From the NCBI GenBank assembly GCA_020536535.1, contig JAHLWZ010000498.1:1-64000 (forward strand): a stretch of DNA of 64,000 nucleotides. Direction: 5' to 3'. The position numbers were made by a program, and so were the translations under genes. Position 1 is the first letter of the stretch; every line of letters starts with the position of its first letter. The notes beneath the pieces were generated by a model. It was not told the DNA's origin, ran no database searches, and was given only the letters and a program-made list of their open reading frames with translations. Below are positions 1-64,000 of the stretch, piece by piece. Origin of the DNA: Pelomyxa schiedti. Its lineage: Eukaryota > Protista > Evosea.

Positions 1-239
1 CCTCTCGAATCCCAGAACGTGTCACGACATTTTGTGATGCTCTGGATTCGACTCCAGTCCAGTCAATAAAAGTTTGACGACATTTTGTCACGCTGGACTG
101 GAGAATTCCGTTCATTCCTCCTCCCCCCCTCACTCTTGCTGGCTCTCTGACTCTCCGCTGACTTGGCTGTGACCTGCTTTTCATTTCGTAAGAACACTCC
201 CACTCCTCTCCAACACAGGAAACAGGTTGGAACATGTGC

Positions 240-600
240 TCGAGCAGCAGCCGGCGCAGCAAGCAGGCAAGCAGGCAGGCAGGCAAGCCAGGAGGAACAC
301 TCCGGGGGGTCTCAAACCCCCAAGTAAGTGCCCATTCCCAATTAATTTCGACTCCACTGATTTCCCTTCACATATACGCGCTCTCTCTGGTGGACTTGAG
401 CACCCCCCTCGACGGGACAAACACTCAGGTGAATTCAACTTCTCCACCAAAATAAACAACACACTTACTTTTCCCCAGATAAACTGATGACAACTGCTCG
501 TTTCCGGCTCTTCGCGGTTCTTGAGGCTCTTCATGGCCTCTCTCGGTCTCTTCCGTCTTTGTCTACCCACCCACACCCCAGTCTGTTGTATTTACCCCCG
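240..600. repeat. Diverged dispersed repeat, copy A (copy B about 53545-53880)
   Basis: Shared blocks such as gcaagc..aggaggaacactc.ggggggtctcaa.cccccaagtaagtgccc, ttcccttcacatata, caggt.aattcaac, acttttccccaga, ccggctctt.gcggttcttgaggctct. Confidence 0.85.
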
Positions 601-834
601 TGTTTTTAAATAAAGCAACCGTTTTCTCTTGCAAAACAATCTCTTTATTTAAGTTTGAACTTTGGGACTCATACTTTCCTGGCGAAATGGTCCTTGCTCT
701 CTGTACCCTGGGAACGTCCGAAATGCCTTCTGGTGGAGGAACACAATAAAGGGGAGTACTGAAGTACCGCTAGAGCAATTTCGTAACAGTCACTTGTTCC
801 ATGAGTTTTGGCAAGGCCACTAGACAACAAGGTA

Positions 835-955
835 AGGTTGAGAGGCGAGACCAGGGCAATGTCCATGAGCCTCTCTTCAACAACTGTTCTTATCTAGTGG
901 TTGTCATTGCCCTGGTCTCGCCTCTCAACCTGTCCATGAGCCTCTCTTCAACAAC
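835..955. repeat. Perfect 27-bp inverted repeat (835-861/905-931) interleaved with a 25-bp direct repeat (860-884/931-955)
   Basis: aggttgagaggcgagaccagggcaatg vs cattgccctggtctcgcctctcaacct; tgtccatgagcctctcttcaacaac twice. Confidence 0.95.
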
Positions 956-1248
956 AAGGCACACACTCTCACTCTGCACAGCACATTGGAATTCCTTGTT
1001 GAAGCACATATGAATCTTCATCCACACCTTCACAGTCTCATCGCGACCTCGCCATAGATAGTGACGTCGCAGTTGGTGAAATAATTGTTGTTACGTCATA
1101 GCGCTTACAGGGCTAATCCAACCTCCAACGACGGTACTTCATGGGTGAACCATACGCTTTTCGTTGAATCAGAAACTAGGCAAAGATATTTCTTTTATTT
1201 TATGGCAAAGACTTATGCACAATGGTTTTGATAGGTGGCCAATGGTGT

Positions 1249-1806
1249 TTAATCCAATACTACAAGAGAGCCTTTCTTTCTCCAGTGCTCTCTGAGTGGG
1301 AATTTGAAAGAACGTTTCATTACCCAGAAGTGTTTGAGGCGAGACCACAAGTGGAAATCCCCGACTAGAAGAAGCAATAGCAGGGCAAAGAGAACAACTA
1401 GCATAGGAGCAAAGGCCTGAAAAATGTTAATAACTGGGCATTGGGGGTGGTTTACCTCCACATAGAATTTTATTCTCTTGGAGCCCTCTAATTTAAGGCA
1501 AAGTAGAATCTCAATAGCAATGAAAGGGCACAATGCCAGAAAAACTATCGCAGTCATCAAAAGGCCAGAGCTCACCCAGTTTGGATTCCTTAAGATTGAA
1601 TTTAAAGGGTGTTGCTTGTAATTTGATACGCACTGATAAAAGTGAACATCACACAGTGTGAATGCACTCACAAAAGCACCTGCATTCATGATCCACAGCG
1701 GAGAAAATACTGCCCAAGATCCCCACTGAGTTATTCCTTGCAATCTCAGCATGGACATGATCTAGTAGCATTAGTAATTGACATCAATTAAAGAGGGGAG
1801 TACCAA
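1249..1806 (-). pseudogene. 5'-truncated duplicate of the last exons of the F-box/TMEM185-like gene at 54014-56596
   Basis: Near-identical to 54014-54566 including two introns; homology stops abruptly at about 1806 and the new upstream sequence puts a TGA in frame just before the retained splice donor. Confidence 0.85.
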
Positions 1807-1911
1807 TCAAATGGGAGGAAATCAGGGCTTGATGCTGCCGGGGATGATCATGGTGGGATTGTTCTTCAGCAACAATCCATTATTTTGTGGGTGATTTCCT
1901 CCCATTTGATT
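1805..1911. repeat. Perfect 20-bp inverted repeat at the duplication breakpoint, with an internal 8-bp hairpin
   Basis: aatcaaatgggaggaaatca (1805-1824) vs tgatttcctcccatttgatt (1892-1911); ggattgtt/aacaatcc inside. Confidence 0.95.
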
Positions 1912-2739
1912 TGCAAAGAATCGCCGTATTTTATGAAAATACAACAGCAAATCGCAACAACAAACAAGAACTCCTTCACTTCTGCCTACATACTATCAAC
2001 ACTCATACTACTCATACTATTTGGGTTGGGGTGTGCTTGACTACAACCACTCCACGGAATATCACCACCAGCAAGTTGGTCAAGCCTTATGTCGAGGTTA
2101 TCCAGTGTGCCACAAGTGTGGCGCCTTGCTTATGGGCCTCCAAAATGACAGTGACTCCTTCGCACCAAGCTACCCCAGTGGCAGGTAATGGTGATGTGCA
2201 GCACGAGGCAACCCAAGGTGCAATTGTTCACTAGTAGTGGGTGCAGTAAGGCTGCACATTCGAGATGTTGCTTGATGTTGCTAGCACTATATAGTTGGAG
2301 GTGTGGAGGGAGTGGCCTAGGAGGCTTGGAATCCACCTTCCTTGTTGTCAAAGACAGTTGCTGGCACAAGCCGAGGCATTTGGCCTTTCAACATTATGGG
2401 CTCGGAGAGTGGCGTGATGTGACTGGACACGTGCATCCCATAATACGGCAGAATTGTTGGCGACCTGCGAAAGTGCCACTGTCGAAACCACAAAGAGGAA
2501 AAAAAGTACCAACAAAGAATTATGATGATTGTTTTCCTTTCCATCACGTTTGTCAGAAAAGGGAAAAAAAAACAGCCAGATTAAAAACACATTAAAAAAG
2601 GGGGTCGTCAGTGCCTACGCGCCGTAAACGTACTTCATTCACCATCGCGATCTACAAACAACCTGTTCTCGTTTTTGTTTTTCTCACTCCCGTGCGTTTT
2701 TTTTTTTTTCCTTCGCTCATACTTTGTAGAGTGGGAGCA

Positions 2740-4718
2740 ATGCCTAAGGTCAATATAAAATGTGCTAGTATCAATAAAGGAGCAGAAGTTGTGCCAGTGG
2801 AGGTTGATAGCCTCGAAATTACTGTCGGAGATTTCAAAGGAATACTTGCAACCAAATTTCCAATTCCTGCAGAGCAGCAGAGATTGATCTATGCAGGTCA
2901 CGTGCTAAAAGATTACGAGTCTCTCTCGCACTATGGTATTGAGCCACACTAGTGCAAAAATGGTCACATATCCACAAAAAAGGTGTCCAAGATGGTCACA
3001 CAGTACACATGGTCCGTGGTACTGCTCAGCCCTCTCAGCCTGCTCAACAACCACAGACTGACGCACAGACACAACAACCACAGTATGAGAGAACTTTTGG
3101 AAATTCTTCTCCAACTTTAACCACAACACAAAAAAAAGAACTCCAACACCAGCTGCAAATGCCCCTCCTCCATCACTATTTGACTTGGGTGGTTCTGGAG
3201 GATTTCCAGGGCTAGATTTACTTGGAGGTGGGGGCGGGGGTGGTATGCCAGATTTCCGGCAATTTGCCCAGCAACTTCAGCGAAATCCTGAGATGATGCG
3301 CCAGATGATGAACAATCCTGTCACGCAATCAATAATGAACAATCCTGAGCTCCTTAGGTTTTTTTTTTTTAAGTTACTGACATTATTGTAACACTCTTTC
3401 AGGAGCCTTATCACATCCAATCCTCAAATGCAAGAACTAATCAACCGAAATCCCGAGATTGGACATATTCTGAATGATCCTCAAGTGCTCCAAATTGATT
3501 CCCGTAATATGTCTAACGTATTTCTTAGACACTTCGCCAAATGATGGAAATGACCCAAAATCCTGAACTGATGCGAGAGATGATGCGCCACACAGATAGA
3601 GCTATGAGCAATTTGGAAGCAATACCAGATGGTTTCAATCAGCTGCGCCGATTATATACAGACATCCAAGAACCCATGCTAAATGCAGCAACTGGAACAG
3701 ACTCATTTCTATTTGGTGGACAACCCGCACAAAACACACAACAGCAACAGCCTCGCCAGGAACAGCCACCACCAACAACACCCAACACACAGCCACTGCC
3801 GAACCCTTGGGCAGCTCCTGCTGGTTTGCCCTTGCTTTGCTAGTGTGTTTGTGTTGTCTGTATCTGCTGTAACTGTTTGCGTTTCATGTGTCCCTTTGGG
3901 CAAGGTTAATCTTACTTTCCTATTTTAGCCACAGGCGGAGCAAGTCTGGGCTCAGGAGCTAACCCTTGGCTTTCTTTTGGTACAAAACTCACTAAAGCAA
4001 TAAAGTTACACTTTCTTACTTACACTCTAACCTAGTGCAGGTGCATCTCCTTTGGGTTCCACAAATTCCCCTCAAACACCATCACCAGCAACTCCCAGTA
4101 CCCCAGCTACAGGGACACAACCCTTCCCGACGTTACCCTTGTGTATGTAATGCATTACTCTGCCCTGTTAACATTTCCCAGTTGGCTTTGATCCTGCAGC
4201 GGCTTCTTCTATGCTTCAAAGCCCAATTATGCAGCAGGTGATGCAGCAGGTGACGGCAAATCCAGAGCTTTTAAATCGAGTATGCGATAACAGAATTCCG
4301 AACTGCTGAATAACACCATTCTAGATGATTGAGGCCAACCCATTTGCTCGCTCTTTATTGGACGCACACCCAGAGATGAGGACGATGTTGCAAGACCCCA
4401 ATTACCTTCGATCGATGACGGAATTGTACTCCCCGCGTCATCGTTTGTCTTTTCTTACCTCTTTCAGACTATCTGGTGCTCACCCTTCATCTACCCCCGC
4501 AACGCCATCACAACCCGCTACTCCTCAGCGTATGAAGCCTCTATTTCTCCTTCACTTCTAAAATACACACAGAACCCCCAGCGGAGCTGTACCGTTCACA
4601 GCTACAACAGCTGAAGGACATGGGCTTCTTTGATGAACAAGAGAACATACAGGCACTCATTGCCTCCAATGGCAACGTGAACAGGGCCGTGGAGCGGTTG
4701 TTGCAGAATTTCCCTTGA
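2740..4718 (+). CDS. UBQLN: Ubiquilin / Dsk2 (UBL-STI1-UBA proteasome shuttle), multi-exon
   Basis: N-terminal UBL ([23 protein letters not shown]), STI1 repeats ([33 protein letters not shown]), C-terminal UBA ([35 protein letters not shown]). Confidence 0.95.
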
Positions 4719-4835
4719 TTAAAAAATTCAGTTCATTTTGCATTCTGTTTTACTGAGAAGGCTGAACACGAAATTTTTTGGTGGGTGCTAGAAGAGGGAA
4801 TGAAGGCTGAGAGGCCGGATTTCTTGTGTGAACTC

Positions 4836-6137
4836 CTAGTGCTTCTTGGTGGCCCAAGCAGGCACCTGCAATAAGGGGCAGTTGCACTCGACGCATAATT
4901 GGCGGACGGCAAGTGAAACACCGGACAGGCACAAGCATAGTGTAACGCCAACGACTGCGAAGGGAGCAACATCAATGAAAAGTCCCTCGGCTCCTTGTGG
5001 GGAAATAAGATGGCTGACTACGGAAACGACTGAGTACCTCTGTGACCCATCCACAACAACAAAGCAAGAGAAGTAAACAACCAAAGCACTGCCACGAGTA
5101 GAAAGTGAAGGCAGGTTATACCTAGATTTTTGTCATTTTAGTAAAAGAGAGGCAATAACCTTTAGGTTCTATTTTTGCATGCAAACGTTTGTCTATAAAG
5201 TGCACAGCACACAACACCGACAGGCATCCATTTGTTATAACGAGTGACCATCCATGAACTTTAATCAAAAGCAGCCACAAAACACTATTTAAAAGATACT
5301 TTGAGCTCAATCCAAAACCTCATTGAGAAGAGATAGGTACCTCCAAACCAGTTGCGCAGATAGAGCCCATAACTCTGAAATGTATGAGCTTCGGCACAGA
5401 TTCTTCACTCTCCGAATATCCATGATTATTTGCCAACCAGACAACTCAAAAACAAGATAAGACTCTAAGGTTCGCGGGCAACATACCACAATAACTAAGG
5501 CGACCAGAATTGCTGGACCAAGAGGTATTCCGGCAACAATCAAGCTCCATATGTACTGATTGGTGGCCGAAACTCCAAAGATACACAGGCATGCTATTTC
5601 AGCTTGCAGAAGCGAGTCCTCTCCTATCACACATATAAGGAAAATCCACACAAGGTGATGGATTGTACCTTGATCTTCCCCAGTGTGCAAAGTGGCCCAT
5701 GTGCTGGTAACTGCACTCCACGGTCCCACAGTCCCGGCAATAACCCCAAGAGTACTAGAAAGGCTGACTCCAAGCACTTTCACCAGCAAGGTAGATGCAA
5801 ATACAACGAAAACAGTGTCGCTGCCGTTATCCAGCATATCGCCAAGTGCACACGCGCAACCAATTCTCCGTGCATGAACGCCATCTACGCCGTCGCATGC
5901 GATGTAGACCGCCACTGACGCACAGAGCAAACCACAAATCAAGGCATGACCATATGGCAGTAGCGTGAAAAAAGCCAGTGAGCACAGCAGGAACTGCACA
6001 CAACCACCGAGTGTGATTGCGTTGGGTGCCAGTGACAGCGGAACAAGATCTTCCAGTCTATGATACGCGAGATCCATTCCACAACACAACCAAGATCCAG
6101 CGACATCCATTACCGGCCTCGTGTACGTGACCTTCAT
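4836..6137 (-). CDS. CDP-alcohol phosphatidyltransferase (choline/ethanolamine phosphotransferase-like)
   Basis: Motif DGVDGVHARRIGCACALGDMLDNGSD and APNAITL; many TM segments; 3' exons inferred to stop at 4836. Confidence 0.85.
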
Positions 6138-6449
6138 TCTTGATGCAAAAAGAAAGAACCAACTGTTGGCACTCTGCAGGGAATTGGTGCCTTTTTTGTT
6201 TAGACAGGTCTTTTATTACCTTTTATTACCTCTAACCCTACGAAATATCCACTGCCTGTTCAGCCACACAAAGAAACATCCCCCAGAAAAAAGACAGTTG
6301 CCAAAAACCCAATTTTTAGTATTTTCTGTGCACTTGTAGTACTATATGCACACTCGCTTCCCCCACTCTAGAACAGTTTGCCTCTCCTCCAACAATCTGG
6401 TCCATTTTGTACCCCAGCAGGTGTAGTGGGGCGCACACATACCGGCGCA

Positions 6450-7158
6450 TCAGAACCTCCAAATACACGGCTGTGGCATTGCACCAGGCCGCAGCTCCTG
6501 CTCTGGTGCAACAGTGCACCCATGGAACCATAGCGCCGTTATGGGTCGTGGGTGGTACGGCTTCCCTGTCTGCTGCTGCTGGATGAGGTCCGAAATCAGA
6601 GTCTGACCAACAGGCCCAGCATTGTGATACAGAACCAGCTGCTCAGGTGTATCAGCGGGGTCAGACATCACATCACCAAAGTTTCGCACAGTGGCCACTG
6701 TTTTAAGGGAAAACTTGTAGCACTTACGTGGTCTAGCACTGGTACGATAGTTCTAAAATTGGTTACCCAGAGTTAAGTTAACAGGATAAATAGGGATGTT
6801 CTAACCTCCACCAATTTTTTCAACCATTCTGTTATGTCCTTTGAGTGGCCTGGTCCCCCATACACCTAACTTTTGATTAACCCAGTGAAGAGGTAAGAAC
6901 TACAAACCATGGTCTCGTCACCAACAAAGGCTAGGAGTTGTGGTACTATAACTCCTTCCATTCCAATTAGTATAAGCTCATGTTCCCCAAGGCAAAACTC
7001 TGGATTTCCTCCCGCCAAGTGACTATGTGCAGTGAGTCCCTGGTGCGGTCCACATTGCCAACTCTGTTCATTTCATGCACCCCAACCAGGACAAAGGCAA
7101 TAAGGACGATCAACGCTGCGACAACGCACATGCTACTCACCTCGCCACGATTTTCCAT
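6450..7158 (-). CDS. Hypothetical protein (about 150 aa, 5 exons)
   Basis: Canonical GT-AG introns join exons into one frame MENRGE..VYGGPGHSKDITEWLKKLVE..ATVRNFGDVMSDP..PCIWRF*; no recognised domain. Confidence 0.5.
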
Positions 7159-7427
7159 CCACAACAAGGGTTTGCCGAGTTGCGCTTTTTTTTTCCCCCA
7201 TTAAATCCAGAGGGAAGTTTCCCAGCACTGAACTTTTTAGTCATATCTACTGCTGCTTCAGACGTAACCCACATTGACAGTGCTCAGTGGAACTCCAAGT
7301 GCCCACAGCACCAAGTTTCCTTTTATTTTTTTTTTTCACAAAGCTTGGTTGTGACGGAACTTCAACTTTCCAGGAAGCAGACACGACATCAACACAACAG
7401 GTATCAGAGACCGTGATCTGCCGGTAG

Positions 7428-8916
7428 ATGGACAAGAGCCTGGCGCTGCGCGTGGCCTCGGTGTTCGTTGTGCTCGCGGCGTCCACGAGCGGGGTGTGCT
7501 TCCCGCTGGTGTCGCAGCGCCTCGTGCCGCACTTCAGCAGCAACAACGTGGTGTTCTCGGCGGCGCGCGCGTTCGGCGCCGGCGTCATCCTCGCCACGGC
7601 GCTCATCCACATCCTGCCCGAGGCCGTCTCCGTCGTGGGCGAGTGCTTCCCCGACGTCGAGTACCCGCTGGCCTTCGCCCTGTGCCTCGTCGCCATCGGC
7701 GCCACGCTGCTGCTCGAGCAGTCCACCGCCGCCTTCTTCGCCGCCCGGCACCGCGCCTCGCGGCACAACTGCGACTCGGGCGGCAACTGCAACCAAGGCG
7801 GCGCCGTGATTGCTGGCTTGGGCGAGATGCTTCCCACAATGGACACCTCGCCGGTTCCTGCTTCTACCGCTGCTACCACCTCTTCTTCGACTTCCGGCTC
7901 TGATTCTACTTCGGGCTTGAATCCGGATTCTGGGTCTAATTCTACTTCTGTTGTGCCAAACTCAGCTTCTGAGGCAGCAAGTGCGACTTCGAAGTCTAAT
8001 TCTACTACTGTTACCAGAGAGGGAGGAATTGAGCATAAGAAACACCAGCATTGTGATAATGATGTGGAGGCAAACGTGGGTGGTGACTCAGACTGCAAAA
8101 AGCACATGGAAGAATTGGAGGTTGTGACTGAGGAAAGAATGGCTGCCGTCGGTCACCGTTTGCACCACCACCATCAACACCAGCATAGCGGCAAATCAAA
8201 GTCTGCTGAGCCGGGTTATTTCTATTTCCCTCCTTTTTTTCCCCTAGAATTAAACTATATTATAATGCGGTTGTTTCTGAAATGTGATGCTGATTCATCT
8301 GAAGAAGCGGAACAGGAATGGATAGTTGCACATATTTTGGAACTAGGAGTAGCTCTACACTCAGTGATCATTGGGCTTGCCCTTGGTACTTCAACTGAAG
8401 TGGCTGATGTACGAGCACTTCTGATAGCACTGTCTTTCCATCAGGTAACACTATCATACCCTATCCCATTAATTCACAGCAATAGTTTTTTGAGGGCATT
8501 GCCTTGGGTGTATGCATACTAGAAGCAAAGCTCAGTTTATTAAGGACAGTAATCATGGTATTGATCTTCTCTATTACAACACCTATCGGGATTGCTGTTG
8601 GAATTGGCGTGGGCTCTACAAATAGAACAGCAGAGGGAGTACTTGAATCACTTGCTGCCGGAATTCTTCTATACATGGTATCGTGCCGTTTTTCTTTGGC
8701 ATGAGTTTTAACCGGGTTTTTTTTTTGAAAATTCTGCATTCTAGTCTCTGGTGGTATGTTCTCATCAGTCTCTAAAGTTACACTAAATACACCTAACAGG
8801 ATATGGTTTCTGATGACTTCCAGAAGACCGGGGAGAAAATACTATCACGCTTTGCGTTGGTTCTGGCATTTTTGTTTGGCGCCAGTGCCATGGCCATTAT
8901 TGGAATGTGGGCTTAG
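7428..8916 (+). CDS. ZIP family zinc/iron transporter
   Basis: AFGAGVILATALIHILPEA; HILELGVALHSVIIGLALG; ALSFHQ/FFEG; His-rich loop HHHHQHQH; ends GMWA*. Confidence 0.95.
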
Positions 8917-9057
8917 GATTGGAATTTTGTCTTCATCCAATCAGAAAAAATCCCACACATTTTTGGTTTCTAAGCCTCTCGAGGCACAGAGAAATAACAC
9001 AATCAAAAATTTTGTTTTTCTCAACAAAATTCATGAAACAGCACCTTGTGGGTACTC

Positions 9058-10128
9058 TCAAAAACCCAAAGGAGAAGGGGGCAGTGGTGGGGGTGGGGCC
9101 AAGGCCTGTGCTAGTTTGTCAAACCTAGCACGTGATGAAAGCAGTTTCTTGTTGGCCAAGTTTATGCATGTGGCAATGTATGTGTCTGGGGCAAGCTGTG
9201 TTCCATTCATGGCGATTGGGACTTCGAGTTTCTTGTTGTCAACAATGCTGACCATGACTTTGTTGTGAACCCCGGTGAGTGTGGGCTGTCATTTCAATTG
9301 TAATGGAAAGCACAAAAGCGTTAGATGACAAGGAAGACAGGCTGGAACAGAAACCTTTTTGAATCCAAGACCTTTTGCAACGATAAGAAGCTTTTGTGCT
9401 GCTTCAAGGTTACGGGCACATATAGCCACAATTGGGCTCTCCATTTTTAGCCACACCTCGAATCTAGTAGTGGAGTAAGTAATAAAAAAAAAAGGAGAAA
9501 AGAGCAAGGAACAACCCTTCATTTTGCAGTATTTTTCCTTTCATGGCCTCGAGAACAACTGACGGTTCGGAAATTTTGTGTGACACGTATAACCACTCAA
9601 CATTGTAGCCGCTAGTGGGGCCACTTTGTGTAACGATAATTCGTCCTGCACAACTACACACAGGGTAACAAACATTGAGAACGTGAAGCAGAAAGTACCT
9701 CGATGTTGTGAAGAAGTCGTTGCTGTGGTGATGGTTTATCTTACATAAATTAAGTTAAGGTGGAAAGAAAGAAAGATACCAAATGCAGTAACGGAATAAT
9801 GTCTTCATCCGCTTCAGTTGCACGCGATTTATCAGCAATATTGTTCTCCAGTTCGAATACAACCCTTTTTTTTTTTTAATAAGAAAGACCCCGTAAAGGG
9901 CGGAAACAAGAACCAGACCAAAAAGGTACAAAAGAAAAAAAAAGGTGGGAAGCAAGTAACTATTAAAAACAGCAACACGTGCTTTTCCTTGTGAAGGTCG
10001 AAATCTACAGTCGTTACTGGAGCCAACAACGGGTACGTAGACGCAGCCCACACGTCGTCATCTCTAACTGTGTTTTTCACCAACCACGCGTAATACTGCA
10101 CCGCTTTAATGTCGTAGTGTCCCGCCAT
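9058..10128 (-). CDS. TYW3: tRNA wybutosine-synthesizing protein 3 (methyltransferase); 5' end uncertain
   Basis: FDLHKEK..DKSR..D..IIPLLHLIN, FFTTSS/CAGRI across an intron, WLYVSH, ESPIVAICAR, LANKKL. Confidence 0.85.
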
Positions 10129-10139
10129 CACGAATTAAT

Positions 10140-10780
10140 TTATTTTGTAAAAAATCACTGGTTCACTCGGAAAGAACACTTTCTCTGGAATCACAGGCGC
10201 CTTTCTACAATACCCATAGTCTAGGTACGACGAACTAGCAGCACCCTCCGCATTGGGAACATTCCAGTGAATTCTAGAAGTCCACCTGGATGAGAAAAAT
10301 AATAAGGGTTGCTATCCGTGCAAGGGACCCAGAAAAAAAACGGTTGGTTGTTGTGGTTGCGTGCTTCACAGTATTTTTTTGAGGAGTGCCCCACAACACA
10401 TCTTCCTTCGCAGGTGTCAGTGTCACGAGGCAGGAGGGTTTGGTGAAGTCAAATTCACCCATTGCAGGTGAATTGGACCTCTAAGACGAATGCCGAGGCA
10501 TTACATCTCGATGAAGACGTTCTGCACGCAGTGGACTTTTCGCATTAATTCAAACAAGAGTGGATTTCGAGGAAGTAAAGTCACTTTATGCACGGCAACC
10601 AACCGAGAAATAGGATTTGTTTTCGGTCCCTTCCCAACAGTATCGAGTCTTCCAAACTGCATTATGGGCAAGGACACTCGGTGGAGTTCCCTCCCTTCTG
10701 CTAACACAATTGGAAAAACGCGTTCGTTATTGGGGATATTGTTAGGTGTGCGTAATAGCGACAATAGTAGCTGTTGGTGT
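10140..10780 (-). CDS. Hypothetical multi-exon ORF, or N-terminal exons of TYW3
   Basis: GT-AG splicing gives a continuous frame ..MGEFDFTKPSCLV..FFSG/WTSRIHWNVPN..PEKVFFP; the start is not identified. Confidence 0.35.
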
Positions 10781-10795
10781 AGAAAGGAGAGATCT

Positions 10796-13700
10796 ATGAG
10801 TGTTCATGAAGTTTGCAACGGCGTCGTTTTCGTTTGTACTGTAGCTGCAGCGTTTTTGTTGTGGCCATCGTTTGCTGCTGTGGTCTTAGTAGATGAATCC
10901 AACATGTACGGATGCGACGTCTCTTCTTATTTCGATCCGGCTACGTTGAATTGTCTTCCTTGTGGTGGAACCAACCTAACTCGTGATGACACAACAGGTT
11001 GGCATTTTTTTCTTTTGCAAAGGTTTTTGCGTATTTTCGGTTCCAGTTAAATTGATGCAGGATTGAGCTGCACATGTGCAAATGGGTGCGTGTGGACAGA
11101 TGAAACTACGTGCACCCCTTGTGGCTATGTATGTTTGCATCAATTCTGAGATGAGGAGTGACACTACTCTTTAGGGGACTGTACCATCAGCTGATAACCT
11201 AGTCTGCGTGTTGTGTGCAGCTTCGACACTTGGAGTGGACACAGACTTGGATGACTGCCTGTGTGCTGAAAATGCTATTGTAGGTGCGTGCTATTCCTAC
11301 TCTCATGACTTTTTGTTGTTATTTAACAACAAACCCCAGTTGAATTTGATGATAATGGAGACAGACTTCTCGAAAAAATTTGTAGGGTGTGTCCTCAAGG
11401 CTATACTCCAGAGTCTTCATCCCACCCACATGTGTGCTCATCTTGCTCTGATTCGTCTATGATAAGTGGCTCTGATGGAACATGCTCCTGTGTATCCCCA
11501 ACCATTTTAGTACGTTGTCCATTCTTACTTCCTAGTTTATAATTGCTGTCAAGGTTGGAAACAAGTGCATTGATTCAACAGTAGCTAACGGATTGGGTGA
11601 CTACAGCTCTGATGCAACCTGCACAGTAAACTACAATTCTGTCAAGGAAGACGATTCAGCTAAAGCTACATCATTGGCATTCGTAAGTGATACCTTTAAG
11701 CAATATCAAGATGGTGCTGTGAAGCTCTGTACGGTAACTGCTCTACCTCTCGCCTATGCCACATTCTAACTACTGCAGCTTGAAGATGAGCAGTACTGTC
11801 AGATTCTTGGAAATCTCTGTGTGCTGCAAAACTATGACGAGACTTCCTCCGCATGTGCGCAGTATTCATTGCTTGCCACTCAGCGGAAACCTGCACCTCC
11901 TGGTCCCAACAATATTCCGTATTGGTATCTCCGAATTACCCTGCACAAACCATCTTAAAAATTCAGGCCAACTGGCATGCCATGGCTACTATATTCAAAT
12001 GTAATTGCTACAGATATTCTGACAGCTCCAACTATTCAAATGAAAGTAGCTTTCAAAAATAACAGTAAATCGGTGCGGTGAGCATTCAGTTCTTTTAGTT
12101 TTTTCTTGATTTATTTTAATTACTTTTATAAACTCACTTCACTCCCGCAATCCACTCATTTTCTTGATTAGGAATTTGATCTCCTGTACTATCTTGCTCA
12201 GTACTCACTAGAAGGGGAATTCTTGGGATTCACACCACTCACGAGTCAATTTTTGGTATTTGGAATTCCTTCACCTCTGTACTGATTTTTTTCTTTTCTT
12301 ACAGCTCTGTGGTTCCTTGGACCCTTCCTTCTTCAGTTATGGGACGAATCAAAAAATTATTTGTAAATATGATCTGTCCCAGTATCTGAATGAAGCATCA
12401 CAAACTGTATTCTACGACTTATGTGAGCGAGCTAAAAGTTACTGTGTTTTCCTTATTGTGAGCAGATATTACCGATTATGGGAATAGTTCACTACAACCC
12501 GTACCAGTTCTGCTCATGAATTATCAGAGAGTTGTCCCTTAATCTTTCCTGTGCCACAACTAAACTGCGATATCAAAAAAAAAAAAAAAGTCTGGCTCCT
12601 ATGTAAATGATGACATGTCAACTGCTCAACTGACACGGCGATTCTTTATGATTGACACCTTAAGTGGTCGCAACCCTATAAACTCAGCTCCACAAGTCAT
12701 CAGATTCCCACGAGAAATCAAATTAGAGTAAGGTTAAATGTACACCTCAACATATTCACGTCCCCTTCAAGAGTGACTCCTAGGGATGGGGATCCCCAGT
12801 ACATGAATACTCCCCTTCTGACTTTGAAATATGAAGAAAGATCCAGTTCTGTAATTCTTTCTGGACAATCGACAACTGAAGTGCGAACTCTTTTTTTCTT
12901 TATTCCATAAAGGGTATTTATGTCCTATAGCTCACAGTGGAGATTATCTATCATGACGAAGGTGACACTTGGCAGCTACTTCAGTTAGTCTTGTTGATAT
13001 TTGGAATGGTCATCACAGGGATATGGTGGATTTATCGGCTCGTTTGCTGGATGAGGAAGAATCCCGGGGCATCTGTCGCTGTGTGTCATTTACCATTTAA
13101 TACGCTCGTTGTAATCTATCATCAGTTACTAGTTCAAGCAGTGGTACTTGCAATGGATACATTTGCAAATGTCTTTTTCTTCATAATGCTCGGCGAAACT
13201 GCATATATGTACGTCTACTACAAGGGACAATCCGAAGTTAAATTCTTACTTCCGATGTTGCAATCGGGGTTTTATCAATTTGAAGTTACTCTTGTAATAG
13301 CATGGACAGGGAAGGTATCATCACTGTACGAGCAATTAGACGACTAAGAATCATTTTTTGCATTTTGGCAGGCCTTAAGGATACTGTACCTTATATACTG
13401 GCACAGCTCGATAAATATCTTTTTCGTGGATTGGGAAAAATCACGAGGCAAAGTACCAATTAAAGGATCTAATAGCCCCCCAGTTCCTGTTCCTGTTGGG
13501 GTATGGCGAACTCTCCTAGCTGTAAATGAGTGGAACAGAGCACAGGTTCTACCAACTCAATGTGCTTTTCTACATTAAAACAATAAAACAAAGAATGCTA
13601 GGATGGTTTCACCTGGTCTAACTCTTGCAATTTTAATGTGCGCTCTTCTTGGTCTCAACGGCTTGTACCTTGCAAAACCGCAGCCTTCAAGGGAGCACAG

Positions 13701-14791
13701 CCCTGGTGAAGTTAACCCCGCACTGGGTTATACTGTTTGTTGTTTTGCTTGGTTAATTGTGGCATTAATTCAGGTTCATTCGAGCTTCCCTTATCTTTCT
13801 TTCTTAACTGGAGAATAGGTGATATACCACTACACAATTAGGTTCAGATGGTTCAAAGACGAAACTACATTATTTGTAGATTTGCTCTCAGTCTCCAACT
13901 TGAGTTGCTTCATTTTCACTGACTCGAGTTACGGTTACTACATTCATGGGAAGTCGGTCCATGCAGTTTGTGATACAAATATGCTTGGCCTAAATGCAAA
14001 TTTAAAAGCAGAAAAGGTTCGCCACAAACTGCAGAGAAGAGTTACTCACCTCCAAAAAGGATAGCCTGACACCCAAAAGAGGTCTTGTGGAAGGCTCGGA
14101 TCAACAGATTTTTGAAATTTATCCTACTCCCTCGTTTTGTGCTGATGTTCAGGCTCTTTATTTTTATCTTGTTGATATGGAGCGCACATTTGGAGGTATT
14201 ACCTGTTGCAGATCTTGTTCATACAAATAGAATCTTTCTTTCAGATAGGGACTCCAACTTTGTTGTTAATAGACTGTCTTTCAGACGCAGTGTACCAGCA
14301 GCGCACCTTTTACAAGGTTACAAAGCTTTAAATGCTTTCTTCAAATTGTTTATTTCCAAGGTGAGATAAACAAAGCTTCCCCAAATACCTAACATTTAAG
14401 AACATAGACCAGCACAGCCCACAAGTATACTGTGGGACCCATGCGACCCTTATTGTTACGGCTGTTTGGGTTCCCAGACGCCGGATCATTGACTACCACC
14501 CCTGAAACTAAATTCTATCCTCGTAAGACCAACATCAAGCAAAACCAGTAATCTCACAGCCTCACAGTAAACCGAGATTTCAACAAGCTATGGCTAGTGG
14601 GCATAGAATTCGACATGATTGTATTCAACTCACTCATGTTCCTACTGGTGTCATGGTTCCTATCCTATGACATTGCAATTGCTTGTGTTGTATGTGCTGG
14701 CTCTGACACACTCATCGTTGCTCTGCGACGCTGGTTCGTTGAAAAGAACCTCTCCTACAAAACCCTCATCGACCCACGTTTCATGTTGTAA
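10796..14791 (+). CDS. TMEM67: Meckelin (ciliary transition-zone protein MKS3)
   Basis: Signal peptide plus Cys-rich ectodomain; IFFVDWEKSRG, VWRTLLAVNEWN, FVDLLSVSNLS..YGYYIHGKSVH..DTNM; C-terminus NLSYKTLIDPRFML. Confidence 0.95.
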
Positions 14792-15015
14792 AAAAAAATG
14801 TGCATCACCTTTTTTCGTACTTTCTAATTCCTCGTTTGTTTTAGTTGATTCAATATTTGATGGCCGCCACAGGGACACCCCCAAGCCCGTGAGTGTTGTT
14901 AGTGGTTTATTCTCCCATTGGTAGTTTCTAAATCTCAATTGTGGGTCGGGACACCAGGGGATCGAAAAGCACCAGCGAGGTACTTGACGACGAGCTGTTG
15001 GCAGCCCTCGATTCG

Positions 15016-16693
15016 ATGAGCGAGGAGGCAACCTCATCAACATCACCATCCACATCACCAACCAGCCTCACAACGGCAGTCCTGGCCGCAACAAGTGGAT
15101 ATGATGCCGTAACCATCACAGGCACCAGCACGACCACTACCACTAGCAGCACTAGCACTAGCACGAGCACCGCCACTGCCACTGCAACTGCAACTGCTAC
15201 TACCAGTCCCATAAGTACCAGCAGCGGGACACCACCGCCCGTTAAGGCGTACCCAAAGTACAACCACGTGCAGAAGGTGCTGTGCCTGGCGAATGTGCCT
15301 TATATGGCAACTAGGTTCAGCGGGAACTGTAAAACAATAGAACTGCAAACGCTGAGGGCGATGTGCGAATTTCTGATAAAACCCGAAGTCATCTCCATGC
15401 TAGGTTTGTTTGATTATTATTTGCTATTGCTCGGCTTTTCTCTTCTTTTTGAGATTATTTGTCGTTTTATTTAAAACTCTTAGCTAAGTACCTTTTTTTT
15501 TTTTTAAATACAGGGCAATGGGAGGTTGCTTGGGGGCCTGTGTGCTATGAGACTGCTGTATCAGTTATTGCGGACAATACCTTCTGTGTGTTGCATAGCA
15601 TTGACGAACCAGCCACATACTGCGTTGCATTATGTGGTACCAACCCATTGTCCATTTACAGTTGGATCTTCCAAGTAACTTCCCACCTGAAATCTAGCCC
15701 CTTACCAATATTCCCTTCGAGGATTTGAATTCATCCCAAGTGCCTTGGCCTTTTAGTTCCTCTAGTACAGGGGCAATGATTTCCAAGGGGACCCTTAGTG
15801 CGCTCCAATGGATAGTTAGAGTCACGAGCACAAACTTTCAACCTGAAAACTCTGAGCGCACATTGCTACAGTTTTTGGAAAATAAAACCAGTGCCCTCTG
15901 TGGTTTGTTCTTTGGAAAATATTCCTAATGTCTCACAACTTTACAAAGCCAAGGGGATGAAGATGAATTTGATTGTTACCGGCCACAGCTTGGGAGGTGC
16001 TTTGTCCCCAGCAGTTGCTCTATACCTTGCAGACATGTCACGTGACTGGGATCCCCATGGTGTATGCACAATTGAGACAATGCCCTTTGCAGGTCCTACC
16101 ATCGGTATCAATTTAACCTCATACTTTCAAGTTTTCTTCCAACCACAAGACCAAATTCAGGAAACACGGAGCTGGTCTCATACGCCGAATCCAAATTAGG
16201 GCGCCACATGCAGTGCATCCGCAACTACTATGACATGGTGCCACATGCTTGGAACCGCACTTTATTGGCAGAGATTCCCAGTTTATATGAGCCTGTCATA
16301 CGATCAAAGAACATTTCTTTGATCATTAGCTTGTGGCTGAAGATGTCCCGTGCAGACCACAAACACCTCTGTTCAGAACAACCTTGGCTACGGACAACCA
16401 AGCCAACAGTTACTAGATCGTTCTTTGCAGGTTCTCTTCAAGCCTGTTAATAAAATTCATCACCACAACAGCTTCGCCTCGCTATTATTAATAATGAAAC
16501 TAATTCTTACATCACAGAGACTAGCTTCCAGCACCTCAAGGCCTATTTCGTTGCTTTGAGCTGCACTGAAATTCTCCCCTTGATGGGTCCCTATATGCCA
16601 GTATTTAATGACCTACTGAATGACCCAGGTGACGCCTCATTATGGGCTACAATGAAAGCTGCCCTCAAGCTCTCCAGAACCCACCGTTCATAA
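15016..16693 (+). CDS. Class 3 lipase (alpha/beta hydrolase) with Ser/Thr-rich N-terminus
   Basis: VTGHSLGGAL nucleophile motif, FAGPTIG, YDMVPHAW. Confidence 0.9.
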
Positions 16694-16754
16694 TTATGGA
16701 ATCCAATGAGAATGCCATTATTTTTTTTTTCACACTTTTTTGTATTTTGTTTGC

Positions 16755-19700
16755 CTACAGCTCCAATTCTTTGTTTAATATAGCTTCCAGAATCTCCAGA
16801 GCTTGAGCAAAGGCTAGCAACGATTTTAGAAAGGGGAAAGTCAGAGAATATACCAACTTGGGCGGTCGTCTGGTTTCTGGCTCCATGCAGAAGCTATCAG
16901 TTGTGCGTAGGCAGTTGGACAATCCGCGGGAATAGGCTCCCGCTTTCCGGAAACAACAAACTCATCTGAGAAGATGGTTAGTGCATTATGTACCTGTTTA
17001 GTTTGGGAGGAAAATAGGGGTCTCACAGAAATCGGGCACGGTGGAATAAGGTGTTGCCTCGGTGTAAAGCTGCCATAACATAACACCAAAACTAAACACA
17101 TCAGCAGGTGGTCCATATTCTTCTTTATGCAGAATTTCTTATGATTTGGAGTTGGACGAGAAGATGGAAATGTGGTGTATAGTAATACCTGGAGCCATAT
17201 CTATAATAAGGCGCAAACAGTTTGGGAGGTGAAAAGTTGCCAGAAAAAAAGGTGTTTACATGTTGGGGTGCCAATAAGTAATGTCATTTGCCTATCAGAT
17301 GTCGCTGTGACATTGGAAGTATCTGTCATTATAACTCGAGTTCCCACTGCTCTGGAAGTTCCAAAATCAGATACCTGAAATAGGTTTGAAAAGAGAAGTG
17401 GAAATCCAACTAGTTTGGAATTACCTTGCACGTCGTTTGAGCATGTTTGTCCAATGAGACAACGAGAACTGTGGCCAAGTTAGAATAAACACTGTGTACA
17501 TCTCGAACATACCATTGTCAGGCTGAAATGGTAAAGGAAGAATAATAAGTTGGTTAGTGAATTTTCAACGAATAAAATATGGAGATACTTTCAGGTCTCG
17601 ATGGACCATGCTATTACCGTGCTAAAAAAAAAAGTGAGGGGCTAAGAAAGAAAGTATTGGATTTACCAAATAGGCCATCCCTGTAATACAGTTAGAGGAA
17701 ATACAGTCAAACGAAAATGAGACCTGTTGCAACATCATGTGCAATTTTTACTTTTAGTCCCCAATCCATCCCTTTGCGTTTCTGGGGTTTTCCCCTTTTA
17801 GTTAAGGAGAGTGATGGAGTTTATTTCACCTTCAGTACAGATGTAAGACTTCCATAGGGCATGTACTCCTATTGGAAAGCTGGAAAACAAGAATGAAAAA
17901 GTTGTGACTTACAGTTACTAGACAAAGCTAGAAGATCGAGTTCAAAAACCAGTAAGGTGTTGAAGCAATAGGAAATTACGAATGGGGAATACCTTTTCAG
18001 CAACTGACACACTGCTTTAATATTAGATAACCTTTGCATAGGGAAAAAACATACGCGCCAATGAAGTTGACTATCTGTGAATGCCTCAATTGTGTCATAA
18101 GTGTTACCTCTCTGTAAATAAGTGAGACAAAGGTTAGAGATTGGTTTTTTACCGTTTAAACTCGAGCAAGGAATTGTCCGTTGGGTGCTGATCTTTAAGA
18201 TACTTTATGGCAACAGCTGCGTGGTGATACTTTCCTCTCCTGTATAGGATTGTTGGGTAAAGAAACTTTTGGGCATTGCTGTCTTACCACACTGTTGCAA
18301 AGCTACCCTCCCCAATTGGCTCTTCAAAGATGAGATCCATGTAATTGAGCTAGTGAAGGTTTAAAACTATTGAAGTAGAAGAAATGAGGTCCTACATGAG
18401 TTGAAAGAGCACTGGATAAACACACATGGATCTTATTACAAAATTCAGCTTGTGCTTCCGTTAGAGTCTTGAACTTTTTTTTTGCTACGAAAATTAGAAT
18501 CTGAATACTGTTCAATGGTTGAAACCTCCAGATGACAGAAGGCAGACATTGACATCAACTGTCATGGAACAAATCACTTTAAGAGTAAGATTTATTTTAA
18601 CTTCTTTTCCCTGGTATTTGTAAGGTGATGCATGATGGAGTTGAGGTACCTTCTTGAGGAGAAGTGATGGGGTGTCAACAGAAATTGTGAATCGGTCATC
18701 TTGTGGTAAATGAAAGGCTATGAACATGGTAGGCCCATTGTTCTTCACTGTAATGACGTCATGTAGTTCCTTCAGACAGAAAATTTGTCATCTCTTTTGA
18801 GAAGGGAAAATAAGAGATACCTTGTCAACAGCACCAGGTTCAGTCTCACACCCAAAGGCGAGATTGTCTGGTTTGATCTGTATAAGGTGAATGACACGTA
18901 ATGCTGAGAGAGCATACAATCAGTTGACTTGTACTGTTCTGTGGTGGAATTACAAAGGGAGGCGGTGAGAAGACTGGCTTGTTGACTTTAACAGGTATCA
19001 CGGATTGAGGGTTCGAGTCCGTTGAAGCGGCGGAAGAGGCTGAAGCAGCACTGGAGGAACTAGAAGTTGAACTGGAAGAGCTCGAGGATGCAGCTGAGGA
19101 ACTGGATGAACCACTGGAGGAGTTAGAAGTCGACAAAGGAGTGCTCTCTTTTACGTCAGGCACAACAGCAGGCGAAGTCGGAGGTGGGGGTTCAGCAGAT
19201 TTCTTTGTCTGAGGTGCAGGCTCTGGTGATGGCGGTTTGATACAAGAGGTAGATTTTTGACGAGAAATTGCATGCGTTGGCTGTATGGGTTCCGTAGGTT
19301 GCGTAGGTTGAACATCAACAGACTGTTGAATGGGAACAATTGGTTCTGCAATTGGTTCTGCTGTTTGGTCCGAGTTGGATTGTTGATTGGGGAGTGGAGG
19401 TAGGACTTTTACATAGGTGTGAGTGTGGGCAGGCTGGGTGTGTGGTTCTGATGGTTGTTTGTTCAATGACTGCTGAGATGACTGGTGGGACAGTAGTGGG
19501 GTCTGTGAGGGGGTGCTCTGTTGGGCGGGAGGCGGGGGAGCGTGGGGTGGGGTCTGTGGTGATGATTGCTGTGAGTATGTCGGCTGTGCGTATGCTTGTG
19601 GATACTGTTGAGCCTGTGTTTGCGTTTGGTATTGAGGTTGCAATTGGTACTGTTGTGGTTGATACTGTTGAGGTTGTGGTTGTGGTTGTGGCTGATATTG

Positions 19701-20667
19701 TTGGTATTGTGGGTCTTCGGGTCCAGGGTACTGAGCAGGAACTTCCCCCGGCTGATATGAGGCTTGAATTTGAGGGTACTGTTGGTACTGTGCCTGTGTG
19801 TACTGAGGTGCATACTGCGGCTGTGCATATGCTTGTGGATATTGTTGTGACCAGTCATGATAAGGCTCTGCCTGAGGAGAAGCCGGTTGTGTATACTGAG
19901 GTGTGTATGCATATTGCTCTTGTTGTTGCCATCCTTGCTGCTGCCACTGTTGAGTATTTGGTTGTTGTTGCCACTGCTGTGCAGTTTGTGACTGAGGAGG
20001 CCGTTGCTGTTGTTGCGGCCAAGTTTGTTGGGGCCAAGACTGCCCCATGTATGTTGCAGGACGAGGACCTGTCTCAAAAAAGTATACCTGGGGTTGTAAG
20101 GGCACCCCAGCTTTACTGCGTATGAAGGCTTTGCTTGTGCTATTCAGCTGCAAACCATATCTTCACCATTATAATAAGTGAGAACAAATAAAGGAGGGTG
20201 ATAGTCCCACACTTTGTGGAGTAATTAAGCTTCTCAGTGTTGACACCCAGCCACAGCTCAGTCTCAGAGACCCACATGATCCTCTCCTGCTGCACCGGCA
20301 ACGGCGACGCCCCCGTGGGGCTGAAAACAGACTGCCTGGCCTCGAGGGTCATGTCCATCGGGCGGTCAAACTGAACCGACACGGCGCTCACCCCGCCGGG
20401 CGCGACGTCGCGCGCGCCCATCGGCGGGTTGAAGGACATGATCCTCGGCGTGTGCGGATTTATGGGAGAGGTGGAGGCCGCCGCCGGGTGATGCACAATC
20501 GACGCCGACGACGGCATCGGGGGCCCAAGGGCCGCGCACTGCGGCGGCGCCGCGAGCTTGGCGACCACGACGCCCCCGGACGACGTGGTCAGCACGGCCG
20601 GCGTGGCCGTGGGCATCCCGCCGTTCTGCGGTGGCACCACTACGACGATTCGACCCGACGTACGCAT
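16755..20667 (-). CDS. TKL-group protein kinase with N-terminal Ig-like (Big_5-type) domain, Q/P-rich linker and pre-kinase Ig-like domain
   Basis: IGEGSFATV, VAIKV, LRHSQIVNFIG, HRDLK/PDNVLVVSLD, VSDFGTSR; N-terminal SFNPPMGARDV..VSVQFDRPMD..YFFETG. Confidence 0.9.
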
Positions 20668-20924
20668 CGTTGTCGTTTTACGCGTAACGTAACGCTTCGC
20701 CGCTGTTTGTTTGTGTCGTTGTTGATCGTTAGGGTTTTTTTTTTTTTATTTTGTTTTTGTTTGTTTGTTTTGCTTGTCTTGCTTCGTTCCTTTGTGTATT
20801 TTGGGGCTTTGTGAGTGGAAATCTTTTTTTGTTCTCCTTGTAACAACTAGGATCTACTTTGGCGTTTCTTTTTGGGGGCGGGGAAATTCCCCGGCTGAGC
20901 TGGCACCCGAATCAATCACCCAAT

Positions 20925-22601
20925 TCAACCGCCGCGTATGTCTCGCTCGTTGACTATTCTCAGTGGGTGCGCGTATGGGCTGTTCCAGTCCCGCGAGAAT
21001 ACCTTGTGGTGTAAATGGGCAGAAATGTGGTCGCTCACAATGACCATCGTCACTCCCGCTGTTGTCTTTGGGTTTTTGTTTTTGTTAGTGGTGGTTTCGC
21101 GAGAAAAAGGGTGTGACTTGCCTTGAAGTAGTCTGCCGTCCAGTTATTGTTGCTTATGTACGCCTCCTTTTCTGTTACCATAAATTTTGCGTGATTCACC
21201 CTAGTGAAGGGCACTGGATCGGAGCCAATCATATCTTGAGATATTGGAAGGCGTAAGAGGAGACTGTCGTATGTACCTGGGACAACAAACCACCTTACAG
21301 AGGTGTTGTTGAGAGAATTGAGAGAGTTCACGTACTGATGCATCCCCTTACTGGTGTGATTCCACATGCTTACAAGCAATCGTACTTGCACCCCTCTAAA
21401 GGCAGCTGATCTCAAGGCATCGTCGATTTCGGGCCAGTAGTAGTTGGTTGATGCATACAGCGATGCAGGGCGATAGTCCATCACTTCGATATCTGCATTT
21501 AGACTCAGTGTTCACTGCGTGTACAACTAGTTACCAATATATTTTGTGGCCCTATTAATGATATCAACTGTCGTTCCATCAGCTGAGTCTCTCCCTGGAG
21601 TAACAAACTGTGGTGGGGAGACACTGAAGTATACGGCGGACTTCATGTTGCCATTGAATGTTATATAAGCTGGATTCTTGGAATTATATTTTGTTTCAAA
21701 CATCGAGAACCATCTAGTGAAGTTAGGTTTGTTATCTTCACGTCATTACTTTTTAGGAAGAGTTTGCGTTTCAGATGCTTTCCACCACATTTCAAACAGT
21801 TTCATCAAGTCTTTGGCCAGTTCAGGGCAATTCTCTACCACCGCTCCCAGCTCTTTCACTGGAAATACGATCAAAGACAACATTGGATACTTCCTTCATA
21901 CCTTGGGTCAATGAGCGCCAATCCATATTAGCACTTCCCAAGTAGAAATGTGCTCTATCCACAACTATAAGCTTGGTGTGGAAGATTCCACTTGATATCT
22001 AAGTACTTAGGCAACGCGAGGACGAACACATGGCCTCTTACATCAGGAGACAATCCCCTAAAGTCCAGAGATCTTACATCCGCTACTCCCTCTTTCATCA
22101 GTTCCAGAGGATCTGATCCTGGGAAAGGGCCACCTGGTTTATTCTACACCCCTTTGTTCAATCCGTACATTCAGAATTGGTAACTACCTGTATGATCCTT
22201 ACTTTTACTCCTCTTTGCAATGCGGCCTGTCTGATCTCCTGGTAAATGCTTTGTCCCTTCCAACCAGCGTGCAGAGAATCCACCAGGGTTCCATCACTCA
22301 GAGTCCAGTAAAATTCCGCAAAATCAAGTGTATGGGAAGCCCCTTTCATGAGATTCATCCACGCTTCATATGTACTATTGGCAGTTGGGAGTAGGAGTTG
22401 CTCTGGTATACTTTCCACAATCGTGATTTTCCTGCGTTATATTCATACTTTAGAACCGAATATGCACTGCTTCTTCAGTGATGGCAGGAGAACATACGGC
22501 CCACTTCCAGCTACGGCCAATGAGACACAACAGCACTGAAGAGCAACAACAATCAGCAGAAGACTTACAACGGCAGAAGTAGCTGAAGACGATCGAGTCA
22601 T
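20925..22601 (-). CDS. PLD3: PLD3/PLD4-family phospholipase D-like exonuclease, secreted or lysosomal
   Basis: Signal anchor; ESIPE; [22 protein letters not shown]; [20 protein letters not shown]; [10 protein letters not shown]. Confidence 0.93.
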
Positions 22602-22933
22602 GTCCTACAAACACACGCTCTTCTCACCGCTTACAGCAGATCTCGCACTGCTGTGTAGATCTCCTTTTACGCTTTGTTTTGTAACCTCTACTTGTTGCTG
22701 CTCCCTCTGTCCTTGCACTTGCCGAAATTACGAAATAAAATGACGCAATAAGATACAATCCCTTGTGACACCGACTCGGTGCCTTCACCCTCGAAAAAGA
22801 TCTCAGAATGGCATTCCTGGGTGCCTGAGACGACAATTTAATTGAGGTCTCCCTGTTGGGTTGTCATTCTTTGCATTCTTTTCCGTAAAAACGACCAGAA
22901 AAACAGAAACAGAAAAAAAAAAAAACCCTTCGG

Positions 22934-23890
22934 ATGACGAGCATTCAGTGGTTGGGGCACGCAACATTTGTGGTCACGTGCGGTACAACTAAGATCTACA
23001 TTGACCCGTGGATCTCCACTAATCCGGCCTGCCCTGAGCAGCTAAGGTCATTGTCTTTGCATCACCCCGACTTTATCCTCGTTTGTGTGTATTCAGCTTT
23101 GCTTATTTCTTGTTATTTTGACTTCTTTTTCGATTTGTTTAAGCTCATGGACACGGCGATCATCTCGGCGACACTGTTGAATTCCTGAAGCAGAACAGAG
23201 CCGCGAAGGCCTACGTCATTCACGAGTTGTCCTCCCTTCTTCAGGTCTTCTACCACGCCTCCTTTAAGAAAATAAAAGTAACTGTAATAGCTTGCTGGAG
23301 CCCCAGAGGACCAGCTTGTTGGTATGAACAAAGGTGGCACAGTCAACCTTGGCCCGATGCGAGCCACAATGGTCCATGCTCTTCATTCATCCAGCACTGA
23401 AAACGAGGGGCAGGGTATTGGTTCAAGCCCAATACACTATGCAGGTGAAGCAGCTGGATGGGTTGTGCACACTCCTCAAGGTACGCTTCTATATGGTGCA
23501 GTTAGTTATAAACTAAGAGTACTTTCAGGTGTCCTGTATCACTCTGGTGACACTGATGTGTTTTCTGACATGGAAATTATCAACAACATCTGGGGACCTA
23601 AGGTTTCAATTCTTTGCATTGGAGACCACTACACAATGGTTCTTCCTCTTCTCGAAGAGAATCACAGATAAAAGCTAACCATAATTATTCCATTCCAAAA
23701 GGGACCAGTCGGAGCAGCCTACGCCCTCACCAAGTACTTGACAAACACCAAAATTGTGATACCCATGCACTTTGGGACATTCCCCGTTCTTACCGGGAAC
23801 CCAGACCAACTAAGGTCACTCCTTCCCAAGACCCCTGCCTCCCCTGAAGTAAAGGCCATGACTCCTGGTGAGACCTGGTCTATGTCCTAA
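22934..23890 (+). CDS. Metallo-beta-lactamase-fold hydrolase (UPF0173-like, prokaryotic type)
   Basis: IQWLGHATF, IDPWIS.NP, SHGHGDH, AMVHALHSS-like segment, YHSGDT, IGDHYTMGP, IPMHFGTFP. Confidence 0.92.
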
Positions 23891-24107
23891 ATTCTAATTT
23901 TCATTCAAAAGCCCTTGTTCGTGTTTCCTTTTTTCCTTTGTGTTTCTTCTCGGTCTCGTGACTGTGTGCCTCGCCCGCGTCCAGTTTTTTGAGAGGCATT
24001 ACTTCCCTGGAACGAGATTCAGAAGAACAAGAAAGAAAAAAAATAAAAAAAAAACAAGCAGAGGAAAGCGAAAACACCAAACAACCAACAAACAAAAATA
24101 AAAAAAA

Positions 24108-27100
24108 ATGGCAAGCGGAAGTAGCGACAGCAGCATGGAACCGGAGTTGCTGTTGGCGATAGCGTTGTCAAAGGCGATTAACAACACGGCACCTGCACTT
24201 ACGTCCCCATCCACAACCACAGCGGCTTCGTCGTCGTGCGGCGCCCCGGATGCCGCATCGCCGCCGCAATCCGAATTGACCTCCTCAACTACCACGACAA
24301 CGTCTTCATCTTCCTCTTCGTCGGCCAGCGCGACGCCTACAACTACGGCGGCGACTACAACCACCAGCACTAGTTCGTCGTCTTCAAATGGGACTTCACA
24401 GAGTGCAACTGGCAAGACGGATGAGACGGAATGTGACATTTTCCAGGTTGTTGGTGACTTTTGGGTGTCGCGTGCCGAGAATGCATGCTAACGTCACTAT
24501 TTTAGAAGTACTTGGAGTCGTTGGACAGTGCTCTTCGGAAAGATTCGTTTCCAAATACAGAGGAGGCTCCTTCTTTACTCGTGACATTGTGTGTTCTGCT
24601 GGATCATGAATCTCACCGAATGGAGGATTCACACACGATTGGTGAGTCCATTCTCCAGAATACCTCTTCAGGTGAATTGCCTCTCACCTTGAATGATCTT
24701 AGACCCAACCAATGTGGCCACTGTTTCACAACTGTTGTCTTTGGTGAGCACTTGCATACTAAGGGCTAGGCCATCTTTGGTTACACAGGTAGAACCTGTA
24801 GGACAATCTATTTTGCGGTTTGTGTCCTCAGCCTTTGGGATTCCCTCTGCAAGTATAACTTCACCTGTGTGTTTCTGGGCAAACTGGCCTTTTCCATAAC
24901 ATCTTTACAGTGTGATCCCAGATTGTACCTTTTTCCTGTTGTTGAAATTTTGTGCTCTACCCCAACGGCCCCCCCACGTATTGACGAACTCCGCAAGTCC
25001 ACTTCTGTTGTGTGCGGGGCACTTCCACCCCCTTTCTCTGCCTCTGCGGTGCAGTTGTGCAGCGACCATTTAAAAAAGAAGACTGTTGGTCCAATTTCAA
25101 CAAGTGTGACAATGAGTATTCTCCTTAAAAGCCTTATTTGTCAACAGGAATAGATTTTCAAGATACGATTTATCAATTCGTGCATGCATCATCACCACCA
25201 ATCACCAGCCTATCAGCTGAGACACCCAAAGCCGATTACCTCACACAGTGGAGGAAAAATAATTCTAAATACTTCTCAAATATAGGAGGAATAAAGAATA
25301 TGCTTGAAGTGTGTCATCATAGCTGGTGCAAATTTAGAAAAATACCTATCACCCCCACAGCAGTTGCAACTTCTACACCCACCCCTAATCTGCCAAAACC
25401 CACAACACCTGAAGAAGCAACGGAACCTCTGAGCAAACGCCCAAGGGCCCAGTTATTGGGGCTGTCAACATCAATTCCAGTCCTCAGCCTTGGTGAGTTT
25501 ACTCATAACCTACTGGGTCTCTTGCGAACAGCTCTTGAAACTCTAGGTAATACTCAGTTCCTCGATACTGGCCTTCTTAGAATGTATTTTAGATGTCTTT
25601 TCCTTGAATTATTTAACAGAAATCATTCCACACATTCTATGGGCTCATGAAAGGGAGCTACTGTTTTCTGAGAAAATTAATTTTGGTGCTCCATTTACTG
25701 ATGTATGTCCAACCATTCAAACTCTTTACTCCTTGTTTAACGATGCAATTAAGGTCATAACTGGTTTAAAGCAAATAGTGGAAAGCCACTTCCCTTCACA
25801 TCTTGTTGCAGATTGGAAGGTGCCAATTAATTTAAAGTTGTATCTGTAGTTTAACAACTTGTCAATTTAATAGGAGCGGATTTCCATTACCATCCTCAAT
25901 AATATTTCCAAAATTTCTCCTGGTTTGGATGCACTCCTTATTGGAGCAAGTGCAGGTACAATATGCATTGGTCCATCAGGCGCACTAGCCCAGAGTGCAT
26001 TTACATCCACTTCCCTTTTGGATGCCAGTTCAGCTCCTTGCAGTTGCGCACGAAGTGACTTTGAGAACACATGTGTTGCACTTCTGAAGCAAATGCCACA
26101 ACTTGTGCTGTCCCTTTCTATGCTTGGTGATGTCTCGAAGCAGTCCAGAGGGAATTTCATTGGTGGAGTAGTTCTTGATGTTGTATTCCAAGCGATCATC
26201 ACTATGATGTTATTGGTGAGACTTTTATGCTTCATTTCTTTCACTCACAAATGACCCAGGCAGGCAGGCAGTTCAGAGACAAACCACTCGTTCCACTCCC
26301 ACAACTTATTGGCTTCATGGATGTCCCATTAAAAAAGATCACAACCCCCACCCAACCCACTGCAACCACTGCCCCCTCAGTCCCACCATCCCAGTCTAGT
26401 TCCGCCAATACAGAACCAACAGAAGGAGGTGCACAGTATTTTTTTTCCCCCATTACTCTCCTTACCTGTTTATAGCCTTTGATGGCGATTTTGGTAATCT
26501 ATTTGATGAGGATCTTACACCAGTGCTCTCTAATACCGTCACAAAAGCAGACAAAGTTGTTTCTTTTTTAACCTACTTTCAACTTATGCCAGTAGGGGGT
26601 TGCTCAGGAAAAATTCAAGCAAGATGAGGTGAAACCTTTCAGTATTGTTCTGGGTTTACTCATCGACTTCTGCAAAGACAGACTTTTTAGCACTCAGTCT
26701 TCTTGTGCTTTCCAAGACCAAATTAGGTGAATCCAACATTTACTTTTCCCTCATTTCTCTGAATGCCATACTTAGGAATTCTATTCGAGCCAATCACTTT
26801 GAAACTCTGCTTCGTATTTATGATAGCCAATCACCCTTGTTTCCATCTGTCCTACATTCTTGTGGAAGTAACTTTCCTTTTGTTTACAATACCGTCAGCG
26901 TAACTTGGTTGCTAGAACACTCCATGGGGCCAATAGTCTCTGACATCAAGATTCAATCTCGATTTAGAGATTTGGCTAAAACTATTTCTACCTTTTCTAT
27001 ACCTGTGGAGCTGGTCCAAGTTACCTTTTTCTTTTTTTGTTTTGTAGAACTTACCAAGTTGACTACAAATACCCAGAACTCTCTGTTTGATGCCGTGCTC

Positions 27101-30100
27101 AAATCTTACCAAACTTTTGTACCCCTTGAAACACTGATTTTGATCGTTCATATTTGGATTGCAAAACCTGCTTCCTGTATTTAAAACTCACTTCTTACTT
27201 CATCTTAACAGTAACAGACACAACTTTTTCTGGGAAAATGTGGAAGACAACTCTGAAATCGTTACATGGTCTGGTATTCAGCAGTCCAGTTCAGGTACTA
27301 AGGCTCTCCATGTGACCCCACCCAAGCGGACAACGATTTACAGATGCATGAAGTCTTAAGCTACGAAACTCTACTGTTTTTGTTTGTGCTTTACCACTCG
27401 CTCTCTGAGCAAGACCAATTCGAATTATTCAAGCAGTGTGCCCATGACCTTCTTGATTGTGCAGGATTTCAAACAACCTCACCTTCTTCCAACCTTGCCC
27501 GTTGCCGACTTGCAATGCTGTTTACCTGTATGATATTGTTGTCCTTTGAACTCCACTCAGTTTGTCATCAGATTTACTGAGGCAAAGGCATATGCCCACA
27601 TTCTTACTTCCCGCATTTGCAAAGAACGTGATGTCCAGGTGCTCTGTTCCTCTGTCTCCAATACAGGTACTACACACGTTCTACAGCCCAATCCCCAACC
27701 TCACAAACCTCAGGAAGCCTTCCCTCGCACTTGTGTGCAGTCTTCAATGGTACCCATGTTCAGTGATATGTGGTTGCAGCTGTCACAGGAAGAAATGGAG
27801 TACTTCACTTCTTCTCTTTCTTGGTATCATCCTCACTCCAACTGCAGGATTGTGCCTTTTGGACATGTTACATTCTATGATGTTCCACTGGAGTCACCCA
27901 GTTTTCAAGAGATGGAACAGCACACAAAACGTGCATTGGCAGTCTCAAGTGCTTTGGAAATTCCCTACAATTCGTTTTTCTCCAAGATGTGCTTGTTATT
28001 GAATGTGCATTGTAGCCCCGGGCAATCTCGAGGTTGAATTACATTCTTAGAGTCAATGTTTCTTTGTTTCTTATATGTTTAGAGGTGCTCATCCCTGATT
28101 ATTGTTTCCACTCATATTGGCGTCTTATGTGGAGCTTACCACCACCAAAACAATTTATACAATCCTGTCTGTCCGTCAATTCAACCGATTTGGTTTGACT
28201 CCTTGGTATTGAAAATGAACTAACGTTGTCTTAGTCACTTAGTAATGTAAACTTACTAATGTACACTTGGTCCGCCAGATTACTGTTCTCAACAGGTTCT
28301 GTCTACTCTTTTAAAGCACTCTTTTACTGACCTATTCCAGGAAAACTCAAGGAATTTGTTAATTCTCTTGCTGGGGGAATACCATTTACTGAAATTCTCA
28401 CGGTTTTTTTAATGAGATTCAAACTCCCTCCTAAACTGCCACAGGCATTCATAAGTATTTTGGTAAAACTAGCCTCACAAGCTTCCATGGCCAACACCTC
28501 TGTACGTGAATCCTCCAATGCTGCAGTTGCGGCTACAGTGCTATTCAATGCTATCTCAACTCCACAAAGACTGCAGGCCGACTCAACAGCTGCACCCAAG
28601 CCGATTCCTCCACCAGCAGGTCCTCTGTCGTCAAGTTCTACAGTCACTCCTAAGAAAGCGGAGGTTGCGTATATCATCTTTTTTTTCCTTATAAAAATGG
28701 CTAATATTTGCTTTAGTCAATGACTTTTGCTGAAGCCTTGGAAAAGGAATTAGGGTTGAGTGAGAAAAAAATTTCCAAGGTCTCCTTCCTATCTAACAAT
28801 ACAATCACTAATCTCTTCCAGAAAGAAGTCGAAAAGCTAAAGTCACCATCACCACCTCTTACGACTAAAGAGAGAACAAAGGACAAAGAAGACTGTCATA
28901 GTACCATGGCGGACAACACCCTAGAGAATGTGCCAACTGAAGTGAGGGAAGCTGCAGCGACTGTTGTTAAAACCCACGGTGCGCAGCTCTGTGGTGCCCT
29001 AAGTAAGCTCATTGAGCACTGCATGAACATCTTCAGGCTTTCTTCCTGTTGAATTTAGTCCACAGAAATAACTGACACTCCTTTAGAACACACCAATTAC
29101 TGGCCTTGATTAAAGCAGAGGATATTTCCGCAGAAAAAGCAAGAATTATAGAACTTCTCCTCGCCTGTGGTTTTGAGTCGACGGCGATCTCTTCATCACT
29201 CAAGGTATTTAGTTCCTTATTATTACTTCATGTTGATGTGGTTGTTAAAAAAAACCACAATACAGGCCCTTGGTTTATCTTCGTCTGCTATTGACTCGAT
29301 CAAAATGTGGGGTGAGTGGAAGCAAGCACCATCTTCTTCAACTTTACCTGAAGATACGGTATGAGACGTTCCAGCAGGGTAGAGTTGTCCTAATTTCTAC
29401 CACAGTTCCTCCGGATTGTGTTGAACCATCCATCTCCATCTATACCAACTTCATTACTTGTATTGTATGCAAGAACAGGGATTTTTCCTAAGTTGCTAAC
29501 CTCAATTTTCCAGTGAATCTTGCTTTCAACATTTGTTGGCCCTTTATGTTCACCTCTGCAAGGCGCTACAGGGCTATGGTTGTACTCCCATAACAGCACT
29601 GGCACTAACTTAATAATGAGATTTGGAGGCCTTCACAGCTGTCCTTCCCAGTATCTTAAAATTATCGAATGAGTATCAATTTTCGTATTTGCATTCTGTC
29701 TGCAATGATATCGTCAATAACCTCCGAGAGAAGCCATACCAAACCCTTTACCGCTTTGATTGCACTCAACGGTTCTTGTATGAACTTGCAGATCCCAGTG
29801 CCACCAAGAACATTGTTGCTTGCCAGAGAAGTGTTCTTAGCGCATTTGATGTCCTTATTTACTCGGTATCAACTGGTGTGACTACTGGTACGGGCACCAT
29901 ATTTCCACTACTTATCCTTAACTGCACAAAAAAGAAAAATCAATCAATTGGACCTCCATAATGAAAATAGCGTTGACCACCAATGATGATGATATATTAA
30001 CACACCTGGGTGATTTAATGCGCACAATCTCACAGAAAGGCACAGAGAAAAATCCCTAACCTTTTCAACCTAAAATTTCAAAACAGGGAATTTCGAGCTG

Positions 30101-33100
30101 AAAGAATCAATTCGCGAGCAGATTTTGGCATTTGATTCTGTTATGCTTGGTTGTGGAATTCCTCTTGCCCTAATTACTCACGTTTACCTTAACAGATAAA
30201 TGGCTTTCTCAGTTGTTACCATCCAAAGATCAGCCACAGCGTGTTTCTAGTCAACATTCAGGTTTAAACAAACAAAAAGCTCAAGCACTAATTCTCATCC
30301 AGCTTTTCTTGAAAATATTGTTGGAAAAACCAAATCTAAATTCGGTGAGCACATATTCAGGCACTTACTGCACCAACTTTCACCTCCTTTTACATTTTCT
30401 GGTTCCTTGCATGTAAGTCTTCACTTTCAAGTTATTTTACTTAGAATTTTTGTTAAGACGTTCTTCTCACTCCTGGGGAAACTTGCTGCTATTCAAGAAA
30501 TGAAAAGTGAACTGATTGATGCAATTACTTTAATTTTAGATGTCTCCAGTAAGATCTAGTTGCCAGCATCAACGCTGTTGACTCCCTCAATAGAAATTGA
30601 TGTATCAAGCCCTGGAATATTGTCTCTGCTGGAATTCTTGCATCGCCAAGTGCATGGAAGAGACACGGCTGCCACAAGTTTGCCTCCTCCCACTCATGTA
30701 ATTCTAACACAAACTCAACCTAGAAACCACTCCTAAGAGCAAAGAAGATGTTGATTGGCGCTACAATGCAAAAGAAACAACAGGTTTCCATAAGAGATTA
30801 TGTACATACACCACAACTGGGAAAAGTTATGTGGAGCAGCCATGGTTAGTAAACTGGCATCTTTGTAGTGCCAAGTTTTTCACCCCTGAAAAAGGTATTA
30901 CTGTTATTCATGCCCTCTAACATTTTCTGAGGGATGCTGTTCCGTTTGTGCCCGAGTTTGCCACAAGGGACACGATGTAATTAATTTCTCCATATCCATC
31001 ACTGTTGGCCAATGTTGGTTTAGGTAAGCTTTGCACGTATAAGTACCTTCTACTGTGACTGTGGTGCTGGCAAATGTAAGTGCCAAGCACTGGTTCAACG
31101 TCCTGAGCCACCTTCTTCTTCCACTGTGTGTAGTCAACTTGTGTTACTTATAGTAGCCTTACATCCTAAACAAAAAAGCCTCCACCAGCCCCACCCCCTC
31201 CTCCAGCTCCCAAAGCAACAGCTTCCTCTTCTGTGATACCAATGGAAGGTATCACCAAAGACGATGATGATGTTGCAATGGTTCCCATTACGAATAATGA
31301 ACAAATAGGAGCTGCTCTTATCCAGTATAACTCCAAATAACCACCACTCCCACTCACCATTGTTTTAAAAAATCAGGTTCTTGGGCAGTTTAATTGAAAA
31401 GACAAGGGCAAAAGCACTTCCACAGGAGGCAGTCGTGATCAAATCTGACAATACTAAACTCTTCACAAATTCAAAAAAAGTAATTTCTGAGGGCACTCTG
31501 TATCGGCCAAAGAGAGCCATTAAGGCAGGCGCTTTTGAGGTGAAACTTAAGGACAGTTCTGCAACCAGAGAGTTACTGAGTATGATGTCAGCAGGAAATG
31601 TCTCACGGTCACTGCTTGCCACCACCCAGCAAGGGTAACACGTTTAATATCAACTTTCCTGTGTTAGTTCTTATTTCTGTACCTTTCAGTCTCGTCATGA
31701 TTGCAGAGAACGATAAATTGAGTGTTGTTTCAATGGAGCGCCTGCTGGAAGATGGTCCTTCTTCTATGGATAAAGTAAGCTCTTTCTGTTTCCGTGCTAT
31801 TGTGTAATTTGTACATTGCAGGGCCTGTTGCATACCCACACTAAAGCACAGCTCGCATTTGATATTGTGGGGATGGCAGTCAATGCAATAAATGATCTGC
31901 ATGTAGCCGCCTTTGGCCTTCATGACTGTCGTGTCTTAGTCTTTGAGACGTCACACAATGACATAAAATTTACCCTGAACGTGAACCTGGAAGATGCCTC
32001 ACCAACACGATCTCTTGCAGCTTCCAGTGCAGCTCCTCAATACTGGCTGAGGAGTGTGGAGTGGCTTCCTGGCTCGGAAGTGGCGTTGTGTGTGGCTACC
32101 AACGATTTTGTGAAAGTCTTCGATTTGTCACACAGCAACACCACACCAATACATCAGTTCAACCTCCTGGAAGATGGAATTGCTGGATGCGCGCTCGTGC
32201 CTGTTACCCGCTCTCCCTCAAGGCCTACTCAATCTGGTGTACAATGCCTAGCTGTTGTGGTTTCCATGTTGGATTTTTCCCCTCTAGTTTGTTCTTACAT
32301 TTTTTTCCCTAAGGTCTGGCATTTTGTGGATACAACCTATCGACAGTTCCATGGACTCGGACATGATTCTTGCTACTATGACAATAACCTTACCCACTGA
32401 AATGTCTGCAAAGCAAGCAAAAACTGTCTTTTGGGCAAAGGAAATTCAAGCTCTTATTGTTTCATTCAAAGATGGAATTTGCATTGCCGGTAGGAAAGTT
32501 TATTGATGCTTGTACTTATTTCTTCCACCCAGGTCACGTTGTGGAGAACAAGCCATCATCATACACATTGGAAGACACTTTCTTTATTTGCAAGGATTCG
32601 AAGCTTGGCTACTTCCCATTTACCAATTGGGCAGAAGTCTCCGTGCAAGTACTCTTTTCTGTACTGGCTTCGCCCATTTAATTCCCGTTATTCAAAAAGC
32701 CTGGCACTTTTGTCAGCATGTCCCCAAAATCTGAAGTAACTGTTGTCACTTCAATATCTGATTCCAAAGTCCAGCTTCAACCTCTGAGACCTTTCTCCTC
32801 GTCTTCTAAAACAAGTGGTGTGAGTGTTGAGGGTGTGGCTGTTTTACCTCAGAAACCGTCTGTCCTTTTAATACTGCTAGAGGATGGGAGGTTTAACAAC
32901 ATCCCTGCCCCACATTCCCCTTACATTTTTTTTTTGGTTTTTTTTTTCAGCTTATGTCGTTACGATCTTATTGGTGCTGAAGAAACATCCAAAGCAAAGA
33001 AATCTGCTGGCACTGTAGAAAAGGTAAAACTTCATCTCCACCCTCCTTCTGCTTCCATTTATGTATAGGATAAAAACCCTGCATTCCCTCTGGACTTCTT

Positions 33101-36100
33101 TGAGCATGTGGAAAACATCACAGCTGATATTACCCTTGCAGGAGATGTAGTTTTCACTCCCATCTACTCCAACTTACTCGGCAATAGATTCTACAGGCAT
33201 ACACGTCAGATCAAGCAAAAGCCAGATTGGCCAAGAATGATGAGTATCTGGTCAGCCCACATGCAGATCACTTCGATATTACAATTCAAAACAGTGATTC
33301 CTCCCGTGTGATGGTGGGAATAAGAGTTTTAGTTGGGAATGCTTCTTTACAGGTTTGTGGTTCCATGCTCAATGCTTTTTTAATGTTGTGTAGCATGTCC
33401 CTGAGACATTCCAACTCTTTGGTCGAAGCATTCGCACCAAAGAAGCTGCAAGAAGGTGGTATGACATTCCATTCACCATTGAAGAAGCCATGAGTGCTGA
33501 CAAAGAGTTCACGATACAAGCAAACGGTTGTTACAACTCTAGCAACAAGCCTGTGGTTGATTCTCTTGAGGTTTGTTTCTCCCAACAACACCTTTGTCGC
33601 TGATGTGGAATAGGTATATGCCCTATCCAAATCTGAATTTGGGTGGAAAGAAAAACACGAGGGAAAGCAGAGGGCAAAAGAGGAAACCACAGAAAAGAGG
33701 TATTCTCACTCTTTCACAGAGTTAGTGATTGAAGAAATTTAGTCCAATTGAAATCGCCATATCCCATGCCATTACTTCGGTGTCAGCATGCCTGTCACCA
33801 TCTCACAGTGAGATCCCCTAAATTTAATTGCTTTACATTGTCACATGGTAACAACCACTATAGCTCCTGCTGCACTTCTGCAACAAGCTGCCAATTTGTT
33901 GTCACCCTTACTTCTTGACACTTCCCTAAGTAAGTTGCACCAGAGCATCAAGCAAGCCCTTCGGCAAATGTATCCTTCATCAAAGCAATACCATTGGGTA
34001 AAAGACCATGCCGCGATGTCTCAAGCATTGACTGCAGCCACATCAAGCACCTTCCTGAAGTAAGCCTGATTTCATTCAAGCCTACTTAATCCAACTCCTT
34101 CTTAGCATGGACATTTTTGAGAATACTGTGGAAATGCTTGGTGGTATCTTCAAAAAGAGGTCAGATAACTTCAATTCCTTCTTTGGCGCAAAGGACTCAG
34201 AGTGCTGTACGAGTTTTGCCCCTGCACTTCTTTCGGAGTTTACCCGGCTTGCATCAAAATACGGGTCACAATCATTAGAGACTGTCGCCTCAGCATTGGC
34301 AAATACTTTCATTGGATATGCTGTTCACTTGCACAATACAAATCCAACATTGGAAGGGTTGTTTATCTCATTATTCTGGACTTAGTGAACTTATCTTTTT
34401 CGAACAGGCTGGCTCCAGCTTTCAAGTTGCTCTGGGAGCTGTTAGTCTTCCCCTCGGAGTCTGTGAGGACTGCAACAGCTAATGCCATATGCGATTTCTT
34501 AAGGTTAGTCCTTTACCTCTGTAGTGGAAGCTAAGTTACTGCTCTGTAGTGCAACTGCCGCCCCTCCCCCGGCTACAAATAAACCTGTGCCCGTACCCTC
34601 CGAAGGGCCTCCAGGAATGTTTTTCAGTTGTGATTTATGTGGGGTGTTACCTATTGTTGGGTCAAGATGGCATTGCGAAGTATGCAAGGACTTCGATTTG
34701 TGTCAAAAATGCCATAGGTATATTTCTGTTGTATGATATCGGGTTCTAACAGGTTCTCCAGTAAGGAGGATGCCACATTCAAAGGAGGCCATTTGTCCTC
34801 CCACAACATGACATGCCACGTACCCACACCTTTGGAGAAGAACGCAGAATCTAGTAGATCTCTCTTGAATACCTAACCTGTTTAACTCGATGCTAGAAAA
34901 AGTTCCTTCTTTTGCTGAATCTATGGTACCCAAGGGGGTTGACCCAACAGATGAACAGACACTCATAAAGATGGCAATTGAACTCAGCCTTTCTGATGCA
35001 ACTCGAATTTCCCCCCTGCTTCCTTCAACTCCTGTATCACCCGAGGCTCCAATAGTAGACAGTGAACAACCTCAGAGCAAAACATCCCAAGCTACACCTA
35101 CTGAACCCGTGAAATCAACTTCTCCCCCACCAGAAAATACACAATCACCAATGACAACAGAAACAATTGGAGCACCCAGTGCAACTGAGACATCAACCGC
35201 GGCACCCTCTTCGGCGACTCCAACAACAACCACTGCATCTTCGAGTAATGTGGAAACCACCTCTACATCCTCGACATCCACATCACAAGAAACACCACCA
35301 ACTGCAGTAGAGACCAAGAAAATCTCTTTGCCTAATCTTCTTTTCCATTCCTTACTCACCTACTATCCAACACTCAGAGCAATGGGTGGCTTGAAAGCAC
35401 TTGCTTACATGCAGGTTTAAACCATTTCCACAAAAAGGGAATTCAAAGTTAACCTTCTCTTTTCCAGTGTCTATTTTGGCTTGTTTGCCACTTCAGCAAC
35501 AACGAACCTACGGGGGAGCTCGTCGAGAAACTGTGTGTAGCGTTACTGCACCCTGAACTCCAATCTGGCGTCACACTTATGTCCCGATCCCCTCCAACTG
35601 AAGTTTCCTCCTCACCACCTCGCTTCGTTCTTAACAGTTCTTAGGTTGATCTACTGGGGTTAATGTTACTTATGTCTCTGGTTCAATCTCACGATAAAGA
35701 CTCCGAAACAGATGAAAAGTCCGAGCTGGTTTGTATTCTTGTACTTATAGTAAGTAAGTAACTTTCTTTGTAGGCTCTAGCTGAGTTCCGTCGTGTCTCT
35801 AAGAAACGACATGAAAAAACCGGGACAACTTTGACTGTTCCAACTGTTGTACGCCAGAATGTCAGTAGCCGCTTACTCCTTAGCCGAGTGCCTGATTTCC
35901 TTTTGGTAAGCCTTGCCCTTTTGAGACCTTATTGAAAATATTCTAGGCAATGCTTGATAAACTCTTCGGACAAATTAAAGCCCAGCCAAAAACTCCTGTA
36001 GAAAAGGACTCCGTACTTCTTTTAATGGCTCGATCTGACACGGTAGGTTATTCCAGTTAATAACTCCTGATATCAACATTACACCCCAGATTACCTACAA

Positions 36101-38695
36101 CATTAAGCAACCATTTTTCCCTGAGAAGTACGTCAAAGACAATGCACGAGATCTTTTTGGGCAATTCCACAACCTCATCTCTGAGACACTAATGTCACTT
36201 GCACTGTATCTTCATAGGTGGTTATCCCGTAGCTTTCTTTAATTCAGTCTCATTGTAATAAAACCTAAGATCGGAGAGGATCGTTCTCAAAGCACCTGAC
36301 GCACCACCAAAACACCAGTACTTCGCAATAGAGTGGAGCCCACTTGCATGCAAATTCGTCAATACCAAGAGGTTCAACTTCATGAAAAACGTGAGCAAAC
36401 TTGTTCTGCGGTCACTTTGTCGAACTCGTATCAGGTATTCTTAAAGAACAACATTTTTTCTCGGTTAAGTCAAATTTAAGATACCATGAGTGCAAGGATC
36501 AGTACCAAATTGAGTCTTTGTGGTCGAAAGTCTCTGCCTTGGCTTCTGGATCCCACTCGTTTTCTGATGAACTTACCTATAATACAAATGTCAAATTGGT
36601 TGGGATTTTATCCAAGCTCACCAAAGTACATCCGTTCCTGCTTTCCGTCATCGTATAACAGCGAAGAAAGGTTTCATCTGAGCGACCTTACCACTGGCAG
36701 CAGTTCTGTATTGAGCGCAACCCAATACCTTCAGTGATCTTATTTGCACTGAAGCTTGCAGCTGCCGCCGTTGATGACTCACCACTTTTCTTCCTAAAGC
36801 TTCTTTCCAGCTCAGTGTGTGTGGAACAAGTGCAAGTGCGCCTTCCGAACCACATTTTAGTGGATGTCAACTTATAACATACAGAATACCAAAGTTGAAG
36901 CCGCAACTGAAAAACCTACTGCCTCGGCCTCACCTACCCCTCTCAGTCTTATAATCGAGACCCCAAAGCTGGAGAAGAAAGATTTGTCCCACCCACCACC
37001 GCCACCTGAGAAAGATCCAAAGAAAAAAGAGAAGCTTCATGGACTGGAAAGAAAGGGGAAGATTCATAAAGAACGCAGAGTACGACACCATATATCACTC
37101 GTCTCACCCTCCTAACCACATCAACAAAGGAAGCAGAGTTAGCTGTTAAAATTGATCGGATGAAAGTAGAGATACCCGTTTTCATTGGGAAACTCTCAAA
37201 TGACCCTACATTCTTGAGTCTCCTGTCAAAACTCGTTAATGTGTTTGTGTTGGATTTCAACAACTCTGCAGTTCGGATAGAAGCATGGTAACAGCTCTCA
37301 TTTCTTTTTCCAAATTCACAGGCTCCAGTTCTTATATTAAGGGTTTTTGGCAAATGAGTCCACCAGATAAGAAGAAAGTTATCTCAAACCTTCTTTGGGA
37401 AAAGATGCCCCAGGCACCTGCTTATGGCCGCAATTCCACACAATTTGTGGAATTGCTGATATCTTTGGTGTCACAGGTTTACCCCTTTCTTATCATAAGC
37501 CCTATTTATAGAACACTATACAGTCACCCGAGGCTGGGGTTGGTCATGAAACGGAAATGTTTAATTTATTATCTGAACAAAATCGCTTGTTAAACGACCA
37601 TCCAAATGCTTTCATTTACCAAGCTCTTGAATCTGTACTCGATTTCGACGGGTATTTCTTCCTTTAACTCGTTTCCTTGTTTTCATGAGCAACAGATACT
37701 ATTTAGAGAACGAACCTTGTCTCGTTTGCAATGACCCTGAAGTGCCTTTTACACCAATCAAATTATCAGCTATCAAAGCAGAATTGAAATTTACCGATTG
37801 CACACAGGTGGCTCTTTCGTTTTCGCTTTTTTTTTTCTTTTTTTGCTTTAATACTTCGTAGATTGTAAAGTTACAGAGTAGCCACACAATACAAAGTGTG
37901 CTGATAAGAATTTCTGACATGAAAAAGTCGAAGATGGTCAAGTCCATCAACATCTACTACAACAATAAGGTAGAAGTTTGTGTCGAAGGTTCTTTTTTTT
38001 TAACAAATTTAGCCTGTTGTTGACCTTTCCGAGCTTAAAGGAAAATGGTCACAATGGAAAAAAGCTAAAGTATGTCCTGTTGCACAATCACAGACTGAAG
38101 TGAAGGGCGACTTCGCTATACCAATAACAGCAATAAATCTTTTGATCGAATTTGCTAGTTTTTATGATAACACCCAAGTACCTTTTTCATTCTCTCAGAC
38201 TAAAATTCTTATTCATCACTACAGCCAGCAACCGAGAAACTACAATGCCCCCGTTGCAGCAAAGTGGTAACAGACAAACATGGAATATGCCGTCAGTGCC
38301 ACGAAAATGCATACCAATGCCGCCAGTGTCGCAACATCAATTATGAGCACCTTGATGCGTTCCTGGTCTGCTCTCTCTCTCTTGTTCTCACTCACAACGC
38401 GTTTTCCAACCCTCCGTTCTAATCTTCCTTTCCAATACAGTGCAATGAATGTGGCTATTGTAAGTTCGCGAAGTTTGAAATTACTCTGTCTGCCAAACCA
38501 AGCTTTGCCGCAGAAAGAATAGAGACAGACCAAGACATGAAGAAGGGTCTGGACACAATAGACACCGAGTCACAGAATGCCCACAAAAGGTACCCCCACA
38601 AAGCAACATCCCAACAAATACTCAACATTCTCCACAGGTATTCACAGCTGGCCTCTTTCAGGACTCCCCTCGCTAGGGTGGCCAGTCACATGTGA
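24108..38695 (+). CDS. UBR4: UBR4/p600/BIG-like giant protein, C-terminally short
   Basis: UBR box ([14 protein letters not shown]), beta-propeller, DOC-like [10 protein letters not shown] finger ([28 protein letters not shown]), [50 protein letters not shown]. Confidence 0.93.
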
Positions 38696-38970
38696 ACTTC
38701 ATTTTTGTTGTGTGTAAGGTGGTAAAAAAAAGGAGAAGAAACTCAATAAAGAGCCCTAAAAGAAAGTGCTCTGTCTTTTTCCTTTGGGCTCTTACACGAA
38801 CTGACAAAGTTGATTTCGTCTGATCGCCTCTCATGTGCCCAAAAACAAAGAAAAGCCGGGAAAAAAAATATCAATATCGGAAAATATGGGTCTCACATCA
38901 CCAGAGGCAAACAACAACAAACCACTTTCTTCTAGTGCATACAAATGAAAAAAACAAAAAACCAAACACA

Positions 38971-40210
38971 ATGGAATCCAGCATTGACCTTTGTTTCTAC
39001 GACGTAGATATGTGCTTTGGTGTCGTCGGCCCTATCGACCGTTGGCAGTTGTATTGTCATTGTTGTCTGTATTTGGTTGCGACGTCTGCATCTCGTATAC
39101 TGGAGGAGCGTTTTGTGTATGGCAATAGCGGATATATCCCTCTGTATAAGCATTGTGAACTCTTTCTCCCTTTTTTTTTTTTGCCCACAAGTTTTTCATT
39201 TACTTTCGTTTCGCTTTTCTCACCTGTTCATTGTGAAAATTTCTTACTCCTTTCTTTGCCGGTTGCAACACCAAGTTTATTGCCATTACTGCTAAATCAC
39301 AGGGTGTCGAAGACACTTGGGTTTGCACTTTTTCCGGTTAGTTCGTACTACACTTCCTTCCTCCTTTTTCCTCTTTGCTGCAATTTGCATACCCATGTAA
39401 TTTCTTTGATCACCCAGGAATTCTGAACAATATCTTTTTCCTGTCTTCACAGATATGGACAGACTTTCTGGGTCTGACTCTCCTATGGATCACTCTGAGG
39501 CGAGCTGTACCAGGCATAATCATGGAATTAGGGTGTCATACAGTAGCCTGGGGATTACCCCTAACACTCTCACTTCTGGCTCTAGTGAGGCATGATGGTT
39601 ATTGTTATGGTACATCATGGTAAACAAGCTACCTTTATCTACTAAAATCACCTTTTGGTTAAGGTGCTGGATCAACATTGGTGAATACTATGGGATGGCG
39701 TGGGGCTTATCAATGGTGTGGGAGTGGCTTGCAGTACTCTTCGCCATAATTGTATACTGTACTCTGGGAGCAATTGCTATTAGGCATAGATGGAAGGAAG
39801 GAACTTGGTCAACTGTTGCGCCAAGGGTAATTTCTTTGTCCCTCCCTTCAATACTCAACCGAAAGCATAGATAAGTATTATCAGAAGAAGAAAAGAAAAT
39901 TATGTCATACCTGCCCTGAGGCAAATTGTTCTGTACCCTTTCATCATGGTTCTCCTGGTGTATGCGCGCCCAAAATAACTGCATAATACTCAATCATCAC
40001 AGGGTAGCAGGATTGGTTGACCACGATGGAACTTGGCAGCGGTCATTTGGATCATTTGTAATGCCACTGCAAGGCTTTCTCAACTTTGTTGTGTTTGTAG
40101 TCACAGCCCAAGTTGACAAAGATAAGGATAAGCTCATACCTGCAGTCAAGTCATCACACGGTACAGCAGTCACTGAAATGGAGATGGTTGTACAGACAAA
40201 TGACAGCTGA
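38971..40210 (+). CDS. 7-TM GPCR, cAMP-receptor-like/GCR1-like
   Basis: VLCMAIADI, C..SGILNNIFFLSSQIWT, HTVAWGLP, SWCWI, LYPFI, PLQGFLNFVVF. Confidence 0.85.
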
Positions 40211-40534
40211 GCATTTGGAAGTATCACCAGTATACAGTCTGTTTATTTATCGTCTAAAAAATTTCCTGTTTTGTGCATTAAATATTGTACTAATTTTTGG
40301 TGCTGCGGTGAGTGACGCGAAGATGGTCGTTGTGCGTCCTGTTGTCAGGGGTCAAATTTGAGTGACGCGTCAGTTGACATGACAGTAGTTCCCTGCACCT
40401 GCGGCATTTAAAGTCGCTGGATCTCAGCACAAAGCAAACAAAAAAAATCCGCAATCGAGGCGGCATTCCAATACTAGTACTATAGACACTACAAGACAAT
40501 GCAAAGCCTATCGTCCGCGGCAGCAGTTCACAAG

Positions 40535-41413
40535 ATGGCAGACACAGTGGAGGCGGGAGACCCACTCACAGCCAAGATTGAGGAATGGGCACGTGATTGC
40601 AAGGAGAAGAGGTGCTGTGCAATTGGTGTGCATTCCCAACCACCTTTCACTCCTTGGGTTGGAGGTAATTGTACACCAGGAATCAACAACTACTTGCGAG
40701 AGACTCTTGTCGATCCTGATTACTACATTCAATCGGTGTGCCTCTATGTTCTTATTTTGTACCAATAAACCAAAACTCAAACGTACCCAGGGCAAAGTTC
40801 TCGAGGAACCTCCAGGTGAATGCCCAACCAACAAAGGTGCCCCGATGTTGTTCTCCAAGCGTCACTTGGCCATGAAGGGGACTGCCGGCGTCATGTGCGT
40901 TCTGTTTTCTTCTTCGTTTCTGCCTCATTGTCATAAGGTCATACAACATAATGGGCCGTGATTCAAGGAAGCTCAAGATGTATTGCATGTGGAGTGTCCC
41001 CGAGGTTTTGGGCCAAAACACTTTCAACGTGGTCATATCCGAGGTTGGTCATTCTCACTACCCATACGCAATCAAGATTACTTCTAACATCAAATACCAC
41101 GCCACGTAGCCAATGGAAGATGAACTCTCAGAAGACACGTGGCGCAAGTTGTACAAAGATGCCAAATATGCCAAAGGTAGCAAACAAACAAACACAGCAA
41201 CAACCAATAACTGATTCATCCCTCTCCCCCACTCCCACTCAACAAACAAACTTCTAATCCTTGAACAGATGATCAATTCGCACTCGAGTTTGAGCATTAC
41301 CGCTGCACATGCAAAATGGTTCGTTGTGTTTCCCATTCATAGCGGTTTGACTCCCCACACAGACAACCGACTCTCTGGCTTCACTCACTTTCAACCTCTG
41401 GTATCAATCCTAA
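40535..41413 (+). CDS. Actinoporin-like protein (cytolysin/lectin beta-sandwich fold), 7 exons
   Basis: Spliced product: KRCCAIGINNYLRETLVDPDYYIQSGKVLEEPPGECPTNKGAPMLFSKRHLAMKGTAGVMSYNI..MYCMWSVPEVLGQNTFNVVIS..WRKLYK..YRCTCKMTTDSLASLTFNL; colinear with actinoporin motifs RKIAVGVDN, YFRSG, P..VP, GAVGVLAY, FSVP, N.WNV, M..SGHAILEI. Confidence 0.8.
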
Positions 41414-41486
41414 CAACAAACAACTCGTAACGGACATTGAACCCATTGCCAATAGGCGAAAAAAAACTCTTTTTCTTACTTGCTCT

Positions 41487-41857
41487 TTATATTGAACGAA
41501 CAATACCGATAAGAATGAAGACAACAGCTAGAATAGCAGTGGACTGCCACACATCCGCAGTATCAGGAACATTGGGTTCAACGTATCTTGGGGGGCGGGG
41601 TCGGAGCACTGTATTCACAGAGACGGTACGCTGCCGTCGTTGTTGTTCCCTCTCCCTCTCCATCTGGGCCATATCCATCTCCCTTTGCATCCTCATGCGC
41701 TCTTGCAACTCAAGCTGCCTGGCAATCTGCACATCCCTGAGCATCCTCATCGTCCGTGCAACTTCCTGCTGCCTAACCCGCTCTGGGTCATATACAACCG
41801 CACGCATGCTCTCTTGTTGGCGCTGCTGCCAAGGATAGCAAGTTGTGGCCGGGGACC

Positions 41858-41888
<31 letters not shown>

Positions 41889-42194
41889 GGAAGAATAGGG
41901 GTCGCCCCAAGCACTCCCAATCTCGCCAAGTGGCTGGGGGAGGATCTGGCCGGGCGCGCGCGGCGTCGGCCTCGACTGAGGAGGAGGCAGGGGTCTGGCC
42001 GGCGTTCTGCCAAATCGAGGTGGAGCCGCCGCAGTCATCGTCGTCGTCGTAGCTAGCGTCGGCAGCGGCGGTGGGGCAGGCGCAAGCTTGGGCTGGAAGG
42101 GGAACGGCGGGATGCCAGGCAGTGGAGGAAGCCCCTCGGCGTGGACCCTGCGATAGTCACTCGTATTCAGGGGGGTCGAGGTGGGATTCGACAT
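41487..42194 (-). CDS. Pro-rich hypothetical protein with coiled segment and C-terminal TM anchor
   Basis: Single 235-aa ORF with GC-rich 5' end; ends STAILAVVFILIGIVRSI. Confidence 0.7.
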
Positions 42195-42297
42195 GGTGAT
42201 TACTCGAGGGTTTGTGTGGCGGCGGGTGCTGCGGTGTCGCCTTTTGTTTGGAGTTTTTGGTGTTGATGGGGCTTTTTTTTTTTTGGTTTGTGTTTAA

Positions 42298-42626
42298 GGT
42301 GCAACTGCATGCCGATTTTGAAATCAAGCCAAGTCGACGAGTCCTTACATTTGTGTGATCAGTGTATTTGGAACACTCATGGATGTCTCGCCTTTGGTCC
42401 GTGTGAGTGCATGGCCTCGATTGAGAACACCTCATTTCGGGAACTACACATTTCCATAGTGCCAATATAGAATGGTTGCCTAGCGAGCACTGAAGCAGAG
42501 TCCGAGCTGCTGTGCCCCTTCAAACCCACCCTCACGGTTCGGGGAGGAGACTTCAAGCAGTGACCTCGCCCAACTCAAGCCGTAACAACACAACACCCAG
42601 TGACATCCCTCCGGCAGCAACGCCCC
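42298..42626 (-). ncRNA. Candidate structured ncRNA or structured leader (about 330 nt), family unassigned
   Basis: Complementary termini, GGAUGUC/GACAUCC long-range helix, five or more tiled hairpins; G-U pairs favour the minus strand; no convincing ORF. Confidence 0.45.
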
Positions 42627-42916
42627 AAAGTAAAAAAAAAGTGGCCAAACGAAAAGTGCGTTCCACCGTGCGTGGTTGGTTATTTTTTCTCTTGATTCGG
42701 AATTCCTGGAATACGCGGTTTGCGTGATGGCCGGCCCTTCCTCTCCAGGAAGAATACAAATCACTGCAAAAATATTTACTTTCGTGTACGGATGGTTTTG
42801 CGAGATGATTTTCCTCGCATTTGGTAATTGTGGCTTGTTCTTTATTGTCAGGTGGTACACAAAATGATGGTGATGGATACCGCGAGCTAAATTGCAGAAG
42901 AGATGTTCCACAACGG

Positions 42917-45144
42917 TTACAACAAGCTCTCAAGGCCAGTGGGAACTTTGTTGCTCCACATAAAATCCAGCACTGAAGAGAGGTTCAGTGAGGTTTGTGC
43001 CCGATACCTTGGTGATATGTGAGGGATTGGTAGAGGTGGGAGTGAGCACACCAGTTGTATTTGCTGCCATTTGGATAAGTCATATCTGTGTAGTGAGAGG
43101 ATGAGGGATGATGTTGGAATCGGTTGGCCTCTTCCAACTCCGGCAATTGGGAAAATCATGGTGAGGTTGCTTGCGAACGTTGGCGGCAGCAATGCACTCA
43201 CTAATATTCACGTTGATTTGCGGTAATGGAAGTGAATGGGTCATACCAGTAAATGAATCAAAGATACTGGTGGGATTATACAAGCAGTAAGGGTCGGTTT
43301 GCGGGCACTCTGGTTCACATTGTGGGTAGTCTGGAGGCACATTAGTAAATAGAAACATGTGACTTATGGTTGCTTTACCAGAACATGACATCAGAGCGCA
43401 ACCCGCCACTGTTACGCCGTCAGGCGTTCCAGGGAGACCCGGCTTGTTAATTACAGTCACAGCAGCAACGTAAATTCCAGATTCGCTCGAGTCAGAAACA
43501 TGATACTCCACGTGACACCTTCAACGTTTCAGAATCTTGAAATTGGTGAGGTCCAAATACAGCTGAGTTCCGAATTTCGGTGAAGTGGCGTTGATATCAA
43601 TTACCCCAGACACTCCTTTTTCTGCATATATAACCTGGCAAGGAAAGGGTGTCCCCCCCATCTTGCAAGTGGTGGATTCAATTTGTTCTGAATCTCCAAT
43701 TGGTAAAGAGGAAGCGGCACTGTGCTGTCTCGAATTCAAACCAGTGGGGTTTGAAGTGTGAATGGTAAGTGAGCCAACTAAAACTATAATGAAATAAGCA
43801 CGAGTCAGGAGGAAAAAGAGACTACATTGGCGTTGGGGTCCAACATATGGCCCCAAAGAAGCAATGACAGTACCATTGGAGTATATTCCGCAACCAGTGT
43901 AATAGCCATTTGACGCAATTAGGTTGCTCTCATAAAACCATGACCACCCAGCCTACTCGAGGTAAGATTAGATTGGCACTAGAGTCACCTACTTGAGTTT
44001 CTGTAGAACTAATGAGAGGTGCAAGATCACCCATAACTTGGAGAATTAGCGAAGAAGATGAATAACGGGAGGGACATACACATGACCCATATGAAGTCTC
44101 TAACATTGAACGAAGAGTACTCGTAGCGTGTCGGCTGAGCGAAGTTGCCGTCATAACAAATCAATAATCCAAAGCGAACACCAAAATCTGTGTCAAAGAA
44201 AACAGGATCTGGGTTGACTGGTTGGTCAAACATATCCGCTTCATTTGCAAGGTGACTCTTTCGATACTTCGAAAGTAATTGTCCTGTTCTGGAAATTGCT
44301 TGAAGTGCAATTAACTAAGTCATACAAAACAGCGATTAATACTAACCAACTGCCACGTTGAATTGATAGTGCCCATCGAGAGGACAATCAGGGTCACCTT
44401 CCACACATTCCTGGGTTACATGGTTAGGATACACTACAAGATATTTAAGGTTTACCATGATTTCTCCGAGATTGAACACAATATAGGTATTGTACTGTAT
44501 GGCAGCACAGGACATCACTCGGAGTTGATAGTGGTCGTCCCCTGAGAACTCTGGGTCGGTGCATGGTACCACATAAGGGGAACCATTTTCAACATCGGGA
44601 ATTTCCTGCATTGGTGATGGGGGTAATTACTTTCTCATCTCATCAGTAATTTTGCGAGTAATACCTCGCACCATGGTTGAACTGTGGTCCTGTTCAAATC
44701 CCACGCTAGAAATCCCGTCCCACTCTCTGGGAACGCAGCTATGTCAAGGTTGGAAGCCTCAGACCCAGCAAGGTATTCCACTTTTCTTTCATTAGTTTTA
44801 ATTGTTTACATTCTATCTAAGCATCCTCCAAAAGAATTCATCAAAGGGGCACCAATCACAGCCCCTAATCCCATAATTCACTAGCAACCACTATTCATAC
44901 TCATTCCATCACTCGTACCATAAGCGTCGATGTTCTTTTTCACAATAGCAGTGCCACTCATCAGAGGGTACGTCCCAAGTGGGTAATGCAACGCCGTGCC
45001 TGCACGATAGCTTCCCACAATTTTCTTTGTGGCACTGGCACCACCTTCATAGTTGGTGTTGGCCGTGCTCCTCCCACAATTTGCAGGGACGGTGCTCAAT
45101 GCCAACACCACAAATACCAACCCAAATGCCACAGCACCAACCAT
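42917..45144 (-). CDS. Vanin/biotinidase-like carbon-nitrogen hydrolase
   Basis: Signal peptide; DIAAFPE, YQFNVAV, KYRKSHL, FDTDFGVRFGLLICYD (E-K-C triad); C-terminal vanin base-like domain. Confidence 0.9.
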
Positions 45145-45311
45145 TCACCAAATATTACACAGAACCGACTCTTCTGTTGCTTTCCTTTTTTTTTCTTTTT
45201 ACCCCAACCCCACAAAGACCTCATCGTCCAGCGGGAAAAAATGCCCCACACTACAGATCTTGAGACTTTTCATTATCCAGATTCTCCGTATCTTCGAATA
45301 AGGAGAAAGTG

Positions 45312-47182
45312 ATGAGTGGGGACGACGACAGCACTACCTCGTCGCCATTCGATCTAGGCGTACTGGACTCGGACATTGATCTCGCCAATCTGTCCGCGAC
45401 GCAGCAGTCACAGAAGAAACAAACACAACACACTCCCACAATTCCCTCCTCCCCAACAGCCCCACAAAACAACAACAACAACAACAAACAATGCCCCGGC
45501 GCCAACGCCGTTGATTCCGATGACGACGACCACGAAAGCAACGACGACAGTGAAGCCGAAGAAGACGGTCGTCGCCCGAATGTGAACACCAACGATGACG
45601 AAAACGAGGCTGAGGAGTTTTGCCCCGTGTGTGGGTCGTTGGTCCCTGCGTCGGCTCTGGGCCGTCACTTGAAAGAATCTCACAAGTCGCCGCAATCAGG
45701 GAGCTCCGCCGCGGCCGCCAAATCCGCGGCGCCGACGCTCCCGGCCGCCGGGATCGACGATCGCGGAGCAGATTCGACTGCAGTTGCTATTGCTTTGGAC
45801 ACGTCAGATAGTATTGGAATGGGAAGTTCTGTTGATAGCAGTGGTATCACCTCTGTTGTGAGTGATGGCCGGAAACGTGGCAGTTCTGGAAAAGTCAAAC
45901 TTGTGGGAAAGTCCAAGGCAATTCAATGTGATGATGGTGTTCAAGTCACAACTAACCACGCTGATAATGAGGGTAGTGGTGCTGAGCAACCACAACTTGA
46001 TGCACAGCCCGGTGCAGATTCAGTGAGCTCTTCGGACCAGGTGATACTGGCTTCATCTCCAAAAAAGACCCCTCGAGTCATTGAAAGAATTGAATTGCAT
46101 GATACAGAATCGGAGCCACCCCTTTTATTGAAAGCTCCTGCTGCACCACTGGGTGCTGATGTTCTGAACGACTCGACAGGGGAACCAAAAAGCCGGCAAA
46201 AAAGCAAAGAATCAAAGAAAAGCAAAACTAACGGCAAAGAACACAAGCATTCACACAAATCCTCGTCAAAAGATACTTCCAAGAAAAAGTCCTCCAAAGG
46301 TAAGACGAAAACTGACTCGAAGAAATCAGACAAGAAAAAGAAGGAGAGCACCAGTAAAGGCAAGGCCAACAAGAAAAAATCAGACAAGGACAAAAAACAC
46401 TCCAAAACTAAAGATAAGGACAAAAAGCACTCTAAAAGTAAAGACATCAAGAAAAAAGCTGCCAAACCCACTGAAAAATCCGAAAAAGACACAACAGCTT
46501 CCACTGGTACAGACACTCCGGAAATAGTATGTTATCAACCATCCCTCTTTTTCCCCCTACCAAAAGTACAAGGAGGTAAACGTTTTGGCAGGAACGAAAC
46601 GCACGCCAGTAGATCCAATCACCGGGCCAAAACCAACCAAAACAAGGAAAATTAGTTCCATAACATCAGGCGATTCTTCCACTCTATCAGTACCCTCCGG
46701 CATCCACACATCATCAACGAAGTCCAGTTGTACTACAGTTTCATCTACTTCAGTCTCAAGCCCACTTTTCTCCACGCCCCTACACTCTGGTTCTGTTTCC
46801 TCTGGAGCACACAAACACTTTCCGTCCCCGAGCATGATTGGCAAAGACTTACTTCTCCAATCGAGAGGGGCTTCTAATTCAACAGTCCCAGCAAACAGTC
46901 CACCCTTATTCCACACCCCAAGCCTCACCCATGGGCTCCGCAAGCAAACCACAGAAAGGTGTGCACATTCCCTCCAATACACACCAAACCACCGGTTTCA
47001 CATTGTACTTAAACACAAACAGTAGCACTGCAAAGAATTCTTCAGCCAAGAGCACACCGGCCCTAATGAAGTTTGTATCTGATTTCACTCGCAACGAACT
47101 CCAGCGGTGTTGCACATCATCTGTTAGCAACAATCCCATCAACCTCTTTGGAGGTTCCAACAAGCAACCCTGTCAATGGTAA
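45312..47182 (+). CDS. Low-complexity protein with UBZ/C2H2-like zinc finger and Lys-rich tract
   Basis: CPVCGSLVPASALGRHLKESH; K/S/D-rich region; three exons in frame. Confidence 0.7.
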
Positions 47183-47209
47183 CTAACAGTCTCCCGTCAT
47201 TACAAACAC

Positions 47210-47936
47210 AATGCAAATGGTGAATAAACGAGTCAACGAACCAGAACTACATTATTTCGCTTTCCACAGAATTCCAGCGGTGGTCCGCCTGAGGTTTTTC
47301 TCAGATACTTGTAACAGGAAAGTAAATCAAAATTCAACTTGTGATTGAGAAGAAAAAAGATTGAACAGCGAAGGGGTATTGGTGACTGTGACAGCGGTGT
47401 GTTTGAAGGAAAAGGGCAAATGGTGCGTTCATTACTGTGAGATGAATGTCTGTAGAGCACCAGAATGGTCTGAACGTGTCATTTTTTCGTCGTCGCCCTC
47501 TCTGTCCCACAAGTACGACTCCTTCCGTGCTTCCTGTTGTTGCAACAACGGCCGCCCCGGCGTTCTCGACAACAGCGGCCAAGACTCAGCAGCCCCCCCG
47601 CAGCCGCCGCCTCCGCCTCCCCCTCCCATAACGCCGTGCTGCGCCCCAGCTCCTCCCCCCCCGCGCATCAGCGGCGTCCTGTGCCCGGTCCGCAGCCTGG
47701 GCGACCTGGGGCCGTCGCCGCGCCGCTTCGTCGACTTCCTGCGGTCCGCCGGCCAGCGGGCGTGGCACGTGCTCCCCCTGCTGCGGCCGGCGCCGCCCGG
47801 CGACCCCTCGCCGTGCATGTCGTCGTCGGGCTTCGCGGCCGACGAGTCGCTGGTGTGGGGGCAGGGCGCGGCCGACAGGGTCGCGGAGGCTGGAGGTCCC
47901 GGGATCGAACCCGGCGCTGGGCATGAGGTGGTTTTC
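47210..47936 (+). CDS. 4-alpha-glucanotransferase (GH77/MalQ-like), N-terminal part, cut by assembly gap; start uncertain
   Basis: RISGVLCPVRSL.GDLGPSPRRFVDFLRSAGQRAWHVLPL..SP.MSSSGFA matches the MalQ N-terminus. Confidence 0.75.
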
Positions 47937-48036
47937 NNNNNNNNNNNNNNNNNNNNNNNNNNNNNNNNNNNNNNNNNNNNNNNNNNNNNNNNNNNNNNNN
48001 NNNNNNNNNNNNNNNNNNNNNNNNNNNNNNNNNNNN
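47937..48036. other. Assembly gap (100 N)
   Basis: Run of N. Confidence 1.
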
Positions 48037-48202
48037 GAACGCAAAATTATCTCGTGATGGGAAGACCCGGCGATGAGACCCGTGGTCAGAAATCGGGAGC
48101 AGGGAATTGCTGTAATCTCGAAGCTAATTTTGAATACTGGTGAGGACTCGAAATGGGCGCGATTTAATAAGTTCGTGGGGATTTCTTTTGGTGAGTTGGG
48201 TT

Positions 48203-49078
48203 CTAACAGTTTTCACTGTGGTATAAGAGGGACTCCACAAGCTTTGCACCAAAGAGAGAATTACAAATAGAATTCATACTAGCAGCAGGCATACCTTTGA
48301 AATGTCGAGTGACAAAATGCAGTTTTCTAATAGCAAGTTACTCTCTTTAACTGCTTGATCTGACCGAATCGCAGCAGCGAAGCACTCCTTTGAAGCAGCT
48401 TCACATAGCATTATCTCAGCGGGACTTATAACAGTAAGACTTTTACAGAAAGTAGGAGTCTTATACCTGCGTGATGCTCTACGAGCAACTGCATCTTCCG
48501 CTACTCTACTAATATCCTGTTGTAGTGCAATCATCAAAGGACTTTTATGTGGCGAGGAGGTAGCAGTAGGTGTCACTTGTGAGGGAGCAACAGGTTGAGC
48601 AGTAGTGCCACGAGAGAGGCTATCATTATTTTGGTTATTGTGAGAAGTAGTTCGATGCTGGAGGATCAACCTCTTTGGATCACATCTTAGCTGTAACATG
48701 TGCATTGACTCCTTTGTGGACGAAGAAACAGCACGATGAAACATCCCCTGAGTGGTAGAGTTCACCTTTTAGGAAAGAAGGGTGAAAATGGGGCAGTGCT
48801 GGCATCAAGTATACCGAAACTCCTCGCTTCTTAGATCTTTGCTTTGGTGGGTGAGTATCCAATACGTCTGTTGTTACTTTCGAATTGTGGAGAGCAGCAG
48901 GAGAACTTCGGCCAGTGTTGGTGTTGGTATTCGAAGATCCACAGGGAGCAAACTCAGAGGGAACTTGCACATGGACAGCAGTACGATGGCTTTTTGTACT
49001 CGTTGTAACTGGCTTTTCTTGTCTTTGGTGCAACAGGGCGTCTTTGAACTGCCGTAGTTTCTCACTGACCGGGTTCAT
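48203..49078 (-). CDS. Hypothetical protein
   Basis: Two long ORFs joined by a GT-AG intron, short terminal exon LVESLLYHSENC*. Confidence 0.55.
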
Positions 49079-49311
49079 GCTCCAAATCAGATCCGATTTA
49101 TGTCATTTTATGTTCGTCCCACAGGCACGTCTTCGTTCGGCACCAAGTGGCATCACTTCCCTGCAACGTTTAATCGTTAGCTTAGCAAAAAAAATCCCCT
49201 TCGTCTAAATACACGTTGTACAATAGATTTGGGATGTTTTGTGAAGAGGAAAGTGTGGGGTGAGAGAGTGGATGGTATGTATGAGAGAGGTGTGAGGTGA
49301 AAACAGGAATG

Positions 49312-50848
49312 TTAAGGTATGGAGGAAAAGTTGAAGTACTGCTCAGCTTCTTCCTTGGCCTCTTTTACTCTGGAATCCACATCCTCACTTGCCCAGCTTC
49401 CAAAGGCAAAGTTGAACAGGAAGGACCCGTCAGGGTTTACGACGTTGGCGTGGCTCCAGTGTACCAGGATTGGCCCTTTGGGTGTATCTATTCTGTTGGA
49501 GAATGTTGTAGTTGTTCCATCCCGAGCGCCGCTCACAATCATAGGCCACTGCTTCCAAACATACTCGCGCTCAGCTTCAGCGACCCAGGTAGCGAACCAA
49601 TTATGCTTGCCGGCCTGTTCGCGGCTGAGAGCGAGTTGTGTTGCGCATGTTTCGTTGATGTGGATGGGAATTCCGTCCTGGAGTTTAGGTTACAAAGGTG
49701 AATTGAACGCCGGCGTGCATTTACCTCATCAAGGATGATACCCATTATATCACTAGCACTGTCAATAACCACTCTCAAAAAGTCCAGAACGGCTTTTTAT
49801 GCGGTAATGTAAGTTGATAGAATCGTAATATAGTAAAGGAATTACCTTTTGGTGTTTGTGGGATAGGAGGGTGGTATGGAATTTGCAGTAGGAAATTCAC
49901 AGTCATCAAACTTGGCTTCTCTGGTCCCAGACCTCCATTCCTCCTACTCTTTCTCCTCTTCACTACTCCACGTAAAGTGGGGCTGCTAGAAGGGAAGTGC
50001 TTGTGGAGTATATTTTCCATCTGCGGCAAGCCAGCCAGAACTAAAGCGTTACCTTCAGATGAAGGGCTGGTCCAATCCACCATTTGTTGTCCACTTTCAC
50101 TTAGAGGTAAGGAGCAAGTAGAACAATGCGAAGAGCCGGTGGATGACGAGGCTGCAGAAGGTGATAAAGAGCGGCATGCACATGCACTCGAAGAAAGCGG
50201 AGTAGGAGGCGAAACCGATCCGGAATTCTGCGGAGTAATAGAACTTGAACTGGATAAATCAGGCTGAGAAGAAGAAGCCTCAGGCTTGATAGCGCGAGGA
50301 TGTGCAGTGACCACGTATTCGGTAGTCGATTCCACATCAGGTGAGGACCCGCATGGAGGCAAATCATCAGGCATGCCATTATTGTTAGTATTATTAATAA
50401 TAATGTCCCCGTTGAGGGCGTTCTGGTCGTCCATCAGTGCCGATTCGAACGCGGAGGGGTTTTTGCGTTGCTGCGGCGTTGATGTTGCCGGCGCCGGTTG
50501 AAGTCCCTGGCCTAGCTTTTGATGCCGCTGAGCCTCTTCGTGCTGAGCGACGTGGCGAAGGAGCGACGAGCTGTGGCGGAGGTAGTGGGGGTCGAGGTCG
50601 GCGCTGTCCAGCGACTTATGGGACGACGGCGACGTGATGGTGGTCGTGGTGGTGATGATCACCGGGCGCCCGTTGGAATACGAAGTTGTCGTTGTCGTGG
50701 TCGTCGTCGACGCAGTCGAGCCAGTCTTGCTGCACGTAGACGACGTCGACAGGGGAATGGTGCCTGTAGGAGAAAGTGGTGCTGACACCGGGACTGGTAT
50801 TGGTATTGGTACTACTGGTAGTAGTGCTGCTGGTACTGCTGCTTCCAT
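49312..50848 (-). CDS. PAS-domain protein with long disordered N-terminus
   Basis: Spliced C-terminus FLRVVIDSASDIMGIILDEDGIPIHINETCA..SREQ.GKHNWF..EAEREYV..FSNRIDTPKG.ILVHWS..NPDG is a PAS/PAC pattern. Confidence 0.8.
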
Positions 50849-51240
50849 GTGTGGTTGTTCGTTATTACGATATTTGGAGTGAATAGGTTTTTTGTTTGCC
50901 TTTAAAAAGCGGGTTGAAACGAAAAGCATTTCCTTAATTTTTTTCACCCAATCATCGTGCAGCTTCTTCACTGTTTGATGGTGATCTGTGTTTCTCCACG
51001 GGACTTCCCGGTGATCTCTTTCCGGTGTCGCGGAAAGCCCAAAAAAAATGCGATTTCCCGAAAAGCGACAAAGAAATTACACGAACAGCACGTTGCCCTT
51101 CCCATAACTGGCAACTCACCCAATGAACTCTTCTTACTCGGTAGTGAACCAATCAAGAACGTGCACTCAGCAACGTCAGTGAACTCTTTTTCTTCTTTTA
51201 GTTTCGTGATAACTTGTTCTTTTCTTTTTTTCTGCCCTGT

Positions 51241-52055
51241 TTAGCTTACGTGGTGGCGTTTCGTCCGCTTCTTTCCGGCCGACGGTTGCGTGGGTGTTGT
51301 TCTTCTTGATGATGATGTAGTCATGTGCTGGATGTAGAAGGAGGCAAAGAGGGCCGATAGTACAACTGTGGTGATTCCGGCTGTGATTACGGCAACAAGC
51401 ACCGGCACTTGGTTGTTGGTGATGGCGTTCCACAGCACTTGGACAAAGGGGTAGGGGAACTTGCCGTATGCAAAGTAGGATGAGAACATGACGCAGACAA
51501 AGGCGCCGTGATACAGAAGCATAGCGGCTACTACTGTGCCGTAGCTCCATTTGGGTGTCATTGCAGTGTCCCCAACGACGGGCTCCAGGAGCAAAAGTAC
51601 GAACGGTATAAGGTGCATCATCACCATCAAATTCATTGGCACATTCTGCCCTTGTTCAATCAAGTTGCCTAATAGGCAGAGGTATTAGGGAAATAATCAT
51701 GGCGTGTGGAGTATTGAACGGCGTTCAAATTTTAAAAGAGTGGTCACTTCGTACCTGTGTTGTTTGTCAGCAGGGCCCAAAATGCAATTGTAACAACGCA
51801 GTTTGCCGACAACGCAATGTAGTAAAACCACCCAAGGTTGCGAGATTTGCCTTTTCCTCCCATAAGCAGCTTTCCTAGCATCATTGCGAAGTGGAGCATA
51901 GCGGACGCGACGCCCCAGTTGGTCAGAAACGTCGGCAACACGCGCAACGGAAACGCGTCGCTTGTCCACCACACAAGTACGCCAAACGCGGATCCGCAAT
52001 TGAGGAGACCCAGAGCACACACACAACAGTGCAACAGCCACGTCACTCGAACCAT
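51241..52055 (-). CDS. FAR-17a/AIG1/ADTRP-family membrane hydrolase
   Basis: FLTNW (catalytic Thr-like), MHLIPFVLLLLE (His), FPYPF; about 6 TM; one intron. Confidence 0.8.
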
Positions 52056-52072
52056 CGTTGATCTTGATCTTC

Positions 52073-53424
52073 CTATCCCCGGCGAGATTGGGTCTGTTTG
52101 ATACTTGCTTTTGTGTTGGTTTTATGTAATAAATTGGGCACATTGCCGCCCAAATTAGCAGATATTAGATACATTTGACACCATTCACCTGAGACTTGGC
52201 ATTCCCAGGACGTCCATACGCCCATACCGAAGCTAAAACAAAAAAGGGAGTCAAACCAGAGAGAATCTTGTTGGTTTTGTTTGGTAACTGTTCCCATAAC
52301 GGGTTTAGAATTGCTTTGAGGAACGATGGTGGCAATGTTGAAATGAGAGTCAAGGCAGTGCCACTCTAATAGGCGTCAACGCCACACAGGCTCACAATGA
52401 CACGAAGGAATTCAAACAAATCCTCTTCCACAGAACATGGCCAATCAGCAAGTGTCATCAGTTGTTGCATTTCTTCAGACTCCAGAACTTCGTCATCACG
52501 GTATTCATCAATATTCTCCCTCCATTGCTCAGGCGTTCCATGAATCAAATGAACCCACGGATCATCGAGGTAGTCTGCGTCCAGTATTTTCTTTGGAGGT
52601 CGGGGTGGTGCTGGCCCACCAGTATCAACACAACAGAATCCCATTTGGAGGCAGCTTGTGTCACCCTCGGAATCCCAGTCTGGAACAATGTGAACTTTTC
52701 CGTTGCAGAAGACGAACACATTCTTGGTGTTGTCCAGTGAGGGGAACCAAATGGCTCCAAAGGAATACTGCTTGTAGATGTTATCAGTCTCACACTTCCT
52801 GGGGCGCTCCTCATACTTTCTCTTCTTTGTGCTCATTATGCGCCTCACCCTTGGTTTGAAGGCATCCAGTTTGGCTTTGGTCTTCTCATCAGCAGTGTGC
52901 ACGTAGCACCTTTGTAAAGACTCTGGCGTCGATGTCGCCACCTTCCATTGCCACTCCCGTTCATCCACATAATGCTTCAAAAACGCAAGGCAGCATCTCC
53001 CTTCGGCCAACTGACACCCCAACTTGGCTGCGGCGCATCCCCCGGCCGCATCGTCGTCGTCATCGTGACGAGTCCGTCGAGTCGAGCTATCCGCGGTTCT
53101 GCACAAGGTCCTCACACGGAAAGACATGCAGGATCTCTCGCAAGCAGCCAAGCACGCGCGTGAGCACAGCGCCAAGTTCAAAACGGGACCGAAGCTTGAG
53201 CCGTCGGGACTTGGAGGGAGCGCGATGAATGACACAATGTGGTCCATCACTTGCGGTGGCATGACGACGTCCAGCCCAGGACCAACGGCGCGACGTCGAT
53301 ACTTGGCATCCACCCCTGTGTTCCATTCCCTTTTTGTTAGAGACAAACAAACGAGGAGGTAAATATTACGAGGTCTCTTTGCCGGCAGCTGACGATCCGG
53401 TGTCGCGTCACCTTCGTCGGACAT
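52073..53424 (-). CDS. Hypothetical protein, possible divergent F-box-like N-terminal motif
   Basis: 352-aa ORF plus inferred last exon; MPPQVMDHIVSFI..LNLALCSR. Confidence 0.6.
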
Positions 53425-53544
53425 CTTGGTTGTTGTTTATGCAAAAACCTTATTGGCTTGTGCTTGGTCTTCAAGAGGAGACTTACGGTAAGCTTATTGT
53501 TTGAAGTGCAAAAAGAAACCAAAAAGGGCATATCTGGAGCCCAA

Positions 53545-53880
53545 GCACAAGCAAGCAGGAGGAACACTCTGGGGGGTCTCAACCCCCCAAGTAAGTGCCC
53601 CAATCAAATTACGTTCCACTCTTCTGACTTCCCTTCACATATACTCTGGTGAACTTGAGGATCCTTCAGGAACAAACACCGCACACAGGTAAATTCAACC
53701 CCCACTTATAAACAACACTCACTTTTCCCCAGAGAGGCTGAGGCTGAGGCTGAGGCTGATTCCGCAGATGAAGATGATTACGACCTACGATTTTTCCGGC
53801 TCTTTGCGGTTCTTGAGGCTCTTTCTCTGAGTTCTTACGCTCTTTCCGCACCAACACCCACCCTCCAGCAGTCTTGTTAC
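53545..53880. repeat. Diverged dispersed repeat, copy B (copy A about 240-600), containing (gaggct)n
   Basis: Direct alignment by eye with 240-600. Confidence 0.85.
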
Positions 53881-54013
53881 CCCACATTCGCCGTTACAAT
53901 AAAAAAGACTTTTTCTCTACACATGCATTTTTTCAACAGAAAAAAATTACTGGCACAATTTTATGGGGCAAATCTTTATGTACAATGGTTTTGTTATGGG
54001 GGACCAATGGTGT

Positions 54014-56596
54014 TTAATCCAACACTACAAGAGAGCCTTTCTTTCTCCAGTGCTCTCTTAGTGGGAATTTGAAAGAACGTTTCATTACCCAGAAGTGTTT
54101 GAGGCGAGACCACAAGTGGAAATCTCCGACTAGAAGAAGCAATAGCAGGGCAAAGAGAACAACTAGCATAGGTGCAAAGGCCTGAAAAATGTTAATAACT
54201 GGGCATTGGTGGTGATTTACCTCCACATAGAATTTTATTCTCTTGGAGCCCTCTAATTTAAGGCAAAGTAGAATCTCAATGGCAATGAAAGGGCACAATG
54301 CCAGAAAAACTATCATCAACAGGCCAGAGCTCACCCAGTTTGGATTCCTTAGGATTGAATTAAAAGGGTGTTGCTTGTAATTTGATACGCACTGATAAAA
54401 GTGAACATCGCACAGTGTGAATGCACTCACAAAAGCACCTGCGTTCATGATCCACAGCGGAGAAAATACTGCCCAAGATCCCCACTGAGTTATTCCTTGC
54501 AATCTCAGCATGGACATGATCTAGTAGCATTAGTAATTGACATCAATTAAAGAGGGGAGTACCAAAAAGACAAATATGGCTGTTGAGCAACCAGCTAAGG
54601 AGAGTTTGAGAACCTTATTTTCAAGATCCTTTACAATGACCTCTCGTACAAAAATAATAATTATCAGTGCATTTGCAATAAGAAGTGGGGCAAAGGTGAA
54701 GCATAAGCCATACGCAAACACACCCACCTGGCACATTTTAATTCCGAACTCCCCAAGGAACAGCAAAATACCTCAAGATAAATGCAGGCCAGCGGAGGAA
54801 ACAGGGTCATTATAATCGTCAGGGAGAACCATATGGTGCACTCCACCTAGAGAGGCTTACATGGTTGACACTGGCATTAGGAATACCTTATCATCACTGA
54901 AGCAGGAACAAAACAAGTTAATCCAACCGAATAAGCAGCGCGACATAAACTCTTTGTCCATGAAGTCCCTCACAAAGAAGTACCACCACAGTGCTGTGGA
55001 TCCAAGCACCATTAATGTGATGAACCAGCAAGGTATAAAGACTAGACCCCTGTTTATTTGTTTAGATTTGGCTTTTGTAGGACTCCAAACCAGTTCCACT
55101 CTATGAATTTATCCATTTTCAACACAGTAAAGCAACCGAGGAGAAGCCACAATATTACACTGGCGTAGTCAACAAGTGGAGAATTAAATAGCCGCAGGAA
55201 GAATACAAATTTATATGAAACCATTTCCTTTTCCTGTTAGGAGAAAGGACAATGAATAGATTGCAATACTTTCAAATCGAGAAGTTTCTCTTCAAATAAA
55301 AAGTTTAACTGCAATGCATGTTAAAGGTAGGTAGGCAACAGTAATTTGTAATTGCCTGTTTGTATTCGTCATATTCCTGCTGTTCGGCTTCTGTTGAACC
55401 TTGCACCTAGGAAGAAGTCAGAGAATATATATTTTTTCTTTATTTAAAAAAGGCATACCACACGCCGTCTGTGTGACATCTTCCACTTGCGAATTAACCA
55501 TTTTGTTTTATACAACTGCTTATAATCTCTGTTTTCCATGCAAATATCGGTTTCCTAAAATCCTTTATAAACACTTTTGGGTGGTTTGTTATTGTCTGGA
55601 CACACATCGATTTCAGGGGTCAATTCAGCCAAACATATTTCCCGCCAAAGTCTGTGATCTTCAGAAGCATCCCTCCAGCGATGTGACACAAGCGTAACTG
55701 GAATAGTTATTTGCACTGATTAAAAAAAACCTCAAGAAAGAAACCTGAACAAAGGTCTTGCATCCCCAAAAATGAGAATATAAGCATGCAAATTTCGTAA
55801 GGTATTATTTGTAAAGGATCCTGAAAACCTTGAGTATATAGGCAAAACCCAAAAGACTGATTCACACCATCGCATTTCGTAACCTCCTCCTCTGCTCACA
55901 GGAATCAGAACCGTAACGCAAGTGACCTCTTTTTGCAGTTCTTTTGCTTGTTGGTGTCGTCGGGGGAGTAAGAGGGATTGCGCTCGTAATGACAGGTATC
56001 AGCTCATTTCCCAAAACGGTAATACCCCCAGAAGAAGTTGACGACGACGTACTCGTTGTAGTGGTGGTCGTTGTGGTTGTAGTTGAATTTGAAAACCCCG
56101 TGGATGCACTGCAAGGAGCTTCACAGTATTGAGTGGTGTCACCGCCATAATAATCGTCATCACATTGCTTCTGGAAATCGTCGTCATCATCAGCAGGGTC
56201 GTATTCGCCGTCCTCCTCCTCGTCGTCGTCCGAGTCGCTTCGTTTGCGAGAGCGCCCGCGCCGTTTTCCACGGGGCGCGGCGGCGCCGGCGGCCGTGTCG
56301 AGAGCAGTGAGCAGCGATTCCGGGGGCGAAGCGGCGGCCAGCACGCCGTCGAACACGTCGAGGATGTGGCTGGAGAAGCTGTGGGAAGCGTCGCTTTTCG
56401 GCGGCGGGCTGGAGTGCGCCGACTGACGCGTGGCGTAGCGAGACGACGAAGGCGACGGCGACGGCGACGGGGACGGGGAAGGAGACGAGTCGTGGGAGGA
56501 GATTAGAAGTGCATTTTCCGTGTCGTCGCCCACGTCGTCGTTGCTGCTGCTACTGATAAAGCTAACAACCGAGTGCAGCGCCCCTTCCATCATCAT
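54014..56596 (-). CDS. F-box protein with TMEM185/FAM11-like multi-pass C-terminal domain
   Basis: F-box DPLQIIPYEICMLIFSFLGMQDLCS/VTLVSHRWRDASEDHRLWREIC; repeated TM hairpins (VFIPCWF, FAPLLI, WAVFSPLWI, LCLKLEG..FAPMLV). Confidence 0.8.
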
Positions 56597-56799
56597 CCGA
56601 TCAAAAAATGCGGAAGGAAAAAAAAAGGGGGGAATAATAATGGCCTGTTTTGGCCAACTATTCTGCCGGGTCAAGTAGTATCAACTTAAATCCTTGAGCT
56701 CATTCTGGGGAAACCCAGAGGCTTCGACGAAAACCAGGGCCGGTACTCAAACAAAAGTAACCACAGCAATTATAAGAGGTATAAAGTTACTTTTTCTTC

Positions 56800-58455
56800 T
56801 TGTAATACCAATTGGTGAGGGTCCAACAGTCAAGATACAACTGAGCAGAACACACTGACCAGATAACCTACTGTAGTGAAAAGGCTCCACATCAAGCCCG
56901 TCAGGGAATGAAAATTATACCGGAATTTAAGGCCTTTTGTTTGCTTCTGGAGGTCCAATCATCGGTCTCTTCCTTGAAGTCTCTTGCAGTTCACTGTTTG
57001 AATCATCCTTTTACAGTGTCAAGAGGGAAAAAGATAGGAAAAGGGTACATACTTGCGTCGGTGTAACCTCCGGCTGAGACCGGTAACATAGAACCTCATT
57101 ATAGTGGAATCGTTCTGAATGTCTTCGCCACAAGAGATTAGTTTCAATAGTGACCCATTTGGTCACTTTTGGCATGAGCCCTTGCATGACTGCCTGCCTT
57201 GTAGAATGTTTCCTTCATTTTCTCCTTTGGAATATATTTTCTTGAACCGCGGAGAAAATTTCTGAGACAACAAGATTTTAGGCTGTTCTCCACAGATGAC
57301 GGATAAGCGATCAAGCCCAAGCACAGGAAAATTTAATTCCGATCAAAGGCGTCCTCAATAACCTCCAATAGCAGAAACTCCACGGTTATCAGGGAGGAAA
57401 ATTCCCAAGTCTTCTTGACCTGCTCGTGGCACAAGCGTCTTTGCAAGAGTTATTATTAGAATGTACATTGTGTGTCAGAATCAAAGAATACTTCCCGTGC
57501 TCACCTCCTGAGTCTTCTGCACCCTCAGTGGGTTCTTTGTGTCCCATACCCAGACTCTTGAGACAGTACTCCATGAGGGCCTTCCTATTCTGATCGTCAA
57601 GCTTCTCAAGCATCAAGTCGGAATATACCAATTGATCTCCACCATGGCCCAGGTCAATGATATTATCTTCCATAGTAACTGTTGTAGTCAGTAGAACATG
57701 AAGGAGAGGCGCTGGAAGAAAATGGGTTGAGCTTCTTCTGTGCATACTCAGGACTTTGGAGCAAATCACTTAGTTCGAACAATCTTTCTAATGCAGTCAT
57801 TTGATCCCTGCACATGTGTTTGTTCCTCTTCTACGTCTTCAATCATATGCAGAACCTTCTCCAGGATCCTATCTGTATAATGTACCAGATACGAATCGAC
57901 AAGGTCCACCCCGTTCTATGAGAGGTGTCAGGTACTCACAGCATTGGTTAAGGTCTTCTCCTTCCAACATTCTCTGGTATCTTAGTTGCCATTTGTTGGG
58001 ACATGAGGCCTTCCCACCATGAATCCAAACACACAAGAGAAGTGGCCAACCGAGAAAGACCTTGTGCCTGAACGAACGAGCAGAAGTACTTCAACACACT
58101 TGGTCACAATGTCATGCCTCTGGCTCGCACTCAGAGTTGTTTCAAACAACTCCCTTATGCAATGTTTTTGCACCCAGCTATTCCGCAAGAAGGATAAGAG
58201 CGAGGTAGTCGAGTTTGCTGTGGCTACGGAAACCACAACAACGGCCGAGAGCTGGCGTGACCGTGACTTGAACTTCTGGCCCAAATGAGCTGGGGAAATG
58301 CCATCGCCGTTGGCACTCCGACTCACGATTTCCTTAATGCTCACACCATCGAGAAAGTAGTCTGACTGACAACTGCTGTGCGCGTCGAAGAGAGCGAATG
58401 CGTGGCAGGACTGTCTCATTCTGGCCTCCGCCTGAATTCTAAAGCAGCCGATCAT
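56800..58455 (-). CDS. Hypothetical multi-exon protein; boundaries approximate
   Basis: Series of ORF segments separated by GT-AG introns; no recognised domain. Confidence 0.4.
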
Positions 58456-58770
58456 TTTCCAGAAGTACGAAGTACAGCGAAACAAAACGGGGTGTTTACG
58501 TAAACAATTGCAGTTGGTCGTGGTCAAGTAGAGGCACAACGGAGTGTGTGGGTGGGGGCGAAAATGGTACGTTGGCTGTCCTTGTTGGTGTTCCGTTCTT
58601 CGTTCCACGTGACCGACGCGAGTAATACTGTATGTGCAGTTAAAACTCTTTTTTTCGTTTTGGTGCTTTTTTAATACTTCGGTCTTTGTCTTTTTTTTTT
58701 TTGTTTCAACACTAAAATATGCCTGTTGAGCACCTAATGCACTAAATACAGGAGGCAGAATGGACATTAT

Positions 58771-59690
58771 TCACAGGCATGAGACCAGCATTCCCCTGTC
58801 AGGATTGTTGTTTTGGCTTTTGGTTGTACCTTTTTGCTGCTGCCTCTGAAGTTGAGCCAAGTAACACCATTCTCTCAGAGATTTGACACTAACATCTGTA
58901 AAATATTCATCTGATATATATCTCCAGATGCTGAATGAGGTGCCTGAAAAACTCTCAGTCTGTGTTGTCCAAATCAAGCCCACAGTGTCTCTTACCTGAG
59001 AAGTCAACCTCCTCAAAACCAGTTTCCTACCAACTCCAGAAACCAACCATCACTTGGGTTTACTGCCACTTACAAAGATTGTACATTACAATAGATGATA
59101 CAGCAAAAACTTCCAAGTTGAGTACCTGGGCTCAAATCCACTACAGAGGAAAAAGTGTGCTTCTATCTCCATATTAAGTTATAATCTCATTTTAGTAACT
59201 TGAGAAATATTTTGTAGAAGAAGTAAAAAAAAACCATGTAAAAGTTGCTTAAACCTAAAAAAATACTTAGGACTTTTGTTTCAAAAGAACACATGATTGT
59301 CACTAAGTTACATTTTGAGCTCAAACAATACTTTATTGTGGATATTCAAGTATCAGTCAGAGGTAACATTACCCACAATACTCTTGTATCTTATTTCCCT
59401 CAGCATCAACAGTTCTTGTGGGGATTGCTAGGGAGAGTTACCTTCTAGGTATGTTTATGTTCCTCAACTTGCATCTTACTCTCTTCTAACATCACCACAG
59501 ATGCTTCCTCAACTATGGCATCTGAAGCTTCTTCTAGAGCATCCCTAAATACAATTGCTTTTTCAAAAGAAAATTCCTTTTGTTTCTTCCCTCTAACCAA
59601 GTGAAGCAGCCAATTGGGTCTATTTTGGGTGTTGTGATCAAGATCTTCTTCCTGCATAAAACAAGGGAAAAAATTGATTACCAATTTCAT
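58771..59690 (-). CDS. Hypothetical multi-exon protein
   Basis: MKL/EEDLDHN.. exon and terminal exon ..EWCYLAQLQRQQQK.. Confidence 0.45.
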
Positions 59691-59711
59691 TTTTTTCCAA
59701 AAAACACCAAG

Positions 59712-62700
59712 ATGAACCTACAAGCCAACTTTGGGGGGCAAACACTCAAGCACAGCATAGTATGCCAAACAAACAGTAACCCCACCAAGCACAAACACCA
59801 ACACAGCAGCACTATTAAATCGCTTTTCGTCGTTTGGGAAAAAAAAAAAAAACGAAACCCGTTAATAACCTCGTTAGACACACCCGAAATTCCTGCACTC
59901 GAATAGCACGAGCCATCGCTGGGCATTTGGAGCTATCGCCGAGCTAATCGACAACGCACGCGACGCCGAAGCGACGCGTTTCGACGTGGATGTTTCGTCC
60001 TACACGCACTATTCGCCCGATGGCTCCTCGTCAAAGCCCGGCAGAAAAATGTTGGTGTTCACCGACAATGGGAAAGGTTAGTAGGGTTTTTTTTTTTTTT
60101 TGGATTGTTGTAGATATGCAGTGGTAACTGGTTTGTTAGGGATGTCTCCTTCTGGTACTCACTTGTGCTTATCTTTTGGGCATTGTGACAAGGTAGGATG
60201 ATTGTGGGCTTTGGGAAGGAAATGGAAACCATTCAACAGGTGATCACTGGAGATTATGTACCTATTGGGCACTATGGAAATGGTTTCAAGTCTGGCACAA
60301 TGCGCCTTGGCTCAAGTGCTGTTGTTTTCACAAGAAACGGGGAATACAAGACCATTGGCCTCTTGTCCCAGGTATGCAGTTTGAGACTGATACCACCACT
60401 AAGTTTGCTTGCAGACATTTCTGGAGGACATTCATGCTGAGGAAGTGCTAGTACCACTTTGCTCTTGGCCCGATAAGCATCCTTGCACACCTTCCAGCGT
60501 TTCTCGTGATGACTTAAATGTACAGTAATAGCACATCTCAGCCCATGACTAATTTAGACTACAGGCAATATTAAAGTATAGTCCCTTCAGGACCGTTACT
60601 GAGCTTGAGCAACAATTTACACCCAACCACGGAACAAGAATATGTATTTTATTCCTCCATTTACCTGAGTATTCAAAGTACAAAGTTGTTTATGAGCTGA
60701 AACAAGACCAAGAAGGCGACTTGGAGTTTAACTTTGATCGCCAAGATGATATCATACTTGTTGATCTGACAGTATCTGCTGGGTAAGAGGGTGTTAGCCA
60801 AAGCCAGACGAATTTATGGTGATAATAGGATGCGTGAACTGGAAGTAGAAAGGCCCAAAGACTACCTTATAGCTTTCCGTATATTTGCCCTCGACAAATA
60901 CAATTTACCTCATTAAACTCTTTCCCTTAAGCAACATCCATGGAGCGTTACTCTTTGCGAGCGTACTGCAGTGTCCTCTACTTGAATTCGAAGATGTTTA
61001 TTTTCATCAGAAACCATAAAGTTCATTCAATTAACTGGAGTTTGACGTTATTCAAGTATGCTATACTTCCAAATAATAATGCTCATTGTCACAAAGGCCA
61101 ATGTCAATGAATTACCATCAAATTGGAAAAGACGGGGTTCCTATTCTTTTTGGCTTCAATAGGAAGAATAAACACGAATGTGGTGCCTTCATTTACCACA
61201 GGTCACGTCTTATCCTTATGTACCAGCGATACGGCATTCAGGTATGGCAACAACAACCTGGTGTGTTGTTCATCCACACCTTTAGAATAATCCCGATTCA
61301 AGAGGGCTTGCTGTTATAGCTGTGGTAGGTTAATTTACTTCGTTACGGATATGTACTTACTTTGCCTATTCAGGTTAACTGTGATTATCTGAAACCCACA
61401 CACAATAAACAAGATTTCATTCTAGACCCACAGTTTCGTCTTCTTACAACAAATCTAGCAACCAAGCTTTCCCTCTACTGGTAATCTCCCTAAGTCAGGG
61501 TAATATCAAAGTAAAATTTCTCCTACAGGAACTACTGGTTTAAAAAGCCAATTCTAGGGTTTTTTTTCAACAAAATGAGCCACATGTGTGAAAAAGGTCT
61601 TTCCCATCCTTACATTAGTCACTGTGCCAACATTTTCTAGGTCCGTTTTGGTTACAATGTTCCATATGTACAAAGTGGAGGAGAGTTGCTCGGCATTGTT
61701 CAAAGTATCAAGATGATGTATGAGTTAACCTCCAAATGAAAATGAAAGATTGTAACATTTCACAGTGGTGTTGTCGTTCGAATGAAGACACGAGGTTCAA
61801 CACCTGTGATAAACCAGAGGAATCTCCCTTGCCGTGCTCTGAAACACCAAGGTACCCAAAGACATTTTTTGTCACAGACCTCCTCTCACTTCAAAAAAAA
61901 AAAAAAAAGCCCTTGGGTACAGTGCACAAAATGCAAAAAATATAGGAAAATGGCTATAACAACAAATCTTAACACGATCCCAGAGGATTGGACTTGTGCG
62001 GACAATGTTGGGCTGTTTTTCAATAGGTAGCAATGCTACTTCGTACTTGTTTGGACTGATCAATTAATATCAGATGTTCTGATCCTCAAGAGTGCGAGCA
62101 GTGGGCCATCGAATTTGAGCTTGGTGTGTTAGAAGTAGCAGGTCCGGAGTGGAAGCCCAGAGCTCTTCCAAGAATTGCAGTAAATATCGAGCTTAATCTA
62201 GTTCTATTGTCCATAACACAATATAGGAAGCAACCGATTTTACTCGCAGACTTTCTATTACAGCAGCAAAGAAAGAGGCCAAGGCCAAGGCCACTGGGAA
62301 GGGGAAAGGGAAAGGGAAAGGGAACAGGACAGGAAGAACTCGTACCAGGACCAAAGCCAAAACACGTGATTCCTCTTCCTCTCCGTCTTCATCCTCGGAC
62401 TCCTCGTCCTCCTCTTCTTCTTCCACGTGCTCTTCCTCCTGTTCATCATCCTCCTCCTCATCGTCCTCTTCTGATGAGGGGAGTGGACACAAGAGGAGCA
62501 AACGCAAGAAGTCACGCAGGAAAACAGGGTCCTCACCAACAGCTAAGAAATCAAGGCAAGAAGACCCTACTGGCTCCAATGGCACTGAGAATCCTGCAGA
62601 CAAACCCATAGAAGTAATTCCTCCCGCTTCCGCATCATCATCCACCTCCCAGTCATCAACTCCAGCAACTTCGTCAGTGGTGGTGGTGAGTGCAAGTGCC

Positions 62701-63218
62701 ACTCCTGTCAAGTCGTCCACGACAGAAGAGAGACGCCCACGCATTGTTGTCATCAAACCGGAGTTCAAACTTTCTCCATCGGTTGCTGCGCAAAAAGACC
62801 CGTCTCCCAACGTTCCCGTTCTGGGTGGTGCTGACTCTGATCCAGCACTGACGTATGTCCAAACAACATCCCAGGCCATCACCATGATAACTAACATTAC
62901 CCAAATAGAGACGCTAGGGTGAAACAACTCACGGCCGAAGTTGTGGCACTGCGAATGCAACTCTTGGAGAGAGACCAAGAGCTCATTTCTGTAAAGAAGA
63001 TGTTGCACCTCGAGCAGACAAAGACGTTCACGTTGCAGGCCGACTTGGACAAGACCAATTCGCTTCTGCAGCTCTCCCGTGCATCCATAGAGACCCTCAA
63101 GAAGAGATGCGAGACCTCCTTCCAGCAGCAACCCGTGATGCTACAACAATCAGTCCCTGTTGTGCTCCAGTACCACCCGGTCTCAGTCTCAACATCCCCC
63201 TCCCCATCCAGGCTCTAA
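59712..63218 (+). CDS. MORC: MORC-family GHKL ATPase with two CW-type zinc fingers and C-terminal coiled coil
   Basis: [99 protein letters not shown]. Confidence 0.95.
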
Positions 63219-63345
63219 TTCCCTGTTAATACCCCCAAAACCCCCTCTGCGTTCCAAAACGCAACGTGTCTTTTCATAACCATCATCAAACAGAGTCTTT
63301 TGTTTTCTTTTTGCCAAAAAGTTGTGAATTCGGTTTGTTTGTTGT

Positions 63346-64000
63346 TCAATGGTGCTGGTCTTGCAGTAGAGAAGCAATGACCCTTTTGAGAGAGGACAAG
63401 GCCGCGACTAGGTCGGCTCTGGAGGACACTGCGGGGCAGTCGGTGGCACAGCACTCCACGTCCTGAGTTCTTCTTCCTCCGCAGCACACGAGGCATAGTT
63501 CCTGCAGTTGTGATAACCTACGCTCCACCATACTGCACCTATTTGGGGTAGTTGTTAGTATGAAAGAAGCGGGGGTATTTGTTGCGGGCGGGGTAGTTTC
63601 GGTGGGAGTGAAGAGACCTTTGGGTGAGAACAGTGTAGGATAGCAAGCGGTTGCGCTCGCAGCGGGAGCAGAAGAATGTGTTCTGTGTGCACTGATGCTC
63701 AGCACCGCAGACTATGCAGCTCTTAACCTTGCAGTACCTCTCTAGTGTGATTGTTTTCATCACTGAGGCACCTTGGCATATGGCCGAGTTAAGCTGCATG
63801 GTTCCTACTGCCCTCAACGGTTGCAGTTCCTTGATGAGCTTTTTGAGAGGAAAGGGCTTCAAAGGCTGGTTGAGAGATATTAGGGGCCGTATTACCGGCG
63901 CCCATTTCCTGGACATGTTTGTGTACCATGCGTTGACATCTAGCAAATGTAAAGGTTTTGACAAAGAAACACTGGAACTGGGTTCTTACTTGCACCAACA
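63346..64000 (-). CDS. REV3: DNA polymerase zeta catalytic subunit, C-terminal exons (partial)
   Basis: DVNAWY..; TLERY..SCIVC..FCSRC (CysA); LQELCLVCCG..VECCATDCP (CysB). Confidence 0.85.

What the first reader, a model, noticed from the sequence alone, without database searches (positions are those of the whole stretch)
40535..41413. Intron-split actinoporin-like (pore-forming toxin fold) gene in an amoeboid protist
Seen: no ORF-track entry shows it, but six canonical introns join into one protein of about 170 aa. Knowledge: it is colinear from end to end with actinoporins such as equinatoxin II (RCCAIGINN~RKIAVGVDN; YIQSG~YFRSG; KGTAGVMSY~TGAVGVLAY; MWSVP~LFSVP; NTFNV~NWWNV; KMTTDSLASLTF~FMNSSGHAILEI). 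I know this family mainly from cnidarians, other animals and some land plants. It has no signal peptide, has a short helix-like N-terminus (PLTAKIEEWARD), and has lost the aromatic YDYNWY sphingomyelin-binding loop. Inference: a cytosolic membrane-binding or lytic effector with altered lipid specificity, possibly used in prey or endosymbiont control or in cell death.
Basis: partly seen in the sequence, partly recalled or inferred. Interest (0 to 1): 0.8.

Follow-up and report, generated by a model that had tools for sequence, protein, structure and literature searches.

The report
Actinoporin-like protein family in anaerobic amoebae
An intact seven-exon gene of the amoeba Pelomyxa encodes a protein predicted to have the fold of sea-anemone pore toxins, but it lacks their aromatic lipid-binding loop and has a polar front helix, so it likely binds membranes inside the cell more than it punches holes.

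Summary
The gene is real. Six GT..AG introns leave seven exons that match database protein P0005 (Pelo_6252, Pelomyxa schiedti, 186 aa) exon by exon. An RNA contig is spliced at the same six places, but it comes from the 88%-identical paralogue P0001, so expression of this copy is not shown. The model (pLDDT 93.8) matches bryoporin and FraC (Z 25.8). P0005 itself has no Pfam hit, but 50 of 72 scanned proteins pass the PF06369 cut-off. Relatives: 8 Pelomyxa genes, Mastigella, Mastigamoeba and unnamed two-domain proteins, on one side of a moderately supported branch (SH-aLRT 90). Most of this group replaces the aromatic sphingomyelin loop with a Glu-bearing one and has a charged N-terminal helix (hydrophobicity 0.22 against 0.607 for a sponge actinoporin candidate). 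Best reading: a leaderless, non-lytic or weakly lytic binder of anionic membranes (0.5); a mytiporin-like pore former is the rival (0.3). My paper searches found no amoebozoan actinoporin-like proteins; loss of sphingomyelin specificity is already known elsewhere. The scan's earlier notes held nothing on this.

The parts
40499..40625 (+). Exon 1 from the annotated ATG 40499 (second in-frame ATG at 40535): polar N-terminal extension, predicted helix 1 (residues 21-33), start of strand 1
   Evidence: Exact match to P0005 residues 1-42; DSSP of model; paralogue RNA covers 40494-40624
40626..40679 (+). Intron 1, 54 nt, phase 1, GT..AG
   Evidence: skipped in paralogue RNA
40680..40735 (+). Exon 2
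   Evidence: exact in P0005
40736..40790 (+). Intron 2, 55 nt, phase 0, GT..AG
   Evidence: skipped in paralogue RNA
40791..40894 (+). Exon 3: basic loop 84-90 and the conserved G91-x-x-G94 strand
   Evidence: exact in P0005; conservation; charge
40895..40937 (+). Intron 3, 43 nt, phase 2, GT..AG
   Evidence: paralogue RNA joins across it with a short divergent stretch (table 5c)
40938..41043 (+). Exon 4: W114-S-V-P117 and the remodelled, aromatic-free loop that in actinoporins binds sphingomyelin
   Evidence: exact in P0005; alignment to bryoporin; loop counts
41044..41109 (+). Intron 4, 66 nt, phase 0, GT..AG
   Evidence: skipped in paralogue RNA
41110..41176 (+). Exon 5: predicted helix 2 (139-147), basic, keeps W142 and Y146
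   Evidence: exact in P0005
41177..41268 (+). Intron 5, 92 nt, phase 1, GT..AG
   Evidence: skipped in paralogue RNA
41269..41318 (+). Exon 6
   Evidence: exact in P0005
41319..41362 (+). Intron 6, 44 nt, phase 0, GT..AG
   Evidence: skipped in paralogue RNA
41363..41413 (+). Exon 7, last strand and stop codon TAA (41411-41413)
   Evidence: exact in P0005

Best explanation
This intact seven-exon gene encodes a 186-residue protein predicted to have the actinoporin fold, which likely stays in the cytosol, likely docks on negatively charged membranes through a basic patch instead of sphingomyelin, and likely makes no pore or only a weak one. Shown: gene structure, homology, loss of the aromatic loop, polar helix, basic residues at the predicted lipid-binding end, and a family in three Archamoebae genera. 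Inferred: the beta-sandwich would sit on anionic lipid (the inner face of host vacuoles, or the surface of cytosolic endosymbionts) through loop 84-90 and helix 2, with W142 and Y146 at the interface; the group's Glu-bearing loop would select a headgroup other than sphingomyelin; helix 1 would stay packed on the sandwich, pinned by the group-specific W30. The protein would then mark, coat or tether membranes, as non-lytic relatives such as zebrafish Dr1 and nakanori bind membranes without lysis.
For: Fold: model pLDDT 93.8, pTM 0.88, helix + sandwich + helix; Foldseek top hit bryoporin E 1.1e-13, TM 0.83; Z 25.8 for FraC and bryoporin. A model of tandem relative P0006, from an alignment of 11 group members only, gives the same hits. 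Loop: no aromatic residue where bryoporin has F105, Y107, Y110, W113; canonical P-[FYW]-[DNS]-[YFW] in 2 of 38 group rows against 16 of 52 others, and Pro followed within 3 residues by Glu in 22 of 38 against 2 of 52. Helix: residues 13-35 have hydrophobicity 0.22 and 9 charged residues, against 0.607 and net charge 0 for sponge Hi2 (PMC8778704, passage) and 2 charged residues in Fav (counted by eye); 0 of 27 group rows reach 0.5 against 21 of 49 others. W30 in 64% of 36 group rows and none of 52 others. N-terminal extensions inhibit EqtII pores (PMC9645577 discussion); P0005 has 12 extra polar residues, and second domains of tandem relatives sit behind a whole first domain. Basic patch: net +3 and +4 in the two segments, 3 aromatics against a median of 6. 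Core under purifying selection: 7 of 7 listed substitutions in exons 3-4 are synonymous.
Against: Helix 1 is kept at full length and is amphipathic (moment 0.43, above the 0.337 quoted for EqtII), whereas the non-lytic Dr1 has an incomplete helix. Mytiporin-1 lost sphingomyelin specificity and has a polar extension, yet forms hexameric pores on POPG. Five of eight pocket positions checked are kept or conservatively changed. The helix comparison relies on a fixed offset from strand 1, rows are related (so the p-value means little), 12 of 39 group rows and 4 of 53 others lacked a full segment, and 28 of the 49 comparison rows also score under 0.5. The basic patch is weaker in the group as a whole (median +2 and +1.5), and that loop 84-90 faces the membrane is recalled. 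Cytosolic location rests on crude hydropathy; leaderless secretion was predicted for many mytiporins. No activity was measured, and this copy's own transcript was not seen.
Confidence: 0.5

Rival explanations
1. A true alpha-pore former with changed lipid target, like mytiporin-1: it binds anionic lipid electrostatically, oligomerises and inserts helix 1, acting on bacterial prey, endosymbionts or their vacuoles.
For: Full-length amphipathic helix 1; basic lipid-binding end; closest structures are all pore formers; 8 annotated Pelomyxa genes, four of them 87-98% identical to this one over the aligned part; 4 of 6 listed exon-1 substitutions against paralogue P0001 change the residue; P. schiedti holds endosymbionts in the cytosol and in vesicles (PMC10579272, passages); mytiporin precedent.
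Against: Helix hydrophobicity 0.22 with 9 of 23 residues charged; polar N-terminal extension; tandem relatives with a tethered second helix; a leaderless pore former for anionic lipid would threaten the host's own inner leaflets (inference).
Confidence: 0.3
2. A cytosolic lectin-like or anti-predator protein: the sandwich binds a glycan or glycolipid of an animal grazer after the amoeba is eaten, as fungal fruit-body lectins of the same superfamily do.
For: Leaderless; tandem duplication would give avidity; fungal cytosolic defence lectins such as XCL are described this way (PMC6272156, passages); fold similarity to XCL and SRL lectins.
Against: Lectins match much less well (Z 11.6 against 25.8); no lectin family hit; the phosphocholine-type pocket is partly kept.
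Confidence: 0.12
3. This particular copy is a silent or decaying duplicate; only its paralogues work.
For: The only RNA contig laid on the gene is from paralogue P0001, while neighbours' RNA contigs match the window closely.
Against: Frame and all twelve splice ends intact; synonymous-only core differences; assembled contigs drop variants and show presence, not absence; one RNA run of one study was available.
Confidence: 0.06
4. Contaminant DNA from an animal, plant or fungus.
For: Single-cell data; known relatives are mostly animal.
Against: A 19.8-kb DNA contig runs from the upstream genes into the gene's 5' end; introns have the same 43-92 nt GT..AG style as five RNA-confirmed neighbour introns of 43-48 nt; nearest named relatives are from Mastigella and Mastigamoeba.
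Confidence: 0.02

Closest known systems
Bryoporin (moss Physcomitrium patens, PDB 7PUD)
   Same: Best sequence hit in the PDB (E 0.021 single, 1.9e-4 profile) and best Foldseek hit (TM 0.83, rmsd 1.8); acidic pI (5.5 here; 5.3 there).
   Different: Bryoporin keeps the sphingomyelin-binding aromatics, lacks cysteines, and forms octameric pores; P0005 lacks the loop aromatics, has 7 Cys and 19% identity.
Sea-anemone and coral actinoporins (EqtII, FraC, StnII, Fav; Pfam PF06369)
   Same: Same predicted sandwich with two helices (Z 25.8 to FraC); the strand-core Gly, Asn, Pro and Tyr positions are conserved.
   Different: No aromatic loop, polar helix 1, no hydrophobic leader, 17-22% identity; P0005 has no PF06369 hit.
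Molluscan actinoporin-like proteins (mytiporin-1)
   Same: Changed sphingomyelin loop, polar N-terminal extension, lineage-specific expansion, most members without signal peptide (PMC9645577).
   Different: Mytiporin-1 has a signal peptide and measured hexameric pores on POPG; no sequence comparison with it was made here.
Zebrafish Dr1 and mushroom nakanori (PF21230, PDB 5H0Q)
   Same: Actinoporin-type proteins that bind membranes without lysis; nakanori Z 19.6.
   Different: Dr1 has an incomplete N-terminal helix; nakanori binds sphingomyelin/cholesterol and has 12% identity; P0005 has no PF21230 hit.

Membership tests
Actinoporin-like proteins (broad, fold-defined) | Beta-sandwich flanked by two helices | tested here: met
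   control model from group-only alignment
Actinoporin-like proteins (broad, fold-defined) | Sequence homology to the actinoporin domain | tested here: met
   Profile of 4 Pelomyxa proteins finds bryoporin E 1.9e-4 and Fav E 0.007; nearest named relative P0008 (46% identical) passes PF06369 at 27 bits, cut-off 25; Atlas top clusters PF06369 at 0.95
Actinoporins in the strict sense | Passes Pfam PF06369 gathering score | tested here: not met
   P0005: 0 families at E 0.01; P0001-P0003: 0 at E 10
Actinoporins in the strict sense | Aromatic sphingomyelin-binding loop with P-[WYF]-D motif | tested here: not met
   0 aromatics in the loop; motif as given in PMC8778704
Actinoporins in the strict sense | Phosphocholine pocket residues (Ser, Val, Ser, Pro, Trp, Tyr, Tyr, Tyr) | tested here: inconclusive
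   By alignment 4 of 8 identical, 1 aromatic exchange, 3 changed (list)
Actinoporins in the strict sense | N-terminal amphipathic helix hydrophobic enough to span a membrane | tested here: inconclusive
   Moment 0.43 (met), mean hydrophobicity 0.22 with 9 of 23 charged (far below 0.607 of Hi2)
Actinoporins in the strict sense | Basic pI and no cysteine | tested here: not met
   pI 5.5, 7 Cys; acidic members such as bryoporin exist
Actinoporins in the strict sense | Secreted through a signal peptide | tested here: not met
   Highest 10-residue hydropathy in the first 40 residues 0.94, against 2.4-3.3 for four comparison proteins with hydrophobic leaders; no signal-peptide predictor was available
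Actinoporins in the strict sense | Sphingomyelin-dependent oligomeric pores and haemolysis | not testable with these tools
   needs bench assays
Actinoporins in the strict sense | RGD-type oligomerisation motif | not tested
   alignment in this region was too gappy to map
Nakanori-like (PF21230) | Passes PF21230 | tested here: not met
   no hit for P0005; structural match weaker than actinoporins
Aegerolysins and fungal fruit-body lectins | Sandwich without the N-terminal helix | tested here: not met
   P0005 has helix 21-33; Z about 12; absence of the helix in PlyA from PMC8067419

The most novel reading that the evidence does not exclude
Archamoebae keep an ancient, leaderless branch of the actinoporin family, re-aimed from sphingomyelin to anionic lipid, that acts on the membranes of the bacteria and archaea living in their cytosol: a pore-toxin fold used to manage an endosymbiotic consortium, with an origin older than the split of amoebae from animals and fungi.
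Probability: 0.15. Interest if true: 0.8.

Novelty: new variant of a known kind. Interest (0 to 1): 0.45.

Why it matters
Actinoporin-like proteins are reported from animals, mosses and some fungi, with structural look-alikes in oomycetes and bacteria. A family in three Archamoebae genera extends that range to Amoebozoa and bears on whether the domain is older than animals or moved by gene transfer. The group's shared changes (Glu-bearing loop, charged helix, W30, tandem domains) suggest a natural non-sphingomyelin, possibly non-lytic version, useful for asking what the fold did before venoms and as a possible lipid probe. Pfam misses the Pelomyxa proteins, which is why they are annotated as hypothetical.

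Tried and rejected
No whole genome is held for this window, so paralogues were counted from protein databases only. Pfam on single exons and on exon 1-2 read through intron 1: 0 of 4 hits. No second copy in the 64-kb window (tblastn). One peptide pattern against prokaryote genomes: 14 matches, none confirmed; this is a narrow test and does not exclude bacterial relatives. The last homologue search (alignment A4) returned 7 proteins and no new named organism. The Atlas holds no model, so no structure search there. The careful tree did not finish; the quick tree was used, and no one-clade test was run, so no donor or order of events is claimed. The mitochondrial L32 hits (E 0.09-0.4) were treated as chance; they do not appear among the structural hits. 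Absence of RNA for this exact copy is not taken as evidence of silence. Earlier scan notes: nothing by sequence; the word 'actinoporin' occurred in no finding.

Full report
Observation. The region holds a + strand gene of seven exons. Six GT..AG introns of 43-92 nt leave 525 coding bases from ATG 40535 to the stop at 41411-41413, with no internal stop; an in-frame ATG at 40499 makes it 186 codons. A homologue search with exons 1-2 returned three Pelomyxa schiedti proteins, and a cluster look-up gave P0005 (Pelo_6252, KAH3761906.1), in which all 7 exon translations occur exactly.

Splicing and expression. Four runs of one study hold the stretch, one of them RNA. Its 626-nt contig skips five introns exactly and joins across the third with 21 letters that read as the start of exon 4. 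It differs from the window at 41 places over the seven exon pieces and has another 3' tail. The tool listed 13 of these differences; the four that change a residue give the residues of paralogue P0001, and the 7 in exons 3-4 are all synonymous. So a paralogue with the same intron positions is transcribed and spliced, and the core is under purifying selection; this copy's own transcript was not seen. Neighbouring genes' RNA contigs match the window with 0-4 differences and show five introns of the same style, and a 19.8-kb DNA contig links the upstream genes to the gene's 5' end, so contamination is unlikely. P. schiedti is intron-rich with 98.41% GT-AG introns (10.1101/2021.05.20.444135, passages).

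Fold. P0005 has no Pfam hit. Its best PDB sequence hit is bryoporin (E 0.021); a profile of four Pelomyxa proteins gives bryoporin 1.9e-4 and the coral actinoporin Fav 0.007. The Atlas ranks PF06369 clusters first at 0.95 for P0001. The model from a 45-row alignment has pLDDT 93.8 with helix 21-33, a strand sandwich and helix 139-147. Foldseek ranks bryoporin first (E 1.1e-13, TM 0.83), then EqtII, FraC and Fav; the independent aligner gives Z 25.8 for FraC and bryoporin, 19.6 for nakanori and about 12 for aegerolysins and fungal lectins. That alignment contained canonical actinoporin-like rows, so I also folded the tandem relative P0006 from 11 group members only: two domains of the same topology and the same top hits.

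Family. A profile search of 1.84 billion representatives gave 72 hits. Of 72 proteins scanned (P0005 and 71 hits), 54 match PF06369 at E 0.01 and 50 pass its cut-off. With this makes 8 annotated Pelomyxa genes, two of them fragments. Many of the nearest unnamed hits, on contigs of 1-4 kb, carry two domains in tandem. In a quick tree of 88 domain rows (4 short rows dropped, 3 proteins gave no row), 36 rows lie on one side of a branch with SH-aLRT 90: all 9 named Archamoebae rows, 24 tandem rows and 3 other unnamed rows; Pelomyxa plus Mastigella has 97. Support is moderate, the root is a midpoint, and the sample was drawn with a Pelomyxa profile, so no origin is claimed.

Anatomy. In bryoporin and EqtII, aromatics in loop L3 and helix 2 bind sphingomyelin (PMC9526159, section 4). 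P0005 has none in the loop. This is a group trait: the canonical motif occurs in 2 of 38 group rows against 16 of 52 others, and a Glu shortly after the Pro in 22 of 38 against 2 of 52 (the group list there includes three short rows added by hand). Of eight pocket positions, four are kept, one is an aromatic exchange and three are changed (list from PMC8778704 passages). Loop 84-90 and helix 2 carry net +3 and +4 although the protein's pI is 5.5. Residues 13-35, equivalent to the membrane-spanning segment, are amphipathic (moment 0.43) but polar (hydrophobicity 0.22, 9 charged), against 0.607 for sponge Hi2. None of 27 group rows with a full segment reaches 0.5, against 21 of 49 others; rows are related, so this is a trend and not a test. 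W30 occurs in 64% of 36 group rows and none of 52 others. No hydrophobic leader is present in P0005 or the 24 other group proteins checked (highest 1.83; some may be incomplete at the start).

Mechanism. I favour a cytosolic membrane binder that docks on anionic lipid and makes no pore or a weak one (0.5). Precedents: zebrafish Dr1 binds membranes without sphingomyelin specificity or lysis, nakanori is non-lytic (PMC8067419, passages), and N-terminal extensions inhibit EqtII (PMC9645577, discussion part 1). Against it, the helix is full-length and amphipathic, and mytiporin-1 forms hexameric pores on POPG despite a changed loop and a polar extension; a pore former on anionic membranes stays at 0.3. 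P. schiedti carries symbionts in the cytosol and in vesicles (PMC10579272, passages), which offers a target, but nothing here links the protein to them. A cytosolic lectin-type defence role (PMC6272156, passages) is given 0.12.

Novelty. Reviews and surveys list actinoporin-like proteins in animals, plants, fungi, oomycetes and bacteria (PMC12197748, section 4; PMC8778704, passages). Searches for actinoporin with amoebozoa (3 papers), protists (5), amoeb- (14 held, 13 listed) and for 'sea anemone cytotoxic protein' with amoeb- (0) gave no title or abstract on amoebozoan members; I saw most of these only as listings and checked the passage of one (PMC9157375, about anemone toxins used on Giardia). 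Broader searches showed 20 of 39, 20 of 365 and 20 of 2,265 papers. 'Amoeb' does not occur in the main text of four actinoporin-like surveys. The supplements held as text for four papers had no match; files not held as text, and subscription papers such as the original description of the superfamily, could still list amoebozoan members. It is an actinoporin-like protein by fold and homology, not an actinoporin in the strict sense, and a new lineage-specific variant of a known kind. Interest 0.45.

Noticed in passing
window 12931-13344 (+): Exon matching Meckelin/TMEM67 (PF09773, E 2.8e-12), a ciliary transition-zone protein, in an amoeba recalled to have poorly motile flagella.
   Followed up: no
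window 1252-1761 (-) and 54017-54520 (-): Two separate ORFs matching TMEM185 (PF10269), possibly paralogues 53 kb apart.
   Followed up: no
window 5310-6212 (-), 7428-8519 (+), 21053-21511 (-), 38423-38692 (+): CDP-alcohol phosphatidyltransferase, ZIP zinc transporter, phospholipase D-like and UBR4-like domains; 8 of 53 ORFs scanned had a Pfam hit.
   Followed up: no
window 41490-42293 (-): Convergent neighbour: Pro/Ser/Gln-rich frame ending in a hydrophobic C-terminal segment, like a tail-anchored protein; no Pfam hit; RNA contig at 41467-41815.
   Followed up: partly
window about 39500-40210 (+): Spliced upstream neighbour (RNA-confirmed intron 39960-40002); not identified.
   Followed up: no
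window 42207-42790: DNA runs differ from the window here (29 substitutions and 12 gaps in one 1665-nt contig): an allele or an assembly difference.
   Followed up: no
window 47937-48036: Run of 100 N, a scaffold gap.
   Followed up: no
protein P0002 (Pelo_4550): Has a 20-residue insert exactly at the position of intron 4, probably an intron left in by the annotation.
   Followed up: no
proteins P0017 and P0026 (Mastigamoeba balamuthi): P0017 has the domain followed by about 480 residues of other sequence with a Lys/Ser-rich tail; P0026 looks like a shortened tandem. Neither has a Pfam hit.
   Followed up: no
proteins P0024, P0050, P0053, P0073: Actinoporin-like domains fused to laminin G, C-type lectin, ricin-type lectin and M10 peptidase domains; organisms not looked up.
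   Followed up: no
proteins P0019 and P0080: Unnamed proteins that fall on the Archamoebae side of the tree yet keep the aromatic loop; possible intermediates.
   Followed up: no
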